Below are positions 1 to 64,000 of a DNA stretch of 64,000 nt, one piece after another; positions within the stretch are counted from its first letter, which is position 1, and every line of letters begins with the position of its first letter. A program made the position numbers and the translations under genes. Source of the DNA: Candidatus Wolframiiraptor sinensis (GTDB taxonomy: Archaea > Thermoproteota > Nitrososphaeria_A > Caldarchaeales > Wolframiiraptoraceae); NCBI GenBank assembly GCA_023261815.1, contig JALNKA010000002.1, positions 68,340-132,339 of the forward strand, given 5' to 3'. Under the pieces are notes generated by a model. That model ran no database searches, was not told where the DNA came from, and was given only the letters and a program-made list of their open reading frames with translations.

Positions 1-51
1 GCAACCCCGAGTAAATTCAAAATAGGAGCTTAGGATAATCATTTCATAGAA

Positions 52-165
52 GCCGGGGTCCCATAGCCTGGTAGTGGGTCGGCCTGGAGATTTGCGCAGA
101 CATCGGGCCCGGATAGCCGATGCCCCCTCCGGGGCGCGTGGGTTCAAATCCCACCCCCGGCGCCA
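52..165 (+). tRNA. tRNA-Ser(GGA) with a 25-nt intron at 37/38 (90..114) and encoded CCA
   Basis: Acceptor GCCGGGG/CCCCGGC, anticodon stem TCGGC/GCCGA with CT-GGA-G, long variable arm, T arm GTGGG-TTCAAAT-CCCAC, discriminator G then CCA; BHB-type helix CTGG/CCGG with AGA and ATA bulges. Confidence 0.95.
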
Positions 166-260
166 GTTTCCTCAAACCATCCCAGCAGATCCACTTCACC
201 CGCGGATATGGATCCCAAGTTGAGAAAAAGAGAAGGGGTTATGCGGTGTTATGGGTATTG

Positions 261-875
261 CTATTCGAGCAACCTCTTGAGCCGCTTATCGACTTCATCC
301 CAGTTGACGATGTTCCAGAATGCTTCCACGAAGTCCGCTCTCCTGTTCTTGTAGTCTATGTAGTAGGCGTGCTCGAAGACGTCTAAGACCATTATTATCG
401 GGAATGCCGGGTAGATGTTGAGATTGTGCTTTTCTATCTGCATTATCAGCGGCCTGCCCAGAAGCCCGCAGAACGCCAGCGCCGCCCAGCCAGATCCCTC
501 CACGCTGACCGCTGCCTGCGTGAACTCTTTTCTGAACCTCTCGAAGCTCCCGAACTCCTTCTCTATGACATCGGCCAGCCTCCCACCGGGCTTGCCGCCG
601 CCCCTACCAGGCGGCGCGAGATTCCCCCAGAACAGCGAGTGGAGGACATGCCCGCCGATATTGAAGGAGAGCTCCTTCAAGGCGGCTTTAACATCGATAT
701 CCAAGTTCCCCTTGCGCGCCTCCTCCAGCCTTCTCAATATAGCATTTGCGCCATTAACATAGGCTTGATGATGCACTGTATGATGTATTCGAAGCTGCTC
801 CTCGGACATATACGGCGCGAGATCCCCATATGCATAGGGTAGCTGCGGCAGCGAGTAAAGCTTCTCAGACGACAT
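261..875 (-). CDS. sod: Fe/Mn superoxide dismutase
   Basis: [27 protein letters not shown] and DVFEHAYY motifs. Confidence 0.97.
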
Positions 876-1046
876 AACCAACTCTCACATCACACAGTTA
901 TCTTAAACAGTGTTATATACATTTCCCCCAAGAAGTGGGTGGAGTGATACGCAGTAAGGTTATCTTGATTTCAGGCCTTAAGATAAAGCGATGAAAGATC
1001 TTCGTCCTTAGGGTCTTTGAGGCTGAGTGCCGCCGCCTTCGCTGCG

Positions 1047-1466
1047 TCATTTATCCCTGCTTTCACGTCGTTTAATGAATTCTACGAGCTCGAGAACTCT
1101 TCTCTTTATCTCGTCCCTGATCTTCCTCGCCTCCTCGAGCGGCATGCCGGCTGGATCCGGGATATTCCATTCCAGCACCTTCTTGGCATATACCACGGGG
1201 CACTGCGATCCGCTGCACACTATCACCGCGAGATCGGCCTGCTCTTGGAGCTCCCTATCGAGGAGCCTTGGCTTCTTACCGCTGATGTCTATCCCCTCCT
1301 CGAGCATGAGCTTGACGGCATTTGGATGAACGCTCTCGGACGGCTTGATGCCGGCGCTAACAGCCGCCCAGCCCTCAGGAGCATAGGCATTAAAATACGC
1401 CTCAGCAATCTGGCTTCTGAAGCTATTCTCGACGCAAACGAAGAGAACTCGCCTCGATGCTTCCAA
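1047..1466 (-). CDS. arsC: Arsenate reductase / low-molecular-weight phosphatase family protein
   Basis: VLFVCVENSFRSQIAE (CX5R) loop, downstream Cys pair CSGSQCP, WNIPDP; start uncertain (TTG 1466 or 1496). Confidence 0.85.
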   Translation of the reverse strand: MEASRRVLFVCVENSFRSQIAEAYFNAYAPEGWAAVSAGIKPSESVHPNAVKLMLEEGIDISGKKPRLLDRELQEQADLAVIVCSGSQCPVVYAKKVLEWNIPDPAGMPLEEARKIRDEIKRRVLELVEFIKRRESRDK

Positions 1467-1577
1467 GAAGCACCACACATTACCTGCTGTCGACAATTAT
1501 TTTAACGTTGGCCTTCAGGTGAAAAAGCACCTGAGCCGAAATTTTATAAGCATGTTATACACCGGCTACTGCGAAGC

Positions 1578-3105
1578 ATGGCGGGCTCGCTCGAGTTGAA
1601 GGGATCGATCTTCTCCGGGATATATCGCCGAGCCGACGGGGTATATGAGTTCGCAGTTTTTGCGGGCGGAGAGTGGATTTAGAGGAATGAGTTACTTGAT
1701 GTGAGAAGTCCTATAGACCTGAGCGTCATAGGGCGGGTGCCTAGGCTCAGTTGGGAAGATGTCGATCGCGCGCTCGATGTTGTCTATGAATCTGGGAGAT
1801 GGAGGATTCGGGATACTCCCGGGTGGAGGAGATTGGAGATGCTTGAGAGGTTGGCTGGGCTCATGGAGGAGCATAAAGACGACTTGGTGGAATCTCTCAT
1901 GATCAATTCCGGGAAGACTCGATCCCAGGCCCTTGGGGAAGTTAATGCGAGCATAGATAGGCTCAGAAGAGCTGACCTTGATGCCAGGAAGATATATGGG
2001 GAGTATATGCCGGGCGATTGGGATCCCACGACGATCGAGACGGAGGCGGTGGTTAGGCGCGAACCCTTCGGAGTGGTGCTCGCGATAATTCCGTTCAACT
2101 ATCCACTGTTTGATGCGGTCTCGAAATTCGCTTATAGCATCGTCGCGGGAAATGCTGTCGTCATCAAGCCGCCCTCCGCCGACCCGATACCCGTACTGCT
2201 TTTCGCCAAGCTTGTCGAGGAGTCGGGTTTCCCGAGAGAGGCCTTCTCCGTTCTAACCATTCCCGGCAGAGAGTCCGATAGGTTGATAGCAGATCGGAGA
2301 ATTCAGGTCATAAGCTTCACTGGGAGCAGCATGACCGGAAAAAAGGTGATACAGACAGCCGGAATCAAGCAGTTCATAATGGAGCTAGGCGGAGGCGATC
2401 CCGCGATAGTCTTGCCTGATGCTGACCTAGATTTTGCTGCTGAGAGGATTGCAGCCGGGATCTACAGCTACGCGGGCCAAAGATGCGATGCAATAAAGCT
2501 AATCTTGGTTGCCGAGGAAATATACTCCGAGTTCAAGGATAAGCTCGTCTCAGAGTTCTCTAAGGTGGTTGTGGGGGATCCTCGCGATGAAAAGACCACC
2601 ATGGGACCGCTGATAAGCCCCGAATCAGTTGATGAGATGATGAAGAGCGTGGATGAGGCCGTGAAGGCAGGCGGCAGAGTATTATGTGGCGGGAAGAGGT
2701 TGGGCGAGACCTATGTCGAGCCCACACTCATCGAGATCCTAGATAAGAACGCGTTGAGGAGTCTCAAACTGTATAAGGAGGAGATCTTCGCGCCCATTGT
2801 TCTGATCACGAGCTTCAGCGACTTGGAGGAGGCGATCGAGCTGGCCAATGGAAGGTCCTACGGACTTGATGCGGCAATCTTCGGACACAACATAGATCAG
2901 GTAAGAAAGCTCGTTAGATTCTTGGAGTTCGGCGCGATCTACGTAAACGACATGCCGCGGCACGGCATGGGCTATTATCCATTCGGTGGCCGAAAAGAAT
3001 CCGGCATAAGGAGAGAGGGCGTCGGCTACTCCATCGAATACGTAACGGCTTATAAGACCATAGTTTATAACTTCAGAGAAAAAGGGGGTGTGGAGGTATC
3101 TGTAG
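1578..3105 (+). pseudogene. gapN: Non-phosphorylating glyceraldehyde-3-phosphate dehydrogenase (GAPN), interrupted by in-frame TAG (1680..1682) and a +1 frameshift near 3084-3088
   Basis: ALDH motifs PFNYP, SFTGS, MELGGGDP, YAGQRCDA, EIFAP, PFGG; GAPN-type RWxxRDxPG and YxPGDW; ATG 1578 is in frame with ORF 1701; a GVWRYL* C-terminus lies in the +1 frame. Confidence 0.85.
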
Positions 3106-3117
3106 GCAACGGGCTGC

Positions 3118-3675
3118 TTAGAAGCCTGTGTATTTATCTCTCGGCGCGTTGCAGATGGGACACTTCTCCGGAGGCTCATCTCCAACGTATGTGTGCCCGC
3201 AGATCGAGCAGATCCAGACCTTTCCTTTCAGCGGCCAATCCTCCCCCTTATCAGCATAACCCTTGGCCTCCCTGTAAAGTTGGGCATGAATCTTTTCGGC
3301 TTCATAGGCCCACTGAAAGCTCTGCTCAGCCCCCTTAACACCTTGGAACCTCGCGATCTCAATGTAAACGGGGTACATCTCATTGATCTCATATTCCTCG
3401 CCCATGATGCCGAGCTCTAGGTTCTTTGAGGTATTTCCCGGGCCCGCCGGAGTCCCCGCAATCGCCTTGAAATCCTCCTTATACTCTCTTAGATTGTTGT
3501 AGTGATTTCTAGCGTGGACGAACTCAGCGTGAGCTACGGCCCTGAAAAGCCTCGCTATATTTGGAAACTTCTCCCTCTCGGCCACATCGGCGAAAACGAG
3601 ATACCTCATATGGGCCATAGACTCGCCGGCGAATGCGCTCAGCAAGGCATCCTTCGTCATGGGTCTAACAGGCAT
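3118..3675 (-). CDS. rbr: Rubrerythrin
   Basis: AFAGES, EFVHA, EKIHA diiron motifs and C-terminal CxxC...CxxC rubredoxin domain. Confidence 0.95.
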   Translation of the reverse strand: MPVRPMTKDALLSAFAGESMAHMRYLVFADVAEREKFPNIARLFRAVAHAEFVHARNHYNNLREYKEDFKAIAGTPAGPGNTSKNLELGIMGEEYEINEMYPVYIEIARFQGVKGAEQSFQWAYEAEKIHAQLYREAKGYADKGEDWPLKGKVWICSICGHTYVGDEPPEKCPICNAPRDKYTGF

Positions 3676-3775
3676 GGCTCACACGAGTACCAGTATAAAA
3701 CGCTGTTATATAAGCGTTGTTTTTAAGGGACTTCTTCAAAAACATTTTAAACACCTCTGAACCAATTACATTGGC

Positions 3776-4081
3776 ATGGCGGGCGAGAGTTCCAGGTGCT
3801 CAGAATGCCTGAGGTGTTCTCCTCACCCGATCTATCCATTTATAATGATCTGCCTAGAGGCTTGCCGCGTGGTCTCCGGCGTGGAGGAATGCTCGGTCTA
3901 TATCAAGAGAGATTTTGACGAATTGGCTAAGCTCCTTCTTGAGCGTGGCGTCCTTTATTGCGCCGACTGCCGGCAGCCGATTTACTCGCAGGATGAGCTG
4001 CCCCGGCATGCTGGGGATCGGGTGATAGCGGCATTTCCACCAGATGATGTTTCCTACGAGGAATCTCCGGCGGCGGATTAG
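3776..4081 (+). CDS. Small Cys-rich hypothetical protein, probably metal binding
   Basis: TTTTAAA box upstream, CxxCxxC and YCxxC-x12-H motifs, ends 10 nt before the OFOR alpha start. Confidence 0.7.
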   Translation: MAGESSRCSECLRCSPHPIYPFIMICLEACRVVSGVEECSVYIKRDFDELAKLLLERGVLYCADCRQPIYSQDELPRHAGDRVIAAFPPDDVSYEESPAAD

Positions 4082-4091
4082 GCGTGAGAGA

Positions 4092-6002
4092 ATGAGGGAC
4101 GAAGCTTGCCTGATAATTGGAGGGCCTCAGGGAGCGGGGCTTGAGACAACGGCTCAGCTTCTAACAATCTCTCTAGCTAGGCTCAGGTATGGCGTGATAT
4201 CTGATAGAGAATATTTCTCGAATATAGTTGGAAGGCACAGCTACATCCACCTGAGGGCATCCTCAATCAGGCTTCCAAGATCCCTCACCTACCCAATTCA
4301 GCTGCTGGGGGCGATGGACGCTGAGACCATTTTCACGCACTTTCAGGATGTTGAGCGAGGTGGCGTGCTGGTTTACGATCTCTCAACCGAGAATAAGGCA
4401 TTCGATAGCATACCGAGCATGGAGAAGGAGCTCGTGGACAGGCTTAAGCGTCTATTCGGCGAGCTCGGAGTAGATGGATCAATCAAGAGTCTCGTGAGCT
4501 ACATGTCTCGCGAGAGAGGGATAATAGCCGCCGGCTTGAACTACGCGGATTTGATAGCGAGCTTCGCCAAGAGGATTGCTTTACCGGCGCAGCAGGCATC
4601 CAGATACGTGAGCGCGATCGTTTATGGCGCTATAGCAGCATTTCTCGGGCTGAACCAGAGTAGCATCGAGTACGCGATAGCAGCGAGGTTTCGTGGAAGA
4701 GATCAGATAATATCTATCAACAAGTTGATTGTCGGAGAAGTCTATCAGCTGATCAGGGAAAGGCATCAATCCCCGGTCACGCTAGCTCCATCCGCGCTAA
4801 ATCAAAGTGAGCTTATGGTTGTCTCGGGAAACGACGTGGTAGCGATGGGCAAGATTGTTGGCGGTGTGAGGTATCAGAGTTATTATCCGATAACGCCCGC
4901 GGCCGACGAGAGTTTCTTCATCGAGGCGAATGAGCGGATCGAGTTTGATGGATCGGATATAGCGTCCATAGTGGTCCTTCAGACCGAGGATGAGATCGCA
5001 GCGATAGCTTCAGCGATAGGTGCGGCCTTAACGGGCGCTAGGGCGGCCACCTGCACAAGCGGACCTGGATTCAGCCTCATGGTGGAAGCTCTCGGATGGG
5101 CTGGAATTAACGAGGTCCCGATCGTGGTAACCTATTATCAGCGGGGCGGCCCCAGCACGGGCCAGCCGACGAGGGGGAGCCAGGCCGATCTTCTATTCGC
5201 TCTCCACGCCTCGCATGGAGAGTTCCCGAGAATAGTGATCTCCTCGGGAGATCATTTGGAAGCTTTTTATGATGCGATCGAGGCCTTCAACCTCGCCGAG
5301 AAGTACCAGATGCCCGTGATACACTTGCTTGACAAGTTCCTGGCTAACACGATAACCACGATGCTGCCCCCAAACCTCGATAATGTTAGAATAGAACGGG
5401 GCAGAATTGTGACGATAAGCTCGGGAGCGCAGAAGAGGTTCGACTCGTTCGAGAAGTTGCCTCCGAGATTCGTTCTCGGATCCGGGGCAATCATCTGGCA
5501 TTCCGGAGATGAGCATGACGAGTGGGGGCACATAAACGAGGATCCGGAGAATAGAGAAAAGATGTATAGAAGAAGGATGGAGAAGCTGGCTCTCGCCGAC
5601 CGAGAGATCCCAGAGGAATCTAGGCTTTCATATTATGGGGAAGATGACGCGGATGTGCTGCTCGTCGGATGGGGGTCCGTGAAGGGAGCCGCGATAGATT
5701 CCATCGAGGAGCTTGGAAAGGAAGGGATTAAGGCGGCTTACATGCACCTCAGAATACTCTCACCATTCCCATCAAGGCTCTTCAAGAAAATAGTGGAGCG
5801 CTTTGATGCTGGCAAACTGATAGCGGTCGAGCACAACTACATGGCTCAACTAGCCATATTGATTAACATGAGAACGGGCGCAAAAATCGAGAAGAGTATA
5901 GTGAAGTATACCGGGAGACCAATATATCAAAATGAGCTGATCGAAGCAGTTAAGAGAATATTGCGCGGTGAGAGCAGGGTGGTGCTGTCTCATGGCCCCT
6001 GA
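4092..6002 (+). CDS. 2-oxoacid:ferredoxin oxidoreductase alpha subunit (gamma-alpha fusion)
   Basis: [47 protein letters not shown] motifs. Confidence 0.95.
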
Positions 6003-6930
6003 CTTAGCCGATTACAAGACCGATGTTTGGGTTGACTGGTGTCCGGGATGCGGGAACTACGGGATATTGGCGGCGATGCACAAGGCCCTCGCCGAGCTAC
6101 AGCTCCCGCCAGAGAAGGCCGTGATCGTGAGCGGGATAGGGTGCTCGGGCAAGACGCCGCATTTCATCAAGGTAAATGGTGTTCACGCTATCCATGGGAG
6201 AGCAATACCCTATGCCATGGGAATTAAGTTGGCGAACCCAAGATTGACGGTAATAGTTAATGGAGGCGATGGAGATCTTCTTGGGATAGGCGCAGGCCAC
6301 TTCGTGGCCCTCGGAAGGAGAAATCTCGACGTGACGGTCATACTGCATGATAACAGGGTTTACGGCCTCACGAAGGGCCAAGCTGCACCGACGCTCGAGA
6401 GGGGCCTCATGCCTAAAGCTCTTCCAAGGCCAAACATACAGGACGCCGTGAATCCGATAGCGCTAGCCCTTTCCTCGGGCTTCACGTTCGTGGCCAGGGG
6501 ATATTCCCTCATGACCGAGCACCTCAAGGAGTTGATCAAGATGGCGGTGAGGCACAAAGGAGCCGCATTCATCGACGTGCTTCAGCCATGCATAACGTAC
6601 AACGACATCCATACTCCGGAGTACTATCGCGGAAGAATTTATCGGGTTGAGGAAAGTGGGTGGGACCCGGTTGTGAAGGATCCCGTGGAGAGGCGCGATA
6701 AGCTTCTGGAGGCTCTTAGGCGATCGATGGAGAACGGGGATAGAATACCGGTGGGCTTATTCTACCAAGATCCGACGCGCGATATCATGGAAGATAGAAT
6801 AGCCGGTAGGCTACCAAGTTACCTGGCGAACCCACCGGCGGCTCAGAAGATCGAGGATTATGGTAAACCCGTGATCACCGAGAAGATTTTCAGGAGAATA
6901 TTCGCGGCCTATTTCGTGAAGACGGAATAA
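5992..6930 (+). CDS. 2-oxoacid:ferredoxin oxidoreductase beta subunit
   Basis: WCPGCGN, SGIGCS, GGDGD TPP motif, YGLTKGQ, QPCITYN; overlaps alpha stop. Confidence 0.95.
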
Positions 6931-6948
6931 GCGGCTTCCACACGGCTT

Positions 6949-7887
6949 TTAACGGCCTTTAATGCTCTCCACGTATCTTATCGCTTCAAGCGCGGCTATG
7001 CAGCCGAATCCAGCGGATGTTATCGCCTGCCTGTATCGCTTATCCATGACCTCGCCGGCGGCGAAGACCCCCTCAACGCTGGTCTTGACGAGATCCCTCG
7101 TAATCACATAGCCCTCCTCATCCAGCTCCAGCCATCCACGGAATATCTCGGTCATCGGCTTATGGCCTATCGCTATGAAGACCGCGTCGCATTCCACTTT
7201 GATGAGCTCGCCGCTCAACAGATTCCTGACGAGCACGCCCCTCACACGATCCTCGCCAATTATGTCCTCGACGACGCTGTTCCAGATTATCGTGATCTTG
7301 GGCTCGGATAGCAGCCTATCTTGGAGGATTTTGGACGCCCTAAGCCTATCCCTTCTATGAATAAGGGTCACGTGCTCCGCCACCTTAGCGCAGAAGAGCG
7401 CATATTCGGCAGCGCTATCCCCTCCACCAACAACCACGAGGTTCTTAGCCCCCCTATAGAGGGGAGCATCGCACGTGGCGCAAGTCGAGACCCCTCTTCC
7501 CATTAGCCTCTGCTCAGACTCCAGGCCCAAGGGCCTGGGATAAGCTCCAGTAGCTACTATGACAGATAGCGCGCGATACTCCACATTCCTAACAAAAATC
7601 TTGAATGGACGTGATGCGAAATCAACGCCTGTTGCATCTTCGTGCAATATCTCGGCTCCAAACCTTTTTGCCTGCTCCATCATTTCCATCATCAAGTCCG
7701 GGCCTCTGATACCCTCGGAGAAGCCGGGAAAGTTCTCGACGATCGTGGTCTTCATGAGCTGGCCGCCCGGGGCTACGCCGCCTATCACTAAGGTTCTTAA
7801 GCCAGCCCTAGCGGCATAAATCGCTGCGGTGCATCCAGCCGGTCCAGAACCCAAAATAACGACATCATATAATTCCCCCGAGCCCAT
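6949..7887 (-). CDS. trxB: Thioredoxin-disulfide reductase
   Basis: GSGPAG, IVATGA, CATCD active site, GGGDSA, HRRD, GVFAAG. Confidence 0.95.
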   Translation of the reverse strand: MGSGELYDVVILGSGPAGCTAAIYAARAGLRTLVIGGVAPGGQLMKTTIVENFPGFSEGIRGPDLMMEMMEQAKRFGAEILHEDATGVDFASRPFKIFVRNVEYRALSVIVATGAYPRPLGLESEQRLMGRGVSTCATCDAPLYRGAKNLVVVGGGDSAAEYALFCAKVAEHVTLIHRRDRLRASKILQDRLLSEPKITIIWNSVVEDIIGEDRVRGVLVRNLLSGELIKVECDAVFIAIGHKPMTEIFRGWLELDEEGYVITRDLVKTSVEGVFAAGEVMDKRYRQAITSAGFGCIAALEAIRYVESIKGR

Positions 7888-7998
7888 GATGAATTTGATC
7901 TAGCAGGCCAATATAAGATTTGGTGGCCTCTTCAACGAAGAAGCCCATCCGGATTCAGGGAACATGATGCGCGCTCTCGAATTCCTGACCTCTTCCAT

Positions 7999-9096
7999 CT
8001 ATAGAATCATGTTAAGGAAATATCCGACAAATACTATCTGTGGGATTGTAAGTATGGGAAGCCATAGCGCGGCTTTCTTGCCTATGTTGGACCAGATTAG
8101 GCCTATCTCCGTATAATCCGTCGCAACGCCCGCCATAAGGAACACGAGCGCGTTGCCGAAAGCCCCGGTCTGCCCGTAAATCTCTAGGGCGAGTGGGGCC
8201 GTTCCCTCCGAGCACACCTCTATCACGGTCGCGAAGATCAGCGTCGCCAGCAAACCGGGGAGAGTCGGCCCCATATAATTCATGAGGATCTCCCCGGGGA
8301 CGTAGGCCCGAATCGCGGCGGCGATGAGCATCCCTATAACGATCCACCACAATATCATCCTAGTCAGCTCCCATGAGCCTTTAAGAACGCCGACCAGATC
8401 TCTGAAAACATTTCCAGCGCTGAGATCATACCCGCGCCACCTTGCCCTAATATCGACTAGAATCGAGAAGTTATCCTCGATGTTACCTTGGTGAGCGTTG
8501 CACTCCACCAAGCCAGCCCTATCCAGCGCCTGATACAGTAGACCCGTGATTACGGCGATAGCTATCGCGGAGATGAGGAATATCAAGCCTTTAAGCCCAA
8601 AGAGCCCGAGCAGCAGTATGGTGATCGGCAGGCTGGCCCACGGCGAGGCCAGTAGAAATGCGATCACGGCGGGTGTTGAAGCCCCCTTCCTATAAAGCTC
8701 CATGGATATCGCGAGAATTCCATGGGAGCAGGCGGATGCGAGAAATCCAAGGCCAACCGAGTAGATCACGTTCCTCTTATCGTGCCGGGCGAGAAGTCTC
8801 CAGACGTACTCACGCGGAACAAATCGGTCGATCAAGCCGCCCACGAGCAGCCCAACAGTCATCGGCAGCCATATAATCCCCACATAATCGTGGAATGAGG
8901 ATAATAGGCTCCCCAGAACCGATGCTCCGAATTTGTCTAAGACAATATGGGCCGCGTAGAGGGCGATCAGCCCCAAAGCTACTAGGAGAAGCCTCTCCTC
9001 ATACCACCTCTTAGATTCACGGGAACAAACATGACAGCACTCACCATCATGCTCGACCCCACAAGCACGACCCAAACTCTCAACCACCCCCAGCAC
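7999..9096 (-). CDS. Predicted permease (ArsP/DUF318-like)
   Basis: Multiple hydrophobic helices, two internal repeats with ACSHG and VCSEG, FLLASP; Cys/His-rich N-terminus. Confidence 0.75.
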   Translation of the reverse strand: MLGVVESLGRACGVEHDGECCHVCSRESKRWYEERLLLVALGLIALYAAHIVLDKFGASVLGSLLSSFHDYVGIIWLPMTVGLLVGGLIDRFVPREYVWRLLARHDKRNVIYSVGLGFLASACSHGILAISMELYRKGASTPAVIAFLLASPWASLPITILLLGLFGLKGLIFLISAIAIAVITGLLYQALDRAGLVECNAHQGNIEDNFSILVDIRARWRGYDLSAGNVFRDLVGVLKGSWELTRMILWWIVIGMLIAAAIRAYVPGEILMNYMGPTLPGLLATLIFATVIEVCSEGTAPLALEIYGQTGAFGNALVFLMAGVATDYTEIGLIWSNIGKKAALWLPILTIPQIVFVGYFLNMIL

Positions 9097-9211
9097 GGGC
9101 AGCTATACCCGCGAGAATCCCCATCAAATAACACCCCACCAAATATAACTTTGTTATCTACATAATAAACCTTGATGGGAATGCTTAAATTATGACAATG
9201 TTATTTTACAC

Positions 9212-9972
9212 ATGATGCTTAACTTGAGCGATAGGGTGGCTATAGTGACCGGCGCAGGCCAGGGGATAGGCAGGGAGGTCTTCCTGCAGCTTGCTCAAGC
9301 CGGCGCAAAGGTGGTTTTGATCGATGTTAGTGATAAGGTTTTCGATGTTTTGAGGGAGATTAGGGGTTTTGGCGGAGATGGTCTGGCCATTAAATGCGAT
9401 GTATCGCGTTGGGAGGATGTTCAGGCGGCGGTGAATCAGGTACTGGATAAATTCGGGAGGATTGATATACTCGTCAATAATGCGGGCATTTATCCGTTTA
9501 AGCCGTTTACGGAGATGGGCGAGCAGGATTGGGATAAGGTTCTAGACGTAAATCTCAAGGGAGTATTCAATTTCACGAGGGCCGTTCTGCCGAGGATGAT
9601 TGAGCAGAGAAGGGGTAAGATAAGGGTAAGATAATAAACATATCCTCAATCGCTGGATCTGTCGTGGGCTTTCCGAACCTGGTCCACTACTCGGCTAGCA
9701 AGGCGGGGATAATTGGGTTCACGAGGGCGCTGGCCCTCGAGACAGCTCAATACGGCATAACCGTGAATGCGATATCCCCAGGTCCTATCGAGACGCCAGG
9801 CATAGGGGTTCTAAGCAAGGAGGCCTACGAGCAGGTGAGGCGAGCTATTCCCCTAGGGAGATTTGGGAAGCCGGAGGAGGTCGCCTACTTAGTGCTCTTT
9901 CTGGCGAGCGATAAATCGGACTTCATAACCGGGCAAAATATAGTGATAGATGGCGGCTACACAATACAGTAG
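9212..9972 (+). pseudogene. Short-chain dehydrogenase/reductase (FabG-like) split by an 11-bp tandem duplication
   Basis: TGAGQGIG and NNAG in the first ORF, YSASK, SPG and DGG in the second; GGGTAAGATAA duplicated at 9613..9634. Confidence 0.9.
9613..9634 (+). repeat. Perfect tandem duplication GGGTAAGATAA x2
   Basis: Read directly; removing one copy restores RRGKIINISSIAG. Confidence 0.95.
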
Positions 9973-10033
9973 AAGCGCCCCCAGCCTCCTCCAATATTTT
10001 TATGCACGGCATTTGTGGGCGCCGTGAAACTGA

Positions 10034-10996
10034 TTAGCCTTCCTCTTCTATAGCTATGGGCACTTCCAGCTCGAAGCTCCTGTATCCCCTCGTGATCATC
10101 AGCTTGATTCTGCCCTTGTCCATTGATTCCTCCAAAATTTTTCTGAGATCGCTGATGCTGCGGATGGCGTGGCCGTTTGCCCCGGTTATTACATCCCCCT
10201 CCCTGATGCCGTAGATGTGCGCTGGGCTTCCCTCGAAAACCCTGACGACCAGAAGCCCCTCGGAGACCCTTAAGGATAAATATCTGGCAATATGCTCTCT
10301 CAGCGGCATCGTTATCACGCCGATCCAGGGCCTTAATGCTCTGCCATATCTGGAGACCATCTCGATGAATCTCTTTATCGTGTTTATCGGTATAGCGAAG
10401 CCGATTCCCTGGGCGTATGGTATCATGGCCGTAGTCATGCCTATGACCTCGCCCCTCATGTTGAGGAGCGGCCCGCCGCTATTGCCGGGATTTATCGCCG
10501 CGCCCGTCTGGATCAAGTCCTCCAAGATGAAGCCGTCGCCCTCGATAGTTCTCCCGACGGCGCTCACGATGCCGAGGCTAACATTCGGCCCGGGAAGCCC
10601 GAGAGGACTCCCAATAGCTAAAACCAGCTCTCCAACTTTGACTTCATCGGAGTCGCCGAGCTTCAGAGGCTTGAGATCCGCACCTGGAACTCTCAGGAGT
10701 GCGACATCACGGGATGGCGATCTAGCCTCAATTCTTCCCTCAAGCCTCCTACCGCCGATCAACACCTCTATAGACCCGCTCTCGGAGACCACGTGATTAT
10801 TGGTCACGAGATGCCCGTCGTGGGAGATGGCGAAAGCCGATCCTACGCCTCTCACGGGGACAGGCCTGAGGAAGGCATCCACCCTTATCCCAGTCGCTAT
10901 AACGCTCACAACGCTATTCCACGCCCCCTCGACCAAGTTGCTTATCTCTTTTGAGATCTGCTCCAGCAGCTCTCCAGACTGAAAACCACACCTCAT
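10034..10996 (-). CDS. HtrA/DegP-family serine protease with PDZ domain
   Basis: TNNHVV, DVALL, INPGNSGGPL triad motifs, C-terminal PDZ (GSPA...GDVI). Confidence 0.93.
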   Translation of the reverse strand: MRCGFQSGELLEQISKEISNLVEGAWNSVVSVIATGIRVDAFLRPVPVRGVGSAFAISHDGHLVTNNHVVSESGSIEVLIGGRRLEGRIEARSPSRDVALLRVPGADLKPLKLGDSDEVKVGELVLAIGSPLGLPGPNVSLGIVSAVGRTIEGDGFILEDLIQTGAAINPGNSGGPLLNMRGEVIGMTTAMIPYAQGIGFAIPINTIKRFIEMVSRYGRALRPWIGVITMPLREHIARYLSLRVSEGLLVVRVFEGSPAHIYGIREGDVITGANGHAIRSISDLRKILEESMDKGRIKLMITRGYRSFELEVPIAIEEEG

Positions 10997-11066
10997 ACCG
11001 ATATGAGGTTAGGTGCCGTGAGTTAAAAATGATTTGCGGGCCGGCAATCATCTGCCCGGCCGATCA

Positions 11067-11471
11067 TCAGATGCTCGATGCTACTTGTTTGGCGAATATT
11101 GTTGGGCATACATTGCAGCGCGAGACATCAATCCTGGGATCAAGCCTCTTGTGATAGGAGCAGAAATACTTCATGGATAGAATGTAGGAGGTTATCTCGA
11201 TAATCTTTTCATGAATTTTGTCTTCGTCAAGCTCGCCCATGAATATTTTTGCGGCGAGATCTTCGATCATCCGCGTTACATCGCTGAATCTGGTAAGCTT
11301 CATGCCAGCCCCTCTCTCCGACCTGATATACCTCGTGATTGCCGAGCGTGATAGGCCGAGCTTTCTAGCGGCCTCAGCCTCCATCATCCCCATCTTGACA
11401 AGCTCTCTTGCCAAGTGCCGCCTCACGGAGGGCACCAGATACCTCGCGACCAGCTCAAATACGTCCCTCAT
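11067..11471 (-). CDS. HTH transcriptional regulator with C-terminal Cys/His metal motif
   Basis: EAARKLGLSRSAITRY HTH; CSYH...CNVC tail; starts 2 nt after the upstream stop. Confidence 0.85.
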   Translation of the reverse strand: MRDVFELVARYLVPSVRRHLARELVKMGMMEAEAARKLGLSRSAITRYIRSERGAGMKLTRFSDVTRMIEDLAAKIFMGELDEDKIHEKIIEITSYILSMKYFCSYHKRLDPRIDVSRCNVCPTIFAKQVASSI

Positions 11472-11473
11472 GG

Positions 11474-12796
11474 CTATAGCACTATGATCTTCTTCCTTAT
11501 TTCTTCTGGATTGTTTATCACATCTGTGAAGTCCTCGACTATCTCGACCGTTCCGAGGAGCTCGCCTTCTTCATTTTTCACTCCGACTATCAGGACCCTT
11601 ACTATCCTGTCGCCGATCCTCGTCCAGAACTCCCTGTAATCGGCCTTCCCCATCTTTATCTCGTCAACGACCTTCCTGACGGCGCCCTCGAGCCTCGGCG
11701 GATGACAGTACTCGAGTCTCCTCCCGATTATCGTCTTCGCCCTCACGAAGCGCTGGTGGAATACGCTCTCGGTGAAGAACTTGATCCTATCATCCTTATT
11801 GGCATATGTGATCTCGATTGGAAGTGCTCTGAAGAGTGCTTTAACTTCCTCGGGGCTTAGGAACCCTGTCCCGAGATCCAGATCTCCTTCCGAGCGGATT
11901 TCATAGGTGTCGGGCTGAAGGCTCTGCGAGAGGGCCATGATCCTGAACTCCTGCGGGAGCTTCTCGACCTGCTCCGGCGATATCCCGGCCTTCAGTTGAT
12001 GGGGCAGGATGGGCTCCGCCTCGCTTCTCCACCTCTCATCAACCTCAACTAGGTATCCGAGGTCCTCGGCTATCTCGGCTACCGCTGCCCACTCGCCCTC
12101 CGTTAGCAGGGCCCAGACGGCCGGAAAGAGTATCTTGTTCTCCCTGAAGACTAGGTCTGAGGTTTCATGGGCTATCTCGAGAGCTCTATTAGCCACCTCA
12201 TTCACTCGAGATCTATTGAACTCGGTCTCCAACTTGCCGATCGCGTCTAGGAGGCCTCGAAGCTTCACCCTCACTTGGTCCTCTCTACCCCACATCACCC
12301 TCGGAACAGCCACTATCCCCCTCCGCTCAAGATACGGGAACAACAGCATCTGGATCTTGCGATAGTGAAGCCTGATCTTCGCCAGCTCGAGAGCGGCTTG
12401 CTTCAAGCCCGCAAGAGCGCCTCTAGCCTCTTCATCGCTTCCAGCTTGCAGGATGGCGAAGGCATGTAGGCTCAGGGCATCCGCTTGCCTCACTATCCAC
12501 TCATTCTCCCTAATGAGAAGGTCGAGCGGGTGTCCCCTCGGAACTCCTTCGAGCTCCCTTGATCTGAGATGCTCCCTAAATAACTCGACATGAAGATCGC
12601 ACAGCCTCAGTATCTCATCTATCTTAATGCCCTCTCTAACTAGCTGCTGCTCGATCAGTGGTATCTCGAAAGGAGATACCTGAGAAAGGACATCGCCGAA
12701 CTCTCTTTTCAGCTTCTCAACACTCTCGCCAGCATGCAAAGCCTTCAAAATTCTCTTAATGGCCTCAATCTTATCAGGCGCGGATTTTGTTGACAC
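11474..12796 (-). CDS. DUF438 + hemerythrin-like + PAS domain protein
   Basis: EIPLIEQQL..LCDLHV (DUF438), GHPL..EN, HYRK..LFPYLE, ENKILFP (hemerythrin-like), IIGRRLEYCHPP (PAS). Confidence 0.88.
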   Translation of the reverse strand: MSTKSAPDKIEAIKRILKALHAGESVEKLKREFGDVLSQVSPFEIPLIEQQLVREGIKIDEILRLCDLHVELFREHLRSRELEGVPRGHPLDLLIRENEWIVRQADALSLHAFAILQAGSDEEARGALAGLKQAALELAKIRLHYRKIQMLLFPYLERRGIVAVPRVMWGREDQVRVKLRGLLDAIGKLETEFNRSRVNEVANRALEIAHETSDLVFRENKILFPAVWALLTEGEWAAVAEIAEDLGYLVEVDERWRSEAEPILPHQLKAGISPEQVEKLPQEFRIMALSQSLQPDTYEIRSEGDLDLGTGFLSPEEVKALFRALPIEITYANKDDRIKFFTESVFHQRFVRAKTIIGRRLEYCHPPRLEGAVRKVVDEIKMGKADYREFWTRIGDRIVRVLIVGVKNEEGELLGTVEIVEDFTDVINNPEEIRKKIIVL

Positions 12797-12956
12797 GCGT
12801 CAACACCTCATACAATTTCTCTTCTTACTTGCTAATAAACCTTATCTCGCGAAAAAGCCCTGCATAAGGCATCACACCGCAAAGAGACGATAAACAAATG
12901 TCTTGGATGATGTTGGGGTGCGGCGGGTCTGCCGGGGGAAATCATGTTTGGCGCCT

Positions 12957-13029
12957 CACATCCCTTCCATGAGAAGCGGAGATATTCGCATTTTATTGCT
13001 GAGGGATGTGGATGATGATCCTCGCCTGA
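12957..13029 (+). ncRNA. Candidate structured small RNA (long hairpin followed by C/D-like boxes)
   Basis: CACATCCCTT/GAGGGATGTG outer stem, GCGGA/TTCGC apical stem, then ATGATGA (13012) and CTGA (13026), in a ~250-nt non-coding gap. Confidence 0.35.
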
Positions 13030-13048
13030 AGTTTCTCGCGTTGCACGT

Positions 13049-13945
13049 TTAACGCGGGTAGACTTCCACGCCATTCGCGGGGTTTCGGCACTCCTTCTCG
13101 AACTCCTCCATCAGCCTTAGGGTTATTTTTCCGGCTCTACCATCCCCTATGATTCTTCCAGCAATCTTTGTTACCGGGAGGATCTCGGCTCCTGTTCCGG
13201 TCACGAATACCTCATCCGCCGTTATCAGCTCGAAGGGCGTTATCTCCCTTTCCTCGACCTGATATCCGAGCTTTCGGGCGAGCTTCATGGTGAAGGCCCT
13301 AGTTATCCCGGGCAGCATTCCAGTGGTCGGCGGCGGGGTTGCTATCACGCCGTTCTTGACCATGAATATATTCGTTGATGTTGTCTCGGCGACGAAGCCC
13401 CTCTCATCGAGCATGACCGCGTCATCGGCTCCTGCGCTTATCGCCTCGAGCTTCGCCAGAATGCTGTTCAAGTAGTTCAGGGATTTTATCTGATGCGTCG
13501 TCGCGTCAACCCTATCCCTCCTGACGGATGAGATTATCAGGGAGATCCCCCTCATCTTCGCCTCCCTGCTGTATAGTGTTAGAGCCGGCTCCGTGATGAT
13601 TATGACATTCGGGTTACTGCACTTCCTTGGATCTAGGCCGAGGTCTCCGATCCCGCGTGTAACCACGAGCCTTATGTATGCATCGCGCAGGCCATTTCTC
13701 CTCAGGGTCTCGACGACCGCCTCCACCATCTCATCTTTCGTCAATGGTATCTCGAGCATTATCGCCTTCGCCGAGTCGTATAGCCTATCGATGTGCTCTC
13801 TGAGCATGAAGACTACCCCATCGTATTCTCTTATCCCCTCGAAGACCCCGTCTCCGTAGAGGAATCCGTGATCGTAGACCGAGATCATGGCCCTGCTCTT
13901 GGGGTAATATTCCCCGTTAATGTAGACGAGAAGCTCGCCGCTCAT
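13049..13945 (-). CDS. ilvE: Branched-chain amino acid aminotransferase
   Basis: DHGFLYGDGVFEG, IKSLNY (PLP Lys), LPGITR, EVFVTGT. Confidence 0.95.
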   Translation of the reverse strand: MSGELLVYINGEYYPKSRAMISVYDHGFLYGDGVFEGIREYDGVVFMLREHIDRLYDSAKAIMLEIPLTKDEMVEAVVETLRRNGLRDAYIRLVVTRGIGDLGLDPRKCSNPNVIIITEPALTLYSREAKMRGISLIISSVRRDRVDATTHQIKSLNYLNSILAKLEAISAGADDAVMLDERGFVAETTSTNIFMVKNGVIATPPPTTGMLPGITRAFTMKLARKLGYQVEEREITPFELITADEVFVTGTGAEILPVTKIAGRIIGDGRAGKITLRLMEEFEKECRNPANGVEVYPR

Positions 13946-14051
13946 GGCTTCTCTCAGCTTATAGTTTCCAGAAGATAAAAGTTCCGGCTGGGGGAGAGCG
14001 CCTCAGCTAAACAATTATAGCGGGTGGGGCGATTGAGATTCCGGGATCCTG

Positions 14052-14486
14052 ATGGTGGAGGAGCACTACGCGCTCGACCCGGTTGATCTCAAGATAATAG
14101 AACTCCTGAGGAGGGATGGGAGAATGCCCTTCGTGGAGCTGGGGAAGAGGATCGGCTTATCCGAGGCGGCGGTTAGGCGGAGGGTGAAGATGCTCCAAGA
14201 GCGTGGGATACTCAGGAAGTTCACGATAGAGGTTGATGAGGGCTTTCAGGTGAGCGCGGTTATCTTCCTCCAGTTCGAGTCGAGCAGACTTCCGGGAGAG
14301 ATAGTCGAGAAGATAGCGAAGGTGCCGGGCGTCCGGACGATCTACGAGCTGACCGGGAGATTCGACGCCATAGTGATAATCTCGGCATCCAAGATCTCGG
14401 AGCTTAATGAAAGAATAGACAGGATAAGAGCAATAGAGGGCGTGAGGAGCACGGAGACGGCGGTGGTTCTAAGGATCATAAGCTAG
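14052..14486 (+). CDS. Lrp/AsnC family transcriptional regulator
   Basis: LDPVDLKII..DGRMPF..IGLSEAAVRRRV HTH, TGRFD RAM domain. Confidence 0.93.
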   Translation: MVEEHYALDPVDLKIIELLRRDGRMPFVELGKRIGLSEAAVRRRVKMLQERGILRKFTIEVDEGFQVSAVIFLQFESSRLPGEIVEKIAKVPGVRTIYELTGRFDAIVIISASKISELNERIDRIRAIEGVRSTETAVVLRIIS

Positions 14487-14538
14487 GGAGATAACGCTAT
14501 AAACCGCCTCGGGCGGAATCTTCCCGGAGAAGGATCGC

Positions 14539-15676
14539 ATGGTAATATACGAGGAGCGCTGGGATCTCGGCAGGCTCGTGACATTCGTCCCGAACAAGAG
14601 GACGCCGATCTACAACTGGTTTTTTCTTTAAGGAAGGCTTCTCCCGGGAATTCGTCCACATGATGCTCCGGGAGTTCGATGCCGGTCCGGGCTCAATTAT
14701 CCTAGACCCGTTCCTAGGCTCGGGCACAACCCTACTGGCTTGCAAAGAGCTCGGCGTGGACGGCGTGGGCATCGACGTGGCCCCGCTCGCAGTCTTCGTG
14801 AGCAAAGTCAAGATAGCGGACTATGATCTGGAGGAGCTTAAGAGGGCCGCGAGCTGGCTCCTAAGCCAGCCATTCCAGAGGCCGGATCTCTCGGGCGTGA
14901 GCGGTTTCGTCAAGCAGTTCTTCCTAAAGCCATCGCTCGAGGACATAATCTTCTTCAGGGAGAAGATTCGCGAGATCGAGAACCCCCTCGTCAGGAACTT
15001 CTTCACTCTGGCCCTCATGAACGCGGCGATGAAGGTTTCTCTCGCCTACAAGGATGGAGCGGTTTTAAAAGTGGTGAGGGATAAGCCTGTCCCACCCTTC
15101 AGGAAGTTCTTCAAGAGAATGGTCAAGAAGATGATAGGAGATTTGACGAGGCTGAGCTTCAAGCCATGCAGGCTGGAGGTGCATCTCGGCGACGCGAGGA
15201 AGATGGACTTCCTAGAAGATGAGATGTTCGACGCGATAATAACCTCGCCGCCATACCTCAACAAGATCGAGTACACGAAAGTTTACAGGATCGAGTACGA
15301 GCTCTTTTTCGGCGACGTGAAGATAGATCCCATCAGGTCCTATCTCGGGCTGAATCCGAAGAACGTCGTGGACCAGTTTCCGGAGCTGAATCTTCCGGAG
15401 ATCGCGAAAGCATACTTCCACGATATGAGGCTCTGCCTCGAGGAGATGTTCAGGGTCCTGAAGCCCGGCGGCAGGGTCGCGCTGGTCGTCGCCGGAGGAG
15501 CCTTCCCGGATAGGGTTGTCGAGTCGGATAAGCTCATCATGAAGCTCGCCGAGATCGTCGGGTTCGAGCCGGAGAGGCTGATCGCCGTGAACAAGAGGGT
15601 TGCGACAACACGGAGGGTGATAAAAATCGGAGAAGCGAGGGAGAGCATACTGATATTCTCGAAGCCGGCCCCCTAG
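14539..15676 (+). pseudogene. Orphan amino-methyltransferase (N4-C/N6-A type, motif I before motif IV) with a +1 frameshift at 14620..14631
   Basis: ILDPFLGSGTT, IITSPPY, RVLKPGG; the N-terminal VTFVPNKRTPIYNWF frame stops at CTT-TAA and KEGFS continues in the +1 frame. Confidence 0.85.
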
Positions 15677-15719
15677 GATTCGGCAATTATCATATTCCTG
15701 CGCATAATCCTTAAGCGGC

Positions 15720-16619
15720 ATGCGGATAGTGAGCTACGACTTCGGCGATGAGCAGGATTACGGCTTCCTTCTTCCAGGAAATAGCGTGATACCGAGATAC
15801 TTTGTCGAGGGAGTTCTCGGCGTGAGCTTACCGAGGGATGTTAAGGCGTTTCTGCCGGACAGGGAGCTAGTGGAGCTCATAAAGTCGATCATAGACAAGA
15901 TTCCCGTGGAGGCGATATCATTGGAGGAGCTTCATCTGGGCCCGCCGATACCAAACCCAGGCAAGATAATCTGCCTCGGCTTGAATTATCTCGACCACGC
16001 GGAGGAGGCGGGCCTCGAGCCACCCGAGGGAATGCCCATATTCATGAAGCCCGCGACAGCGCTCACGGGGCCATTCGACCCCATCATAAAGCCGAGGCGC
16101 GTCGAGAAGCTGGACTACGAGGTTGAGCTCGCAGTGGTGATCGCCAGCAGATGCAGAGACATCGAGCCCGAGGAGGCATACGAGAACATTTTCGGCTACA
16201 TGATCATGAACGATGTATCGGCTAGAGACATACAGTTCAGGGATGGCCAGTGGACTCGCGGGAAGATCATGGATACGTTCGCGCCGACCGGCCCATGCCT
16301 GGTTTCCAAGGAGGAGGTGGAAGACCCCCACAACCTCAGGATGCTCACGATCGTTAATGGAGAGATAAGGCAGAACTCCTCCACGTCCAAAATGATAAGG
16401 AAGATACCAGAGATAGTCTCGATCCTGAGCCAGGGAATGACCTTCGAGCCGGGGGACATAATAGCTACGGGGACGCCGGCGGGCGTCGGGATATTCCATA
16501 AGCCGGAGCCTAAGCTCCTACAACCAGGAGACGCCGTCGAGATGTGGATCGAGAAGATCGGAACTATGAGAAACCACGTGATCTCGGCTGAATGGGCTTC
16601 ACACCTTCCACGCAACTAA
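15720..16619 (+). CDS. Fumarylacetoacetate hydrolase family protein
   Basis: KIICLGLNY, DYEVEL, NDVSARD, GDIIATGTPAGVG. Confidence 0.93.
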   Translation: MRIVSYDFGDEQDYGFLLPGNSVIPRYFVEGVLGVSLPRDVKAFLPDRELVELIKSIIDKIPVEAISLEELHLGPPIPNPGKIICLGLNYLDHAEEAGLEPPEGMPIFMKPATALTGPFDPIIKPRRVEKLDYEVELAVVIASRCRDIEPEEAYENIFGYMIMNDVSARDIQFRDGQWTRGKIMDTFAPTGPCLVSKEEVEDPHNLRMLTIVNGEIRQNSSTSKMIRKIPEIVSILSQGMTFEPGDIIATGTPAGVGIFHKPEPKLLQPGDAVEMWIEKIGTMRNHVISAEWASHLPRN

Positions 16620-16674
16620 TTAGGAGGGAAAAACTATAAGCTCGGAGGAGCCGCGTTTCTAGGCGACTCCTGGG

Positions 16675-17826
16675 ATGAGCTCCCGAAGATTTGACGTGAT
16701 AGTTGTTGGCGGGGGGCCTGCTGGCGTTGCGGCGGCGAAGGCTTCAGCTAAAACCGGCGCAAAGACGCTTCTACTGGAGAGGAATCCGGCGATAATGGCC
16801 GTGAAGCCATGCGGTCAAGCCGTCAGCGCGCACACTTTCGAGACCGCCGGGGTTAAGCCGACGTCATCCATGATATTGAATCGCGTGAGCGCAAGGGTGT
16901 ATGCGCCGAATGGCAGGAGCGTTAAGATCCCCGAGACCGGATACCTGATAAACAAGACCCTGCTTCTCCAAGAGATCGCGGCCCAGGCAGCGGAATATGG
17001 AGCCGAGATTCACGTAAATGAGCCATTTATCAGCTTTGCTAGAAGAGGGGATATTTTGATCGTGAAGACGCCCAAAGCCGAATACGAGTGCTCGGCATTG
17101 ATAGGCGCGGATGGATACAATTCTAGGGTCGCGAGAACCCTCGGCGTCAATGAGAGATCAGAGCCGATTCCGACGCTCCAGTACCTCATGGCCGGATCGA
17201 GACTCGAGAGCATTGACGAGATCAGGATCTATGTCGGGAATGAAATAGCTCCTCGAGGATATGCCTGGCTTTTCCCCTTCAGCGATAGAATAGCTGAGAT
17301 TGGCCTCGGGGTTAGAGGCGCGCCCCTCAAGCCATACATGGATAGAGTTCTCAGGATGCTAAAAAGCGAGCTCGGGTCAGCCCAGGTGATAGATAATCGC
17401 GGCGCGCCCGTTCCCGTCGGCGGCGTGATAAGCAAATACATCTTCGATCACGTGATCTTAATCGGCGATGCCGCGGGAATGGTCATACCGATGACCGGCG
17501 GGGGAATACACTCCTCGATAGCCGCGGGGATTGCCGCCGGAGAAGTGGTGGGGGAAGCCTCTCAGGAAGGAGAGGCATCGGAGAAGAGGCTCAGGAGTTT
17601 TGACGAGAAGTATAGGCCGTGGCTTGAGAGGATAAGAAGGAGCCTCCGAGTGCTGAGAGTCATCGAGGGATTAAGCGACGAGGATCTAAACGAGCTCGCA
17701 GAGATACTCGATGACGAGGATATAGTGGATCTCGCGAACGGCCTTAACGTGGGGAGGGTTGCGAGGAAGCTCCTAAGCCACCCGAGGCTCGCCGTGAAGC
17801 TGGCGAGGCAGCTTCTCAGCATCTAG
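16675..17826 (+). CDS. Geranylgeranyl reductase family flavoprotein
   Basis: GGGPAG, KPCG, IGADG, PRGYAWLFP, IGDAAG..TGGGI. Confidence 0.9.
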   Translation: MSSRRFDVIVVGGGPAGVAAAKASAKTGAKTLLLERNPAIMAVKPCGQAVSAHTFETAGVKPTSSMILNRVSARVYAPNGRSVKIPETGYLINKTLLLQEIAAQAAEYGAEIHVNEPFISFARRGDILIVKTPKAEYECSALIGADGYNSRVARTLGVNERSEPIPTLQYLMAGSRLESIDEIRIYVGNEIAPRGYAWLFPFSDRIAEIGLGVRGAPLKPYMDRVLRMLKSELGSAQVIDNRGAPVPVGGVISKYIFDHVILIGDAAGMVIPMTGGGIHSSIAAGIAAGEVVGEASQEGEASEKRLRSFDEKYRPWLERIRRSLRVLRVIEGLSDEDLNELAEILDDEDIVDLANGLNVGRVARKLLSHPRLAVKLARQLLSI

Positions 17827-18923
17827 CGGCGCACCCCGAATATGGATGATGCTTGAAAATCCATGTCGCCCATCCTCGAGAAGTAGAAGCACCCGATTCT
17901 CGATGTCGCGAGAATTACTAGAAGATCGAGGAGAGGAGAGCTTATTTTCCCGATCAGCCTCCGGAGGAGCGCTATTCTCTTAAGCTCTCCGATGATCCAG
18001 GCGGCCTCGGCGAGGGACTTCTCCGGCGATTCGCCTCTGAGGCTCATCGCGATGGCAGATGCGATCTTCGCCGCGATTAGCCCGCCCATTACAACCCCGC
18101 CGCCCGTCGTCGCCTTCACGTGGCCCGCGGCATCACCGACCGGAATAAACCTCGTCGGAAACAGCCTCGTGCTATCAATGGGATAGCCCGTGTAAATTAC
18201 GTGAGAAGATGAATTGAGGCGGCGCGCGCTCGGAAACTCTTCTCTCAGAAATCTATCCAGTAGCTTTCTCAATCCGGGAATCCTGGACGCGATGCCGAGC
18301 TTGCCCAGATGATCATTGATGGGTATTAGGTAGGCGAAGAAGTCCGGGAGATAATCCTTCAGGTATATGTACGCGAATCTCGGGTCGAGCCCGTGATCTT
18401 CCACGATGAGCTGGATTATCGGGATCCATCTCCTCGACTCGGCTCCGGCTCCCAGAAATCTTCTCATTAAGGCCGCTCCAGCTCCCTCGGCATCCACCAC
18501 CCAACATGCTCGATAAACTCCCTCGCTTGTGATTATTCGAAAGCATTCTCCATCTCTCTCGACATTCCTTACTCTGGCCCCGCGGATTATCTCGGCTCCA
18601 GCTCTCTCAGCCTGCCTCGCGATCTCCGCGTCAAAAAGCCTCCTGCTAACGACCGCCGCCATGGGCCTGCCGGCATCAAGAACTCTCCAGAAACCCGTGG
18701 AGCTCTTTATCGCCGCCCCTCTCACGACATTCTGCAGATATACTCCATTAGCCGGGAGCATCAGCCTCTCGAGTCCTGAGAGGCTTATGAGGCCCGCGCA
18801 TCTCTCCGGCTCACCTATTTCCACGTGCTCCTCGAACACCATCACCTCGGCGCCCGCCCTCGCCGCCTCCCGAGCAGCTATCAAGCCCGCTGGCCCTCCC
18901 CCGACCACGGCCATCTCAATCAT
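17823..18923 (-). CDS. Geranylgeranyl reductase family flavoprotein (divergent paralogue)
   Basis: GGGPAG, PERCAGL, DAEG, FFAYLIP, VGDAAGHVKATTGGG. Confidence 0.88.
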   Translation of the reverse strand: MIEMAVVGGGPAGLIAAREAARAGAEVMVFEEHVEIGEPERCAGLISLSGLERLMLPANGVYLQNVVRGAAIKSSTGFWRVLDAGRPMAAVVSRRLFDAEIARQAERAGAEIIRGARVRNVERDGECFRIITSEGVYRACWVVDAEGAGAALMRRFLGAGAESRRWIPIIQLIVEDHGLDPRFAYIYLKDYLPDFFAYLIPINDHLGKLGIASRIPGLRKLLDRFLREEFPSARRLNSSSHVIYTGYPIDSTRLFPTRFIPVGDAAGHVKATTGGGVVMGGLIAAKIASAIAMSLRGESPEKSLAEAAWIIGELKRIALLRRLIGKISSPLLDLLVILATSRIGCFYFSRMGDMDFQASSIFGVRR

Positions 18924-19254
18924 TTTTCAGAACCTCTCGTCGGGATACCATTTTATGGGCCTTACTCATGTCTGTTGTGATTATTGAGTCATCCCTCTGT
19001 CTCTACCTCGCATGGATACTCTATCCTCTATCCTAAGATCCTTTCCTGGCTCGACTATTATCCCCTGGAAGTATTTTAGGTAGGGAGATATAATCCAGTA
19101 GAACTCCAATATTTCTAACCCCTCATAATACTCGCCACTCTAACATCACCAATCCCGCATCCATAACATAAAAACGTTCATTTACCCCCCATGTTCACTT
19201 TCATCATACTCCCAAACTCTTAAGCCTCTGTGAGAATATTTTTCCTGCGATGCG

Positions 19255-19654
19255 GTGATGATTAGAATGATTTTCATCAACATGACGTGGAACTCCAAAC
19301 CGCGTACATGCTACGATCCAGATGGAGTTAGGCTCTTTGAGGTAAATGATCTCAGGAGGCTCATAAAGGAATATGACGAAGTTTACCTTGGTGGTTCGCT
19401 CTTTCCGAATGCGATACCTCAGCTGAGGGCGCTGATAGACAATGGCGCAAACTCATCTTACTTTAACAGGTCGTGGACGTGGAAAAGATGGTGTAATAAG
19501 TATGCTGATGCACTAAGGAGCGTATTAAAAAAAGAGATTGCTTAGAAATTCTGAAGGCTTGCAATCAATTTGCGATGCAGTCAATGCTGATGGAGGAGGT
19601 AGGATAAAGGCCCTGATGAGACCTGTAGTCGATATTTTAGGGCTCCCCTCGTAG
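19255..19654 (+). pseudogene. Degraded foreign-looking gene fragment, possibly a mobile-element relic
   Basis: 96-codon ORF in an AT-richer gap; an open +1 frame continues from the A7 run (19527..19533) to TAG 19654; no intact catalytic motif recognised. Confidence 0.35.
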
Positions 19655-19917
19655 GAGTGATGGATACCATAGTGCAGGCGAAGGGCCGTCCAAAATGCTT
19701 CCTCCATCCCATCATTCTCCTTTCCTTTAACCTGTTACTCATTCCAGTTAGAACCGTCTAGGGACGATTCATTCAAAGCTACTCCTTGGGCTCATAAGGG
19801 GGAGAATATATAGGCACAGGTATAGGTATATTATGTAGACAAATGATTTAGGGTGAGATCGTAGGCAAGAAAAAGGAAAATATCGCGTTGATCCAGAGTT
19901 TAACGCTATCCTGAGAG

Positions 19918-20211
19918 GTGGGCGTGGAGGCTTTGAAGCTGGCTCGCGCGCACGTGATAATAACCGGGAAGGTTCAAGGGGTTTTTTACCGGGTTAGCGC
20001 GAAAAAAACCGCGGATAAGTTCGGCGTGAAGGGCTGGATAAGGAACCTGCCGGATGGCAGGGTCGAGGCGGTTTTTGAGGGCGAAGAAGACGCCGTGAAG
20101 CGCATGATATCATGGTGCTGGGTCGGGCCCCCGGGAGCAAAAGTGATAAGCATAGACGTCGAGTGGGAGGAGTATCTCGGCGAATACAAGGACTTCCGCA
20201 TACTCTACTAG
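19918..20211 (+). CDS. acyP: Acylphosphatase
   Basis: GKVQGVFYR, GWIRNLPDGRVE, GPPGA. Confidence 0.95.
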   Translation: MGVEALKLARAHVIITGKVQGVFYRVSAKKTADKFGVKGWIRNLPDGRVEAVFEGEEDAVKRMISWCWVGPPGAKVISIDVEWEEYLGEYKDFRILY

Positions 20212-20283
20212 AGAGCTGGAGCGGATTCGAGCACCTCCGGTGCTCAAGCTTAATATATCGGGCTCAATTTCAGCCTCCTGAGA

Positions 20284-21012
20284 ATGCTAGCGAGAAAGCA
20301 GTCGTTAAAGGCCGCGGAGATTGCTCTCTCAACAGCCCTAGTCCTAGCGGCCACAATCATGGTGAATGTCTACGTTCCCGCGACCAGGGGGTACTTCAAC
20401 CTCGGCGAAACCATGATCTACCTTGTCGCGCTCCTCTTTAACCCGTTCACCGCGGCGTTCGCGGGAGGAGTGGGCTCCGCCTTAGCGGACATAATACTGG
20501 GTTACACGATCTACGCGCCGGCAACTCTCGTTATTAAGGCGGTGGAGGGGGCAGTGGCATCAGCGCTGTTTCGCAGGCTGAGGGTTGGAGGGAGGGTTGG
20601 AGGGCGAGCTCTCCTGGCCCTCTCCACGGGCACAGTCCTCGCGTACTCACTCCTGATCCTGATAATCGGTTACACGATCTTCGTCGGTGAGGTGGAGTTG
20701 ACGCTCTCCGAGTTCCTGAGGCTCAGGGGCTTCATAGACCCCGTCATATGGACTTTCATCGCATCGGCCTTAATCGCGACGCCGATCTACGTGCTCGTCA
20801 GGAAGAGGGGCGAGATAGGGCTCATCCTGCTATCACTGCTCTTCGCGGGATCGATAATGATTCTGGGATACTATCTCTACGAGCAGCTTATTCTGGGATA
20901 CTATGCCTTGGCTGAGGTTCCAGTAAACCTAGGGCAGGTAATATTGGGCATCGCCGTCGCAATACCAACGTATATGCTGGTGAGAAGGCACATCCAACGA
21001 TCCGCGGAATAG
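20284..21012 (+). CDS. ECF transporter S component
   Basis: PATRGYFNLGE, GGVGSALAD, APATLVIK; multiple TM helices. Confidence 0.88.
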   Translation: MLARKQSLKAAEIALSTALVLAATIMVNVYVPATRGYFNLGETMIYLVALLFNPFTAAFAGGVGSALADIILGYTIYAPATLVIKAVEGAVASALFRRLRVGGRVGGRALLALSTGTVLAYSLLILIIGYTIFVGEVELTLSEFLRLRGFIDPVIWTFIASALIATPIYVLVRKRGEIGLILLSLLFAGSIMILGYYLYEQLILGYYALAEVPVNLGQVILGIAVAIPTYMLVRRHIQRSAE

Positions 21013-21053
21013 TTATAAGATCCGCGACCCCATCCTTCTTCGGAGTGGTCTAG

Positions 21054-24001
<2,948 letters not shown>

Positions 24002-24106
24002 AGATAAAAGTGGTGATCAATGATTAGACAAAATTTTTCCGCCGAGCCCGGGGGAGGATAATACTTAAAGCTAGCGCCACAGAAAATAGTCTTCCGGTGT
24101 CCATTT

Positions 24107-25561
24107 ATGCCGCAGGTTCCACTGGAGCGTGTGGATGAGGTTGTCTGGAGGATTCCGAAGCATAGGCCGGATATGCGCGTCCCAGTTCTAGTTTTCGCCT
24201 CAGAGGATCTGCTGGAGAAGATGATGCAGGATAGGACGCTCATCCAGGCGGCTAACGTGGCCACGTTGCCCGGGATACTGAAGCACGCGGTGGTTCTGCC
24301 GGATGCCCACGAGGGCTACGGCTTCCCCATAGGAGGAGTTGGAGCAACAGACTACGAGGATGGAGTCATCTCCCCGGGGGGAGTCGGCTATGACATAAAC
24401 TGCGGGGTCAGGCTGATGGTCACCAACTTGGATGAGAAGGATGTTAGGCCGAGAATCCAGGAGCTGGTAAACACGATATTCAGGAATGTCCCCTCAGGAC
24501 TCGGATCTAGGAGAAGAGACTTCCAGGTTACTAGAAGCGAGCTCGATAGAATAGCGGTTGAGGGCGCGAGATATGTCATCGAGAAGTTCGGGCTGGGATG
24601 GCCCGAGGACCTAAAGCACATCGAGGAGGAGGGTTGCTTGGAGGGAGCTGACCCGAGCTACGTGAGCGCGGCGGCGAGGGAGCGAGGCCTGCCCCAGATA
24701 GGCACGCTGGGAAGCGGCAACCACTTCCTAGAAATCCAAGTAGTCGATAAGATATTCGATGAGAGAGCTGCCAAGCAGATGGGCATAACCCATAAGGGGC
24801 AGGTGACAGTCCTCGTCCACACGGGGAGCAGGGGCTATGGCCACCAGATCTGCAGCGACTATCTCAGGGTCATGGAGAGGGCCGCGCACAAGTATGGGAT
24901 AAGGCTCCCGGATAGGGAGCTCGCATGCGCGCCGGCTAATAGCAAGGAGGCCGAGAGCTATCTGAAGGCATTCGCCTGCGCCGTTAACTTCGCCTTTGCG
25001 AATAGGCAGGCGATAAGCCACTGGATTAGGCAGAGCTTCGCGGAGGTGTTCAGGCAGCCGGCCGAGGCCATGGGACTCCAGCTCATCTACGATGTTGCTC
25101 ATAACATCGTCAAGCTCGAGGAGCACGTGATCGACGGCGCGAGGAGGAAGGTCTGGGTTCACAGGAAGGGCGCAACGAGAAGCTTTCCAGCCGGCCACCC
25201 GCTCGTCCCAGAGGACTACAAGGATATCGGGCAGCCCGTTCTTCTTCCCGGATCGATGGGCACAGCCAGCTGGGTTCTTCTCGGAAGCCCGAAGGCCATG
25301 GAGATGACCTTCGGCAGCACGGCTCATGGCGCTGGCAGGACCGCGAGCAGGGCTGAGGCGAAGAGAAGGCTCACCGCAAGCCAGGTCATAGACGCCCTCA
25401 GCAGGAAGGGGATATACATCAAGAGCGATAGCATGGAGACCGTAGTCGAGGAGGCCGACCAAGCATACAAGAACGTTGACATAGTCGCTGAGGTGAGCCA
25501 TCGAGCCGGCATAGGAACCAAGGTCGCAAGACTGATACCGATGGGCGTCGTGAAGGGCTAG
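24107..25561 (+). CDS. rtcB: RNA-splicing ligase RtcB
   Basis: PDAHEGYGFPIGG, GYDINCG, GSGNHF, HTGSRG, HRKGAT, PGSMG, HGAGR. Confidence 0.97.
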   Translation: MPQVPLERVDEVVWRIPKHRPDMRVPVLVFASEDLLEKMMQDRTLIQAANVATLPGILKHAVVLPDAHEGYGFPIGGVGATDYEDGVISPGGVGYDINCGVRLMVTNLDEKDVRPRIQELVNTIFRNVPSGLGSRRRDFQVTRSELDRIAVEGARYVIEKFGLGWPEDLKHIEEEGCLEGADPSYVSAAARERGLPQIGTLGSGNHFLEIQVVDKIFDERAAKQMGITHKGQVTVLVHTGSRGYGHQICSDYLRVMERAAHKYGIRLPDRELACAPANSKEAESYLKAFACAVNFAFANRQAISHWIRQSFAEVFRQPAEAMGLQLIYDVAHNIVKLEEHVIDGARRKVWVHRKGATRSFPAGHPLVPEDYKDIGQPVLLPGSMGTASWVLLGSPKAMEMTFGSTAHGAGRTASRAEAKRRLTASQVIDALSRKGIYIKSDSMETVVEEADQAYKNVDIVAEVSHRAGIGTKVARLIPMGVVKG

Positions 25562-25564
25562 AGC

Positions 25565-25801
25565 ATGCTCGGCAAGGAGATCCTCAGCCCCCTCATGCTC
25601 CTCGGAATAATGCTGATGATGGTTGGAGCGATTTTGCTAATCCTCCCGCTGATCGCGAGAATGGGGATAAGGCTCGAGGAAGTCCACCCGCTAATACTCC
25701 TCGGAAAGAGATTTGATGGAGTTTATATCGGGACGTCTCCGCTGCTGATAATAATCATGGCCGCGCTATACATCGCGTTCCTTCTTCTGAGGCGGGGCTA
25801 A
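25565..25801 (+). CDS. Small membrane protein
   Basis: Two hydrophobic helices; starts 3 nt after rtcB stop. Confidence 0.65.
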   Translation: MLGKEILSPLMLLGIMLMMVGAILLILPLIARMGIRLEEVHPLILLGKRFDGVYIGTSPLLIIIMAALYIAFLLLRRG

Positions 25802-26439
25802 ACAAGCCTCCTAACCCTCATGAGATAGTTCAGGACCTGGTCATCGCTCAGCTGGGAGAAATCGTAGTAGAACTGGCCTATCGCGAAGAATGGGGTCGGG
25901 GTCTCGAGACACCTCACATCATCCACCTCTCTCGAGAGCTTTGGAAGAGTCTCCGGGGGAGCTACGGGCACGGCGATGACGAGCCTTCTTGGCTCAAGCT
26001 TCCTGAGAAATCTCGCGGTTGCTATAATCGTGGCGCCAGTTGCCACACCATCATCAACGAGGATCACGATGTAATCCTTGAGCGCTGGCAAAGGCTTGCC
26101 GCCTCGATATAGCTCGATTCTCCGCCTCACCTCCCTGAGCTCCCTCTCTCCCTCGCTTCTTATCCAGTCAAGGCTGACTCCCACGAGCCTGGCGACCTCC
26201 TCATCCACGTATATCGTCCCGTCCTCCGCGACCGCTCCGACCGCGAGCTCGGGATCCATCGGCGCCCCAATCTTCCTCGGCACGGTGACCTCCAGCGGAG
26301 AATCTAGCCTCATTGCTAGGACGTATCCGACCTCAACCCCTCCCCTCGGAATAGCTATTATGGCTAGTCTCTCGCCACGATAATTGGATAGAAGCTCGGC
26401 CAGCTTCTCGCCCGCATCAAGCCTATCCCTGAAGATCAT
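25798..26439 (-). CDS. Phosphoribosyltransferase family protein
   Basis: FRDRLDAG, IPRGG, ILVDDGVATG PRPP motif, FFAIGQFY. Confidence 0.9.
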   Translation of the reverse strand: MIFRDRLDAGEKLAELLSNYRGERLAIIAIPRGGVEVGYVLAMRLDSPLEVTVPRKIGAPMDPELAVGAVAEDGTIYVDEEVARLVGVSLDWIRSEGERELREVRRRIELYRGGKPLPALKDYIVILVDDGVATGATIIATARFLRKLEPRRLVIAVPVAPPETLPKLSREVDDVRCLETPTPFFAIGQFYYDFSQLSDDQVLNYLMRVRRLV

Positions 26440-26523
26440 CTCCGAGATCGAGATGCGTGGGATAGCTTATCAAGTTTCTCCGCGCCCTCGGCAATACTTA
26501 TTAACCGCGGGCTGCCCGCCTCC

Positions 26524-26739
26524 ATGGAAATGTCCTCTCAGCAGGAGTCCGCTGCTAGCATCATCTACCAGTGCGTCTGGTGCGGGAAGAAGTTCGAGAA
26601 GAGAATGCTCTCGAAGATAGCCGAGACTAGGTGCCCATATTGCGGGTTCAACGTGATAATGAAGGCGAGGTCGCCGACGGCGAAGCTGATAGTATCCTCG
26701 AAGCTGACGGAGGAGCAGAGGCTCCTGACCGAAGACTAG
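26524..26739 (+). CDS. rpoP: RNA polymerase subunit P (Rpo12)
   Basis: YQCVWCG...[14 protein letters not shown] zinc ribbon. Confidence 0.8.
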
Positions 26740-27122
26740 CCCTTAATCCCCCTCATCTCATTAATCTTCTTAACGACCTCATCCATGAAGTCCTTGGCAT
26801 CTCCTGGCTCTATTATCGAGACGGAGCTGGCGCTAACTTGAAGGCCCGCGGCCTCCCCCAGCTCCCTCTTAGAAGCGACGAAAGTATAGGGTATCTTGCG
26901 CTCATCGCATAATGTCGGCAGGAATGCGACTATCTCCGGGGGATCCACGTCCATGGCTATCACGACGAACTTCGCCTGACCTCGCTCGATCGACTTGATG
27001 ACCTCATTCACGCCCTTCCTGATCTTGCCCGTCTCCCTGGCGAGCCTCACTACCTCGAGAGTCGCCTTCATCAGCTCCTCAGGAACCTCGAACGTTACAT
27101 AACTGGGCTTCGGATTAGGCAT
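26736..27122 (-). CDS. rpl7ae: Ribosomal protein L7Ae
   Basis: [31 protein letters not shown]. Confidence 0.96.
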
Positions 27123-27230
27123 ACGCCCTCATCTCCCCAGCACTTCATGAGAGCCCAAGCTAAAAACTTTCCCCCAGGCCCTCGATGATCGGAGAACGTT
27201 ATAAGATGGATGCTTCAAGTCGCTGTGAAG

Positions 27231-28949
27231 ATGAGCCTGGATGAGATGGCCCTGAAGTGGGCGCTGAAGAACGCCGTCGAGCATGATGGAAAGGCGATGG
27301 TCGGTCCCGTCATCGCGAAGATGCTCGGCGAGAGGCCGGAGCTCAAGACAAACATCGGGAGCGTTAGAAGAGCCGCTGAAGCAGCCGTCGAGAAGGTTAA
27401 CTCGATGAGTCTCGAGGAGCAGCGAGCACTGCTCGCGCGGATAGCGCCGGAGCTCCTTGAAGCTAAGCGCGTTGAGAAGAAGAGGCTTCCGCCCTTACCT
27501 GGAGCTGAGCCGGGCAAGGTCATCACTAGGCTGCCTCCGGAGCCGAGCGGATACATGCATATAGGCCACGCGATGAGCGGCCTCCTAAACTATCTCTATG
27601 CGAGGATGTATGGTGGCGTGATCTGGCTGAGATTCGAGGACACGGATCCCCGGAAGGTCAAGCCGGAATACTATGAGAGCTTCAGGAAGGGGTATAAGTG
27701 GCTTGGGATAGAGTGGGATCACGAGAAGAATAACAGCGACGACATGGAGTTATTCTACAGGTACGCGGAGCAGCTCATCAAGTCCGGTAAAGCATACGTA
27801 TGCACGTGCCCCGCTGAGAAGATCAGGAGGCTTAGGGCGCTAGGCGAGGAGTGCGAGCACAGATCCCATGGAGCTGATGAGAACCTGCATCTGTGGAATG
27901 AGATGCTCGCTGGAGGATTCGGCGAGGGCGAGGCGATACTGAGGCTGGTCGGGGACATGAAGCACGCGAATACCACGATGAGAGATCCGGCTTTATTCAG
28001 GATAATAGAGCATGAGCATCCACTCACCGGAGACCGGTATAGGGTCTGGCCCCTCTACGACTTCGCGGTCTCGATCGAGGACTACCTTTGCGGGGTTACG
28101 CACGTCCTTAGGACAAGCGAATTCGCCCTGAGAGACGAGCTCCAGAACTACATCAGGAGCCTGCTCGGCATAAGCCGCCACCCGATATACATCGAGTACT
28201 CGAGGTTCGAGTTCCAGGGCACGCCGGTCTCGAAGAGGAGGCTTAGAGCGGTACTCGAGGCCGGCCTCGCGAGAAGCTGGGATGACCCGCGGTTTCCAAC
28301 CATCGAGGGGATCAGGAGAAGGGGGATACTCCCGGAGGCGATAAGGGAGTTCACGATAACGCAGACGGGCTTCTCTTACGCGAAGCGGGAGTACGACTGG
28401 TCGCTCCTCTTCGCGATAAATAGGAGGATCTTGGACCCTGTTGCGAGAAGGCTCTTCTTCGCGCCTAACCCCGTTAAGCTCCTCATTGATGGAGCGCCCG
28501 AGATATCCGTGGAGGCGCCATATCATCCATCGAATATGGATCTCGGATCGAGGAACCTCAGGGCCGGCGGCGAGCTCTACATATCGGGAATCGATGCTGA
28601 GAGGATGAGACCCGGCGACGTTTACAGGCTGAAATACCTCATGAACTTCAAAGTCCTAGAAGTTAGCGGGAATATTATCCGAGCGGAGTTCATGGGCAGG
28701 GAGCCGATAAGGGATGTGCAGATAATCCAGTGGGTTCCCGCGGGCGAGTGCGTCGAGGTCGAGGTCCTAGTCCCCGGCGTGCTATACGTCAATGACGAGA
28801 TAAATCAGGAAAGCTTGAGGATCGTGAGGGGCCTCGGAGAAAGGGCCGTCGAGACGGTGAGGCTCGATGAGATAGTTCAGTTCGAGAGATTCGGCTTCTG
28901 CAGAAGGGACTCGGCGAGCGAGCTGAGATTCATCTTCGCCCACGACTAG
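27231..28949 (+). CDS. gltX: Glutamate--tRNA ligase
   Basis: PPEPSGYMHIGH, RFEDTDP, VSKR, WDDPR, QFERFGF. Confidence 0.96.
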   Translation: MSLDEMALKWALKNAVEHDGKAMVGPVIAKMLGERPELKTNIGSVRRAAEAAVEKVNSMSLEEQRALLARIAPELLEAKRVEKKRLPPLPGAEPGKVITRLPPEPSGYMHIGHAMSGLLNYLYARMYGGVIWLRFEDTDPRKVKPEYYESFRKGYKWLGIEWDHEKNNSDDMELFYRYAEQLIKSGKAYVCTCPAEKIRRLRALGEECEHRSHGADENLHLWNEMLAGGFGEGEAILRLVGDMKHANTTMRDPALFRIIEHEHPLTGDRYRVWPLYDFAVSIEDYLCGVTHVLRTSEFALRDELQNYIRSLLGISRHPIYIEYSRFEFQGTPVSKRRLRAVLEAGLARSWDDPRFPTIEGIRRRGILPEAIREFTITQTGFSYAKREYDWSLLFAINRRILDPVARRLFFAPNPVKLLIDGAPEISVEAPYHPSNMDLGSRNLRAGGELYISGIDAERMRPGDVYRLKYLMNFKVLEVSGNIIRAEFMGREPIRDVQIIQWVPAGECVEVEVLVPGVLYVNDEINQESLRIVRGLGERAVETVRLDEIVQFERFGFCRRDSASELRFIFAHD

Positions 28950-30027
28950 CCTTTCGAGCTCTTTGCGAAGCCCACTCGCTGAGAGGCCCCAAGAGAACAT
29001 ACCTGCATCTCTTAAGATCCGATATTGTTTTCGAGCCTGTTAGAAGCATCGCGACCCTTAGCTCCTCCGCCACGCGCGCGATCATCTTCTCAACATGCTC
29101 GGGCCCGGCTAGAGCTGGCTTGAGGAGCGGGCGGGCCATGCCGACGAAGTCAGCTCCAATGGCCATGGCCTTAGCGGCTTGAAGACCATTCCTTATTCCT
29201 CCCGACGCTATTAAATCCAGCCCCCTGACCCTGGAGACCTCGAGTATGGAGGCGGCGGTCGGTATGCCCCATTCTGAGTATAGCTCCGCAATTAGGGCTT
29301 TGGCTGCGTTTAAGCCCTTAACCCTCTCGGCTTCTATCTTGGCCCAGTTGGTCCCGCCCGCGCCGGCGACATCCACGGCCTTAACACCGGCCTTGGCGAG
29401 CCTCTCAGCGACCTCGCGCGAGACGCCGAACCCAACCTCCTTCACGATCACCGGAACATCCAGCTTCTCGCACAGCAACTCGATCGCGCGGAGTATCCCT
29501 TTGAAGCTCCTAGAGCCCTCGGGCTGAATAATTTCCTGGAGAACATTCAGGTGTATCGCGAGAGCATCGGCCTCGATCATCTCCACAGCCCTCTCCGCGT
29601 AGCCGACGCCGTGCTTCGCGAGCTCCACACCGCTAAGGTTTCCGATTAGAAAGCATCGGGGAGCAATCTTCCTCACGATATCATAAGTCTCCGCGAGCGC
29701 TGGGTTCTCGATTCCCGCGCGCTGGCTTCCAACGCCCATCGGTATATTGAGCTTCTCAGCGGCCTCGGCCAGGTTCCTGTTGATCTCGTAAGCCTCCCGA
29801 GCCCCGCCGGTCATACCCTCAATCAGGATGGGGTAGGAGAATTTCCTGCCGAGAAGTCTTGCCTCGAGAGAGATCTCATCCCAGCTTAGCTCTGGCAGAG
29901 CATTATGGATGAGCTCGACGTGCTCGAGCCAGGTCGTCTTCTCAGAGAAATCAGCCTCATCGCCTAAGTCCAGGCACAGGCTGATATGATCCCTCTTCCT
30001 CTCCTCAATCCCTCCCATGTGTCTCAA
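28930..30027 (-). CDS. fni: Type 2 isopentenyl-diphosphate isomerase
   Basis: RKRDHI, MTGG, GVGSQR, HLN..QE..QPEG, KEVG, GAGGTNW, SGGIR. Confidence 0.96.
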   Translation of the reverse strand: MRHMGGIEERKRDHISLCLDLGDEADFSEKTTWLEHVELIHNALPELSWDEISLEARLLGRKFSYPILIEGMTGGAREAYEINRNLAEAAEKLNIPMGVGSQRAGIENPALAETYDIVRKIAPRCFLIGNLSGVELAKHGVGYAERAVEMIEADALAIHLNVLQEIIQPEGSRSFKGILRAIELLCEKLDVPVIVKEVGFGVSREVAERLAKAGVKAVDVAGAGGTNWAKIEAERVKGLNAAKALIAELYSEWGIPTAASILEVSRVRGLDLIASGGIRNGLQAAKAMAIGADFVGMARPLLKPALAGPEHVEKMIARVAEELRVAMLLTGSKTISDLKRCRYVLLGPLSEWASQRARKASRGRR

Positions 30028-30079
30028 GCCAGTAAACGAAATGATATATAGCTGATGCTGACGATATATTTGCCCGGCC

Positions 30080-30928
30080 TTGGCTAGGAGGAGGCCCGCG
30101 GTCTCAGGAATGTTCTATCCATCGGCGCGAGAAAGCCTGCTAAGGGAGATAGAATCCTGCTTCCTGCATATGCTCGGGCCTGGAGCGCTCCCGAGGAGAG
30201 TTAAGGGGGATAAGAGGCCGAGCGCCCTGATCTCGCCCCATGCCGGCTACATGTACTCAGGGCCCGTCGCCGCTCACGCTTATGCGCAGCTGGATGAATG
30301 CAGGGTTGAGACGGCCATATTACTCGGCCCAAATCACTATGGTGTTGGAACTCCTGTCTCCATCTTCCCGGAGGGCGTCTGGGCGACGCCGCTCGGCGAG
30401 ATCCCGATCGACACCGAGCTGGCCATGGAGCTATCAAGGATATCCGACGTCTTCTCCTTGGACGAGATATCCCATGAGCACGAGCACTCGATAGAGGTTC
30501 AGCTGCCATTCCTCCAATACGTTGTCGGCGGCTTCAAGCTGGTCCCAATATGCATGCTAGACCAGAGCATCGAGACTGCCATGAGGGTTGGCGAGGCGAT
30601 AGCAGAGATCCTCAGGAGGAGGAATGATGTCGCCCTGATAGCATCAAGTGACATGACGCATTATGAGCCCCATGAGCGCGCGTGCAGAAAGGATTCCATA
30701 GCGCTGGAGAAGATAAGAAGCCTGGACGTCGAGGGCCTCTACGAGGCAATTCTCGAGCACGATATATCCATGTGCGGATATGGGCCTGTGGCCGCGGTGC
30801 TCCACGCCTGCAGGAGAATTGGTGCCCATCAAGCCGAGGTCCTGAAATATGCCACGAGCGGCGACATATCCGGCGACTACAGCTCCGTCGTCGGCTACGC
30901 GGCCGTCAAGATAGGGCTTCCAGAGTAG
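30080..30928 (+). CDS. MEMO1 family protein
   Basis: PAVSGMFYP, PHAGYMYSG, GPNH, EHSIEVQLPFL, SSDMTH, CGYGP. Confidence 0.93.
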   Translation: MARRRPAVSGMFYPSARESLLREIESCFLHMLGPGALPRRVKGDKRPSALISPHAGYMYSGPVAAHAYAQLDECRVETAILLGPNHYGVGTPVSIFPEGVWATPLGEIPIDTELAMELSRISDVFSLDEISHEHEHSIEVQLPFLQYVVGGFKLVPICMLDQSIETAMRVGEAIAEILRRRNDVALIASSDMTHYEPHERACRKDSIALEKIRSLDVEGLYEAILEHDISMCGYGPVAAVLHACRRIGAHQAEVLKYATSGDISGDYSSVVGYAAVKIGLPE

Positions 30929-30981
30929 CCCGGGAAAAGGGTTAAGAGGAGAGCCTTTACCTCGTCTGGAAGAGGCTGGCG

Positions 30982-31203
30982 ATGAGCAAGAGGGTTGAGA
31001 AGATCGAGGAGCCCGTCCCAGCGGTCGTCGAGCAGATAGTGGGCAGGACCGGCGTAACCGGCGAGGTTACCCAGGTCAGAGTCAGGATACTCGAGGGAAG
31101 GGATGCTGGTAGGGTCATCTCGAGGAACGTCAAGGGTCCGGTGAGGATCGGAGACATCATAATGCTCTTGGACACTGAGAGGGAAGCTGAGAAGATAAGG
31201 TAA
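30982..31203 (+). CDS. rps28e: Ribosomal protein S28e
   Basis: [28 protein letters not shown]. Confidence 0.96.
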
Positions 31204-31218
31204 GGCGGGGTGGCTGCC

Positions 31219-31416
31219 ATGCCGACGAGGCATAAATGCGCCTTCTGCGGGAGAGAGTTCCTCCACGGCAAGGGCATGCTATACGTGAGGAATGATGGGT
31301 CGCAGCTCTGGTTCTGCTCTAGGAAATGCAGGATCAGCATGATAGACCTGAGGAGGGATCCGCGCAAATTCAAGTGGACGGAGAAGTACGCGCCCGAGAC
31401 CATCAGGGCCAGGTGA
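31219..31416 (+). CDS. rpl24e: Ribosomal protein L24e
   Basis: CAFCG..GKGMLYVRNDG..FCSRKC..RDPRKFKWT. Confidence 0.96.
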   Translation: MPTRHKCAFCGREFLHGKGMLYVRNDGSQLWFCSRKCRISMIDLRRDPRKFKWTEKYAPETIRAR

Positions 31417-31466
31417 GGCGCTCCCTAGAGATCATCCATATATTGCCGCTCATCAAGCCACAGGAT

Positions 31467-31904
31467 ATGAGCGAGAGAAGCGAGATCGAGAGAACATTCG
31501 TAATGCTCAAGCCCAGCTGCATCCAAAGGGGGTTGATGGGCGAAGTCATCTCCAGATTCGAGAGAAAGGGATTCAGGATACTCCAGATAAAGATCCTGAA
31601 GATGCCCAGGGAGAAGGCGGAGGAGCTATACAGGGTTCATGAGGGCAAGCCCTTCTACCAAAGCCTGATAAACGCGATATCCGGAAAGACCGTGGCCCTG
31701 ATGGTTCTCGAGGGCAGGAGGGCGATAAGCGTCGTCAGGAAGATTATAGGCGCAACCGATCCAGCGCAAGCGGAGGCAGGCACAATCCGCGGAGACCTCG
31801 CAATAGACCTAACCGACAACCTGATCCACGCCTCGGATAGCCCCGAATCATATGAGCGCGAGCACAGGATATTCTTCAGCGAGGAGGAGCTAGAGACAGC
31901 ATGA
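31467..31904 (+). CDS. ndk: Nucleoside diphosphate kinase
   Basis: ERTFVMLKP, HEGKPFY, GATDP, GTIRGD, NLIHASDS. Confidence 0.95.
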   Translation: MSERSEIERTFVMLKPSCIQRGLMGEVISRFERKGFRILQIKILKMPREKAEELYRVHEGKPFYQSLINAISGKTVALMVLEGRRAISVVRKIIGATDPAQAEAGTIRGDLAIDLTDNLIHASDSPESYEREHRIFFSEEELETA

Positions 31905-31962
31905 TCGCCTCGGCCAAAGCATAAATGTTAAGAGCTGGAGGCTCCAGACCTGTAAAAGGAGG

Positions 31963-33195
31963 TTGTCGACCATTAAGCCGCTTCCAGCTCAGCCTGAGGT
32001 GAATATCGGGACGTTGGGCCACGTCGATAATGGTAAGAGCACGATAGTTCAAGCGATAACGGGCATTTGGCCGGCGAGGCACTCGGAGGAGCTGAAGAGG
32101 GGGATTACGATCAAAATAGGATACGCTGATGCCGCGATTTACCGTTGCCCCAGCTGCGAGGAGCCCCACAACTACACGACGCGGGAGAAGTGCCCGAGAT
32201 GCGGCTCGAATACTGAGTTCGTCAGGGCCATCTCCTTCATAGACTGCCCGGGCCATCACTCCCTCATGATTACCATGCTATCCGGCGCAGCGCTCTTCGA
32301 CGGGGCGATATTCGTCGCCGATGTCAGGCATAAGTTCCCGCAGCCACAGGATCGAGAGCATCTTCAAGCAGCGCTAATACTCGGCGTCAAAAACGTGATA
32401 TTCGCCCAGAACAAGATTGATGTCTCGACTAGGGAGAGGGCTCTGGAGAACTACGAGGAGATCAGGAGCTACATTAAGAAGACAATCGTTGAGAATGCGC
32501 CGATAATCCCGGTCTCGGGCCAACATGAGATCGGAATAGACGTGCTTCTCTGGGCCATGGAGAAGTTCATACCAACGCCTCCCAAAGAACTGGATAAGCC
32601 ATTCCGCATGCCAATCCTCAGGTCATTCGACATCAACCCGCCCGGGACACCGGCGCAGAAGCTGAAAGGCGGTGTAATAGGGGGCTCAATAATCAGGGGC
32701 GTCATCAGGGTTGGCGACGAGATAGAGATCGCACCGGGCCCGATAATCGATGGAAAGTGTGAGCCAATTATTACGGAGGTGGTGAACATCAAAGCCGGTG
32801 GAAGAAATGTCGAGGAGGCCAGGAGCGGCGGGCTGACGGGGATAGAGACAAAACTCGATCCAGCCCTGACGAAAGCCGACGGTATGACGGGTAACATGGC
32901 TGGAAAGCCTGGAACACTTCCACCCGTAAGAAGCCACTTGGAGATAGAGTACAAGCTCTTCGAGAAGGTGGTTGGATTGAGCGAGGATGTCGCGGTGGCT
33001 CCCATAAGGGAGGGCGAGAACATCGTGATAAACATCTACTCTGCGGTCACGAGTGGGGTCGTCAAAAGGCGGACGAGCGATAAGATGGAGCTGGCCCTGA
33101 GGAGGCCGATCGTGGCCGATGACGGCGACAAGGTCGCGATATCCAGAATAATGGGGTCAGCATGGAGGTTAATAGGGTACGGGAAGATAGTCTAG
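31963..33195 (+). CDS. eif2g: Translation initiation factor 2 gamma subunit
   Basis: QPEVNIGTLGHVDNGKS, RGITIKIGYA, DCPGH, NKID, WRLIGYG. Confidence 0.97.
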   Translation: MSTIKPLPAQPEVNIGTLGHVDNGKSTIVQAITGIWPARHSEELKRGITIKIGYADAAIYRCPSCEEPHNYTTREKCPRCGSNTEFVRAISFIDCPGHHSLMITMLSGAALFDGAIFVADVRHKFPQPQDREHLQAALILGVKNVIFAQNKIDVSTRERALENYEEIRSYIKKTIVENAPIIPVSGQHEIGIDVLLWAMEKFIPTPPKELDKPFRMPILRSFDINPPGTPAQKLKGGVIGGSIIRGVIRVGDEIEIAPGPIIDGKCEPIITEVVNIKAGGRNVEEARSGGLTGIETKLDPALTKADGMTGNMAGKPGTLPPVRSHLEIEYKLFEKVVGLSEDVAVAPIREGENIVINIYSAVTSGVVKRRTSDKMELALRRPIVADDGDKVAISRIMGSAWRLIGYGKIV

Positions 33196-33197
33196 CG

Positions 33198-33584
33198 ATG
33201 AAGGTCTTGGTTGATGCAAGCTTTCTGATGCTATGCGCGGAAGTAGGGAGAGACTTCATGCAGATGGCAGAGGAGGCGATCGGAGAGCCCATAGAGCCTT
33301 ATGTGACCGAGGAGGTGCTCAATGAGCTGAAGAGCATCGCTGGGAGGGGTGGTAGGAGGGGGCGGCTCGCGGCGCTCGCGCTCAAAATAGCCGGCGGGAT
33401 GAGCCTCATCCGGGGAGGGGGAGGCGTGCCGGCGGATATGAGACTCCTCCAGGAAGCCGCGCGGCTCAAGGCCGCCATAGCCACGGCGGATCTAAGCCTG
33501 ATAAGAAGGGCTAGATCCCTGGGAATACCGGTAATAAGCATCGGATCGGATATGAGGATAGTTTTCGAGGGGGTTAGGCTCTAG
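33198..33584 (+). CDS. PIN-domain protein (Fcf1/Utp24-like)
   Basis: VLVDASFL, VLNEL, ATADLSL; conserved position between eif2g and rpoE1. Confidence 0.85.
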   Translation: MKVLVDASFLMLCAEVGRDFMQMAEEAIGEPIEPYVTEEVLNELKSIAGRGGRRGRLAALALKIAGGMSLIRGGGGVPADMRLLQEAARLKAAIATADLSLIRRARSLGIPVISIGSDMRIVFEGVRL

Positions 33585-33651
33585 GCTGAAGAGCAATCCT
33601 TAAATCCGGAGCAAATATCTAAATTTCGCTAGTTTTTGAAGGGTTAGGAAA

Positions 33652-34239
33652 ATGTTCTACCTCGTGGAGATAGAGGATGTTGTTGCGGTTCCTCCGAGGG
33701 ATTTCGGCAAACCGCTTAAGAAGGTGGTATTGGAGAGGGTTAAGGAGGCTTATGAGGGAAAGATCCTAGAAGATCTCGGATACGTCGTCATGGTCGTGGA
33801 TGTTGACGCCGACCCGATCGGAGTGCTTCTTCCCAGAGATGGCGCGACATATCACAGGGCTAGGGCGAAGCTTCTCTGCTTCCATCCGAGGATACAGGAG
33901 GTCGGCGAAGGAGAAGTTGTCGAGATCACCGAGTTCGGCGCATTCATCAGGGTCGGCCCGCTTGACGCGCTCCTACACATCTCACAGATAATGGATGACT
34001 ACATAACATACGATGAGAGGCATTCAGTTCTCATGGGCAAGAAGAGCGGTAATAAGCTCGAAGTAGGAGATGATGTAAGATTCAGAGTCGTCGCCGTATC
34101 ATTAACGCATGGAACTACGGGCAAGATCGGGGTAACGACGAGGCAGCCGTATCTCGGGAAGCTGGATTGGATTAAGAAGAGCTTGGAGAAGCTCGCGCCT
34201 GAGCCGAAGAAGGCGAAAGCCGTGGCGGGTGAGGAGTAG
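33652..34239 (+). CDS. rpoE1: RNA polymerase subunit E' (Rpo7)
   Basis: DGATY, FGAFIRVGPLDALLHISQIMDD, RQPYLGK. Confidence 0.96.
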   Translation: MFYLVEIEDVVAVPPRDFGKPLKKVVLERVKEAYEGKILEDLGYVVMVVDVDADPIGVLLPRDGATYHRARAKLLCFHPRIQEVGEGEVVEITEFGAFIRVGPLDALLHISQIMDDYITYDERHSVLMGKKSGNKLEVGDDVRFRVVAVSLTHGTTGKIGVTTRQPYLGKLDWIKKSLEKLAPEPKKAKAVAGEE

Positions 34240-34434
34240 TTGCCCGCGGCGCTTAGAGCATGCAGGGACTGCAAGCACATAACGGCCTCGAAGGATAGAT
34301 GCGAGAACTGCGGCTCAACGAATCTCACGCAAGCATTCTCCGGGATGATAATAATCCTGGATGAGGAGAGGTCCGAGATAGCGCGTGAGCTCGGGATAAG
34401 GAAGAAGGGGGCCTATGCGATCCGAGTCGCCTAA
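34240..34434 (+). CDS. spt4: Transcription elongation factor Spt4 (RpoE'')
   Basis: RACRDC..CENCGS, SEIARELG, GAYAIRV. Confidence 0.95.
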   Translation: MPAALRACRDCKHITASKDRCENCGSTNLTQAFSGMIIILDEERSEIARELGIRKKGAYAIRVA

Positions 34435-34984
34435 GTGGCCTCCAAAGCATAAGCTGATCTTCCCAGAGAGCGTCAAGAAGCTTCTCAAGGAGCCGGCGGG
34501 CAAGCTCATATCCGGAGACCCGGATCAGGTGATAGAGGAGGTTAAGCGGCTGATCGAGGCGGATAATCCGCCGCTCGTCATCGCGGTTGGAGATTATACC
34601 TCAGCGAAGCTGAGGGAGCACGCGGCGCGCGTGAACGTATACGTCGTTGACGGGAGGATCGAGAGAAGGCCGTCCGCAGTGTTCGATGCAACCGGGTTGA
34701 GGATAATCGAGTGCGTGAATGAGCCCGGGACCATAAGCCCGGAAGCTGCTTCAAGGCTTCACGAGCTTCTAGCGAGGCCCGGCATCAGAGACGTCGTTCT
34801 TCTCGTGAGGGGCGAGGAAGACCTCCTCACCCTAGCGGCCATAATCTCCGCGCCCGAGGGCTCAGCCATAATCTACGGCCAGCCGGGAGCTGGAAGCGTT
34901 TACGTGAAAGTGGATAAGAATATGAAAGAGAGGGCTCTTGAGATACTCGAGCTCGCGGAGTCCAGCGCCTCATCGGAGGGATGA
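34415..34984 (+). CDS. GTP-dependent dephospho-CoA kinase (DUF359)
   Basis: AVGD, VDGRIER, NEPGTI, GEEDLL, YGQPG. Confidence 0.9.
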   Translation: MRSESPKWPPKHKLIFPESVKKLLKEPAGKLISGDPDQVIEEVKRLIEADNPPLVIAVGDYTSAKLREHAARVNVYVVDGRIERRPSAVFDATGLRIIECVNEPGTISPEAASRLHELLARPGIRDVVLLVRGEEDLLTLAAIISAPEGSAIIYGQPGAGSVYVKVDKNMKERALEILELAESSASSEG

Positions 34985-35041
34985 AGTTTATTTAGTGCTC
35001 GCTTATCCTGAAAAGCGCCCTTCAAGTCGGAGGGAGGCGGC

Positions 35042-35323
35042 TTGCCCCGAAGATACCTCAGGACCAGGAGCAGGAAGAGGAAGTATGTGAGGACTCCGGG
35101 CGGCAGGGTTGTGATCCATTACGTCGAGGAGAAGAGGAGTCATCATCACTGCGCTAGATGCGGCGGCATAATCCACGGCATACCGAGGGAGAAGGACTTT
35201 AAGCTTGCTCATAGCGAGAGAACCGTCGAGAGATATTACGGCGGAGTCCTATGCCAGAACTGCTTGGAGGAGCTGATCAGAGTGCAGGTCGCGAGGGAGT
35301 GGGAGGCTATTACTCGAGCCTGA
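35042..35323 (+). CDS. rpl34e: Ribosomal protein L34e
   Basis: VRTPGGR, CARCG, RYYGGVLC..C. Confidence 0.95.
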   Translation: MPRRYLRTRSRKRKYVRTPGGRVVIHYVEEKRSHHHCARCGGIIHGIPREKDFKLAHSERTVERYYGGVLCQNCLEELIRVQVAREWEAITRA

Positions 35324-35882
35324 AAAACTCCTTAACCGCTGTGAGCGCTATCCTGAAAACGGACTCCTCATCCAAGTTGCTCGTGTCGAGGATCAAGTGG
35401 AATGGCTCGAAATCTCTTCCAAGCGCTATGCCATAAATCCTCTGATAAAGCTCGGAGCTCTCTCTATCTCTCTTCTCGAGAATCCTTAACGCCTCTTCAA
35501 ACGATACCCCGCTGCGCCTTGATACCCTTCTAGCCCTGACCTCGAGATTCGCCTTGAGCCATATGTTGAAGCCGCCCTTGTATAGCCATGGTAAAACCCA
35601 GCTATCGATGACAACATTGCCCTTCTCAGCGAGCTCTATGAGCTGCTGATCGACCTCCCTGTCGAAGTCCGGGTTCCTCATCCTCTCCTCCAGAAACCTC
35701 AGTCCATCACCTGTCTCCCACCACTCCACTCCACCCGGCCTATATCCCCTCTTTATCGCTAAGAGCTTCAATCCATCTCCGCCGGATATGTAGCTGAGCC
35801 CCAGCGCCTCTGCGAGCTTTCTCCCGAGAGTGCTCTTCCCGGATCCCGCGAACCCGCTAATGCAGACCACGATCTTCCGCAT
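35310..35882 (-). CDS. cmk: Cytidylate kinase (archaeal type)
   Basis: ISGFAGSGKST P-loop, DREVD, RDRES..YQRIYG, ILDTS. Confidence 0.9.
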   Translation of the reverse strand: MRKIVVCISGFAGSGKSTLGRKLAEALGLSYISGGDGLKLLAIKRGYRPGGVEWWETGDGLRFLEERMRNPDFDREVDQQLIELAEKGNVVIDSWVLPWLYKGGFNIWLKANLEVRARRVSRRSGVSFEEALRILEKRDRESSELYQRIYGIALGRDFEPFHLILDTSNLDEESVFRIALTAVKEFFRLE

Positions 35883-35922
35883 CGGAAAATGTCCTCCAGT
35901 CGGCATTAAATAAACCAAACCA

Positions 35923-37131
35923 TCATGGAACGCGGAGCAGCGGCTCCCTGCTGAACTCCTTGGCCTCCGAGAGCTGCTCAAGCCTCTTCAAGACCTTCTC
36001 GCGGATCTCGACGGGCTTCGCCTTCTCCCTAATGATCTTACCATTCTTTATCAGAGGCTTGAGTAGGGGCTCGACCTTCTCGCCGCATACGGGGCATCTC
36101 TCGAGCACAGCGTTGAATGGCGTTATAGTATCATGGAGCTTCCCGCACCTGTAAACTTGCTTTCTGCCCGGAAGCTTCCCCTTCTTAGAGAAAGGCTTCC
36201 CATCTACCTCGACCAGGTCCAGGGCTAGGTCTATTGATGGTGGGAATGCTATCGAGGTTCCGACCCCGAAGCCGTCTGCGATGTCGGCGAGCTCCCGAAC
36301 CTGCTCCTCATCCAGCCCACCGCTCACGAAGATCTTCACGTGCTTGTAGCCCGCTATGTCGAGAGCCCACCTCGCCTCCTCGACGATCCTTCTCATGCTG
36401 CCCCTCCTAGAGCCCGGGGTATCGAATCTGACACCGTAGAGCTTTTCGCCGAGAGCCTCAGCGGCCATTAGAGCCTCGAAGCGCTCATCTGAGAGCGTAT
36501 CGCACAACGCTATTCTGGGCACATCTGGCGGCATCACTTTGTCGAAGGCCCTCCAAGCATCGGGCTGGTTACCGAATACCAGTATGAGGGCATGAGGCAT
36601 CGTGCCGACTGGCTTAACGCCCGCGAGCTCCGCTCCCAAGATGTTCGAGACGGCGTCGCATCCGCCTATCAGCGCGTAGACATCCGCCATGGGAGCTATT
36701 GCCGGGTGAATGGATCTTATTCCGAAGAAGAGCAGGGTCTTGCCGTTAGCGGCGATCTTCAGCCTTGCTGACTTGGTCGCTATACTCGTAGCATGCCTGA
36801 GTATGCCCAGCAGGCTCGACTCATATACTCCATACTCGACATATCTGCCATCTATCGCCATTATGGGCTCATAGACCCTGAAAAACTCGCCCTCCTCGAC
36901 AGCGTAAACATCAACATTTCTTCCCTCGAGAAGTGTCGCGGCCTCGCTTATGCCCGCAGCTATCGCCCAATCATAGCCCCTCGGAAAGCTGTATGCGTGG
37001 ATCTCCGCATAAGCTCTGACATACGCTTTACCCGATTTCTCCAAAACCTCCTTCGTTCTCGCGAAATAGACATCGGTGACCTTGCCCGCCAGAATCTCCT
37101 CCTCGGAGGCCACATAGAGCTTCCTATCCAT
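35923..37131 (-). CDS. pncB: Nicotinate phosphoribosyltransferase
   Basis: TDVYF, FGIR, GTMPH, LCDT, VRFDTPGSRRG, SGGL, FGVGT. Confidence 0.93.
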   Translation of the reverse strand: MDRKLYVASEEEILAGKVTDVYFARTKEVLEKSGKAYVRAYAEIHAYSFPRGYDWAIAAGISEAATLLEGRNVDVYAVEEGEFFRVYEPIMAIDGRYVEYGVYESSLLGILRHATSIATKSARLKIAANGKTLLFFGIRSIHPAIAPMADVYALIGGCDAVSNILGAELAGVKPVGTMPHALILVFGNQPDAWRAFDKVMPPDVPRIALCDTLSDERFEALMAAEALGEKLYGVRFDTPGSRRGSMRRIVEEARWALDIAGYKHVKIFVSGGLDEEQVRELADIADGFGVGTSIAFPPSIDLALDLVEVDGKPFSKKGKLPGRKQVYRCGKLHDTITPFNAVLERCPVCGEKVEPLLKPLIKNGKIIREKAKPVEIREKVLKRLEQLSEAKEFSREPLLRVP

Positions 37132-37134
37132 GCG

Positions 37135-37743
37135 CTACACCCCGAACTTGAGCCTATCAGATGATGTCAGCTCAGCCTTAAGAATCGCGCTCATAAATCT
37201 TAAAGATGAGATATGATCGAACTCGTGGATCGTGAACACCGCATCAACGGGGACTATGAGCTTATAGCTCCTCATCGCGGCGCCGATAGCCGTACATAAA
37301 ACGCACACGTTTCCCAGCAGCCCCGTCAGAATGAGAGTCCCGATATTCTTAGATCTGAGAATGTGGTCGAGAGGAGTCGAGTAGAAGGCATCGTAGCTTG
37401 GCTTCCTGATCGTTATCTCGCCCTCAGCGGGCTTGAGCTCATCAACTATCTCGGCGCCCCACGTTCCCTCAACAGCGTGCTCTCCCCAGATCTTGAACTC
37501 CGGATCATCCCTAATATGCCAGTCTTGAGTATAGATCACGGTCGCGCCGGCTCTTCTCGCGGATAATAGAATGCTCTTGATAGGCTGGATGATCTTCTCG
37601 GCGCCTCGAGCATAAAGCCTTCCAGATGGGCTCGCGAAGTCGTTCTGAACATCAATTATCAAGAGCGCGGACTCCGCGGGCTTGACCACGACATCCTTAA
37701 CCTCGAGCTTCTCGGGTAGCTTCAGGATCTCGGGAAAGCTCAC
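37135..37743 (-). CDS. Isochorismatase-family cysteine hydrolase, probable nicotinamidase
   Basis: IIDVQNDF, DWH, WGEHA, K..YDAF, NVCV; co-oriented with pncB. Confidence 0.85.
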   Translation of the reverse strand: MSFPEILKLPEKLEVKDVVVKPAESALLIIDVQNDFASPSGRLYARGAEKIIQPIKSILLSARRAGATVIYTQDWHIRDDPEFKIWGEHAVEGTWGAEIVDELKPAEGEITIRKPSYDAFYSTPLDHILRSKNIGTLILTGLLGNVCVLCTAIGAAMRSYKLIVPVDAVFTIHEFDHISSLRFMSAILKAELTSSDRLKFGV

Positions 37744-37768
37744 AGCAAGCCCTCAGCCATATGCACGG

Positions 37769-37789
37769 CCGTAAAATTAACCTTTACGG
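37769..37789. promoter_or_regulatory. Inverted repeat CCGTAAA-N7-TTTACGG upstream of the NAD salvage pair
   Basis: Perfect 7-bp arms around an AT-rich spacer ~25-45 nt upstream of the start at 37743. Confidence 0.35.
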
Positions 37790-37857
37790 GAAGATCAGCT
37801 AAGAGATCATGCCTCCGAGAAGAGCCCTTATATTGAGGGCGGAGGGGCAACCTCATA

Positions 37858-38043
37858 ATGAGCAGAGGTGAAGAAATTGTTCTGCCGCTCTGCACGTCGT
37901 GCAGGAAGCCCATCGAGCCCCATGAGTATGCTGTTAAATTTCCCTGCCCCAATTGCGGTAAGGTGATCATCTGGAGGTGCAGGCTATGCAGGGAGCTCGC
38001 GAAGCCCTATACGTGCCCCTCCTGCGGCTTCACAGGCCCATGA
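37858..38043 (+). CDS. Zinc-ribbon protein (DUF1610 type)
   Basis: [26 protein letters not shown]; conserved position before EF-1beta. Confidence 0.93.
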
Positions 38044-38055
38044 GGTGATCCACGC

Positions 38056-38322
38056 ATGGCTAAGGTGGCCATTATAGTTGAGATAATGCCGGAGGACCCG
38101 GACATGGACTTGGATCAGCTGGTTGAGAGGATAAGAAGCGGCCTCCCCCAAGAATTCGAGCTGAAGCATGTAGAGGTCAAGCCCGTGGCCTTCGGCCTCA
38201 AGCTGCTAAGAGCGATGTTCGTGCTACCCGATAGAGAGGGCTCATCCGAGATTCTCGAGAAAGCTCTAAGCCAGGTGGAAGGCATCCAGGAAGTAAATAT
38301 CGTGGCCTCAACGAGAATATAG
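38056..38322 (+). CDS. ef1b: Elongation factor 1-beta
   Basis: IMPEDP, PVAFGLK. Confidence 0.93.
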   Translation: MAKVAIIVEIMPEDPDMDLDQLVERIRSGLPQEFELKHVEVKPVAFGLKLLRAMFVLPDREGSSEILEKALSQVEGIQEVNIVASTRI

Positions 38323-38385
38323 CTGCTTGATCATGGCGTTTGTGACTTAAATAGTGGCTGAGCATCTATGGATAATGCGGAATAG

Positions 38386-40560
38386 ATGAGTCCACGCGAG
38401 CTGCGCTTAAGAGTTGTCGAGGCGCGTCAAAGGGATGTAGGATATGGGATAGCGAGGATCGACCGGGAAGTTGGAGCAGCGGCGGGATTTCAGACAGGAG
38501 ACATCGTCGAGATCGTCGGTAGAAAGGTTACAGCCGCCACCCTATGGCTCGGCTACATGGAAGATGAGAAGGACGCGATTAGAATAGACGGCTATATCAG
38601 GAATAACGCTGGGGTATCATTGAATGAGTGGGTGACGATACGCGAGGCAAAGGTTGCCGAGGCACAGCTCGTCGTCCTCGCCCCCGTAAATTCCTCGATA
38701 AAGCCGGATGAGAACTTTACGAGGCTCGTTAAGAGCAGGCTGATAGAGTACCCGATCGTTCAGAAGAACGTAATTCCCGTGATGTTCTTCGGGAACCTAT
38801 TCACTTTCGCAGTTCTCCAGACCAAGCCCCAGGGAATCGTCAAGATAACGCCGAGAACCAGGCTCATAATACACTCGAAGGCGATGCAGGAGAAGGTTTT
38901 GAAGACGACTGTGACCTACGAGGACATAGGCGGGCTGCATGAGCAGATACAGAGGATAAGGGAGATGATAGAGCTCCCACTCCGCTACCCGGAGCTCTTC
39001 CAGAAGCTCGGGATAGAGCCGCCGAAGGGCGTCCTCCTCTATGGTCCGCCTGGGTGCGGAAAAACCCTCCTCGCAAAGGCGGTAGCGACGGAGGCCGAGG
39101 CGAACTTCATCCTCGTGAACGGCCCGGAGATTATGAACAAGTATTATGGTGAGAGCGAGGCGAGGTTGAGGGAGATATTCAGGAAGGCTGAGGAGAGCGC
39201 GCCATCCATAATATTCATAGACGAGATTGACGCGATTGCGCCCAAGAGGAGCGAGGTCACGGGAGAGGTTGAAAAGAGGGTTGTAGCCCAGCTCCTCGCC
39301 TTGATGGACGGCCTCGAGAGCAGGGGCCAGGTCATAGTCATAGGTGCCACGAATAGGCCCAACGCCCTCGACCCGGCTCTCAGGAGACCTGGAAGATTTG
39401 ACCGCGAGATCGAGATAGGGATACCCGACAGGAATGCGAGGAGGGAGATTCTCCAGATCCATACTCGAGGCATGCCGCTCGCTGAGGACGTTGATCTCGA
39501 TAAGCTCGCCGAGATGACCAAAGGCTACACCGGAGCTGATCTCGCGGCGCTGTGCAGGGAGGCCGCGATGAAGGCCATCAGGAGGATTCTGCCAAGCATA
39601 GACTTCTCCGAGGAGCGGATACCGCCGGAGATACTGGATAAGCTCGTGGTGACGATGAAGGATTTCATGGACGCGTTCAAGGAGATAACGCCGACTGCGC
39701 TCAGGGAGATAGAGATCGAGATCCCGAATGTCCGCTGGGAGGATATCGGCGGGCTCGAGGATGTTAAGCGCCAGCTCGTAGAGGCGATCGAGTGGCCGCT
39801 CAAATACCCGGAGAAGTTCGAGAGGATGGGCATAAAGCCGCCGAAGGGCGTCCTCCTCTATGGTCCGCCGGGATGCGGCAAGACAATGCTCGCGAAGGCC
39901 GTCGCGACGGAGGCCGAGGCAAACTTCATCTCTGTCAAGGGCCCCGAGATCTTCAACAAGTGGGTTGGAGAATCGGAGAAAGCCGTCAGAGAGATATTTA
40001 GGAAGGCTAGGCAGGCCGCTCCATGCATAATATTCTTCGACGAGATAGAGTCCGTCGTGATGAGGAAGGATCTTGTGGAGGATTCATCGGGCGTCTCAAG
40101 CAGGGTGACGAGCCAGATACTCGCGGAGATGGATGGGATCGAAGAACTGACGGACGTGATAGTCATAGGCGCGACGAATAGGCCGGACCTTCTAGACCCA
40201 GCAATACTGAGACCCGGGAGATTCGATAAGCTGATCTACGTGCCTCCCCCAGAAGAGAAGTCGAGGTACCAGATCCTCAAGATATATACAAAGAGGATGC
40301 CTCTCGCCCCGGATGTCTCGCTCAGGGATCTGGCGATGAGGACCGAGATGTATAGCGGCGCAGACTTGGCAGCCCTCTGCAGGGAAGCCGCGATGAACGC
40401 GCTGAGAAGAAGCCTTGATGCAGAATACGTCACGAGGCAGGACTTCGAGCAGGCCCTAGAGGTGATTAAGCCCAGCATAACACCGCAGCTCCTGAAAGAG
40501 TATGAGAGGATGAGCGAGATGATCAGATACAGGAAGGAGCAGCTGACGATGATAGGCTGA
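38386..40560 (+). CDS. cdc48: CDC48/VAT AAA+ ATPase, paralogue 2
   Basis: N domain plus two AAA modules (GPPGCGKT x2, DEID/DEIE, RPGRFD). Confidence 0.97.
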
Positions 40561-40567
40561 TGAGAGC

Positions 40568-40840
40568 ATGTCCGGAAGAGAGCACGGCAGGAAACTCACT
40601 AGGCCCGGAAGCGAGATCTACTCGAGGATAATAGAGGTTTTGGAGAAGCTCGGTGGAAAGGCGATGGAGCTGAACCTGCTGGATGAGCTTAGAAAGAGGG
40701 GCTTCGATGTAAGCCTACCAGAGCTGAGAAACATGTTGATGAAGCTCGAGATAAGGGATAAGGTTAGAGTTTTCAGCCTCGACGAGGAGAGACGTGTCGT
40801 CGAGCTTCTCGTAAGGCTCAGGAGCGCTGATAAGAGCTAA
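40568..40840 (+). CDS. Small winged-helix-like hypothetical protein
   Basis: Three-helix plus beta-hairpin pattern (LMKLEIRDKVRV); 7 nt after cdc48 stop. Confidence 0.65.
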   Translation: MSGREHGRKLTRPGSEIYSRIIEVLEKLGGKAMELNLLDELRKRGFDVSLPELRNMLMKLEIRDKVRVFSLDEERRVVELLVRLRSADKS

Positions 40841-41871
40841 AACCACTGGTCGAGGCTCGTAACCCCCCGCGTCCTCCTCATTGACTCCTCTAGCTCCTTC
40901 AAGGCCTTCTCAATCCTCTCCTCCGAGAAATCATGCTCATCGCAGAGCATCCTCTTAACCCCCTCATGATCAATCTCCCTCCACTCGATTCTGTAATCCT
41001 CCGTGACTTCCGGGCTCAGGAAGATGCGCCTGATCTCGGCCGGCTCGATCTCCAGGGTCTTTCCAAGAGCCCTTAAGGCCTTTTCGGCGGAGCCATGCGT
41101 CTTGATGAGCTTTAGCGCGGTCTTGGGCCCGACACCCTTAACACCATCGCAGTAATCCGTCCCGACGAGTATCGCGACGTCTATCAGCTGCTCTCTGGTT
41201 ATCTCAAGCCCCTGAAGCAGCTTATCTAGGTGCACAAGCTCCGGCTCGACTTCCACGTACTCTTTCCTGCCGGGAAGCTTTCTCCGCCCGACGATCGAGA
41301 GGTTTCTGACGAGTCTTGGAGAGCCGAAGAGGAGCGAGTCAAAGTCCTGCGAGCCCGAGGCGTAAGCATCTCCCCTCATCGCGATATATGCCGCCTGGGC
41401 TTCACCCTCGCTTGGAGCCTGCACGACGGGTATGCCCATCAGGCTCAAGAGTCTCTTCGAGCTCTCGACTATGAACTCGTTGAGGGTCGCGGCTTGCTTC
41501 GCGTATTTCTGGGCCTCCTCGATCCTGCCCTCGGCGAGAGCCTGCTCGTAGAGCCTTTGAGCCTCCTGCCTCCGCTCACTCCTCTCCTCAACAGTCGCCT
41601 TCTTCAGCTCCGGAGGCTTCCCATCATATACGAAGATGGGCTTTATCCCCAGCTTCAGAAGATTTATCGTCCTGAAGAATAATCCGCTCAAATGGCTCGT
41701 GATCCTCCCATGCCTATCCATTAGCGGCCTCCCATCCTGCCCCCTGATAATCGTGATGAACTGGTAGAGCGCGTTATATGCGTCGAGTGCTATCGCCTTC
41801 CCCCCCAGGGACTCGAGGCTGATAGTCTCGACCGCGTTATCCGGGATTATCTCCCTTATCTTAACCCCCAT
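40837..41871 (-). CDS. fen: Flap endonuclease 1
   Basis: MGV, DAYNALYQF, SHLSGLF, APSEGEAQ, SQDFD, GTDY, C-terminal PIP-like SLDQWF. Confidence 0.97.
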   Translation of the reverse strand: MGVKIREIIPDNAVETISLESLGGKAIALDAYNALYQFITIIRGQDGRPLMDRHGRITSHLSGLFFRTINLLKLGIKPIFVYDGKPPELKKATVEERSERRQEAQRLYEQALAEGRIEEAQKYAKQAATLNEFIVESSKRLLSLMGIPVVQAPSEGEAQAAYIAMRGDAYASGSQDFDSLLFGSPRLVRNLSIVGRRKLPGRKEYVEVEPELVHLDKLLQGLEITREQLIDVAILVGTDYCDGVKGVGPKTALKLIKTHGSAEKALRALGKTLEIEPAEIRRIFLSPEVTEDYRIEWREIDHEGVKRMLCDEHDFSEERIEKALKELEESMRRTRGVTSLDQWF

Positions 41872-42968
41872 CCCAGTCCTCCGGGAGAGAGTCTGTTCTT
41901 GAAGCCGTATAAAGGTTGGGATGCTTTTCTGAGATCTAGGGCGAAGATGCTCCTTCTCGGAGCGACCTCCATAACCTCCCTACCAGCCTCAACTTCCACC
42001 ATGTGGCCTAGCTCCGCAGCCCTATTCTCCACGAGCCTCGAGAGATCCTCGAGCGACCCGGAGACCGCGTAGAGGTGTATGATTCCGCCGCGCCTGCATG
42101 CTCTAAGCCCGACGTCAAGAAACTCGAGAGAACGATATGGCAGATCCATTATGATGCGGTCAAACTCCTCGCGAACATTCTCCAAGATCTTCCTAGCATC
42201 GCCGAGCATCGGCGTCACCCGATCCTCGACATTATTCAGCTTCATGTTCTCGAGGAGATATCTGTAGGCATCCGGGTTGATCTCGATCGCGACGACCCTC
42301 GCGGATGGCTGGATCCTTGCTATGAGTATCGAGAATGGGCCTACGCCCGCGAACATGTCGAGCACGCTCTCGCCCGGCAAGACCTGCCGAGCCACCCTGA
42401 GCCGCTCACCGGATAGCCTCGGGCTGAAGAATGCCTTCCTCAGATCGAGCTTGTAAACGCATCCATGTTCTCTGTGGATTGTCTCAGTATCGCCTGATCC
42501 CGCGATGATCTCAACGTGCCTGATCCTGTAGTCTCCAGTAGTCTCGCCCTTAGCTAGGACTACTTTAGCCCTTGGGTGAATTCTCAGTAGAGCCTCGCCA
42601 ATCTCACGAGCATAATCCCTGAGCTCTTCACATAAATCGACAAGTATCAGATTTCCGATGATGTCGTATGATGAGGGGAGCTTGTCGAGGAGATGGCCTG
42701 GAAGCCTCCTGCTCAAGGCCTCTCTCAGGGTCCTGGGCTTTCTTTCTCTCACCTCGAATGTCGCCCGGGTGAGCTCTCCGCCGAGTTCCTCCACTATGCC
42801 GCGAACCCCCTCTAGTTCCTTCAGCGGGAAAAAGACGAATCCATCCTCCTCGAATGGCTTCAGCGAATTGTCCAGCGCGCCGAGCGCTATGAGCCTTCTC
42901 CTGAGCTCCTCGGCCCTACTCCTCGCTATCTTGGCCGCGCTCCTGGAAACCCTCGTGAAGCTACTCAA
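41856..42968 (-). CDS. trm5: tRNA (guanine-37-N1) methyltransferase, Trm5 family
   Basis: SYDIIG, TIHREHG, FFSPRL..ER, DMFAGVGPF, EINP, MDLP. Confidence 0.88.
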   Translation of the reverse strand: MSSFTRVSRSAAKIARSRAEELRRRLIALGALDNSLKPFEEDGFVFFPLKELEGVRGIVEELGGELTRATFEVRERKPRTLREALSRRLPGHLLDKLPSSYDIIGNLILVDLCEELRDYAREIGEALLRIHPRAKVVLAKGETTGDYRIRHVEIIAGSGDTETIHREHGCVYKLDLRKAFFSPRLSGERLRVARQVLPGESVLDMFAGVGPFSILIARIQPSARVVAIEINPDAYRYLLENMKLNNVEDRVTPMLGDARKILENVREEFDRIIMDLPYRSLEFLDVGLRACRRGGIIHLYAVSGSLEDLSRLVENRAAELGHMVEVEAGREVMEVAPRRSIFALDLRKASQPLYGFKNRLSPGGLGWGLR

Positions 42969-42971
42969 GGC

Positions 42972-44333
42972 CTATTCTTCTCCTTCCCCGAGCGCCTTCC
43001 TCAGAAGCTTCTCGACCTTCTCCACGACCTCGATCGCGTCTTTGCCGAAGATCGTTATCATGGGCTCTTTGCCCCAATCGCCCTCATGATAAACGAGGTC
43101 CGGAACCCTTCCGCCAGCACTCTTAATCGCCTCCTCGATGCCCCATGGTATCGTGCCGCCCTCAGCCCTTTTAACCTCCTCAGGCTCCAGCCTCCTATCA
43201 TAGAATCCGATGATCCAGCCAAGCCTACTCGCCGCCTCGATAAACCTCGGATCATATCTTATGTTCATCGCGGCTCTTATCTCTGGGTCGTGCTCCAGCA
43301 CCTTCAGAACCGCTCTCGCCACATGCCATGAAGCCGAGAACCATGGATGATCCGATGCTCTCGGGCCATCGGGGTGCTTCACGATTCTCCCGGGGACTCC
43401 GGCCACCTCGTCGAGGCTCCTCGCGCCCGGTATCGCCATGCATAGATTCATCTGGCACTCGGGAATGGCCTTTGCGATGATCTCGCTCCGCTCAATCCTC
43501 CCAACAGCCCTCCTCATAACCTCCAATACCCTGAACCTCTCAGCATCCCTCAGAAGCCTTCCAACAGGGTTTACGGGCCCGCTCCCTCCCCCAACCTGAA
43601 AGCCATATCTGATCGCATCGGTGACGAATATCTTCGCGCGCTCGACAGCCTCAAATATGCTCTTCTTCTTGGCAAGCTCCGCGGCGATCGCTGAGGCGAA
43701 CGTGCAGCCTGTGCCGTGAGTCGTCCGCGTCTCGATCCTCTCGGCCTCATAGACCCTGAATTCTCCATCGAAATAAAGGATGTCAACAGCTCTCGGGTCT
43801 TCCACATGGCCTCCCTTAACCACGACACCTCTCGCGCCGAGCTCCGAGATCATCTTGGCAGCCCTCTTCTGGGACTCCAAATCCCTAATCCTGATGCCGG
43901 ATAATGCCTCGGCCTCAAGCGCGTTCGGCGTGACGACGTATGCGCGTGGCAACAACTCCTCTATCAAGGCCTTGACCGCGCTCTCCTCCAAGAGCCGGGC
44001 GCCGCTTTTAGCTATCATCACGGGATCGACGACGATTGGCGCGCTTATCCGCCTCAGCTCCGATGCGACCGCCTCAATTATCTCAGATGTATGCAGCATC
44101 CCGGTCTTCACGGCGTCGACGCCGATATCTCTGACCACGACCCTTATCTGCTCCCTGATGAGCTCCACGGGCAGATCATATATCATTGTGACCTCCATGG
44201 TGTTCTGCGCGGTTATCGAGGTTATCGCGCTCATCCCGTGAACCCCGAGGGCTGCGAATGTCTTGAGATCGGCCTGGATCCCCGCGCCGCCGCCCGAGTC
44301 CGAGCCCGCGATAGTCAGTGCTCGCGGTATCAT
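42972..44333 (-). CDS. thiD: Hydroxymethylpyrimidine/phosphomethylpyrimidine kinase fused to ThiN
   Basis: [24 protein letters not shown]; C-terminal [19 protein letters not shown] (ThiN). Confidence 0.95.
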
Positions 44334-44366
44334 CGAGACAAGCGCCGTTAGCCGAGGTTATAAGCT

Positions 44367-44909
44367 TTAGAGATTCACGATGATGTCCATATGCTCCTTG
44401 ATTCTCGAGAGGCCTCTTCTCTCGCGCATGGTTATCCCGGAGCCCTTATCATCCTCAAGCACCTCGCCCTCATAAGCCGTGGCCGCGAAGGTCTCGCAGA
44501 GATCGAGCAGGCGCAATATGTCATCTGGATCGCCCGCATGAAGATGGATCGTCAAGTCATTGATCAGGAGGATTCTCGAGGGTGCTCGGACATAATCCTC
44601 GAGAAGCTTCCTCGCCTCGAGCAGATTTATCTCCGCGTATCTGAGAACCTCCTCATGGCTCCTGCCGAGAAGTCTCGGAGGATGAATCCTTCCCGGCCTC
44701 ATGTATCTCAGCATCTTGACCTCGGGATAATATGATTCCACGAGCCTGCCGATGTCGCTGTAGCCCGGCGCGAGATCTATTACCGTGACATCGCCCCCAA
44801 GATCCCTATCCACCAAGAACTTGAGGAAGCTCGCCAGAAGCCTCGTCTTACCGGCGCCGACCTCGCCGCATATTAGAACCCGCCTATCGAGGAGCTTCTC
44901 AAAGTTCAT
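44367..44909 (-). CDS. Uncharacterised P-loop NTPase
   Basis: [11 protein letters not shown] Walker A, VIDLAP, LLIND Walker-B-like. Confidence 0.75.
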
Positions 44910-44985
44910 AGTCTCTCATCCAGGGACTTGGATGAAGATAATATTTATAACTGTGTTTTGATGAAAATCGCCCGGAGAGCTTGTC

Positions 44986-45579
44986 GTGGGCGCTTCATCC
45001 ACCAAGAAGACCTCGCTCTTCATAATGCTCACGGCGCTCGGCATAATAATAGCGCCACTGCTCTGGTTCCCCTTCTTCACCACGAAGGCTTATCCGGGCC
45101 AGCACATGATAAATGCTCTTGCCGGAGTGCTGCTTGGGCCATGGTGGGCGGCTGCCGCTGCCGCACTAATAGGAGTCATACGAAACGCTCTCGGGCTCGG
45201 AACGATATACGCGTTCCCCGGAGGAGTTCCCGGAGGAATTATCGTTGGGCTCGCATATCTCATAACGCGCAGAGCTCGGAAGCGCTCAGTGAGATATCTC
45301 GCCGCCCTCGCTGAGCCGATTGGAACAGTGCTCATAGGCGGAACATTATCCCTGGCGGTGATAGCGCCGTTAATAGGGGATCAGCGGCTTGCCGCTGCGA
45401 TAGGTCAGTATGGTTTCTACCAGTTCCTCCCGATATTCTGGTCGGGCTGGGCCATAAGCTCGATCCCGGGCTCGATCGCCAGCTACCTCATATTACTGGC
45501 ATTGGATAAGCTCGGCGTTATGAGCCAGCTTCTCGGACTTCAAGCCTCCGCTCAGGCCAGACGAAGAGATCGCTCGTGA
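44986..45579 (+). CDS. thiW: ECF thiazole transporter S component ThiW
   Basis: KAYPGQHMINALAGVLLGP, RNALGLGTIYAFPG, EPIGT. Confidence 0.92.
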   Translation: MGASSTKKTSLFIMLTALGIIIAPLLWFPFFTTKAYPGQHMINALAGVLLGPWWAAAAAALIGVIRNALGLGTIYAFPGGVPGGIIVGLAYLITRRARKRSVRYLAALAEPIGTVLIGGTLSLAVIAPLIGDQRLAAAIGQYGFYQFLPIFWSGWAISSIPGSIASYLILLALDKLGVMSQLLGLQASAQARRRDRS

Positions 45580-45967
45580 GGAAGTTCGTCAGAGTCCCGA
45601 CGCCTATCGCCAGTATGTATGATATCTCGACCATTATGCCGAGGAGGTGCGCGAAGAGATAATGCGAGACCAGCGTCGCGAAGAACCCCAATAACCTCGA
45701 CGCGTGGAAAAAGAGTATTCTTAGATGGAGCTTCAAGGTTCTCCTGTGCTTGAATGTCCAGAGATCGTTCCAGATGAAGTTGCTGATTATGGCCGCCTCA
45801 ACGCCTATGGCGAGCGCGAGGATATCGCTCAATCCGGCGGCATAGCACGCATACGAGACCGCGTAATTGACGACCACGCCGCTGGCCCCAACAATCCCGA
45901 ACTTCAGGAAGATCGTCGAGAAGATCTTCCTTCTAATCCAGCTCAAGAGCTTCTTGAACGCATTCAT
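45518..45967 (-). CDS. GtrA family membrane protein
   Basis: KFGIVGASGVVVN, NFIWNDLWTF, NF..S..FVW. Confidence 0.88.
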   Translation of the reverse strand: MNAFKKLLSWIRRKIFSTIFLKFGIVGASGVVVNYAVSYACYAAGLSDILALAIGVEAAIISNFIWNDLWTFKHRRTLKLHLRILFFHASRLLGFFATLVSHYLFAHLLGIMVEISYILAIGVGTLTNFLTSDLFVWPERRLEVREAGS

Positions 45968-45973
45968 GGCTTT

Positions 45974-46825
45974 TCAGAGCCTCTCCTTCAGGTATAGCTC
46001 CTTCAGCTTAGCCATGTTCGTGGCAAAGTTTCCCCGCGAATCCACCGGCGTCTCAAGTATAAGTGGAAGGGGCCTGATCAACGGGTGATGGAAGAGCTCG
46101 AAGAACCCCCTCTCGCCGATCCTCCCCATACCGAGGTGCTCGTGCCGATCTATCCCGCTCCCCAAGTCGCCCTTCGAGTCGTTCACATGAATCACCTTGA
46201 GCTTCTCGAGTCCTATTATCTGATCGAACTCCTTCAGGGTTTCATCTATCGCCTCACGCGTCCTGAGATCGTATCCGGCGGCGAAGGCGTGGCATGTGTC
46301 GAGGCAGACTCCAACTCTACTCTCATCCTCCATCAAGTCGAGTATGCTTCTTATGTTCTCGAACCTCGATCCAACGCTATTTCTCTGGCCCGCCATGTTC
46401 TCCAGCAGGAGCATGACGTCGTTATCCACCTCGGAGAGGGCAGTGTTCACGGCCTCAGCCGCCTGCCTTATCCCGACTTCAACCCCCTTGCCCATATGAC
46501 TCCCAATATGAACCACGAGATGCTGGAGGCCAAGCTCTCCCGACCTCCTAAGCTCCTGAATCAGGGATTTCGTCGACCTCTTATGAGCGGTCTTATCCGG
46601 CGAGGAGATGTTCGGGAGATAAGGCATGTGCGCAACGACCACTTTGAACCCCTTCTCCTCTAGCTTCCTCCTAAATTCCTCAATCTCCTTCTTCGTGAGG
46701 GGCTTAGCCTCCCAGCCCCTCGGATTCCTCGTGAAGATCTGGAAGGTCGTGCACCCGAGCTCAACAGCCCTGTCAACGGCCTTATCGATGGATCCCGAGA
46801 TTGAGACATGAGCTCCCAGAAGCAT
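45974..46825 (-). CDS. nfo: Endonuclease IV
   Basis: GAHVS, QIF, HMPYL, ENMAG, CLDTCH, HVNDSK, DRHE, LETP. Confidence 0.96.
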   Translation of the reverse strand: MLLGAHVSISGSIDKAVDRAVELGCTTFQIFTRNPRGWEAKPLTKKEIEEFRRKLEEKGFKVVVAHMPYLPNISSPDKTAHKRSTKSLIQELRRSGELGLQHLVVHIGSHMGKGVEVGIRQAAEAVNTALSEVDNDVMLLLENMAGQRNSVGSRFENIRSILDLMEDESRVGVCLDTCHAFAAGYDLRTREAIDETLKEFDQIIGLEKLKVIHVNDSKGDLGSGIDRHEHLGMGRIGERGFFELFHHPLIRPLPLILETPVDSRGNFATNMAKLKELYLKERL

Positions 46826-46872
46826 CCACTAGGAGGACCCTAATCCAGCCTTAAATCTTTACGAATGCGCTT

Positions 46873-47091
46873 TTAATCGGCCTCGGAAGCCCTCTTGAAC
46901 CCCATGCTGCCGCCCCGCTTCAGCCTCAGGAGAAACTCTCTAGCCTTCTCCAAGTCCGCGCTCGAGAAGAGTATTGAGTCCGGCTCAAGAGCCCAGGAGA
47001 CCCCGCAGCCGAAGCACCTCACAGACCTCGACGCCGCCGTCAACTGGAGAAAGCCGCATTTAGGGCACCTAACAACCTTATAGACCCTCAA
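46873..47091 (-). CDS. Small zinc-ribbon protein (DUF1922-like)
   Basis: RCPKCG..RCFGCG..AREF. Confidence 0.75.
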   Translation of the reverse strand: MRVYKVVRCPKCGFLQLTAASRSVRCFGCGVSWALEPDSILFSSADLEKAREFLLRLKRGGSMGFKRASEAD

Positions 47092-47207
47092 CCCGATGAA
47101 AAGCCTCAGAAGACGCGTATATCAACCATCACCGCGAATTGGTTAGCGGGATAGCGCCATGCGTCGAATTATATTTAAGATAAACCACTGTGTATATTAT
47201 GTTTTGA

Positions 47208-47340
47208 AGCCCGGTCGTCTAGCGGCCAATCCAGCTGGTCAGATCGCGGGGTCATGGATCCCGGGCTTTGGATCATGGCCGCTTGGAGGGTCGTGGGAAG
47301 AGACCCGGGGACCTGGGTTCGAATCCCAGCCGGGCTACCA
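47208..47340 (+). tRNA. tRNA-Gln(TTG) with two introns (D-loop 21/22: 47230..47255; anticodon 37/38: 47272..47302) and encoded CCA
   Basis: Acceptor AGCCCGG/CCGGGCT, anticodon stem CCGGG/CCCGG with CT-TTG-G, T arm CTGGG-TTCGAAT-CCCAG; both inserts form BHB motifs; TATTTAAG upstream. Confidence 0.95.
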
Positions 47341-47413
47341 TCTCTCCAATTTCCTCTCTTCACGAATCCTTTTTATTCGGAAGTGCTTTCGGCATGTCTG
47401 ATGATGGCTTGAG

Positions 47414-47812
47414 ATGCGCATAGAGGATGAGATCAGGAGCATGAGGAAAAGAGACGATGATCTGAGTAAGCTGAAGCTAGACGTCATAAGGGTTCTCGCG
47501 ATCTTCAACGGCGTCTCATGGATGACGGAGATAATTCCCGATATACTGAAGCTTCGCGGCGGCATTCCGGACTACGCGCTCCGAGAAGAGCTCTTAGACG
47601 AGGCCATCCGCGACCTCGAGTCCGATGAAGTAATCCTCGTCGAGCCGAGATCCAGGGGGATGCCATTCTCGAGAGAGGTCCATGAGGATAAGCTGATTAG
47701 GCTTAGGGATCTATCCGCTGCCAGAAAGGCGCTCGCCGGAGAAATGGTTTATCTGAGCTACCTGCGCGGGCAGATGGAGGCGATAAGGCGCGCCTTGGAG
47801 AGCCGCGAGTGA
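47414..47812 (+). CDS. Hypothetical protein, possibly winged-helix
   Basis: 132-aa ORF filling the gap with host-like codon use; LDEAIRDLESDEVI helix-wing pattern. Confidence 0.65.
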   Translation: MRIEDEIRSMRKRDDDLSKLKLDVIRVLAIFNGVSWMTEIIPDILKLRGGIPDYALREELLDEAIRDLESDEVILVEPRSRGMPFSREVHEDKLIRLRDLSAARKALAGEMVYLSYLRGQMEAIRRALESRE

Positions 47813-47871
47813 GCACGGCCCGCTCGGGTAAAATTTAAGAAGAGGCTTAACCGTGATTCGGCCGAATAGTC

Positions 47872-48186
47872 ATGGAGTACATTTACGCCGCCTTGCTCCT
47901 GCACAGGGCCGGTCAGCAGATCACCGAGGAGAATGTGAAGAAGGTTCTCTCCGCCGCCGGAGTAAACCCGGATGAGGCGAGGATTAAGGCCCTCGTAGCA
48001 GCCCTCTCGGAGATCAATATAGATGAGGTGTTGAAGAGCGCGATAGCGATGCCGCTCGCGCCAGTAGCCGCCGCTCCAGCAGCAGCACCATCAGAAGAGA
48101 AGAAGCCGGAGGCGAAGGAGGAGAAGAAAGAGGAGGAGAAGTCCGAGGAGGAGGCCTTGGCAGGGCTGAGCGCGCTCTTCGGCTGA
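47872..48186 (+). CDS. rpl12: Ribosomal stalk protein P1 (L12)
   Basis: [11 protein letters not shown], Ala-rich hinge, acidic tail GLSALFG. Confidence 0.97.
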
Positions 48187-48265
48187 GATCCGCGGCCTCG
48201 GCAAAACCCTTTATTACAACCTTTTATCGGGAGAAAGGCTTGGAGCGAAAGTTACGATGCTCTAG

Positions 48266-51037
48266 GTGAGAGGCTTGAGGTTCGGGCCCGAGGAATATTC
48301 TCTAAACTTCCTGAGGGAGCGCGGCTATGCTAGGAAGCGCTGTATTAGCTGCGGCGAGCACTTCTGGACCCTCAACCCAGATAGGGTGGTTTGCGGCGAG
48401 TCTCCATGCGAGCCCTATCGATTTGTCGGCAAGAGCTTGACCAGGCGGAGAATGAGCCTCCGCGAGGTTCGAGAAGCATTTCTCAATTTCTTTGAAAGGA
48501 GGGGTCACGCGGTAATCGCGCCATACCCGGTCGTGGCCCGATGGAGATCCGACATATTCCTAACAGACGCGAGCATAGTCGATTTCCAGCCATTCGTCAC
48601 GTCGGGCATAGCTCCTCCGCCAGCGAACCCCCTGGTCATAAGCCAGCCATGCATAAGGCTCGTCGACATAGATAAGGTTGGGCTGACGTTCGGCAGGCAC
48701 CTCACGATCTTCGAGATGGGAGGCGCTCACGCCTTCAACTACCCCGACAAGGAGGTTTACTGGAAGGAGGAGACAGTTCAATACTATCACGAGTTCGCGC
48801 AGGAGGTATTCGGCATACCAGAGGAGGAGATAATCTACAAGGAGGGCGTGTGGGCTGGCGGGGGCAACGCTGGGCCATGCTTCGAGGCGATTTCATATGG
48901 GCTCGAGGTCGCGACCCTCGTCTTCATGCAATACAAGACCGCTGATGGAGATCTCGTGAAGCTCCCGATAAGGACTGTTGACACGGGTTATGGCATGGAG
49001 CGGTTCACATGGCTTACTCAGGGGACGCCGAGCTGCTTCGACGCGATCTATGGGAAGCTTTACCCGAGGCTCAAGGAAATAATCGAGATCCCAGAGGTTG
49101 ATGGAGAGCTCCTGATCAGATATTCGCCCTACACGGCTCTCGTAGTGCCGAAGGCAGGGATGACGATCGCGGAGGCGAGGAGGAGGATCTCCGAGGCCTC
49201 GGGAATCCCTCTTGAGACGATAATGAGCGAGATCGCGCCGCTCGAGAAGATCTACGCCTCGCTAGATTTCACTAAGTCGATAGCATTCATAATGAGCGAG
49301 GGCGTCGTCCCATCGAATGTGAGGGTCGGATACTTGGCGAGGCTCCTCATCAGGAAGGCTTATAGGCTTCTCAAGGATCTCGGATACGAGGACAAGCTCA
49401 TAGACCTGATAAACCTCCAGATAGACTACTGGGGCGAGGACTTCCCGCACCTGAGGGCGATGAGGGACGAGACTATAGACATAATCGAGCATGAGGTGAG
49501 GAAGTTCGAGGACACGATAGCGAAGGGCGTGAGCTACATCGAGAGGGAGCTCGCGGAGATGAGGAGGAGCGGCGCAGCCGAGGTTCCCACAGAGTTCCTC
49601 ATCAAGGCATACGATGAGAGGGGGATAACGCCGGACATCGTGAAGCCCGTGGCGGAGAAGCTCGGAATGGAGCTCAGGATCCCGGAGAACTTCTACGAGC
49701 TGGTGGCATCCAGGCACTTGAGGGAGGAGCCGGTGAAGGCAGCAGATGAGGCGCTGAGGATGCTCGAGGAGGAGTTCAGAGATCTCCCGTCAACTGAGAA
49801 GCTATATTACAAGGATCCGAGCATGCTCGAGTTCGAGGCGAGGGTTCTAAGGGTTCGCGGAAATAACGTCGTCCTAGATAGGACATGCTTCTATCCCGAG
49901 GGCGGGGGAGCGGTATCAGATCAAGGAACGTTGAGGCACTCCGGAGGAGAATGCAGGGTGCTCGATGCCCAGATTCTCGAGGGCGGCGTCATAGTCCATA
50001 AGATTGATGGGCCTCCGCCGGCTGAGGGCGAGCTCGTCAAGGGCTTCGTTGATCGGGCGCGCAGGTTCTCGCTCATGAGGCATCACACGGCGACGCACAT
50101 AATCTTGGGCGCCGCTAGGAGGGTTCTCGGGAAGCATGCATGGCAGGCTGGAGCTAGGAAGGAGCCCGAGCTCGCGAGGCTTGACATAAGCCATCATAGG
50201 AGGCTTAGCGCCGAGGAGATCACGCGGATAGAGGAGGAGGCCAACAGGATAGTGGCCGCCAGAATACCCGTCAGGATAATGGAGATGGATAGGAATGAGG
50301 CCGAGAGAAGATACGGGTTCCAGCTTTATCAGGGTGGCGAGGTGCCGTCGGCGACTATAAGGGTCGTGGAGATACCGGGATGGGATGCCGAGGCATGCGG
50401 AGGTCTCCACGTCGAGAACACGGAGGACGTGGGCCTGATAAAGATAATCAGGACTGAGAGGATACAGGATGGCGTTGAGAGGCTCGTATTCGCGGCCGGG
50501 CCGGCGGCCCTACGATACATCCAGCAGAACTGGATCCTGACATTGAGGATCGCGGAGAAGCTCGGAGCACCCGTCGAGGCAGTTGAGAAAGTGCTGGATG
50601 AGACGCTATCGGAATTGAAGAGGCTCAGATCTTCCGTTAGAAGGCTTCTCTCAGCGGCCGCGGAGCTGAGATATCGCGAGCTGAAGGAGAAGCCCATGAA
50701 CCTGAGCGGCATAAAGATCTATACTGCGCGTGAGCTCGAGGATGATAGAGACTATGTACTCATGATCTCGGATAAGCTCCTAGAGGGCGATGAGCCCGCG
50801 TGCTTTATCGCGGCATATGGCGGTGAGAAGCCCCACCTCCTGATTACGGCGAATGAGGCGGCGGTGAGATCCGGGGTTCACGCTGGAAAGCTCGCGTCAA
50901 TTATAGCCGGGGAGCTCGGCGGGAAGGGAGGGGGAAGAGATAGGCTCGGGCAAGGAGGCCTCGGCAAAGATGTCTCTGAGGCGAGATTGGTCGAGGTATC
51001 AGCGAGAGCTTTGCGCCAGCAGCTGAATAAGTCTTAG
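48266..51037 (+). CDS. alaS: Alanine--tRNA ligase
   Basis: YPVVARW, QPCIR, FEM, DTGYGMER, FYPEGGG, HHTATH, CGGLH, GGKGGG. Confidence 0.97.
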   Translation: MRGLRFGPEEYSLNFLRERGYARKRCISCGEHFWTLNPDRVVCGESPCEPYRFVGKSLTRRRMSLREVREAFLNFFERRGHAVIAPYPVVARWRSDIFLTDASIVDFQPFVTSGIAPPPANPLVISQPCIRLVDIDKVGLTFGRHLTIFEMGGAHAFNYPDKEVYWKEETVQYYHEFAQEVFGIPEEEIIYKEGVWAGGGNAGPCFEAISYGLEVATLVFMQYKTADGDLVKLPIRTVDTGYGMERFTWLTQGTPSCFDAIYGKLYPRLKEIIEIPEVDGELLIRYSPYTALVVPKAGMTIAEARRRISEASGIPLETIMSEIAPLEKIYASLDFTKSIAFIMSEGVVPSNVRVGYLARLLIRKAYRLLKDLGYEDKLIDLINLQIDYWGEDFPHLRAMRDETIDIIEHEVRKFEDTIAKGVSYIERELAEMRRSGAAEVPTEFLIKAYDERGITPDIVKPVAEKLGMELRIPENFYELVASRHLREEPVKAADEALRMLEEEFRDLPSTEKLYYKDPSMLEFEARVLRVRGNNVVLDRTCFYPEGGGAVSDQGTLRHSGGECRVLDAQILEGGVIVHKIDGPPPAEGELVKGFVDRARRFSLMRHHTATHIILGAARRVLGKHAWQAGARKEPELARLDISHHRRLSAEEITRIEEEANRIVAARIPVRIMEMDRNEAERRYGFQLYQGGEVPSATIRVVEIPGWDAEACGGLHVENTEDVGLIKIIRTERIQDGVERLVFAAGPAALRYIQQNWILTLRIAEKLGAPVEAVEKVLDETLSELKRLRSSVRRLLSAAAELRYRELKEKPMNLSGIKIYTARELEDDRDYVLMISDKLLEGDEPACFIAAYGGEKPHLLITANEAAVRSGVHAGKLASIIAGELGGKGGGRDRLGQGGLGKDVSEARLVEVSARALRQQLNKS

Positions 51038-51049
51038 AAATTGAAATTT

Positions 51050-51922
51050 TTACTCGAGCTTTGCGGCCGCCTTGAGCGCCTGAGCTCTTCTCTCCGCGAG
51101 CATTATTATATCTCTGATAATCTCCTTGGACGGAATCTCGGCCTCTATTGCCAGTGCTCTGGCCTCTAGCGCGCCCTTCACGAGGAGCGGGATCACGGTC
51201 TCCCTCGTAACGTAGCTTATCTCCATCGCTAGCCCGAGCGCCCGGAGGTGGGCCGACTTAACCTCCTCGGCGATCTTCTCGAGATCCAGCTCGAGCTGCT
51301 CTCTTGTGAGCAGGACTCCATCCTCGAAGGCCTTCTCGATGCTTATCCCCTTGAGAACGGCCTTGATGTCGAGTTTTGCCAGGAGGGAGGCGAGCTCCGG
51401 TGAGATCACATCGCCCTTCCTTGCGACGACGGTATCCCTGGCTATCCAGATCTGGCCGCCATCGATCCTCGTCGGGATCTTAAGCTTTCCGAACTCGCTT
51501 AGAATCGGACCTGGCGGAAGCCCGGTATTCATCTCCGGAACGACCACGTCGAAGTCCGCCTTCTCGCCTGCTCTAGCATGCATAGGTATCCTATTCTTAT
51601 CCAGAATTATCTTGAGCTTGAAGGCGCTGGTATTCGAGAAGATGAAGCCCGCAGGCTCCTTGATGTCCTCGACCAGGGCTTTGAGCTCCGGCCTGCCAGC
51701 TTTCTCAGCCGCCTTGATGAAGAGATTCTTCTTTGCGATCTTTATCACGGCGATCCCCCGAAGCTTCCTCCTCATCTCATGGAGCAAGTTTGCTCTCAGG
51801 CCGACGAGCCTGAATATCGCAACGATCCTATTAGATGCTAGGAGCTGGGCCAGCTCCTCGACTATCCTGACTTTTCGCTCTGGAACTCTTCGAGCCCTCT
51901 TGACAACGGCTTCGGACGACAA
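51050..51922 (-). CDS. rplP0: Ribosomal protein P0 (L10)
   Basis: KIAKKNL, ARAG, NTGLPPGP, KLDIK. Confidence 0.93.
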   Translation of the reverse strand: MSSEAVVKRARRVPERKVRIVEELAQLLASNRIVAIFRLVGLRANLLHEMRRKLRGIAVIKIAKKNLFIKAAEKAGRPELKALVEDIKEPAGFIFSNTSAFKLKIILDKNRIPMHARAGEKADFDVVVPEMNTGLPPGPILSEFGKLKIPTRIDGGQIWIARDTVVARKGDVISPELASLLAKLDIKAVLKGISIEKAFEDGVLLTREQLELDLEKIAEEVKSAHLRALGLAMEISYVTRETVIPLLVKGALEARALAIEAEIPSKEIIRDIIMLAERRAQALKAAAKLE

Positions 51923-51963
51923 GACCCCCTCACCGGCTTTAAGCCTAGATTTAACCCCTATTT

Positions 51964-52632
51964 CTAGGATTCCTCCAGCTCGACCTTGATGGGTTCGCCC
52001 ATAGTCCTCTTGATGTAGATCGACTGTATGTTTCTGAATCTCCTCTCAAGCCTCTCAGCGATCTTTGAGATGACGGCTGCCGCGTTCTCGGCCAGCGATT
52101 TCGAGTCCATGTCCTCCGTCCCGATCAAGCACATGGCCTGCGGATTCTTTCTCACGTTGATTACAACACTCCTCTTCAAGCTTCTGACGAGATCCGCTAG
52201 ATCAACTCCTTGTGGAATCGGATGAGGCCTCTTGCCCCGCCCGCCCAGAGCTGCTCCGAGAGCCTTCGCCGCGAGCCCCATCATCGCCGGCTCAACCAAG
52301 AAAAAGTCATACTGCGATGCAATTTTCTTGGCCAGCCTCTTATTACCCACAAGAGCCTCGAGCTCATCCTTACCGATTATCCTATCGATCTCCGGGATCT
52401 TCTTCGCCTCCGTCGCCAAAGCGGGGCCAGCGATGAGGCAGATCTTAGCCGGCTTGCCTCCCCTACCATGAGGAAGCTCGACCACCTCGTAGATCCTGTT
52501 CTCAGGCTTCTTCAAATCTATGTCCTGCAAATTCACTATCAGCTCGATCGATTGCTTGAAGTTCCTAGGCTTGCCGGCTTGCCTCGCCTTCTCCATCACC
52601 TTGACAAGTGGCTCTTCGAGTGTTCTAAGCAT
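51964..52632 (-). CDS. rpl1: Ribosomal protein L1
   Basis: RNFKQSIEL, LPHG, IGTEDM, IKRTMG. Confidence 0.95.
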   Translation of the reverse strand: MLRTLEEPLVKVMEKARQAGKPRNFKQSIELIVNLQDIDLKKPENRIYEVVELPHGRGGKPAKICLIAGPALATEAKKIPEIDRIIGKDELEALVGNKRLAKKIASQYDFFLVEPAMMGLAAKALGAALGGRGKRPHPIPQGVDLADLVRSLKRSVVINVRKNPQAMCLIGTEDMDSKSLAENAAAVISKIAERLERRFRNIQSIYIKRTMGEPIKVELEES

Positions 52633-52711
52633 TTCCCAGCTAACGGCTGGGCTGGAGGATTTAAGGATATAGTTGCTCTTCGGCTAGGAGGGTGAGATCC
52701 TCTGCCGCAGC

Positions 52712-53206
52712 TCAGGATTCCTCATACTTCCTGATGAGGTCGTCGTATGCGCCGGCATCAACCTCTTTGAGCACTTCTTTAGCCCTCTTTCCACCGACAG
52801 TTATCCCCATGCTAAGGCATGTGCCTAGAACCTGCTTGACTGCCGCCTTCAGGGTCTTAGCGCGCATGCCCGGCATCTTGATCTTCGCTATCTTGACTAT
52901 CTGCTCCATGCTGAGGTCTGCGACGAAGTCGCGATTCGGCTGCGATGAGCCCTTCTCGATGCCGGCCTCCTTGACTAGGAGAGCGGCTGTTGTGGGAATT
53001 CCAACCTTAACCTCAAACGTCTTTGTATCCGTGTTCACCACAACCTCGACGGGAACTCTCATGCCCTTGAACTCCGCGGTTCTCCTATTAATCTCCTCAA
53101 CGATTTGAAGCACGTTTACTCCAAGCGGGCCCAGAGCAGGGCCTATCGGCGGCCCAGCCGTGGCCTCGCCGCCCGGAATGAGGAACTTCAAGGTCTTCTC
53201 GGGCAT
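52712..53206 (-). CDS. rpl11: Ribosomal protein L11
   Basis: GGEATAGPPIGPALGPLG, GTCLSMG. Confidence 0.97.
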   Translation of the reverse strand: MPEKTLKFLIPGGEATAGPPIGPALGPLGVNVLQIVEEINRRTAEFKGMRVPVEVVVNTDTKTFEVKVGIPTTAALLVKEAGIEKGSSQPNRDFVADLSMEQIVKIAKIKMPGMRAKTLKAAVKQVLGTCLSMGITVGGKRAKEVLKEVDAGAYDDLIRKYEES

Positions 53207-53212
53207 CTCCCT

Positions 53213-53704
53213 CTAAACCTCCTTCTCCTTTATCACTCTAACCTGGTCCGCTGGCACCGAGATCGGGATGACGAACGCGGCGTCAGCGGGCTCTATAGTC
53301 ACCTCATTTTTAGGTTTATCTATCCTGATTATCTTGCCGCTTATTCCCTGAAGCGGTCCGGAGATTATCTCCACGATATCTCCAACCGAGAGCATTTCTA
53401 TGGTCGGCTTCTCGACCAAGTGGATCACGATCTCCTCCTTCTTAACGGGCAGTATCGACCCCGTCTTCACGTGCTTTATCCCCTGCACGAGCACCGAGAT
53501 CTTATCCCTGCTCTCGGCTTCTACGAAGATGTATCCCTTGATATCCGGCAGTATGATGATCGAGTATACCCCCTGCTGCTCGGGGGACGTGATCCTGGAT
53601 TCAAGTATCCTGGCAACATTCCTCTCCTGGCCTGCCGTGACCTTTACCACGAAGAACTTTGACGATTTGCGCTGAACCTCGGAGTGTCCTTCCATCTCCC
53701 TCAC
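53213..53704 (-). CDS. spt5: Transcription elongation factor Spt5 (NusG)
   Basis: TAGQE, KGYIFVE, KOW motif GDIVEIISGP. Confidence 0.95.
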   Translation of the reverse strand: MREMEGHSEVQRKSSKFFVVKVTAGQERNVARILESRITSPEQQGVYSIIILPDIKGYIFVEAESRDKISVLVQGIKHVKTGSILPVKKEEIVIHLVEKPTIEMLSVGDIVEIISGPLQGISGKIIRIDKPKNEVTIEPADAAFVIPISVPADQVRVIKEKEV

Positions 53705-53871
53705 GCACCCTGAATTACTAGAGCTAGAAACTTGATCACGAATGTTATGAGCCCTATCGCCGCAACCCCTATCGCCACGATCTTCATGGCTTGCGTGAAC
53801 TCCCCCCTAGTAGGCTTTCTAGCTAGCTTGATCGTGGTGGCCGCGGATCTGAGAAAGCCCCTAAGCCCCAT
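53701..53871 (-). CDS. secE: Protein translocase subunit SecE (Sec61 gamma)
   Basis: LARKPTRGEF followed by one TM helix; upstream of spt5. Confidence 0.92.
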   Translation of the reverse strand: MGLRGFLRSAATTIKLARKPTRGEFTQAMKIVAIGVAAIGLITFVIKFLALVIQGA

Positions 53872-53955
53872 CCCGTCGAAACCCGAGCAATCCATCATAT
53901 ATGTTTAGCCTCAGCCCTCAATGCTTTTAATCCGGGAATATTCATCCCTCGTGGA

Positions 53956-55701
53956 ATGGATTCTCACAAGGGATCCTTAGATCTGGAGTCTGTTCTGGAG
54001 AGCGTTGCCTCGCCCATGAGGCTGAGGATCTTGAAGGCTCTAGCGGGCCGGAAGCTGAGCTACACGGAGCTCGTGAAGGCCGTTGGGCTCAATAGGGATA
54101 GGGATGCCGGCAAATTCTCCTACCACCTCAAGAAGCTTCTCGCCGTTGGGCTCGTGGAGGTAGAAGCACCTACGGGGAAATACGTGCTATCGAGCAGGGG
54201 GGCCAGGATCCTGAGCGCCTTAGAATCCATTGAGGAGGAGCTGAGGGATAAGAGCCGGATGATGGTGAGAAGGAGCAATCAGATAGTCGAGCCATTTGAT
54301 AGAAGCAAGATAGCCGAGGCCCTGATAAGGGAGGGAAAGCTCCCGCCGAAGCTAGCGAGCGAGATAGCTGCAGTTGCCGAGAGGAAGCTCCTCGACCTCA
54401 GGATAGAATACCTTTCAGCCCCCCTAATCCGCGAGCTCGTCAACGCCATCCTCTTGGATATGGGCTTGGAAAAATATAGGCATAGGCTCACGAGGATAGG
54501 CATGCCCCTACATGACGCCGAGGCGCTTTTCAGAAGAGCCTTGGAGAGCGGGGACTGGATGCTTTTCACCCAAGAAACATCCGGCGCCATAATGAGGGAG
54601 TACCTGCTATTGGGATTTCTCCCGAGAAGCATCTCGGACATGCACCTCAGCGGAAAGATCGACATATATCCGATATCCGGCTGGCTCTCATGCTTATTCT
54701 CGAAGGCGATTAAACTCGATTCGGAGGAGCTGGTTAAATCCGCGATGAAGTTATGTTCCTCAATATTCCACATCAAGCACGAGATAAGGCTCCTGGGATC
54801 TGAGGCCGGCGTCAAGCAGCTCATCTCATCGCTGCCGGACAAGCTACCCGGGAGGCGGATAATATCCACCGAGGCCTTTGACGATATTATGAGGTTTCTT
54901 CAGGAGATCTCGAGAGACACAAGATCCAGCATCGGGGTAATATTCGACTGCGGAAAGCATGATATCCGGGATATAGCTTCGGTGAGCAGGCAGTTGTGGA
55001 AGCTCGGAATCCCGCACGCATACGCGCTATCCGGTGAAACTTATTTCACAGGGTTCCGCCTAGATGAAGATTGCCGGGCGATCCACTCCATAATCACGTT
55101 GAATGCGCTTAGAGCCGCCATGGAGGGCGATGGCGACCTGGAGGGGATGATCTCGAATCTCAGAGGATGGCTGAAGAGCATTTTACCAATCATCAGGAGG
55201 GGATTAATGCTTGCGGGGAGATTTCATGGCGAGAGCAAGCCCTGCTCCATGATCGCATTGAGCGGCTTGATCGAGGCCGCGAAGCTTATGGCGAGGGGCA
55301 AGTCGGCGACAATAGAGGAGGCTGTGGAGCTGGAGCTCGCCGCGCTGAGGGAGCTGTCAAAGCTCATGCAGCAGGCGAATGACGTGATGCTCGTTGGCAG
55401 ATGCCCCATCTCAGCCGCGAAGCGATTCTTCCACCTAGACTCGCAGAGACACGACAATGAGTTATTGAGGAACCTCACACGCGGAGCCAAAGCATACAGC
55501 TTGACCCCGATTCCTGAACTGAGCGAGTTCAGGAGCCTGGATTCATGGATTGAGCCCGCCAAGCAGATGGTACAGAATCTTAATGGCGGGTTCTGCCTGT
55601 GGATGAGGCTGAGCAGGCTTCCGAGAACCCTGAGTGAGGCGATATACATTGCCGAGGAATTAAGGAAATACAATAAGCATGGCGTAATAGTAGTCACATG
55701 A
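53956..55701 (+). CDS. Winged-HTH + ATP-cone + degenerate class III ribonucleotide reductase-like fusion protein
   Basis: SPMRLRILKAL..GKFSYHLKKL..GLV (wHTH); VRRS..EPFDRSKI..LSAPLIRELV (ATP cone); LTRIGMP, LPRSISDMHLSGKIDI, LNGG (NrdD-like); no C-terminal Zn site or RxxGY. Confidence 0.8.
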   Translation: MDSHKGSLDLESVLESVASPMRLRILKALAGRKLSYTELVKAVGLNRDRDAGKFSYHLKKLLAVGLVEVEAPTGKYVLSSRGARILSALESIEEELRDKSRMMVRRSNQIVEPFDRSKIAEALIREGKLPPKLASEIAAVAERKLLDLRIEYLSAPLIRELVNAILLDMGLEKYRHRLTRIGMPLHDAEALFRRALESGDWMLFTQETSGAIMREYLLLGFLPRSISDMHLSGKIDIYPISGWLSCLFSKAIKLDSEELVKSAMKLCSSIFHIKHEIRLLGSEAGVKQLISSLPDKLPGRRIISTEAFDDIMRFLQEISRDTRSSIGVIFDCGKHDIRDIASVSRQLWKLGIPHAYALSGETYFTGFRLDEDCRAIHSIITLNALRAAMEGDGDLEGMISNLRGWLKSILPIIRRGLMLAGRFHGESKPCSMIALSGLIEAAKLMARGKSATIEEAVELELAALRELSKLMQQANDVMLVGRCPISAAKRFFHLDSQRHDNELLRNLTRGAKAYSLTPIPELSEFRSLDSWIEPAKQMVQNLNGGFCLWMRLSRLPRTLSEAIYIAEELRKYNKHGVIVVT

Positions 55702-55705
55702 GTGG

Positions 55706-56071
55706 TTAATGCCTCCTTGACTTGAGTAGGAGTATTGCTTTTGCGAGGTCGCCATTGGCCTCTATCAGGGCGCTTCTCGCCTCCTCCTCGCTGACGCCGG
55801 CCTGAGCCGCCACGAGAATCACGTCCTCGCTCGACGGCTCATACCTTTCCTCAACTCTTCCCTCCTCCGATATCTCGCCGCCAATTATCTGGAAGACGCT
55901 TTCGTTCTCGAGCTTCATCTCCAGGACGTTGGCATCTTGGATCGTGATAATCTTATCTTCGAGCTCGATTATGATCTTGCTGGCCCTGCCGAGCTCCTTA
56001 ACATCCAAGCCCAGGCTGCCAAGCATCTTCGCCTGCAGGCGCCTCAACTGCCTCGGGGAGACGCGCTTCAT
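55706..56071 (-). CDS. nac: Nascent polypeptide-associated complex protein
   Basis: SPRQLRR, FQIIG, UBA tail EDVILVAAQAGVSEEEAR..GDLAKAI. Confidence 0.93.
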   Translation of the reverse strand: MKRVSPRQLRRLQAKMLGSLGLDVKELGRASKIIIELEDKIITIQDANVLEMKLENESVFQIIGGEISEEGRVEERYEPSSEDVILVAAQAGVSEEEARSALIEANGDLAKAILLLKSRRH

Positions 56072-56172
56072 CGCTCACGAGTAAGCTGAACCTCAAGGAA
56101 TTTAAGATTACTTTTCGATAAAGCCCATGCTCGGGAAAGTTCTCCCAGCAGGCTGATTTATTGCCGAGCCTC

Positions 56173-56658
56173 CTAGTCTTTCCTTACTCTCCTTATCTTG
56201 ATGACCGCGCCCGCCCTAAGCTCCCTCATGATCCGCGATGAGGTAATGGCTCTTCCGACGGCTATGAGCTTCCCATCGCCTGACTCCACCAGAACCTCCT
56301 CCCCCGGCCTTATCCCCTCAGAGCAGTACTCGATATCAGCCGCTAGAGGGTTCATGCCCCTGCTCACGCGCTCTACACCCGATTCCCGCAACACCACCCT
56401 CGGCGCCCTCTCCCCAAGAATCTCCTTAAGCCTCTCAGCACCCTTGAGGCTTAGAGCTATCATGTTATCCGGGTACCTGATGGTCGCGATAATCTCATCA
56501 TCTAACCGGACGTAGCGCGGTCTCCCAGTCCTCTTCGATAGCTCGACGACGCATCCTTCGGGGAAGAGCCTCTCACCCACTCCCCTCCCAAACTGATAGT
56601 CGGCCATATCGCGGACTATTCGGAGAAGCAGGTCACCTGATGACCCTGAAGCACTCAT
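56173..56658 (-). CDS. PUA-domain protein resembling the C-terminal part of archaeosine tRNA-guanine transglycosylase
   Basis: MADYQFG, SKRTGRPR, IRPGEEVLV, LIAVGRA. Confidence 0.85.
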   Translation of the reverse strand: MSASGSSGDLLLRIVRDMADYQFGRGVGERLFPEGCVVELSKRTGRPRYVRLDDEIIATIRYPDNMIALSLKGAERLKEILGERAPRVVLRESGVERVSRGMNPLAADIEYCSEGIRPGEEVLVESGDGKLIAVGRAITSSRIMRELRAGAVIKIRRVRKD

Positions 56659-57904
56659 TATTGAACTTCCTCCTTATCTTCTCGGCCAGCTGAATGGGCA
56701 TCTCGGCCCTAAGCCTGATAAACTCATTCTCGTAGTTAAGGAGATCCACCTTGGAGCTCCTGAATATCTCGTTGAGGATCTTGGCCGTCTCATCGTTGTA
56801 GGGAAGCGTGGTCTCGACCTTGATGAAGCCTCTCAGGAGCTCGGAGACCTTTTTCTGAAGCTCATCTAGGCCCCAACCGTATTTCGCGGATATGACGACG
56901 CGCGGCAGGTCTAGGTCCAGCTCGCTGATTCTCAGCTCGATCTCATCGCGGTCGAGGAGATCGGCCTTATTCAGCACTAGGAGCACTGGGACCTCGTGCG
57001 CCCCGATATTGTAAAGCGTCTGGAGCGATGTCGTGATCTTCTCCCTCAGCTTCTCCACGGGGTCCGATGCGTCGGCAACGAGCAGTATCAGGTCTGAGAG
57101 TGCTATCTCCCTGAGGGTCGCGTAGAATGCTTCCACGAGCAGGGTTGGGAGGTTCTTGATGAATCCGACGGTGTCGGAGAGGAAGACGGGCTTCCCCGCG
57201 ATCCGGACGATTCTCGTGGTGGGCGTGAGCGTTGTGAAGAGCTTGGAATCCACGAGAACATTCTCCATCGTAAGCGCGTTAAAGAGCGTGGACTTCCCCG
57301 CATTCGTGTAGCCGGCGAGAGATATCAGCGGCAGGCCCCGCTTCCTCCTCTCCAACCTGATGAGATCCATGTGCTTCTTGAGGCTCTCGAGCTTCCTCGC
57401 TATCGAGACCATCCTCCTGTGAATCTCATCGTAGTAGATGTCCGCCTCATATGCTCCTAGTCCATGGAATCCAGGCTGCTCGCCCTTCTTCGCCAGCCTC
57501 ACCTTCTCCTTCGCCCTAGAGAGCTCATATTTCAGCTCCGCCAGCTTTATCTGGAGCTTGGCCTCAAGGCTGCTAGCGTGAAGGCTGAATATCTCGAGGA
57601 TCAGCTTTGTTCTCGTCAATATCGGGACCTTGAGCTCCTTGGCGAGATTGTATTCTTGGACGGGCTTCAGCTCATTCTCGAAGACCACCTTCTCTATTCC
57701 AAGCATCTCGACGGCTCTCTTCAGCTCCTCGACCTTCCCCGGGCCGATGTGGTACTCGGGGTGAGGGGGCCTAACCTGCTTCAGCTCATAAACCACCTCA
57801 TAGCCCGCGGTTCTACAGAGCTCCTTAAGCTCGCTAAGATTATCATCCTCGCCTCTATCAACTCGATGAACTATTGCAACCCTCAAAGCTCCGCCTTCAA
57901 GCAT
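56633..57904 (-). CDS. hflX: GTPase HflX
   Basis: EAKLQIKLA, GYTNAGKST, LFTTL, DTVGF, NKAD. Confidence 0.96.
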   Translation of the reverse strand: MLEGGALRVAIVHRVDRGEDDNLSELKELCRTAGYEVVYELKQVRPPHPEYHIGPGKVEELKRAVEMLGIEKVVFENELKPVQEYNLAKELKVPILTRTKLILEIFSLHASSLEAKLQIKLAELKYELSRAKEKVRLAKKGEQPGFHGLGAYEADIYYDEIHRRMVSIARKLESLKKHMDLIRLERRKRGLPLISLAGYTNAGKSTLFNALTMENVLVDSKLFTTLTPTTRIVRIAGKPVFLSDTVGFIKNLPTLLVEAFYATLREIALSDLILLVADASDPVEKLREKITTSLQTLYNIGAHEVPVLLVLNKADLLDRDEIELRISELDLDLPRVVISAKYGWGLDELQKKVSELLRGFIKVETTLPYNDETAKILNEIFRSSKVDLLNYENEFIRLRAEMPIQLAEKIRRKFNNECFRVIR

Positions 57905-57939
57905 TATCCCCGCAAGCCGGCCTTAAAACCTTGATCCTC

Positions 57940-58287
57940 CTAAAGCTCCCGCTGCCTCTTCTTGATGAGGTCTCCGAGGCTCACTCCGCCGGAGGCTCCG
58001 GGCTTAGCTAGATACCTCCTGAGCTCCGAGGATGGCTCCTCTTCAGCCGGCACCAGAAGCCTTATCTTCAGGAACCTCTCGAGCTTTCTCGCGAGCTCTA
58101 TTGATGGCCTGAGCTCGCCGTGCTCGATCTTCTTTATCACGGTCGCCTTCTCGCCTATCTGGCTGGCCAGCTCCTCCTGTGTCAAGCCCATTCGAGACCT
58201 AGCTTCCTTAACAAGCTCACCATAATTCTCGACGAGCTCGAGGTCCTCGCCTGGCAAAGATCCACCGAGCCGTCTAGCTCTCCCCAT
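57940..58287 (-). CDS. Multiprotein bridging factor 1 (aMBF1)-like HTH protein lacking the N-terminal zinc ribbon
   Basis: ELVENYG..AR..MGLTQEELA..IKKIEHGELRP..ARKLE, C-terminal SLGD; adjacent to hflX. Confidence 0.88.
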   Translation of the reverse strand: MGRARRLGGSLPGEDLELVENYGELVKEARSRMGLTQEELASQIGEKATVIKKIEHGELRPSIELARKLERFLKIRLLVPAEEEPSSELRRYLAKPGASGGVSLGDLIKKRQREL

Positions 58288-58378
58288 ATTCAAGCTATGG
58301 TGTCATCGATTCGCTAATAAGTCTAGCCCAAATAATGGATTATGTTAATAAGGGAGGTCGTGGCGGGTCTCGGGCAGG

Positions 58379-58891
58379 ATGGGCGATCCGAAGAGACCTA
58401 GGAAGCAGTATGAGACTCCGAGTCATCCCTGGAAGGCAGATAGGCTGGCCGCCGAGCTACAACTCGTCGGAGAATATGGCTTAAGAAATAAGAGAGAGCT
58501 ATGGAGAGCTCAGACGATATTGAGGAAGATCAGGGCCCATGCTAGGAGGCTATTCGGCTTAACCGGCGAGGAGCGGGCCAAAGAAGAGCGCATCCTCATG
58601 GGAAGGCTTTACAGGATGGGGCTCGTCGACGAGAATGCTACGGCCGACGACGTCCTAAAGCTGACCGTGAGAGACATTCTTGAGAGAAGGCTTCAGACAG
58701 TGATCTACAAGCTCGGGTTCGCGAGGACGATCTACCAGGCGAGGCAGCTTATCGTCCACGGCCACGTCTATGTTGGCGACAGGAAGGTGCGATCGCCCAG
58801 CTACCATGTGATGAGGGGCGAGGAGAGGCTTATCAGGGTCGCTCTACCAGTAGCCGCGCAAGCGAGCCAAGAGAAAGGTGAGGAGCGATAG
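58379..58891 (+). CDS. rps4: Ribosomal protein S4
   Basis: MGDPK, YGLRNKRELW, LERRLQT, QARQLIVHGH. Confidence 0.97.
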   Translation: MGDPKRPRKQYETPSHPWKADRLAAELQLVGEYGLRNKRELWRAQTILRKIRAHARRLFGLTGEERAKEERILMGRLYRMGLVDENATADDVLKLTVRDILERRLQTVIYKLGFARTIYQARQLIVHGHVYVGDRKVRSPSYHVMRGEERLIRVALPVAAQASQEKGEER

Positions 58892-58904
58892 CATCCACCC
58901 TCGC

Positions 58905-59432
58905 TCAAGACCTCGCAATGTAGATCAGGTGCGGTAGAGCCTGGAGGAAGTTCTCTAGCGCGAGCCTCACCGCCGCCGGTGATCCGGGCAGACACATTAT
59001 GGCCTTTCCACGAGCTACTCCCATCACGGCTCTGCTAAGGATAGCAGCCGCGCCTATCTCCTGGAAGCTGAGCCAGCGGAAGAGCTCGCCAAAGCCCTCC
59101 ACCTCCTTCTCGAAGAACGGCTTAACAGCCTCTATCGTCACATCTTTACTCGAGAAGCCGGTTCCGCCGATGAAGATTATCGCGTCCAAGCCCTCGCTCT
59201 CCAAAAGCTTCTCTAGAACTGTCCTCACGGCGCTGATATCGTCGTCCACGAGCTCCCTGACCGCGACCACGTGGCCGACCCCGCTTATCATTGCGGCCGC
59301 GAGGCCCTGCGACTCATCCGTGTAAGGCTTGCCCTCGCGCATCGCGGCATATCTCGAGCTGCTGACAGTCACTAGGGCGAATCTTAGAGTTCTGGGCGCG
59401 CGGCTCTCGTGCTCATGAACAGGCGAGGCCAG
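58905..59432 (-). CDS. moaB: Molybdenum/tungsten cofactor biosynthesis protein MoaB (probable CTG start)
   Basis: VTVSSSRY, DESQG, VDDD, GGTG..KDVT, GFGELFR, SRA, LPGS; N-terminal HEHESRAP lies upstream of the first GTG. Confidence 0.9.
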   Translation of the reverse strand: MASPVHEHESRAPRTLRFALVTVSSSRYAAMREGKPYTDESQGLAAAMISGVGHVVAVRELVDDDISAVRTVLEKLLESEGLDAIIFIGGTGFSSKDVTIEAVKPFFEKEVEGFGELFRWLSFQEIGAAAILSRAVMGVARGKAIMCLPGSPAAVRLALENFLQALPHLIYIARS

Positions 59433-59435
59433 GAT

Positions 59436-59879
59436 TCACCCCTCCTTAATCTTCTCCACGACCTTTATCGACGAGATCTCGGTGGATGGATACTGCCCCG
59501 ACTCATCCTTTTCATACCTCTTGACGACGTCCCATATGTTGAGGAGGGCTATTGAGGCGGCGGTCAAGGCCTCCATCTCGACGCCGGTCTTCTCGTGCGC
59601 GAGGACCCTAACAACAACCTCAACGCCATCATCCATCACGTTAAGGTTCACGTCAACGTGCTCCAGCTTTAGCGGGTGGCATAGGGGGAGCAGAAGCGGG
59701 GTGAGCTTCGCGGCATTTATCCCAGCGAGCCTCGCGACCTGGAGCGGGTCACCCTTCTCCAAGTCCCCGGACCTGATTCTTCGAATCGTCTCGGGCTTGA
59801 GCCTGATAAACCCCCTTGCAACCGCCTCTCTCCTAACAACATCCTTCCCCGATATGTCCACCTGCCTTATCTCCGCCAT
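59436..59879 (-). CDS. moaC: Cyclic pyranopterin monophosphate synthase
   Basis: VDISGK, KGD, LPLCHP, TGVEMEAL, WDVVK. Confidence 0.96.
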   Translation of the reverse strand: MAEIRQVDISGKDVVRREAVARGFIRLKPETIRRIRSGDLEKGDPLQVARLAGINAAKLTPLLLPLCHPLKLEHVDVNLNVMDDGVEVVVRVLAHEKTGVEMEALTAASIALLNIWDVVKRYEKDESGQYPSTEISSIKVVEKIKEG

Positions 59880-59974
59880 ATCTGGTCCGAGCGATGATGG
59901 CCGCGCCGGGTTAATTACCCTTCCGCGCAGAGGCGATGGAAATACTCTTAAAGAATCTAGTAGATCCTCATCCG

Positions 59975-60475
59975 ATGAAGATACTTTACGCTCCCTGGAG
60001 AATCGCCTACATAAAGTGGTTCTCTAAGAAGGAGAGAGAGTGCTTTCTCTGCGATGCCTCACGCGAGGAGGATGATGCGAGGAGCCTCATCGTCTACAGG
60101 GGCCGCTCATGCTTTGTGATCCTCAACAAGTACCCCTACAATAATGGCCACCTGATGATAGCGCCATGCAAGCATGCAGGGAAAATCTCGGATCTCGGGG
60201 ATGATGAGTTGCTCGAGCTCATTGAGCTCCTCAAGCTCTCTATTGCAGCATTGGAGGCGGAGTATAAGCCCGATGGATTCAATGTTGGGCTGAATCTGGG
60301 GAGGGCCGCGGGAGCCGGGCTCGAGGAGCACATCCACCTCCACGTTGTACCGAGATGGTTTGGAGACACGAACTTCATGCCCGTTCTGGCAGACACGAAG
60401 GTGGTTCCCGAGTCTCTGGAGGAGAGCTGGAGAAAGCTCAGAGACCGGTTTCGGAGCCTGAAGCCCTCATCCTGA
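59975..60475 (+). CDS. HIT family hydrolase
   Basis: APWR, CFLC, NKYPYNNGH, HIHLHVVPRW. Confidence 0.94.
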   Translation: MKILYAPWRIAYIKWFSKKERECFLCDASREEDDARSLIVYRGRSCFVILNKYPYNNGHLMIAPCKHAGKISDLGDDELLELIELLKLSIAALEAEYKPDGFNVGLNLGRAAGAGLEEHIHLHVVPRWFGDTNFMPVLADTKVVPESLEESWRKLRDRFRSLKPSS

Positions 60476-61436
60476 CCGCGTCATAGTGGGGCGAGGATGG
60501 ATTGGCTATGAGCGAGACCCTGCTCGGCCTATCCTCCGCGAGATACTCGTATCCCAGAGCATCGGCGAGCTTCATGGCGAAAGGCCTAATTTCGTCAAGA
60601 GATGGCATCGCCTCTCTCCCCATTCTCATCTGGGACTCGCCGACGTGCATGTAGCCTTTACACTCGATGAAATCTGGCTCAGCAATCCTAATGAGCTCCG
60701 CATATTTTTCGGGATGTTCAATGGTGTAGCCGTTGATCATTATGAGCCTCACGACCTTCACGGATTCTTGAAACTCATTCATGGCTTCAAGGCTCCTCAT
60801 CAGCCTCTCCCAGCTATCCGCGATCAATGGTCTGCAGACCCTCCTATGAGTCTCTGGATCAGGTCCGTAAAGGCTGATGTACAGGTTTGTTGGCTCGGCG
60901 CTCTGCTCCATGAGCTCTCTAAGCCTCTCGGGGTTAGTGCCATTCGTAACTAGGAAGGCGGTCATACTCCTGGATTTGATCAGCTTTATCAGGTCGGCGA
61001 GATAAGGATACATTGTCGGCTCGCCGTCGAGGGAGATCGCGACGTGCCGCGGCTCCAATGCCTCCTGGAAAAGCTTCCTATCAACGATCGGATTACCCTT
61101 GAAACCGGAAAGGAGCTGCCTCTGCTCGCGAATCAAGTCATCGAGTATGTCCTCCGGCCTATCCCACTCCTCCCTAATGCCCGTTACGCGGTTTATCGTG
61201 TGATGCCTCCAGCAGAAGATGCACATCATGTTGCAATACTGGAGCGCTGGGGTCATCTGAAGGCATCTATGGCTTCGAATGCCATACCACGTCTTATAGC
61301 AGTTCTTGCCACCCCTTAAGACGCTCCTCGTCCAGTGGCATATCTTGACGGCTGAGTGCCTTCCCACGATCCTGTAACCTACTCTCCTCAGCCTCGCGAG
61401 CTCAGCCTTCACGATCTCAACAGGCTCCGCGGGCAT
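60438..61436 (-). CDS. taw1: 4-demethylwyosine synthase (radical SAM, TYW1/Taw1)
   Basis: HSAVKICHW, CYK..YGIRSHRC, CNMMCIFC, ISLDGEPT, VTNG. Confidence 0.94.
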   Translation of the reverse strand: MPAEPVEIVKAELARLRRVGYRIVGRHSAVKICHWTRSVLRGGKNCYKTWYGIRSHRCLQMTPALQYCNMMCIFCWRHHTINRVTGIREEWDRPEDILDDLIREQRQLLSGFKGNPIVDRKLFQEALEPRHVAISLDGEPTMYPYLADLIKLIKSRSMTAFLVTNGTNPERLRELMEQSAEPTNLYISLYGPDPETHRRVCRPLIADSWERLMRSLEAMNEFQESVKVVRLIMINGYTIEHPEKYAELIRIAEPDFIECKGYMHVGESQMRMGREAMPSLDEIRPFAMKLADALGYEYLAEDRPSRVSLIANPSSPHYDAVRMRASGSETGL

Positions 61437-61561
61437 GGATCCCGGTAATCCCGCCACCGCATTCACGAGTAGGCTCAGAACTTCATAAATATGTTCCAGA
61501 GCCGGTGATCCGGGCGTGCTGGAGAGCAAAATATATGAGCGGCGAGCCCCATGTGCGAGCT

Positions 61562-62347
61562 ATGTCCAGCCTGAAGAGGAAGCTCAGAAGCGGGGAGATA
61601 GCTCTCGGGACTTGGATAACGATAAACCATCCGGATATCGTTGATGCTTTATCAGAGCTCCCGCTAGACTGGCTCGTCTTCGATATGGAGCACGCGCCCC
61701 TCGAGATATCGGATGCCGAGATTCTGCTCATGCCCCTCAGGGGATCAGACATCTCGCCTATAATCAGGGTTCCATGGAATGATATGGTGATCATAAAACG
61801 GGCACTGGACATAGGGGCCGAGGGAATACTTGTCCCGTGGATCAATAGCCGGGAGGAGGCTGAGAAAGCTGTCAGCTACGCATCCTACCCTCCGAGGGGG
61901 CTTAGGGGCGTCGGGCCTAGGAGGGCCGTGAGATACGGCCAGAGAAGTTTCCTAGACTATTACGAGAACTTCGAGAAGAATGAGCGGATAATTATAGTGC
62001 AGGTAGAGACTAGGAAAGCGCTGGAGAACTTGGATGAGATCCTCTCGACGCCGGGAATAGACGTGGCATACGTGGGCCCTATGGATCTATCGGTCAGCCT
62101 CGGAATACCCATGAGATTCAGCGACGCGAGGTTCCAGGATGCTCTGAAGAATGTTAGGGATGCTTGCGAGAGGCACGGCGTTACGCCCGGGATACACGCG
62201 TTCAGCCCGGAGCAAGCTCAAGAATTCATCTCCCAGGGCTTCAGGTTCGTCGCATTAATGTCCGATCTCGGGCTCATGAGAAGAAGTCTCGCCAGCGCGC
62301 TCGCAATGTTAGGTAGGATGAAGGAGGAGGTTAAAGTCGGATACTGA
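61562..62347 (+). CDS. HpcH/HpaI family aldolase
   Basis: DMEH, IRVP, LDIGA, YPPRGLRG, QVET, VGPMDLS. Confidence 0.92.
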   Translation: MSSLKRKLRSGEIALGTWITINHPDIVDALSELPLDWLVFDMEHAPLEISDAEILLMPLRGSDISPIIRVPWNDMVIIKRALDIGAEGILVPWINSREEAEKAVSYASYPPRGLRGVGPRRAVRYGQRSFLDYYENFEKNERIIIVQVETRKALENLDEILSTPGIDVAYVGPMDLSVSLGIPMRFSDARFQDALKNVRDACERHGVTPGIHAFSPEQAQEFISQGFRFVALMSDLGLMRRSLASALAMLGRMKEEVKVGY

Positions 62348-62363
62348 GTCTCGGACAGCCCCC

Positions 62364-63377
62364 TTAATCCAGTTTCCCCTCCTTGATCGCCTTCAGCAAT
62401 TTTCTCTCGACCTTGACTAAATCGCTTGACCCGAAGATTTCCTTGAGCCTATTCATCAGTATCATCCCAGAGTATTTCTCCTCGGCAAACTCTCTCGCGA
62501 ACTCGCCGCTCCAGATTTCATCAGCCTCGCTTTCAACAATTTCCCTAATCACGTCATAATATCTCCTTATCCTAGTTAGCTGGCCGTATTGGCTGGTCCT
62601 AGAATGATGCTTCAGCTGCTCTATTAAGCCCTCCTCGGCCATGGCCCTGGCCTGCTCGGCGAGCTCTCCCGAAGCGTAAAGCTCTAGAATCGTGGCCTCG
62701 GGTGATGCCCCGTAAATTTTAGTCGCGACCTCGAAGTAGGCTATGATAGAGGCTATGAGAAGCGGGATATACGTGTGCTCGCTCAGAAGATCCAAGAACG
62801 CCTCCTCTTCGAAGGATGACTTGAGCGCGGCTCCTCCAGGAAGCCCTATCGCCCCGATGCCCTTCGCGAGGGCCAGAGCATAATCCCATGCCCTCCCGGA
62901 TGCATTTTGCGCGACGCCAAGCAGGACAGGGTATCCGAGCCCCAGCCTGTGCCTCTCGAGGATTCCCCAGGCGAACATCCTCGGAGCCACCATCACGACA
63001 TCGGCGCTTGGCGCCGGCTTGATCAGCCCATATGCTATGTTGTAGCCGCTCGCGAAATCCAGTATAAAGAAGCTCTTCCTCCTCAACTCCTCATCGATCT
63101 CGCTGTAATAGACTTCGGGGGCAACCTCATCCGGAACCAGCAGCAGCGCGGCGTCGGCTCTTCTAACCGCCTCCCTTATCTCGTAAACCTTGAAGCCGTC
63201 GCTCTCAGCTCTCCTCCAATACTCATCCCTCACATTGCCGACTATAACGTTCAAGCCATTCTCTCTGAGGATTTTCGCCTGAACGCTACCCTGATTACCA
63301 TACCCGATGACGGCTATCGTTAGATCCCTGAGCAAGCTCAGGTCTCCATCAAAGAGCAACTCGGCCACATCGATCAC
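62364..63377 (-). CDS. Ketol-acid reductoisomerase-like protein (divergent)
   Basis: IGYGNQG, LVPDE, DVVMVAP, HSRTSQYG; canonical PKGPG and DLFGEQ replaced by PRMFA and DLLSEH. Confidence 0.85.
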   Translation of the reverse strand: MIDVAELLFDGDLSLLRDLTIAVIGYGNQGSVQAKILRENGLNVIVGNVRDEYWRRAESDGFKVYEIREAVRRADAALLLVPDEVAPEVYYSEIDEELRRKSFFILDFASGYNIAYGLIKPAPSADVVMVAPRMFAWGILERHRLGLGYPVLLGVAQNASGRAWDYALALAKGIGAIGLPGGAALKSSFEEEAFLDLLSEHTYIPLLIASIIAYFEVATKIYGASPEATILELYASGELAEQARAMAEEGLIEQLKHHSRTSQYGQLTRIRRYYDVIREIVESEADEIWSGEFAREFAEEKYSGMILMNRLKEIFGSSDLVKVERKLLKAIKEGKLD

Positions 63378-63378
63378 C

Positions 63379-64000
63379 TCAGAGAATCTTCACCTCACTC
63401 AGCGGCCTGACTTTCATGACCTCTGGGTTGAACAGGTTCTCGGGCTTCTCCCCTCTAAGGACCTTTATTATGCCGGTTGCGGTGAGCTCGGCCATCTTAC
63501 TCCTAGTCTCATGAGAGGCGCTTCCGATGTGCGGCGTGAGGACGACGTTCTCAAGCTTCAGGAGCGGGTCATCGGGATCTATCGGCTCCTTCTCGAAGAC
63601 ATCAAGCCCGGCGCCGGCGATCCAACCCTCCTTCAAAGCCCTGAAAAGCGCCCTTTGATCGATCACCGGGCCGCGAGAGGTGTTAACGAGGATCGCGGTC
63701 CTCTTCATGAGCCTGAGCTCCCTCTCGCCGATGAGTCTCCTCGTCTCAGGCGTTAATGGAACGTGGATCGAAACGTAGTCCGATTCCCTCAGGAGTCTCT
63801 CTAGCGGAGCATACTCCACGCCGAGCTCCTCCTCAACCTCCCTCATCCTGACGACATCATAATAGAGGACCTTCATGTTGAAGCCCTTAGCCCTTCTTGC
63901 TACAGCCTGCCCAATTCTCCCGAGGCCTATTATCCCGAGAACCTTCCCATAGACATCATATCCGAGCATCATCGTGGGCGCCCACGGGATCTTCCAATCA
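63379..64000 (-). CDS. D-2-hydroxyacid dehydrogenase (glyoxylate reductase-like), 5' end outside the window
   Basis: GLGRIG, HVPLT, NTSRG, LDVFEKEP, TPHIGS. Confidence 0.92.
   Translation of the reverse strand, partial: DWKIPWAPTMMLGYDVYGKVLGIIGLGRIGQAVARRAKGFNMKVLYYDVVRMREVEEELGVEYAPLERLLRESDYVSIHVPLTPETRRLIGERELRLMKRTAILVNTSRGPVIDQRALFRALKEGWIAGAGLDVFEKEPIDPDDPLLKLENVVLTPHIGSASHETRSKMAELTATGIIKVLRGEKPENLFNPEVMKVRPLSEVKIL

Follow-up and report, generated by a model that had tools for sequence, protein, structure and literature searches.

The gene at 53956..55701 of the window (the whole stretch of 64,000 nucleotides that we have analyzed) codes for a protein which joins a DNA-binding type domain, an ATP cone and the barrel of a class III ribonucleotide reductase (RNR) without its radical sites. 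We propose that this protein is a nucleotide-sensing transcription factor derived from a retired class III RNR (NrdD), and that its likely targets are RNR genes; we give this reading a probability of about 60%. An earlier note on this DNA had interpreted the gene as a nucleotide-sensing regulator, and our results support this interpretation, with a favourable outcome for all the computational tests which the note had suggested. Its role is probably like that of the bacterial repressor NrdR, to which it would be analogous, not homologous. The gene and its domains are the following:

53956..55701, + strand: whole gene, 581 amino acids, with a winged helix-turn-helix (wHTH), an ATP cone and a dead, C-terminally truncated NrdD-like barrel (open reading frame, Pfam, fold, starts of orthologues)
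53992..54219, + strand: ArsR/SmtB-type winged helix-turn-helix, aa 13-88 (Pfam, helices and wing in the model)
54259..54477, + strand: ATP cone, aa 102-174 (PF03477, 29.8 bits, cut-off 25.8, E 8.8e-7)
54535..55698, + strand: NrdD-fold barrel, aa 194-581 (fold matches, site alignment, dimer model)

The open reading frame is intact and corresponds exactly to these coordinates. Its start is the first start codon that the frame offers, and orthologues share the same start position; the orthologue of W. gerlachensis is 77% identical. The N-terminal part matches HTH_20 (aa 18-70, 5e-10; 39.6 bits, cut-off 27), HTH_5/ArsR (aa 19-68, 2e-7; 31.2 bits, cut-off 22) and DUF7347 (aa 13-88, 1.6e-9) in Pfam. 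The predicted recognition helix, aa 47-64 (RDRDAGKFSYHLKKLLAV), is almost unchanged in the whole protein family: H57 is invariant among 38 members, while D50, A51, G52, F54, Y56 and L58 are conserved in at least 90% of them. The ATP cone is found in all 38 members. Its N-terminal hairpin has the signature V-x-[KR]-R...E-x-F...K-I, where the protein of the window has VRRSNQIVEPFDRSKI; V104, E112 and I119 are invariant, and R105, F114 and K118 reach at least 90%. The translation of the barrel contains the motifs LTRIGMPLHD, LPRSISDMHLSGKIDIY and NLNGGF. The ArsR-like winged helix, the ATP cone and the NrdD-like remnants described in the earlier note are thus all present.

The relationship with RNR does not emerge from this protein alone. 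It gives no match to the Pfam NRDD family (PF13597) above the gathering score, a single-sequence search of PDB finds no NrdD, and a search of NCBIfam finds no RNR. Where this approach failed, the family profile and the structure succeeded. A profile of the 38 members matches the class III RNRs 9d3x (2.3e-18) and that of T. maritima, 4coi (6.4e-15), and PF13597 is matched by 29 of the 38 relatives (E up to 0.01). The AlphaFold2 model (pLDDT 85.8, pTM 0.71) has class III RNRs as its first structural matches, with a Foldseek E of 6.8e-14 to 9d3x. VIA gives Z 26.1 and an rmsd of 3.6 Å over 358 residues to 8p27_A, the NrdD of P. copri. Foldseek, VIA and the family profile agree on the ten-stranded alpha/beta barrel of the RNR/PFL fold, which the earlier note had proposed to look for. 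The last residue of the chain aligns ahead of the Zn-ribbon/glycyl-radical domain (T4 residue 537, T. maritima 588).

When aa 185-581 are modelled as a homodimer, the score is 0.72, against 0.00 for the best of three controls. Of proteins solved as pairs of one chain, 20 of 30 attain this level; among those solved as single chains, one of 23 does. At least 94% of the contacts are common to the runs, with a partner pLDDT of at least 86. The predicted interface comprises aa 185-221, 244-246, 258-272, 288-298 and 419-425. Since NrdD dimers have solved structures, this result may reflect the resemblance to them.

The radical sites are lost from this protein. In the barrel a Ser replaces the beta-strand Cys. 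The finger loop, SGETYFTGFRL, has Gly and Phe where the two Cys would stand, so that the thiyl Cys is absent. There is no RxxGY glycyl-radical motif, with a gap at both columns as the chain ends earlier, and the last 90 residues contain no CxxC...CxxC Zn ribbon. The early end of the chain and both missing motifs had been pointed out in the earlier note; in our site alignment the catalytic Cys, the Gly and the whole radical domain are missing. On the other hand, all five neighbouring real NrdDs compared have Cys-Cys in the finger loop and every other radical site. Among 188 family members, none has the radical Gly together with both cysteines, that of the beta strand and that of the finger loop: a finger-loop Cys is found in nine, a Gly at the radical position in 14 and Gly-Tyr in one. 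The Zn ribbon is missing from all 15 short forms listed. Living lineages retain successive intermediates: first Gly is changed to Ala with Cys kept, then Cys disappears, next the radical loop and last the zinc ribbon. Because a FastTree tree leaves its root open, with real NrdDs falling among the long forms (81% support), we only claim that the short forms make up a derived clade, whose sister group has the ribbon.

The genome from which the window comes (the home genome, 92.4% complete) contains no NrdG above the cut-off, the best scores being 52.7 bits for TIGR02495 (cut-off 131) and 34.2 for TIGR02491 (cut-off 126). The absence of an activase, which the earlier note had reported for the surroundings of the gene, is therefore extended to this genome, in which we have also found neither NrdD nor a separately encoded glycyl-radical domain. 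Its RNR is of class I/II type (nrdJ) and has an ATP cone. NrdG2 is above the cut-off in six of 76 genomes of the home order. NrdR is found in none of these 76 genomes, and the home genome has no match to TIGR00244.

At least 579 species genomes contain the family. It spans Thermoproteota (Caldarchaeales, Bathyarchaeia and the aerobic Nitrososphaerales) and some Asgard archaea, and a survey of the kind suggested in the earlier note finds the architecture widespread in TACK archaea. In the home order 68 of 76 genomes have a single copy, as do 41 of the 43 high-quality ones and 14 of 15 genera. Comparison with two orthologues gives an overall dN/dS of 0.10-0.11; the wHTH has 0.12-0.14, the barrel 0.10-0.12 and the ATP cone, the most constrained part, 0.03-0.05. 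Judging from these rates, the gene is not decaying and purifying selection acts on all three domains, in agreement with the earlier argument against simple decay. In RNA library X1, represented by contigs only, the contigs of a close relative have depths like their neighbours, a weak sign of transcription. The raw-read RNA runs X2-X4, in which the presence of the organism is not established, have zero reads on the window.

The predicted nucleotide binding, DNA binding, sign of regulation and targets may be put together as follows. The barrel, incapable of radical chemistry, would dimerise via its N-terminal core helices, as NrdD does, and the dimer would place its two winged helices on a palindromic operator. 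The ATP/dATP (dNTP) state would be read by the ATP cone, possibly together with effector and substrate pockets retained in the barrel. The nucleotide state would alter DNA binding or the oligomeric state. The likely targets would be the RNR genes of the cell, which means nrdJ for the home genome and grx-nrdD for Bathyarchaeia. In some lineages, the gene's own promoter may be another one.

Two palindromes are candidates for such operators. In the taxonomic family of the home genome, CTCTA-N6-TAGAG, with at most one mismatch, is found in 19 of 27 nrdJ 5' regions, and 19 of its 21 matches in 82 kb fall within these 6.2 kb. A candidate nrdJ 5' site is CTCGAGAAAATTAGAG. The position varies among genera, and the motif also appears upstream of the family gene itself in L011, L014 and G050; it is found in none of the seven nrdJ regions of genus g5. 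The arms alone are not enriched genome-wide (43 matches, 27-34 in shuffled sequences; 7-15 per genome, 3-20 for a reversed control). The candidate nrdJ site of the home genome has one mismatch and lies within the first codons, where its conservation could equally reflect AT-rich codon preference at 5' ends. Within the home genus, neither palindrome has a good copy in the promoter of the family gene itself.

The other palindrome, TACARAAWTTTAWAC (GTACAAAATTTTATAC), is found in Bathyarchaeia, between a family gene of the long form and a real nrdD directly downstream of it. This arrangement is present in six loci. The palindrome has six occurrences in 795 kb of loci, each just past the stop of the family gene, and one of these six loci was outside the set which defined TACARAAWTTTAWAC. 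It is found once per genome in five genomes, none of which has NrdR, and in four of five other genomes, sisters of these, nrdR is directly upstream of nrdD. All our counts are from related genomes, so they are not independent. The family and NrdR coexist in four genomes, therefore they are not simple substitutes. In the home genome this palindrome has no exact match and a single one with one mismatch, none of them at nrdJ or at the gene. The arms of the two palindromes differ, despite the almost invariant recognition helix, and either could be bound by another factor.

Several other candidates have been discarded. Sites with one mismatch to the Bathyarchaeial palindrome have unrelated genes beside them or belong to a duplicated fragment. 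Upstream of the family genes of Bathyarchaeia, an enrichment of dyads is explained by a divergent tRNA gene; the only common element in their proximal promoters is BRE/TATA-like, TTAAC-TTTAAAC. On a first reading of tblastn searches with the home class II RNR, such an enzyme seemed to lie beside family genes in L048, L053, L074 and L076. According to Pfam, the matches in L053, L074 and L048 are ATP-cone cross-hits to real NrdD. For L076, the adjacent ORF is a piece of the split family gene.

The surroundings of the gene suggest other possible targets. As the earlier note had observed for secE-spt5-rpl11, the gene is divergent from secE-spt5-L11-L1-L10; the spacer between them contains these features:

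53899..53955, no strand: 57-bp spacer common to the gene and the divergent secE (sequence, orthologous spacers, motif comparison)
53924-53931: single TATA-like element CTTTTAAT, placed for both leaderless genes; putative function
53936-53943: 8-bp palindrome GAATATTC, between the TATA-like element and the ATG; putative function
53917-53932: CTCAATGCTTTTAATC, similar to the CTCAATATTTTTAGAG element of Geocrenenecus orthologues, with a degenerate right arm; putative function

A nucleotide-sensing DNA-binding regulator might have main targets which are not RNR genes: pyrBI or, in the taxonomic family of the home genome, secE-spt5-L11-L1-L10, which would couple nucleotide status to the growth machinery. 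We consider this unlikely, although it is the most probable of the rivals. Besides the spacer with its single TATA-like element, which lies between the gene and secE in the home genus, SecE is upstream in 17 and NAC downstream in all of the first 20 loci, and the family persists where nrdR-nrdD is already present. In 40 of 48 loci of the Bathyarchaeia type, the long form is followed by pyrB or pyrI at a distance of at most two genes. However, pyrB is convergent with the family gene and not co-transcribed, so that this linkage may be inherited synteny, and we have found no shared operator at pyrB/pyrI. In other genera of the order additional genes separate secE from the family gene, and the aligned spacers of orthologues have no conserved operator. 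The sole well-defined palindromes we have found are at nrdD and nrdJ.

The remaining explanations give the barrel a different role, or none. Dead paralogues often work by pairing with active relatives. The barrel might thus act by protein contacts, for example as the partner of an active RNR or of an enzyme of nucleotide metabolism, or by sequestering it, while the wHTH would be a DNA tether or have some other role. The dimer interface kept in the model and the six loci in tandem with a real nrdD fit this idea, but no NrdD partner exists in the home genome or in most of the order, and few stretches are as conserved as the recognition helix, in a wHTH under purifying selection; we find it rather improbable. 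It is harder still to believe that the protein is an enzyme, converting or hydrolysing nucleotides without a glycyl radical. In favour of this, the barrel is under purifying selection and retains Glu440, Arg490, Tyr514, Gly544-Gly545 and Asn383 (kept in 168 of 188 members), all of them non-radical active-site or motif residues. Against this, the three radical sites are lost in the whole family, there is no activase, the barrel lacks about 150 residues in comparison with the long forms, and the RNR/PFL fold has no known non-radical chemistry. Finally, the loss of the catalytic sites and of the C-terminal domain might be taken as the sign of a functionless, decaying nrdD remnant. This has a negligible probability: it is already contradicted by selection in every domain and by the near-universal, single-copy distribution, to which the intact frame, the conserved synteny and, weakly, the contigs in library X1 may be added.

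A regulator of RNR genes is thus our preferred reading. A more ambitious form of it, which we put forward only tentatively, would make the protein an archaeal master regulator of dNTP supply. The retired RNR would keep its ATP cone, specificity and substrate pockets, and a single dimer would use two or three nucleotide sites to read both overall ATP/dATP and the balance of dNTPs, acting on operators at RNR and perhaps pyrimidine genes. If so, this sensor would be richer than NrdR and would have evolved independently, from the enzyme under its control.

NrdR is rare in archaea, according to PMC9110341 and PMC12176259, so the control of archaeal RNR transcription is largely unknown. The family offers a concrete and testable candidate, near-universal in an order without NrdR. 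We have found no description of this architecture in the openly accessible literature searched, which included papers on RNR phylogeny and horizontal transfer, NrdR and Caldarchaeales. In public records many members, even in aerobic ammonia oxidisers, are labelled "anaerobic ribonucleoside-triphosphate reductase", a label which distorts metabolic reconstructions.

Of the known systems, NrdR is the closest in organization: A DNA-binding domain is joined to an ATP cone in both. The four Bathyarchaeia genomes with nrdR directly upstream of nrdD have their counterpart in six other loci, where the family gene takes this place. Palindromic candidate boxes at RNR promoters and a predicted ATP/dATP control of DNA binding are also similar. 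On the other hand, NrdR has a Zn ribbon instead of a winged helix, only the home protein has a dead RNR barrel of 390 residues, predicted to form the dimer, and the family is archaeal. The candidate boxes also seem to differ from the consensus of the NrdR box.

The NrdDs of P. copri, S. thermophilus, T. maritima and phage T4 share the ATP cone followed by the ten-stranded barrel (Z 24-26), the motifs YLxAPLIRE, TRxGxPxYD, AHLSGxIH, NLPR and GG and, in the model, the dimerisation region. The home protein differs in the added wHTH and in lacking the beta-strand Cys, the thiyl Cys, the Zn ribbon, the glycyl-radical loop and the NrdG partner. As for ArsR/SmtB regulators, which bind palindromes as dimers, the N-terminal domain aligns to the structures of NmtR, NolR and ArsR, in agreement with the Pfam matches. 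Nevertheless, the NCBIfam metalloregulator model NF033788 gives only 30.8 bits (cut-off 55), dimerisation is predicted from the RNR barrel and not from the wHTH helices, and a nucleotide, instead of a metal, presumably acts as effector. A dead RNR with a new role has a precedent in M45/UL45 of betaherpesviruses, homologues of the RNR large subunit which have lost their catalytic residues and have a non-enzymatic role. These viral proteins derive from class I R1, have no DNA-binding domain and target host signalling proteins. The archaeal family would illustrate clearly how an enzyme is turned into the sensor of a regulator of its own pathway.

The gene is an intact ORF in the window, and two domains are recognized in the N-terminal part of its product:

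53956-55701, plus strand: whole gene, intact ORF of 581 aa
aa 13-88: ArsR-type winged helix (Pfam HTH_20 5e-10, DUF7347 1.6e-9, HTH_5 2e-7)
aa 102-174: ATP cone (Pfam 29.8 bits, cut-off 25.8)

An earlier note had placed a winged helix at about aa 10-90 and an ATP cone at about aa 100-175, and Pfam finds both, the ATP cone above its cut-off. The intact frame and its divergence from secE-spt5-rpl11 are also as described there: The secE-spt5-L11-L1-L10 genes diverge from the gene across 57 bp, while NAC, a PUA protein, HflX and MBF1 follow it on the opposite strand. The 57-bp spacer (window 53899-53955) is common to secE and the gene. A single TATA-like element is found about 25–30 nt from each start codon, which suggests one bidirectional promoter region giving two leaderless transcripts.

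The remaining 400 residues have no Pfam match. NCBIfam only gives a sub-threshold metalloregulator winged helix for the protein, and a PDB search with the single sequence finds winged helix proteins and no other match. A word-indexed search detects 77 relatives, several of them carrying PF13597. Among 50%-identity representatives, an exhaustive search gives 976 matches at E ≤1e-3 and 134 at E ≤1e-30; most matches are 640–800 aa long and aligned over residues ~10–245. A profile of 38 family members matches the solved class III ribonucleotide reductases (RNRs) of S. thermophilus (9d3x, 2.3e-18) and T. maritima (4coi, 6.4e-15), and 29 of these members match PF13597 (best E 2.6e-81). The AF2 model of the home protein is confident (pLDDT 85.8, pTM 0.71). 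Foldseek places class III RNRs at the top (E 6.8e-14) and class I RNRs lower. VIA-align gives Z 26.1 with P. copri NrdD (rmsd 3.6 A over 358 residues), 24.7 with T4 NrdD and 23.6 with T. maritima NrdD; in all three, model residue 581 aligns immediately ahead of the zinc-ribbon/glycyl-radical domain. Judging from profiles and model, the C-terminal region folds as a class III RNR barrel. The NrdD-like remnants seen earlier thus belong to a real barrel fold, as the HMM and structure-prediction check proposed in the same note shows.

By their sequences, the home protein and the entire family are CATALYTICALLY dead. As references we used five bona fide NrdDs encoded next to family genes (PF13597 E 1e-146 to 2e-195). 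All three radical sites are recognizable in them: Cys on the beta strand (PYCVGWDL / RPFCQ), CC(R/A) in the finger loop and SR[VI][VT]GY near the C-terminus. The home protein has Ser for the beta-strand Cys and SGETYFTGFRL at the finger loop, and its chain ends short of the glycyl-radical site, which agrees with the loss of catalytic Cys and Gly claimed before. It retains other barrel motifs, which may still bind a nucleotide: AHLSG, the NLPR Asn, GLxE, R490/D495, Y514 and GG. An alignment of 188 family members, each 540 aa or longer, to the reference NrdD profile shows none with all three radical sites, which are present in 5/5 real NrdDs. The eight residues most often found in the beta-strand column do not include Cys, and the finger-loop Cys is retained in nine members. 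Gly occupies the radical position in 14, with Gly-Tyr in only one, a protein that has neither Cys. In 168, the NLPR motif retains its Asn, a non-radical residue. Long forms adjoining a real nrdD keep TGCR[LF] but have SRISAKY at the radical loop, with Ala replacing Gly. The Cys is gone from other long forms, mid forms retain the zinc ribbon alone, and in the home clade even the ribbon is missing. A FastTree phylogeny, which does not settle the root with respect to real NrdDs, groups the short forms lacking the ribbon in a single clade (support 100). The ribbon is still present in its sister P0066, and the truncation is therefore derived. Two loci (L044:3071-5068 and L076:1390-3626) have the family gene as two adjacent ORFs, the second matching PF13597; a frameshift, decay of the copy or misassembly may account for the split.

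The earlier note had argued against simple decay, and the gene is indeed found in 68 of the 76 genomes of Caldarchaeales, the home order. It is single-copy in these 68, in 41/43 high-quality genomes and in 14/15 genera. Comparison with two orthologues (L002 and L008, NG86) gives dN/dS of 0.10–0.11 overall, 0.03–0.05 for the ATP cone, 0.12–0.14 for the winged helix and 0.10–0.12 for the barrel, ratios which are approximate because dS is 1.2–1.3. The ATP cone is the most constrained domain. NrdG2 passes its cut-off in only 6/76 genomes of the order. The absence of a nearby NrdG extends to the entire home genome (92.4% complete), with no PF13597 match and no NrdG over cut-off; its RNR is one class I/II-type enzyme with an ATP cone, on contig C16. 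Sequence comparison thus indicates that the gene is maintained by selection, independently of radical machinery. Contigs 95–99% identical to the gene are found in one metatranscriptome, at depths of 16–18, close to the 20–30 of neighbouring genes, although contigs alone do not prove transcription. Three raw-read RNA runs, in which the organism is not shown to be present, have no reads on the stretch.

Three home-family genomes (G042:C29, G043:C57 and G056:C24; L095, L096) contain a real ATP-cone NrdD (722–728 aa frame) about 2 kb from a NrdG2 above cut-off. These few genomes carry the dead paralogue as well. Besides nrdJ, the RNR gene, and the gene studied here, the home genome has two small stand-alone ATP-cone ORFs:

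L092 (G000 C9:149210-149413) and L094 (G000 C22:3930-4103), open frames of 105 and 88 aa

The architecture survey finds relatives in at least 579 stretches. The best 80 of these belong to Caldarchaeales-type MAGs, Bathyarchaeia, Culexmicrobium and Hecatellales; named relatives include Wolframiiraptor (77–78% identity), Caldarchaeum, Terraquivivens and Geocrenenecus. Further relatives, from Nitrososphaerales, Odinarchaeia and 'Thermoproteota', appear in cluster look-ups. Database names vary: 'anaerobic ribonucleoside-triphosphate reductase', 'HxlR/ArsR family regulator' or 'ATP cone domain-containing protein'.

In the Caldarchaeales-type loci (L002-L021), NAC-PUA-HflX lies downstream in 20/20 and secE-spt5 upstream in 17/20. 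In loci L022-L080 a family ORF is callable in 53 and absent in six, and a downstream neighbour is available in 48 of the 53. Within two genes downstream, pyrB is found in 38/48, and pyrB or pyrI in 40/48. This linkage may be inherited synteny, since pyrB is convergent with the family gene and the genomes are related. A real nrdD lies downstream on the same strand in L053, L074, L059, L056, L058 and L048, with a glutaredoxin gene in between in L056 and L058. Two other arrangements recur:

pyrB and pyrI divergent across a ~100 bp spacer, not a pyrBI operon (13 loci): L022, L023, L032, L033, L036, L037, L041, L046, L050, L060, L064, L065, L075
divergent tRNA gene (T-arm CCCGGATTTGAACCGGG, shown strand) ~110–190 nt upstream of the Bathyarchaeia family gene: L025, L029, L032, L033, L035, L039, L041, L042, L049, L051, L065, L075, L079

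A candidate operator is found in the Bathyarchaeia spacer between the family gene and grx-nrdD, where a near-palindrome GTACAAAATTTTATAC (pattern TACARAAWTTTAWAC) lies immediately 5' of a TATA-like block. The exact pattern has six matches in 795 kb of loci, all directly after the family gene stop; one is in L048, outside the set defining the pattern. Five whole genomes (0.9–2.0 Mb) have it once each, again after this stop. A perfect 5-6-5 variant, ATACAGAAATTTGTAT, occupies the equivalent position in L055, L060 and L078. In L056 and L074, a 2-mismatch copy overlaps the TATA box in the promoter of the family gene itself. Sites with one mismatch were rejected as operators: They lie by unrelated genes or in a duplicated gene fragment by an integrase. 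In L146 (G077 C9, locus position ~1190-2779), the 3' part of the family gene is present as a 101-aa fragment adjoining a phage-type integrase, accompanied by an exact copy of the palindrome-bearing promoter, with an ArsR-like 153-aa ORF upstream. It looks like a partial duplication by an integrating element.

The second candidate operator is a CTCTA-N6-TAGAG inverted repeat (at most one mismatch), found in 19 of 27 nrdJ 5' regions of the home family. Of its 21 matches in 82 kb, 19 are inside the 6.2 kb of these regions. Its position varies with genus: codons 5–10 of nrdJ in g1 (11/12 regions), ~180–190 nt upstream in g3 (2/2) and g4 (6/6); genus g5 has none in seven regions. The home genome copy is CTCGAGAAAATTAGAG (C16:4686). 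The repeat is also upstream of the regulator gene in L011, L014 and in G050. In g1, codons 7–9 (AAA TTA GAG) are nucleotide-invariant in 12/12, with TTA being only 4.3% of Leu codons. This invariance could equally well arise if 5' ends favour AT-rich codons. Other results count against the operator reading: The arm-only pattern has no genome-wide enrichment, the promoter of the home gene itself has no more than a degenerate copy, and the arms differ from those of the Bathyarchaeia palindrome despite a near-invariant recognition helix. The home nrdJ open frame (L001, G000 C16:4315-4700) extends ~120 codons upstream of a likely TTG start at C16:4675, preceded by an SD-like GGGGAG at 8 nt. Orthologues back the shorter start, and the longer ORF, beginning with ATG, is probably spurious.

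A homodimer model of aa 185–581 scores 0.72, the best of three controls 0.00; this mark is reached by 20/30 solved one-chain pairs and 1/23 solved single chains. At least 94% of contacts are shared between runs, partner pLDDT is at least 86, and the modelled interface is symmetric (helices 185–221 and 256–272, residues 288–298). This result may reflect likeness to NrdD, because NrdD dimers are solved. A dimer would present two winged helix domains to a palindrome, and the ATP cone would switch DNA binding or oligomeric state by ATP/dATP. The earlier observation is confirmed, and its interpretation as a regulator, a predicted function, is supported. On sequence and model evidence, this is a new, widespread archaeal family of predicted ATP-cone regulators built on a retired class III RNR. 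We have found no description of the winged helix, ATP cone and NrdD-barrel architecture in the main texts of the open-access papers searched.

NrdR (TIGR00244), the bacterial RNR repressor, has no match in the home genome or in any of the 76 genomes of its order. It is also missing from the five genomes with the family gene directly upstream of nrdD. In a second set of five, with the family gene next to pyrB, a real nrdD is encoded elsewhere in four genomes, each time with a bona fide nrdR immediately upstream (153–163 bits, cut-off 124.65); the fifth has neither. In this small sample, whose completeness is not reported, the family gene therefore occupies the 'nrdR slot' where NrdR is missing, and the palindrome there is no NrdR box. 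Family gene and NrdR do coexist in four genomes. In Bathyarchaeia G081, G083, G084 and G085 (L150-L153 and L159-L162), a bacterial-type nrdR is directly 5' of a bacterial-type nrdD. The arrangement looks like an archaeal nrdR-nrdD unit; NrdR is said to be rare in archaea. The family described here would be analogous to NrdR, and it does not belong to the NrdR family.
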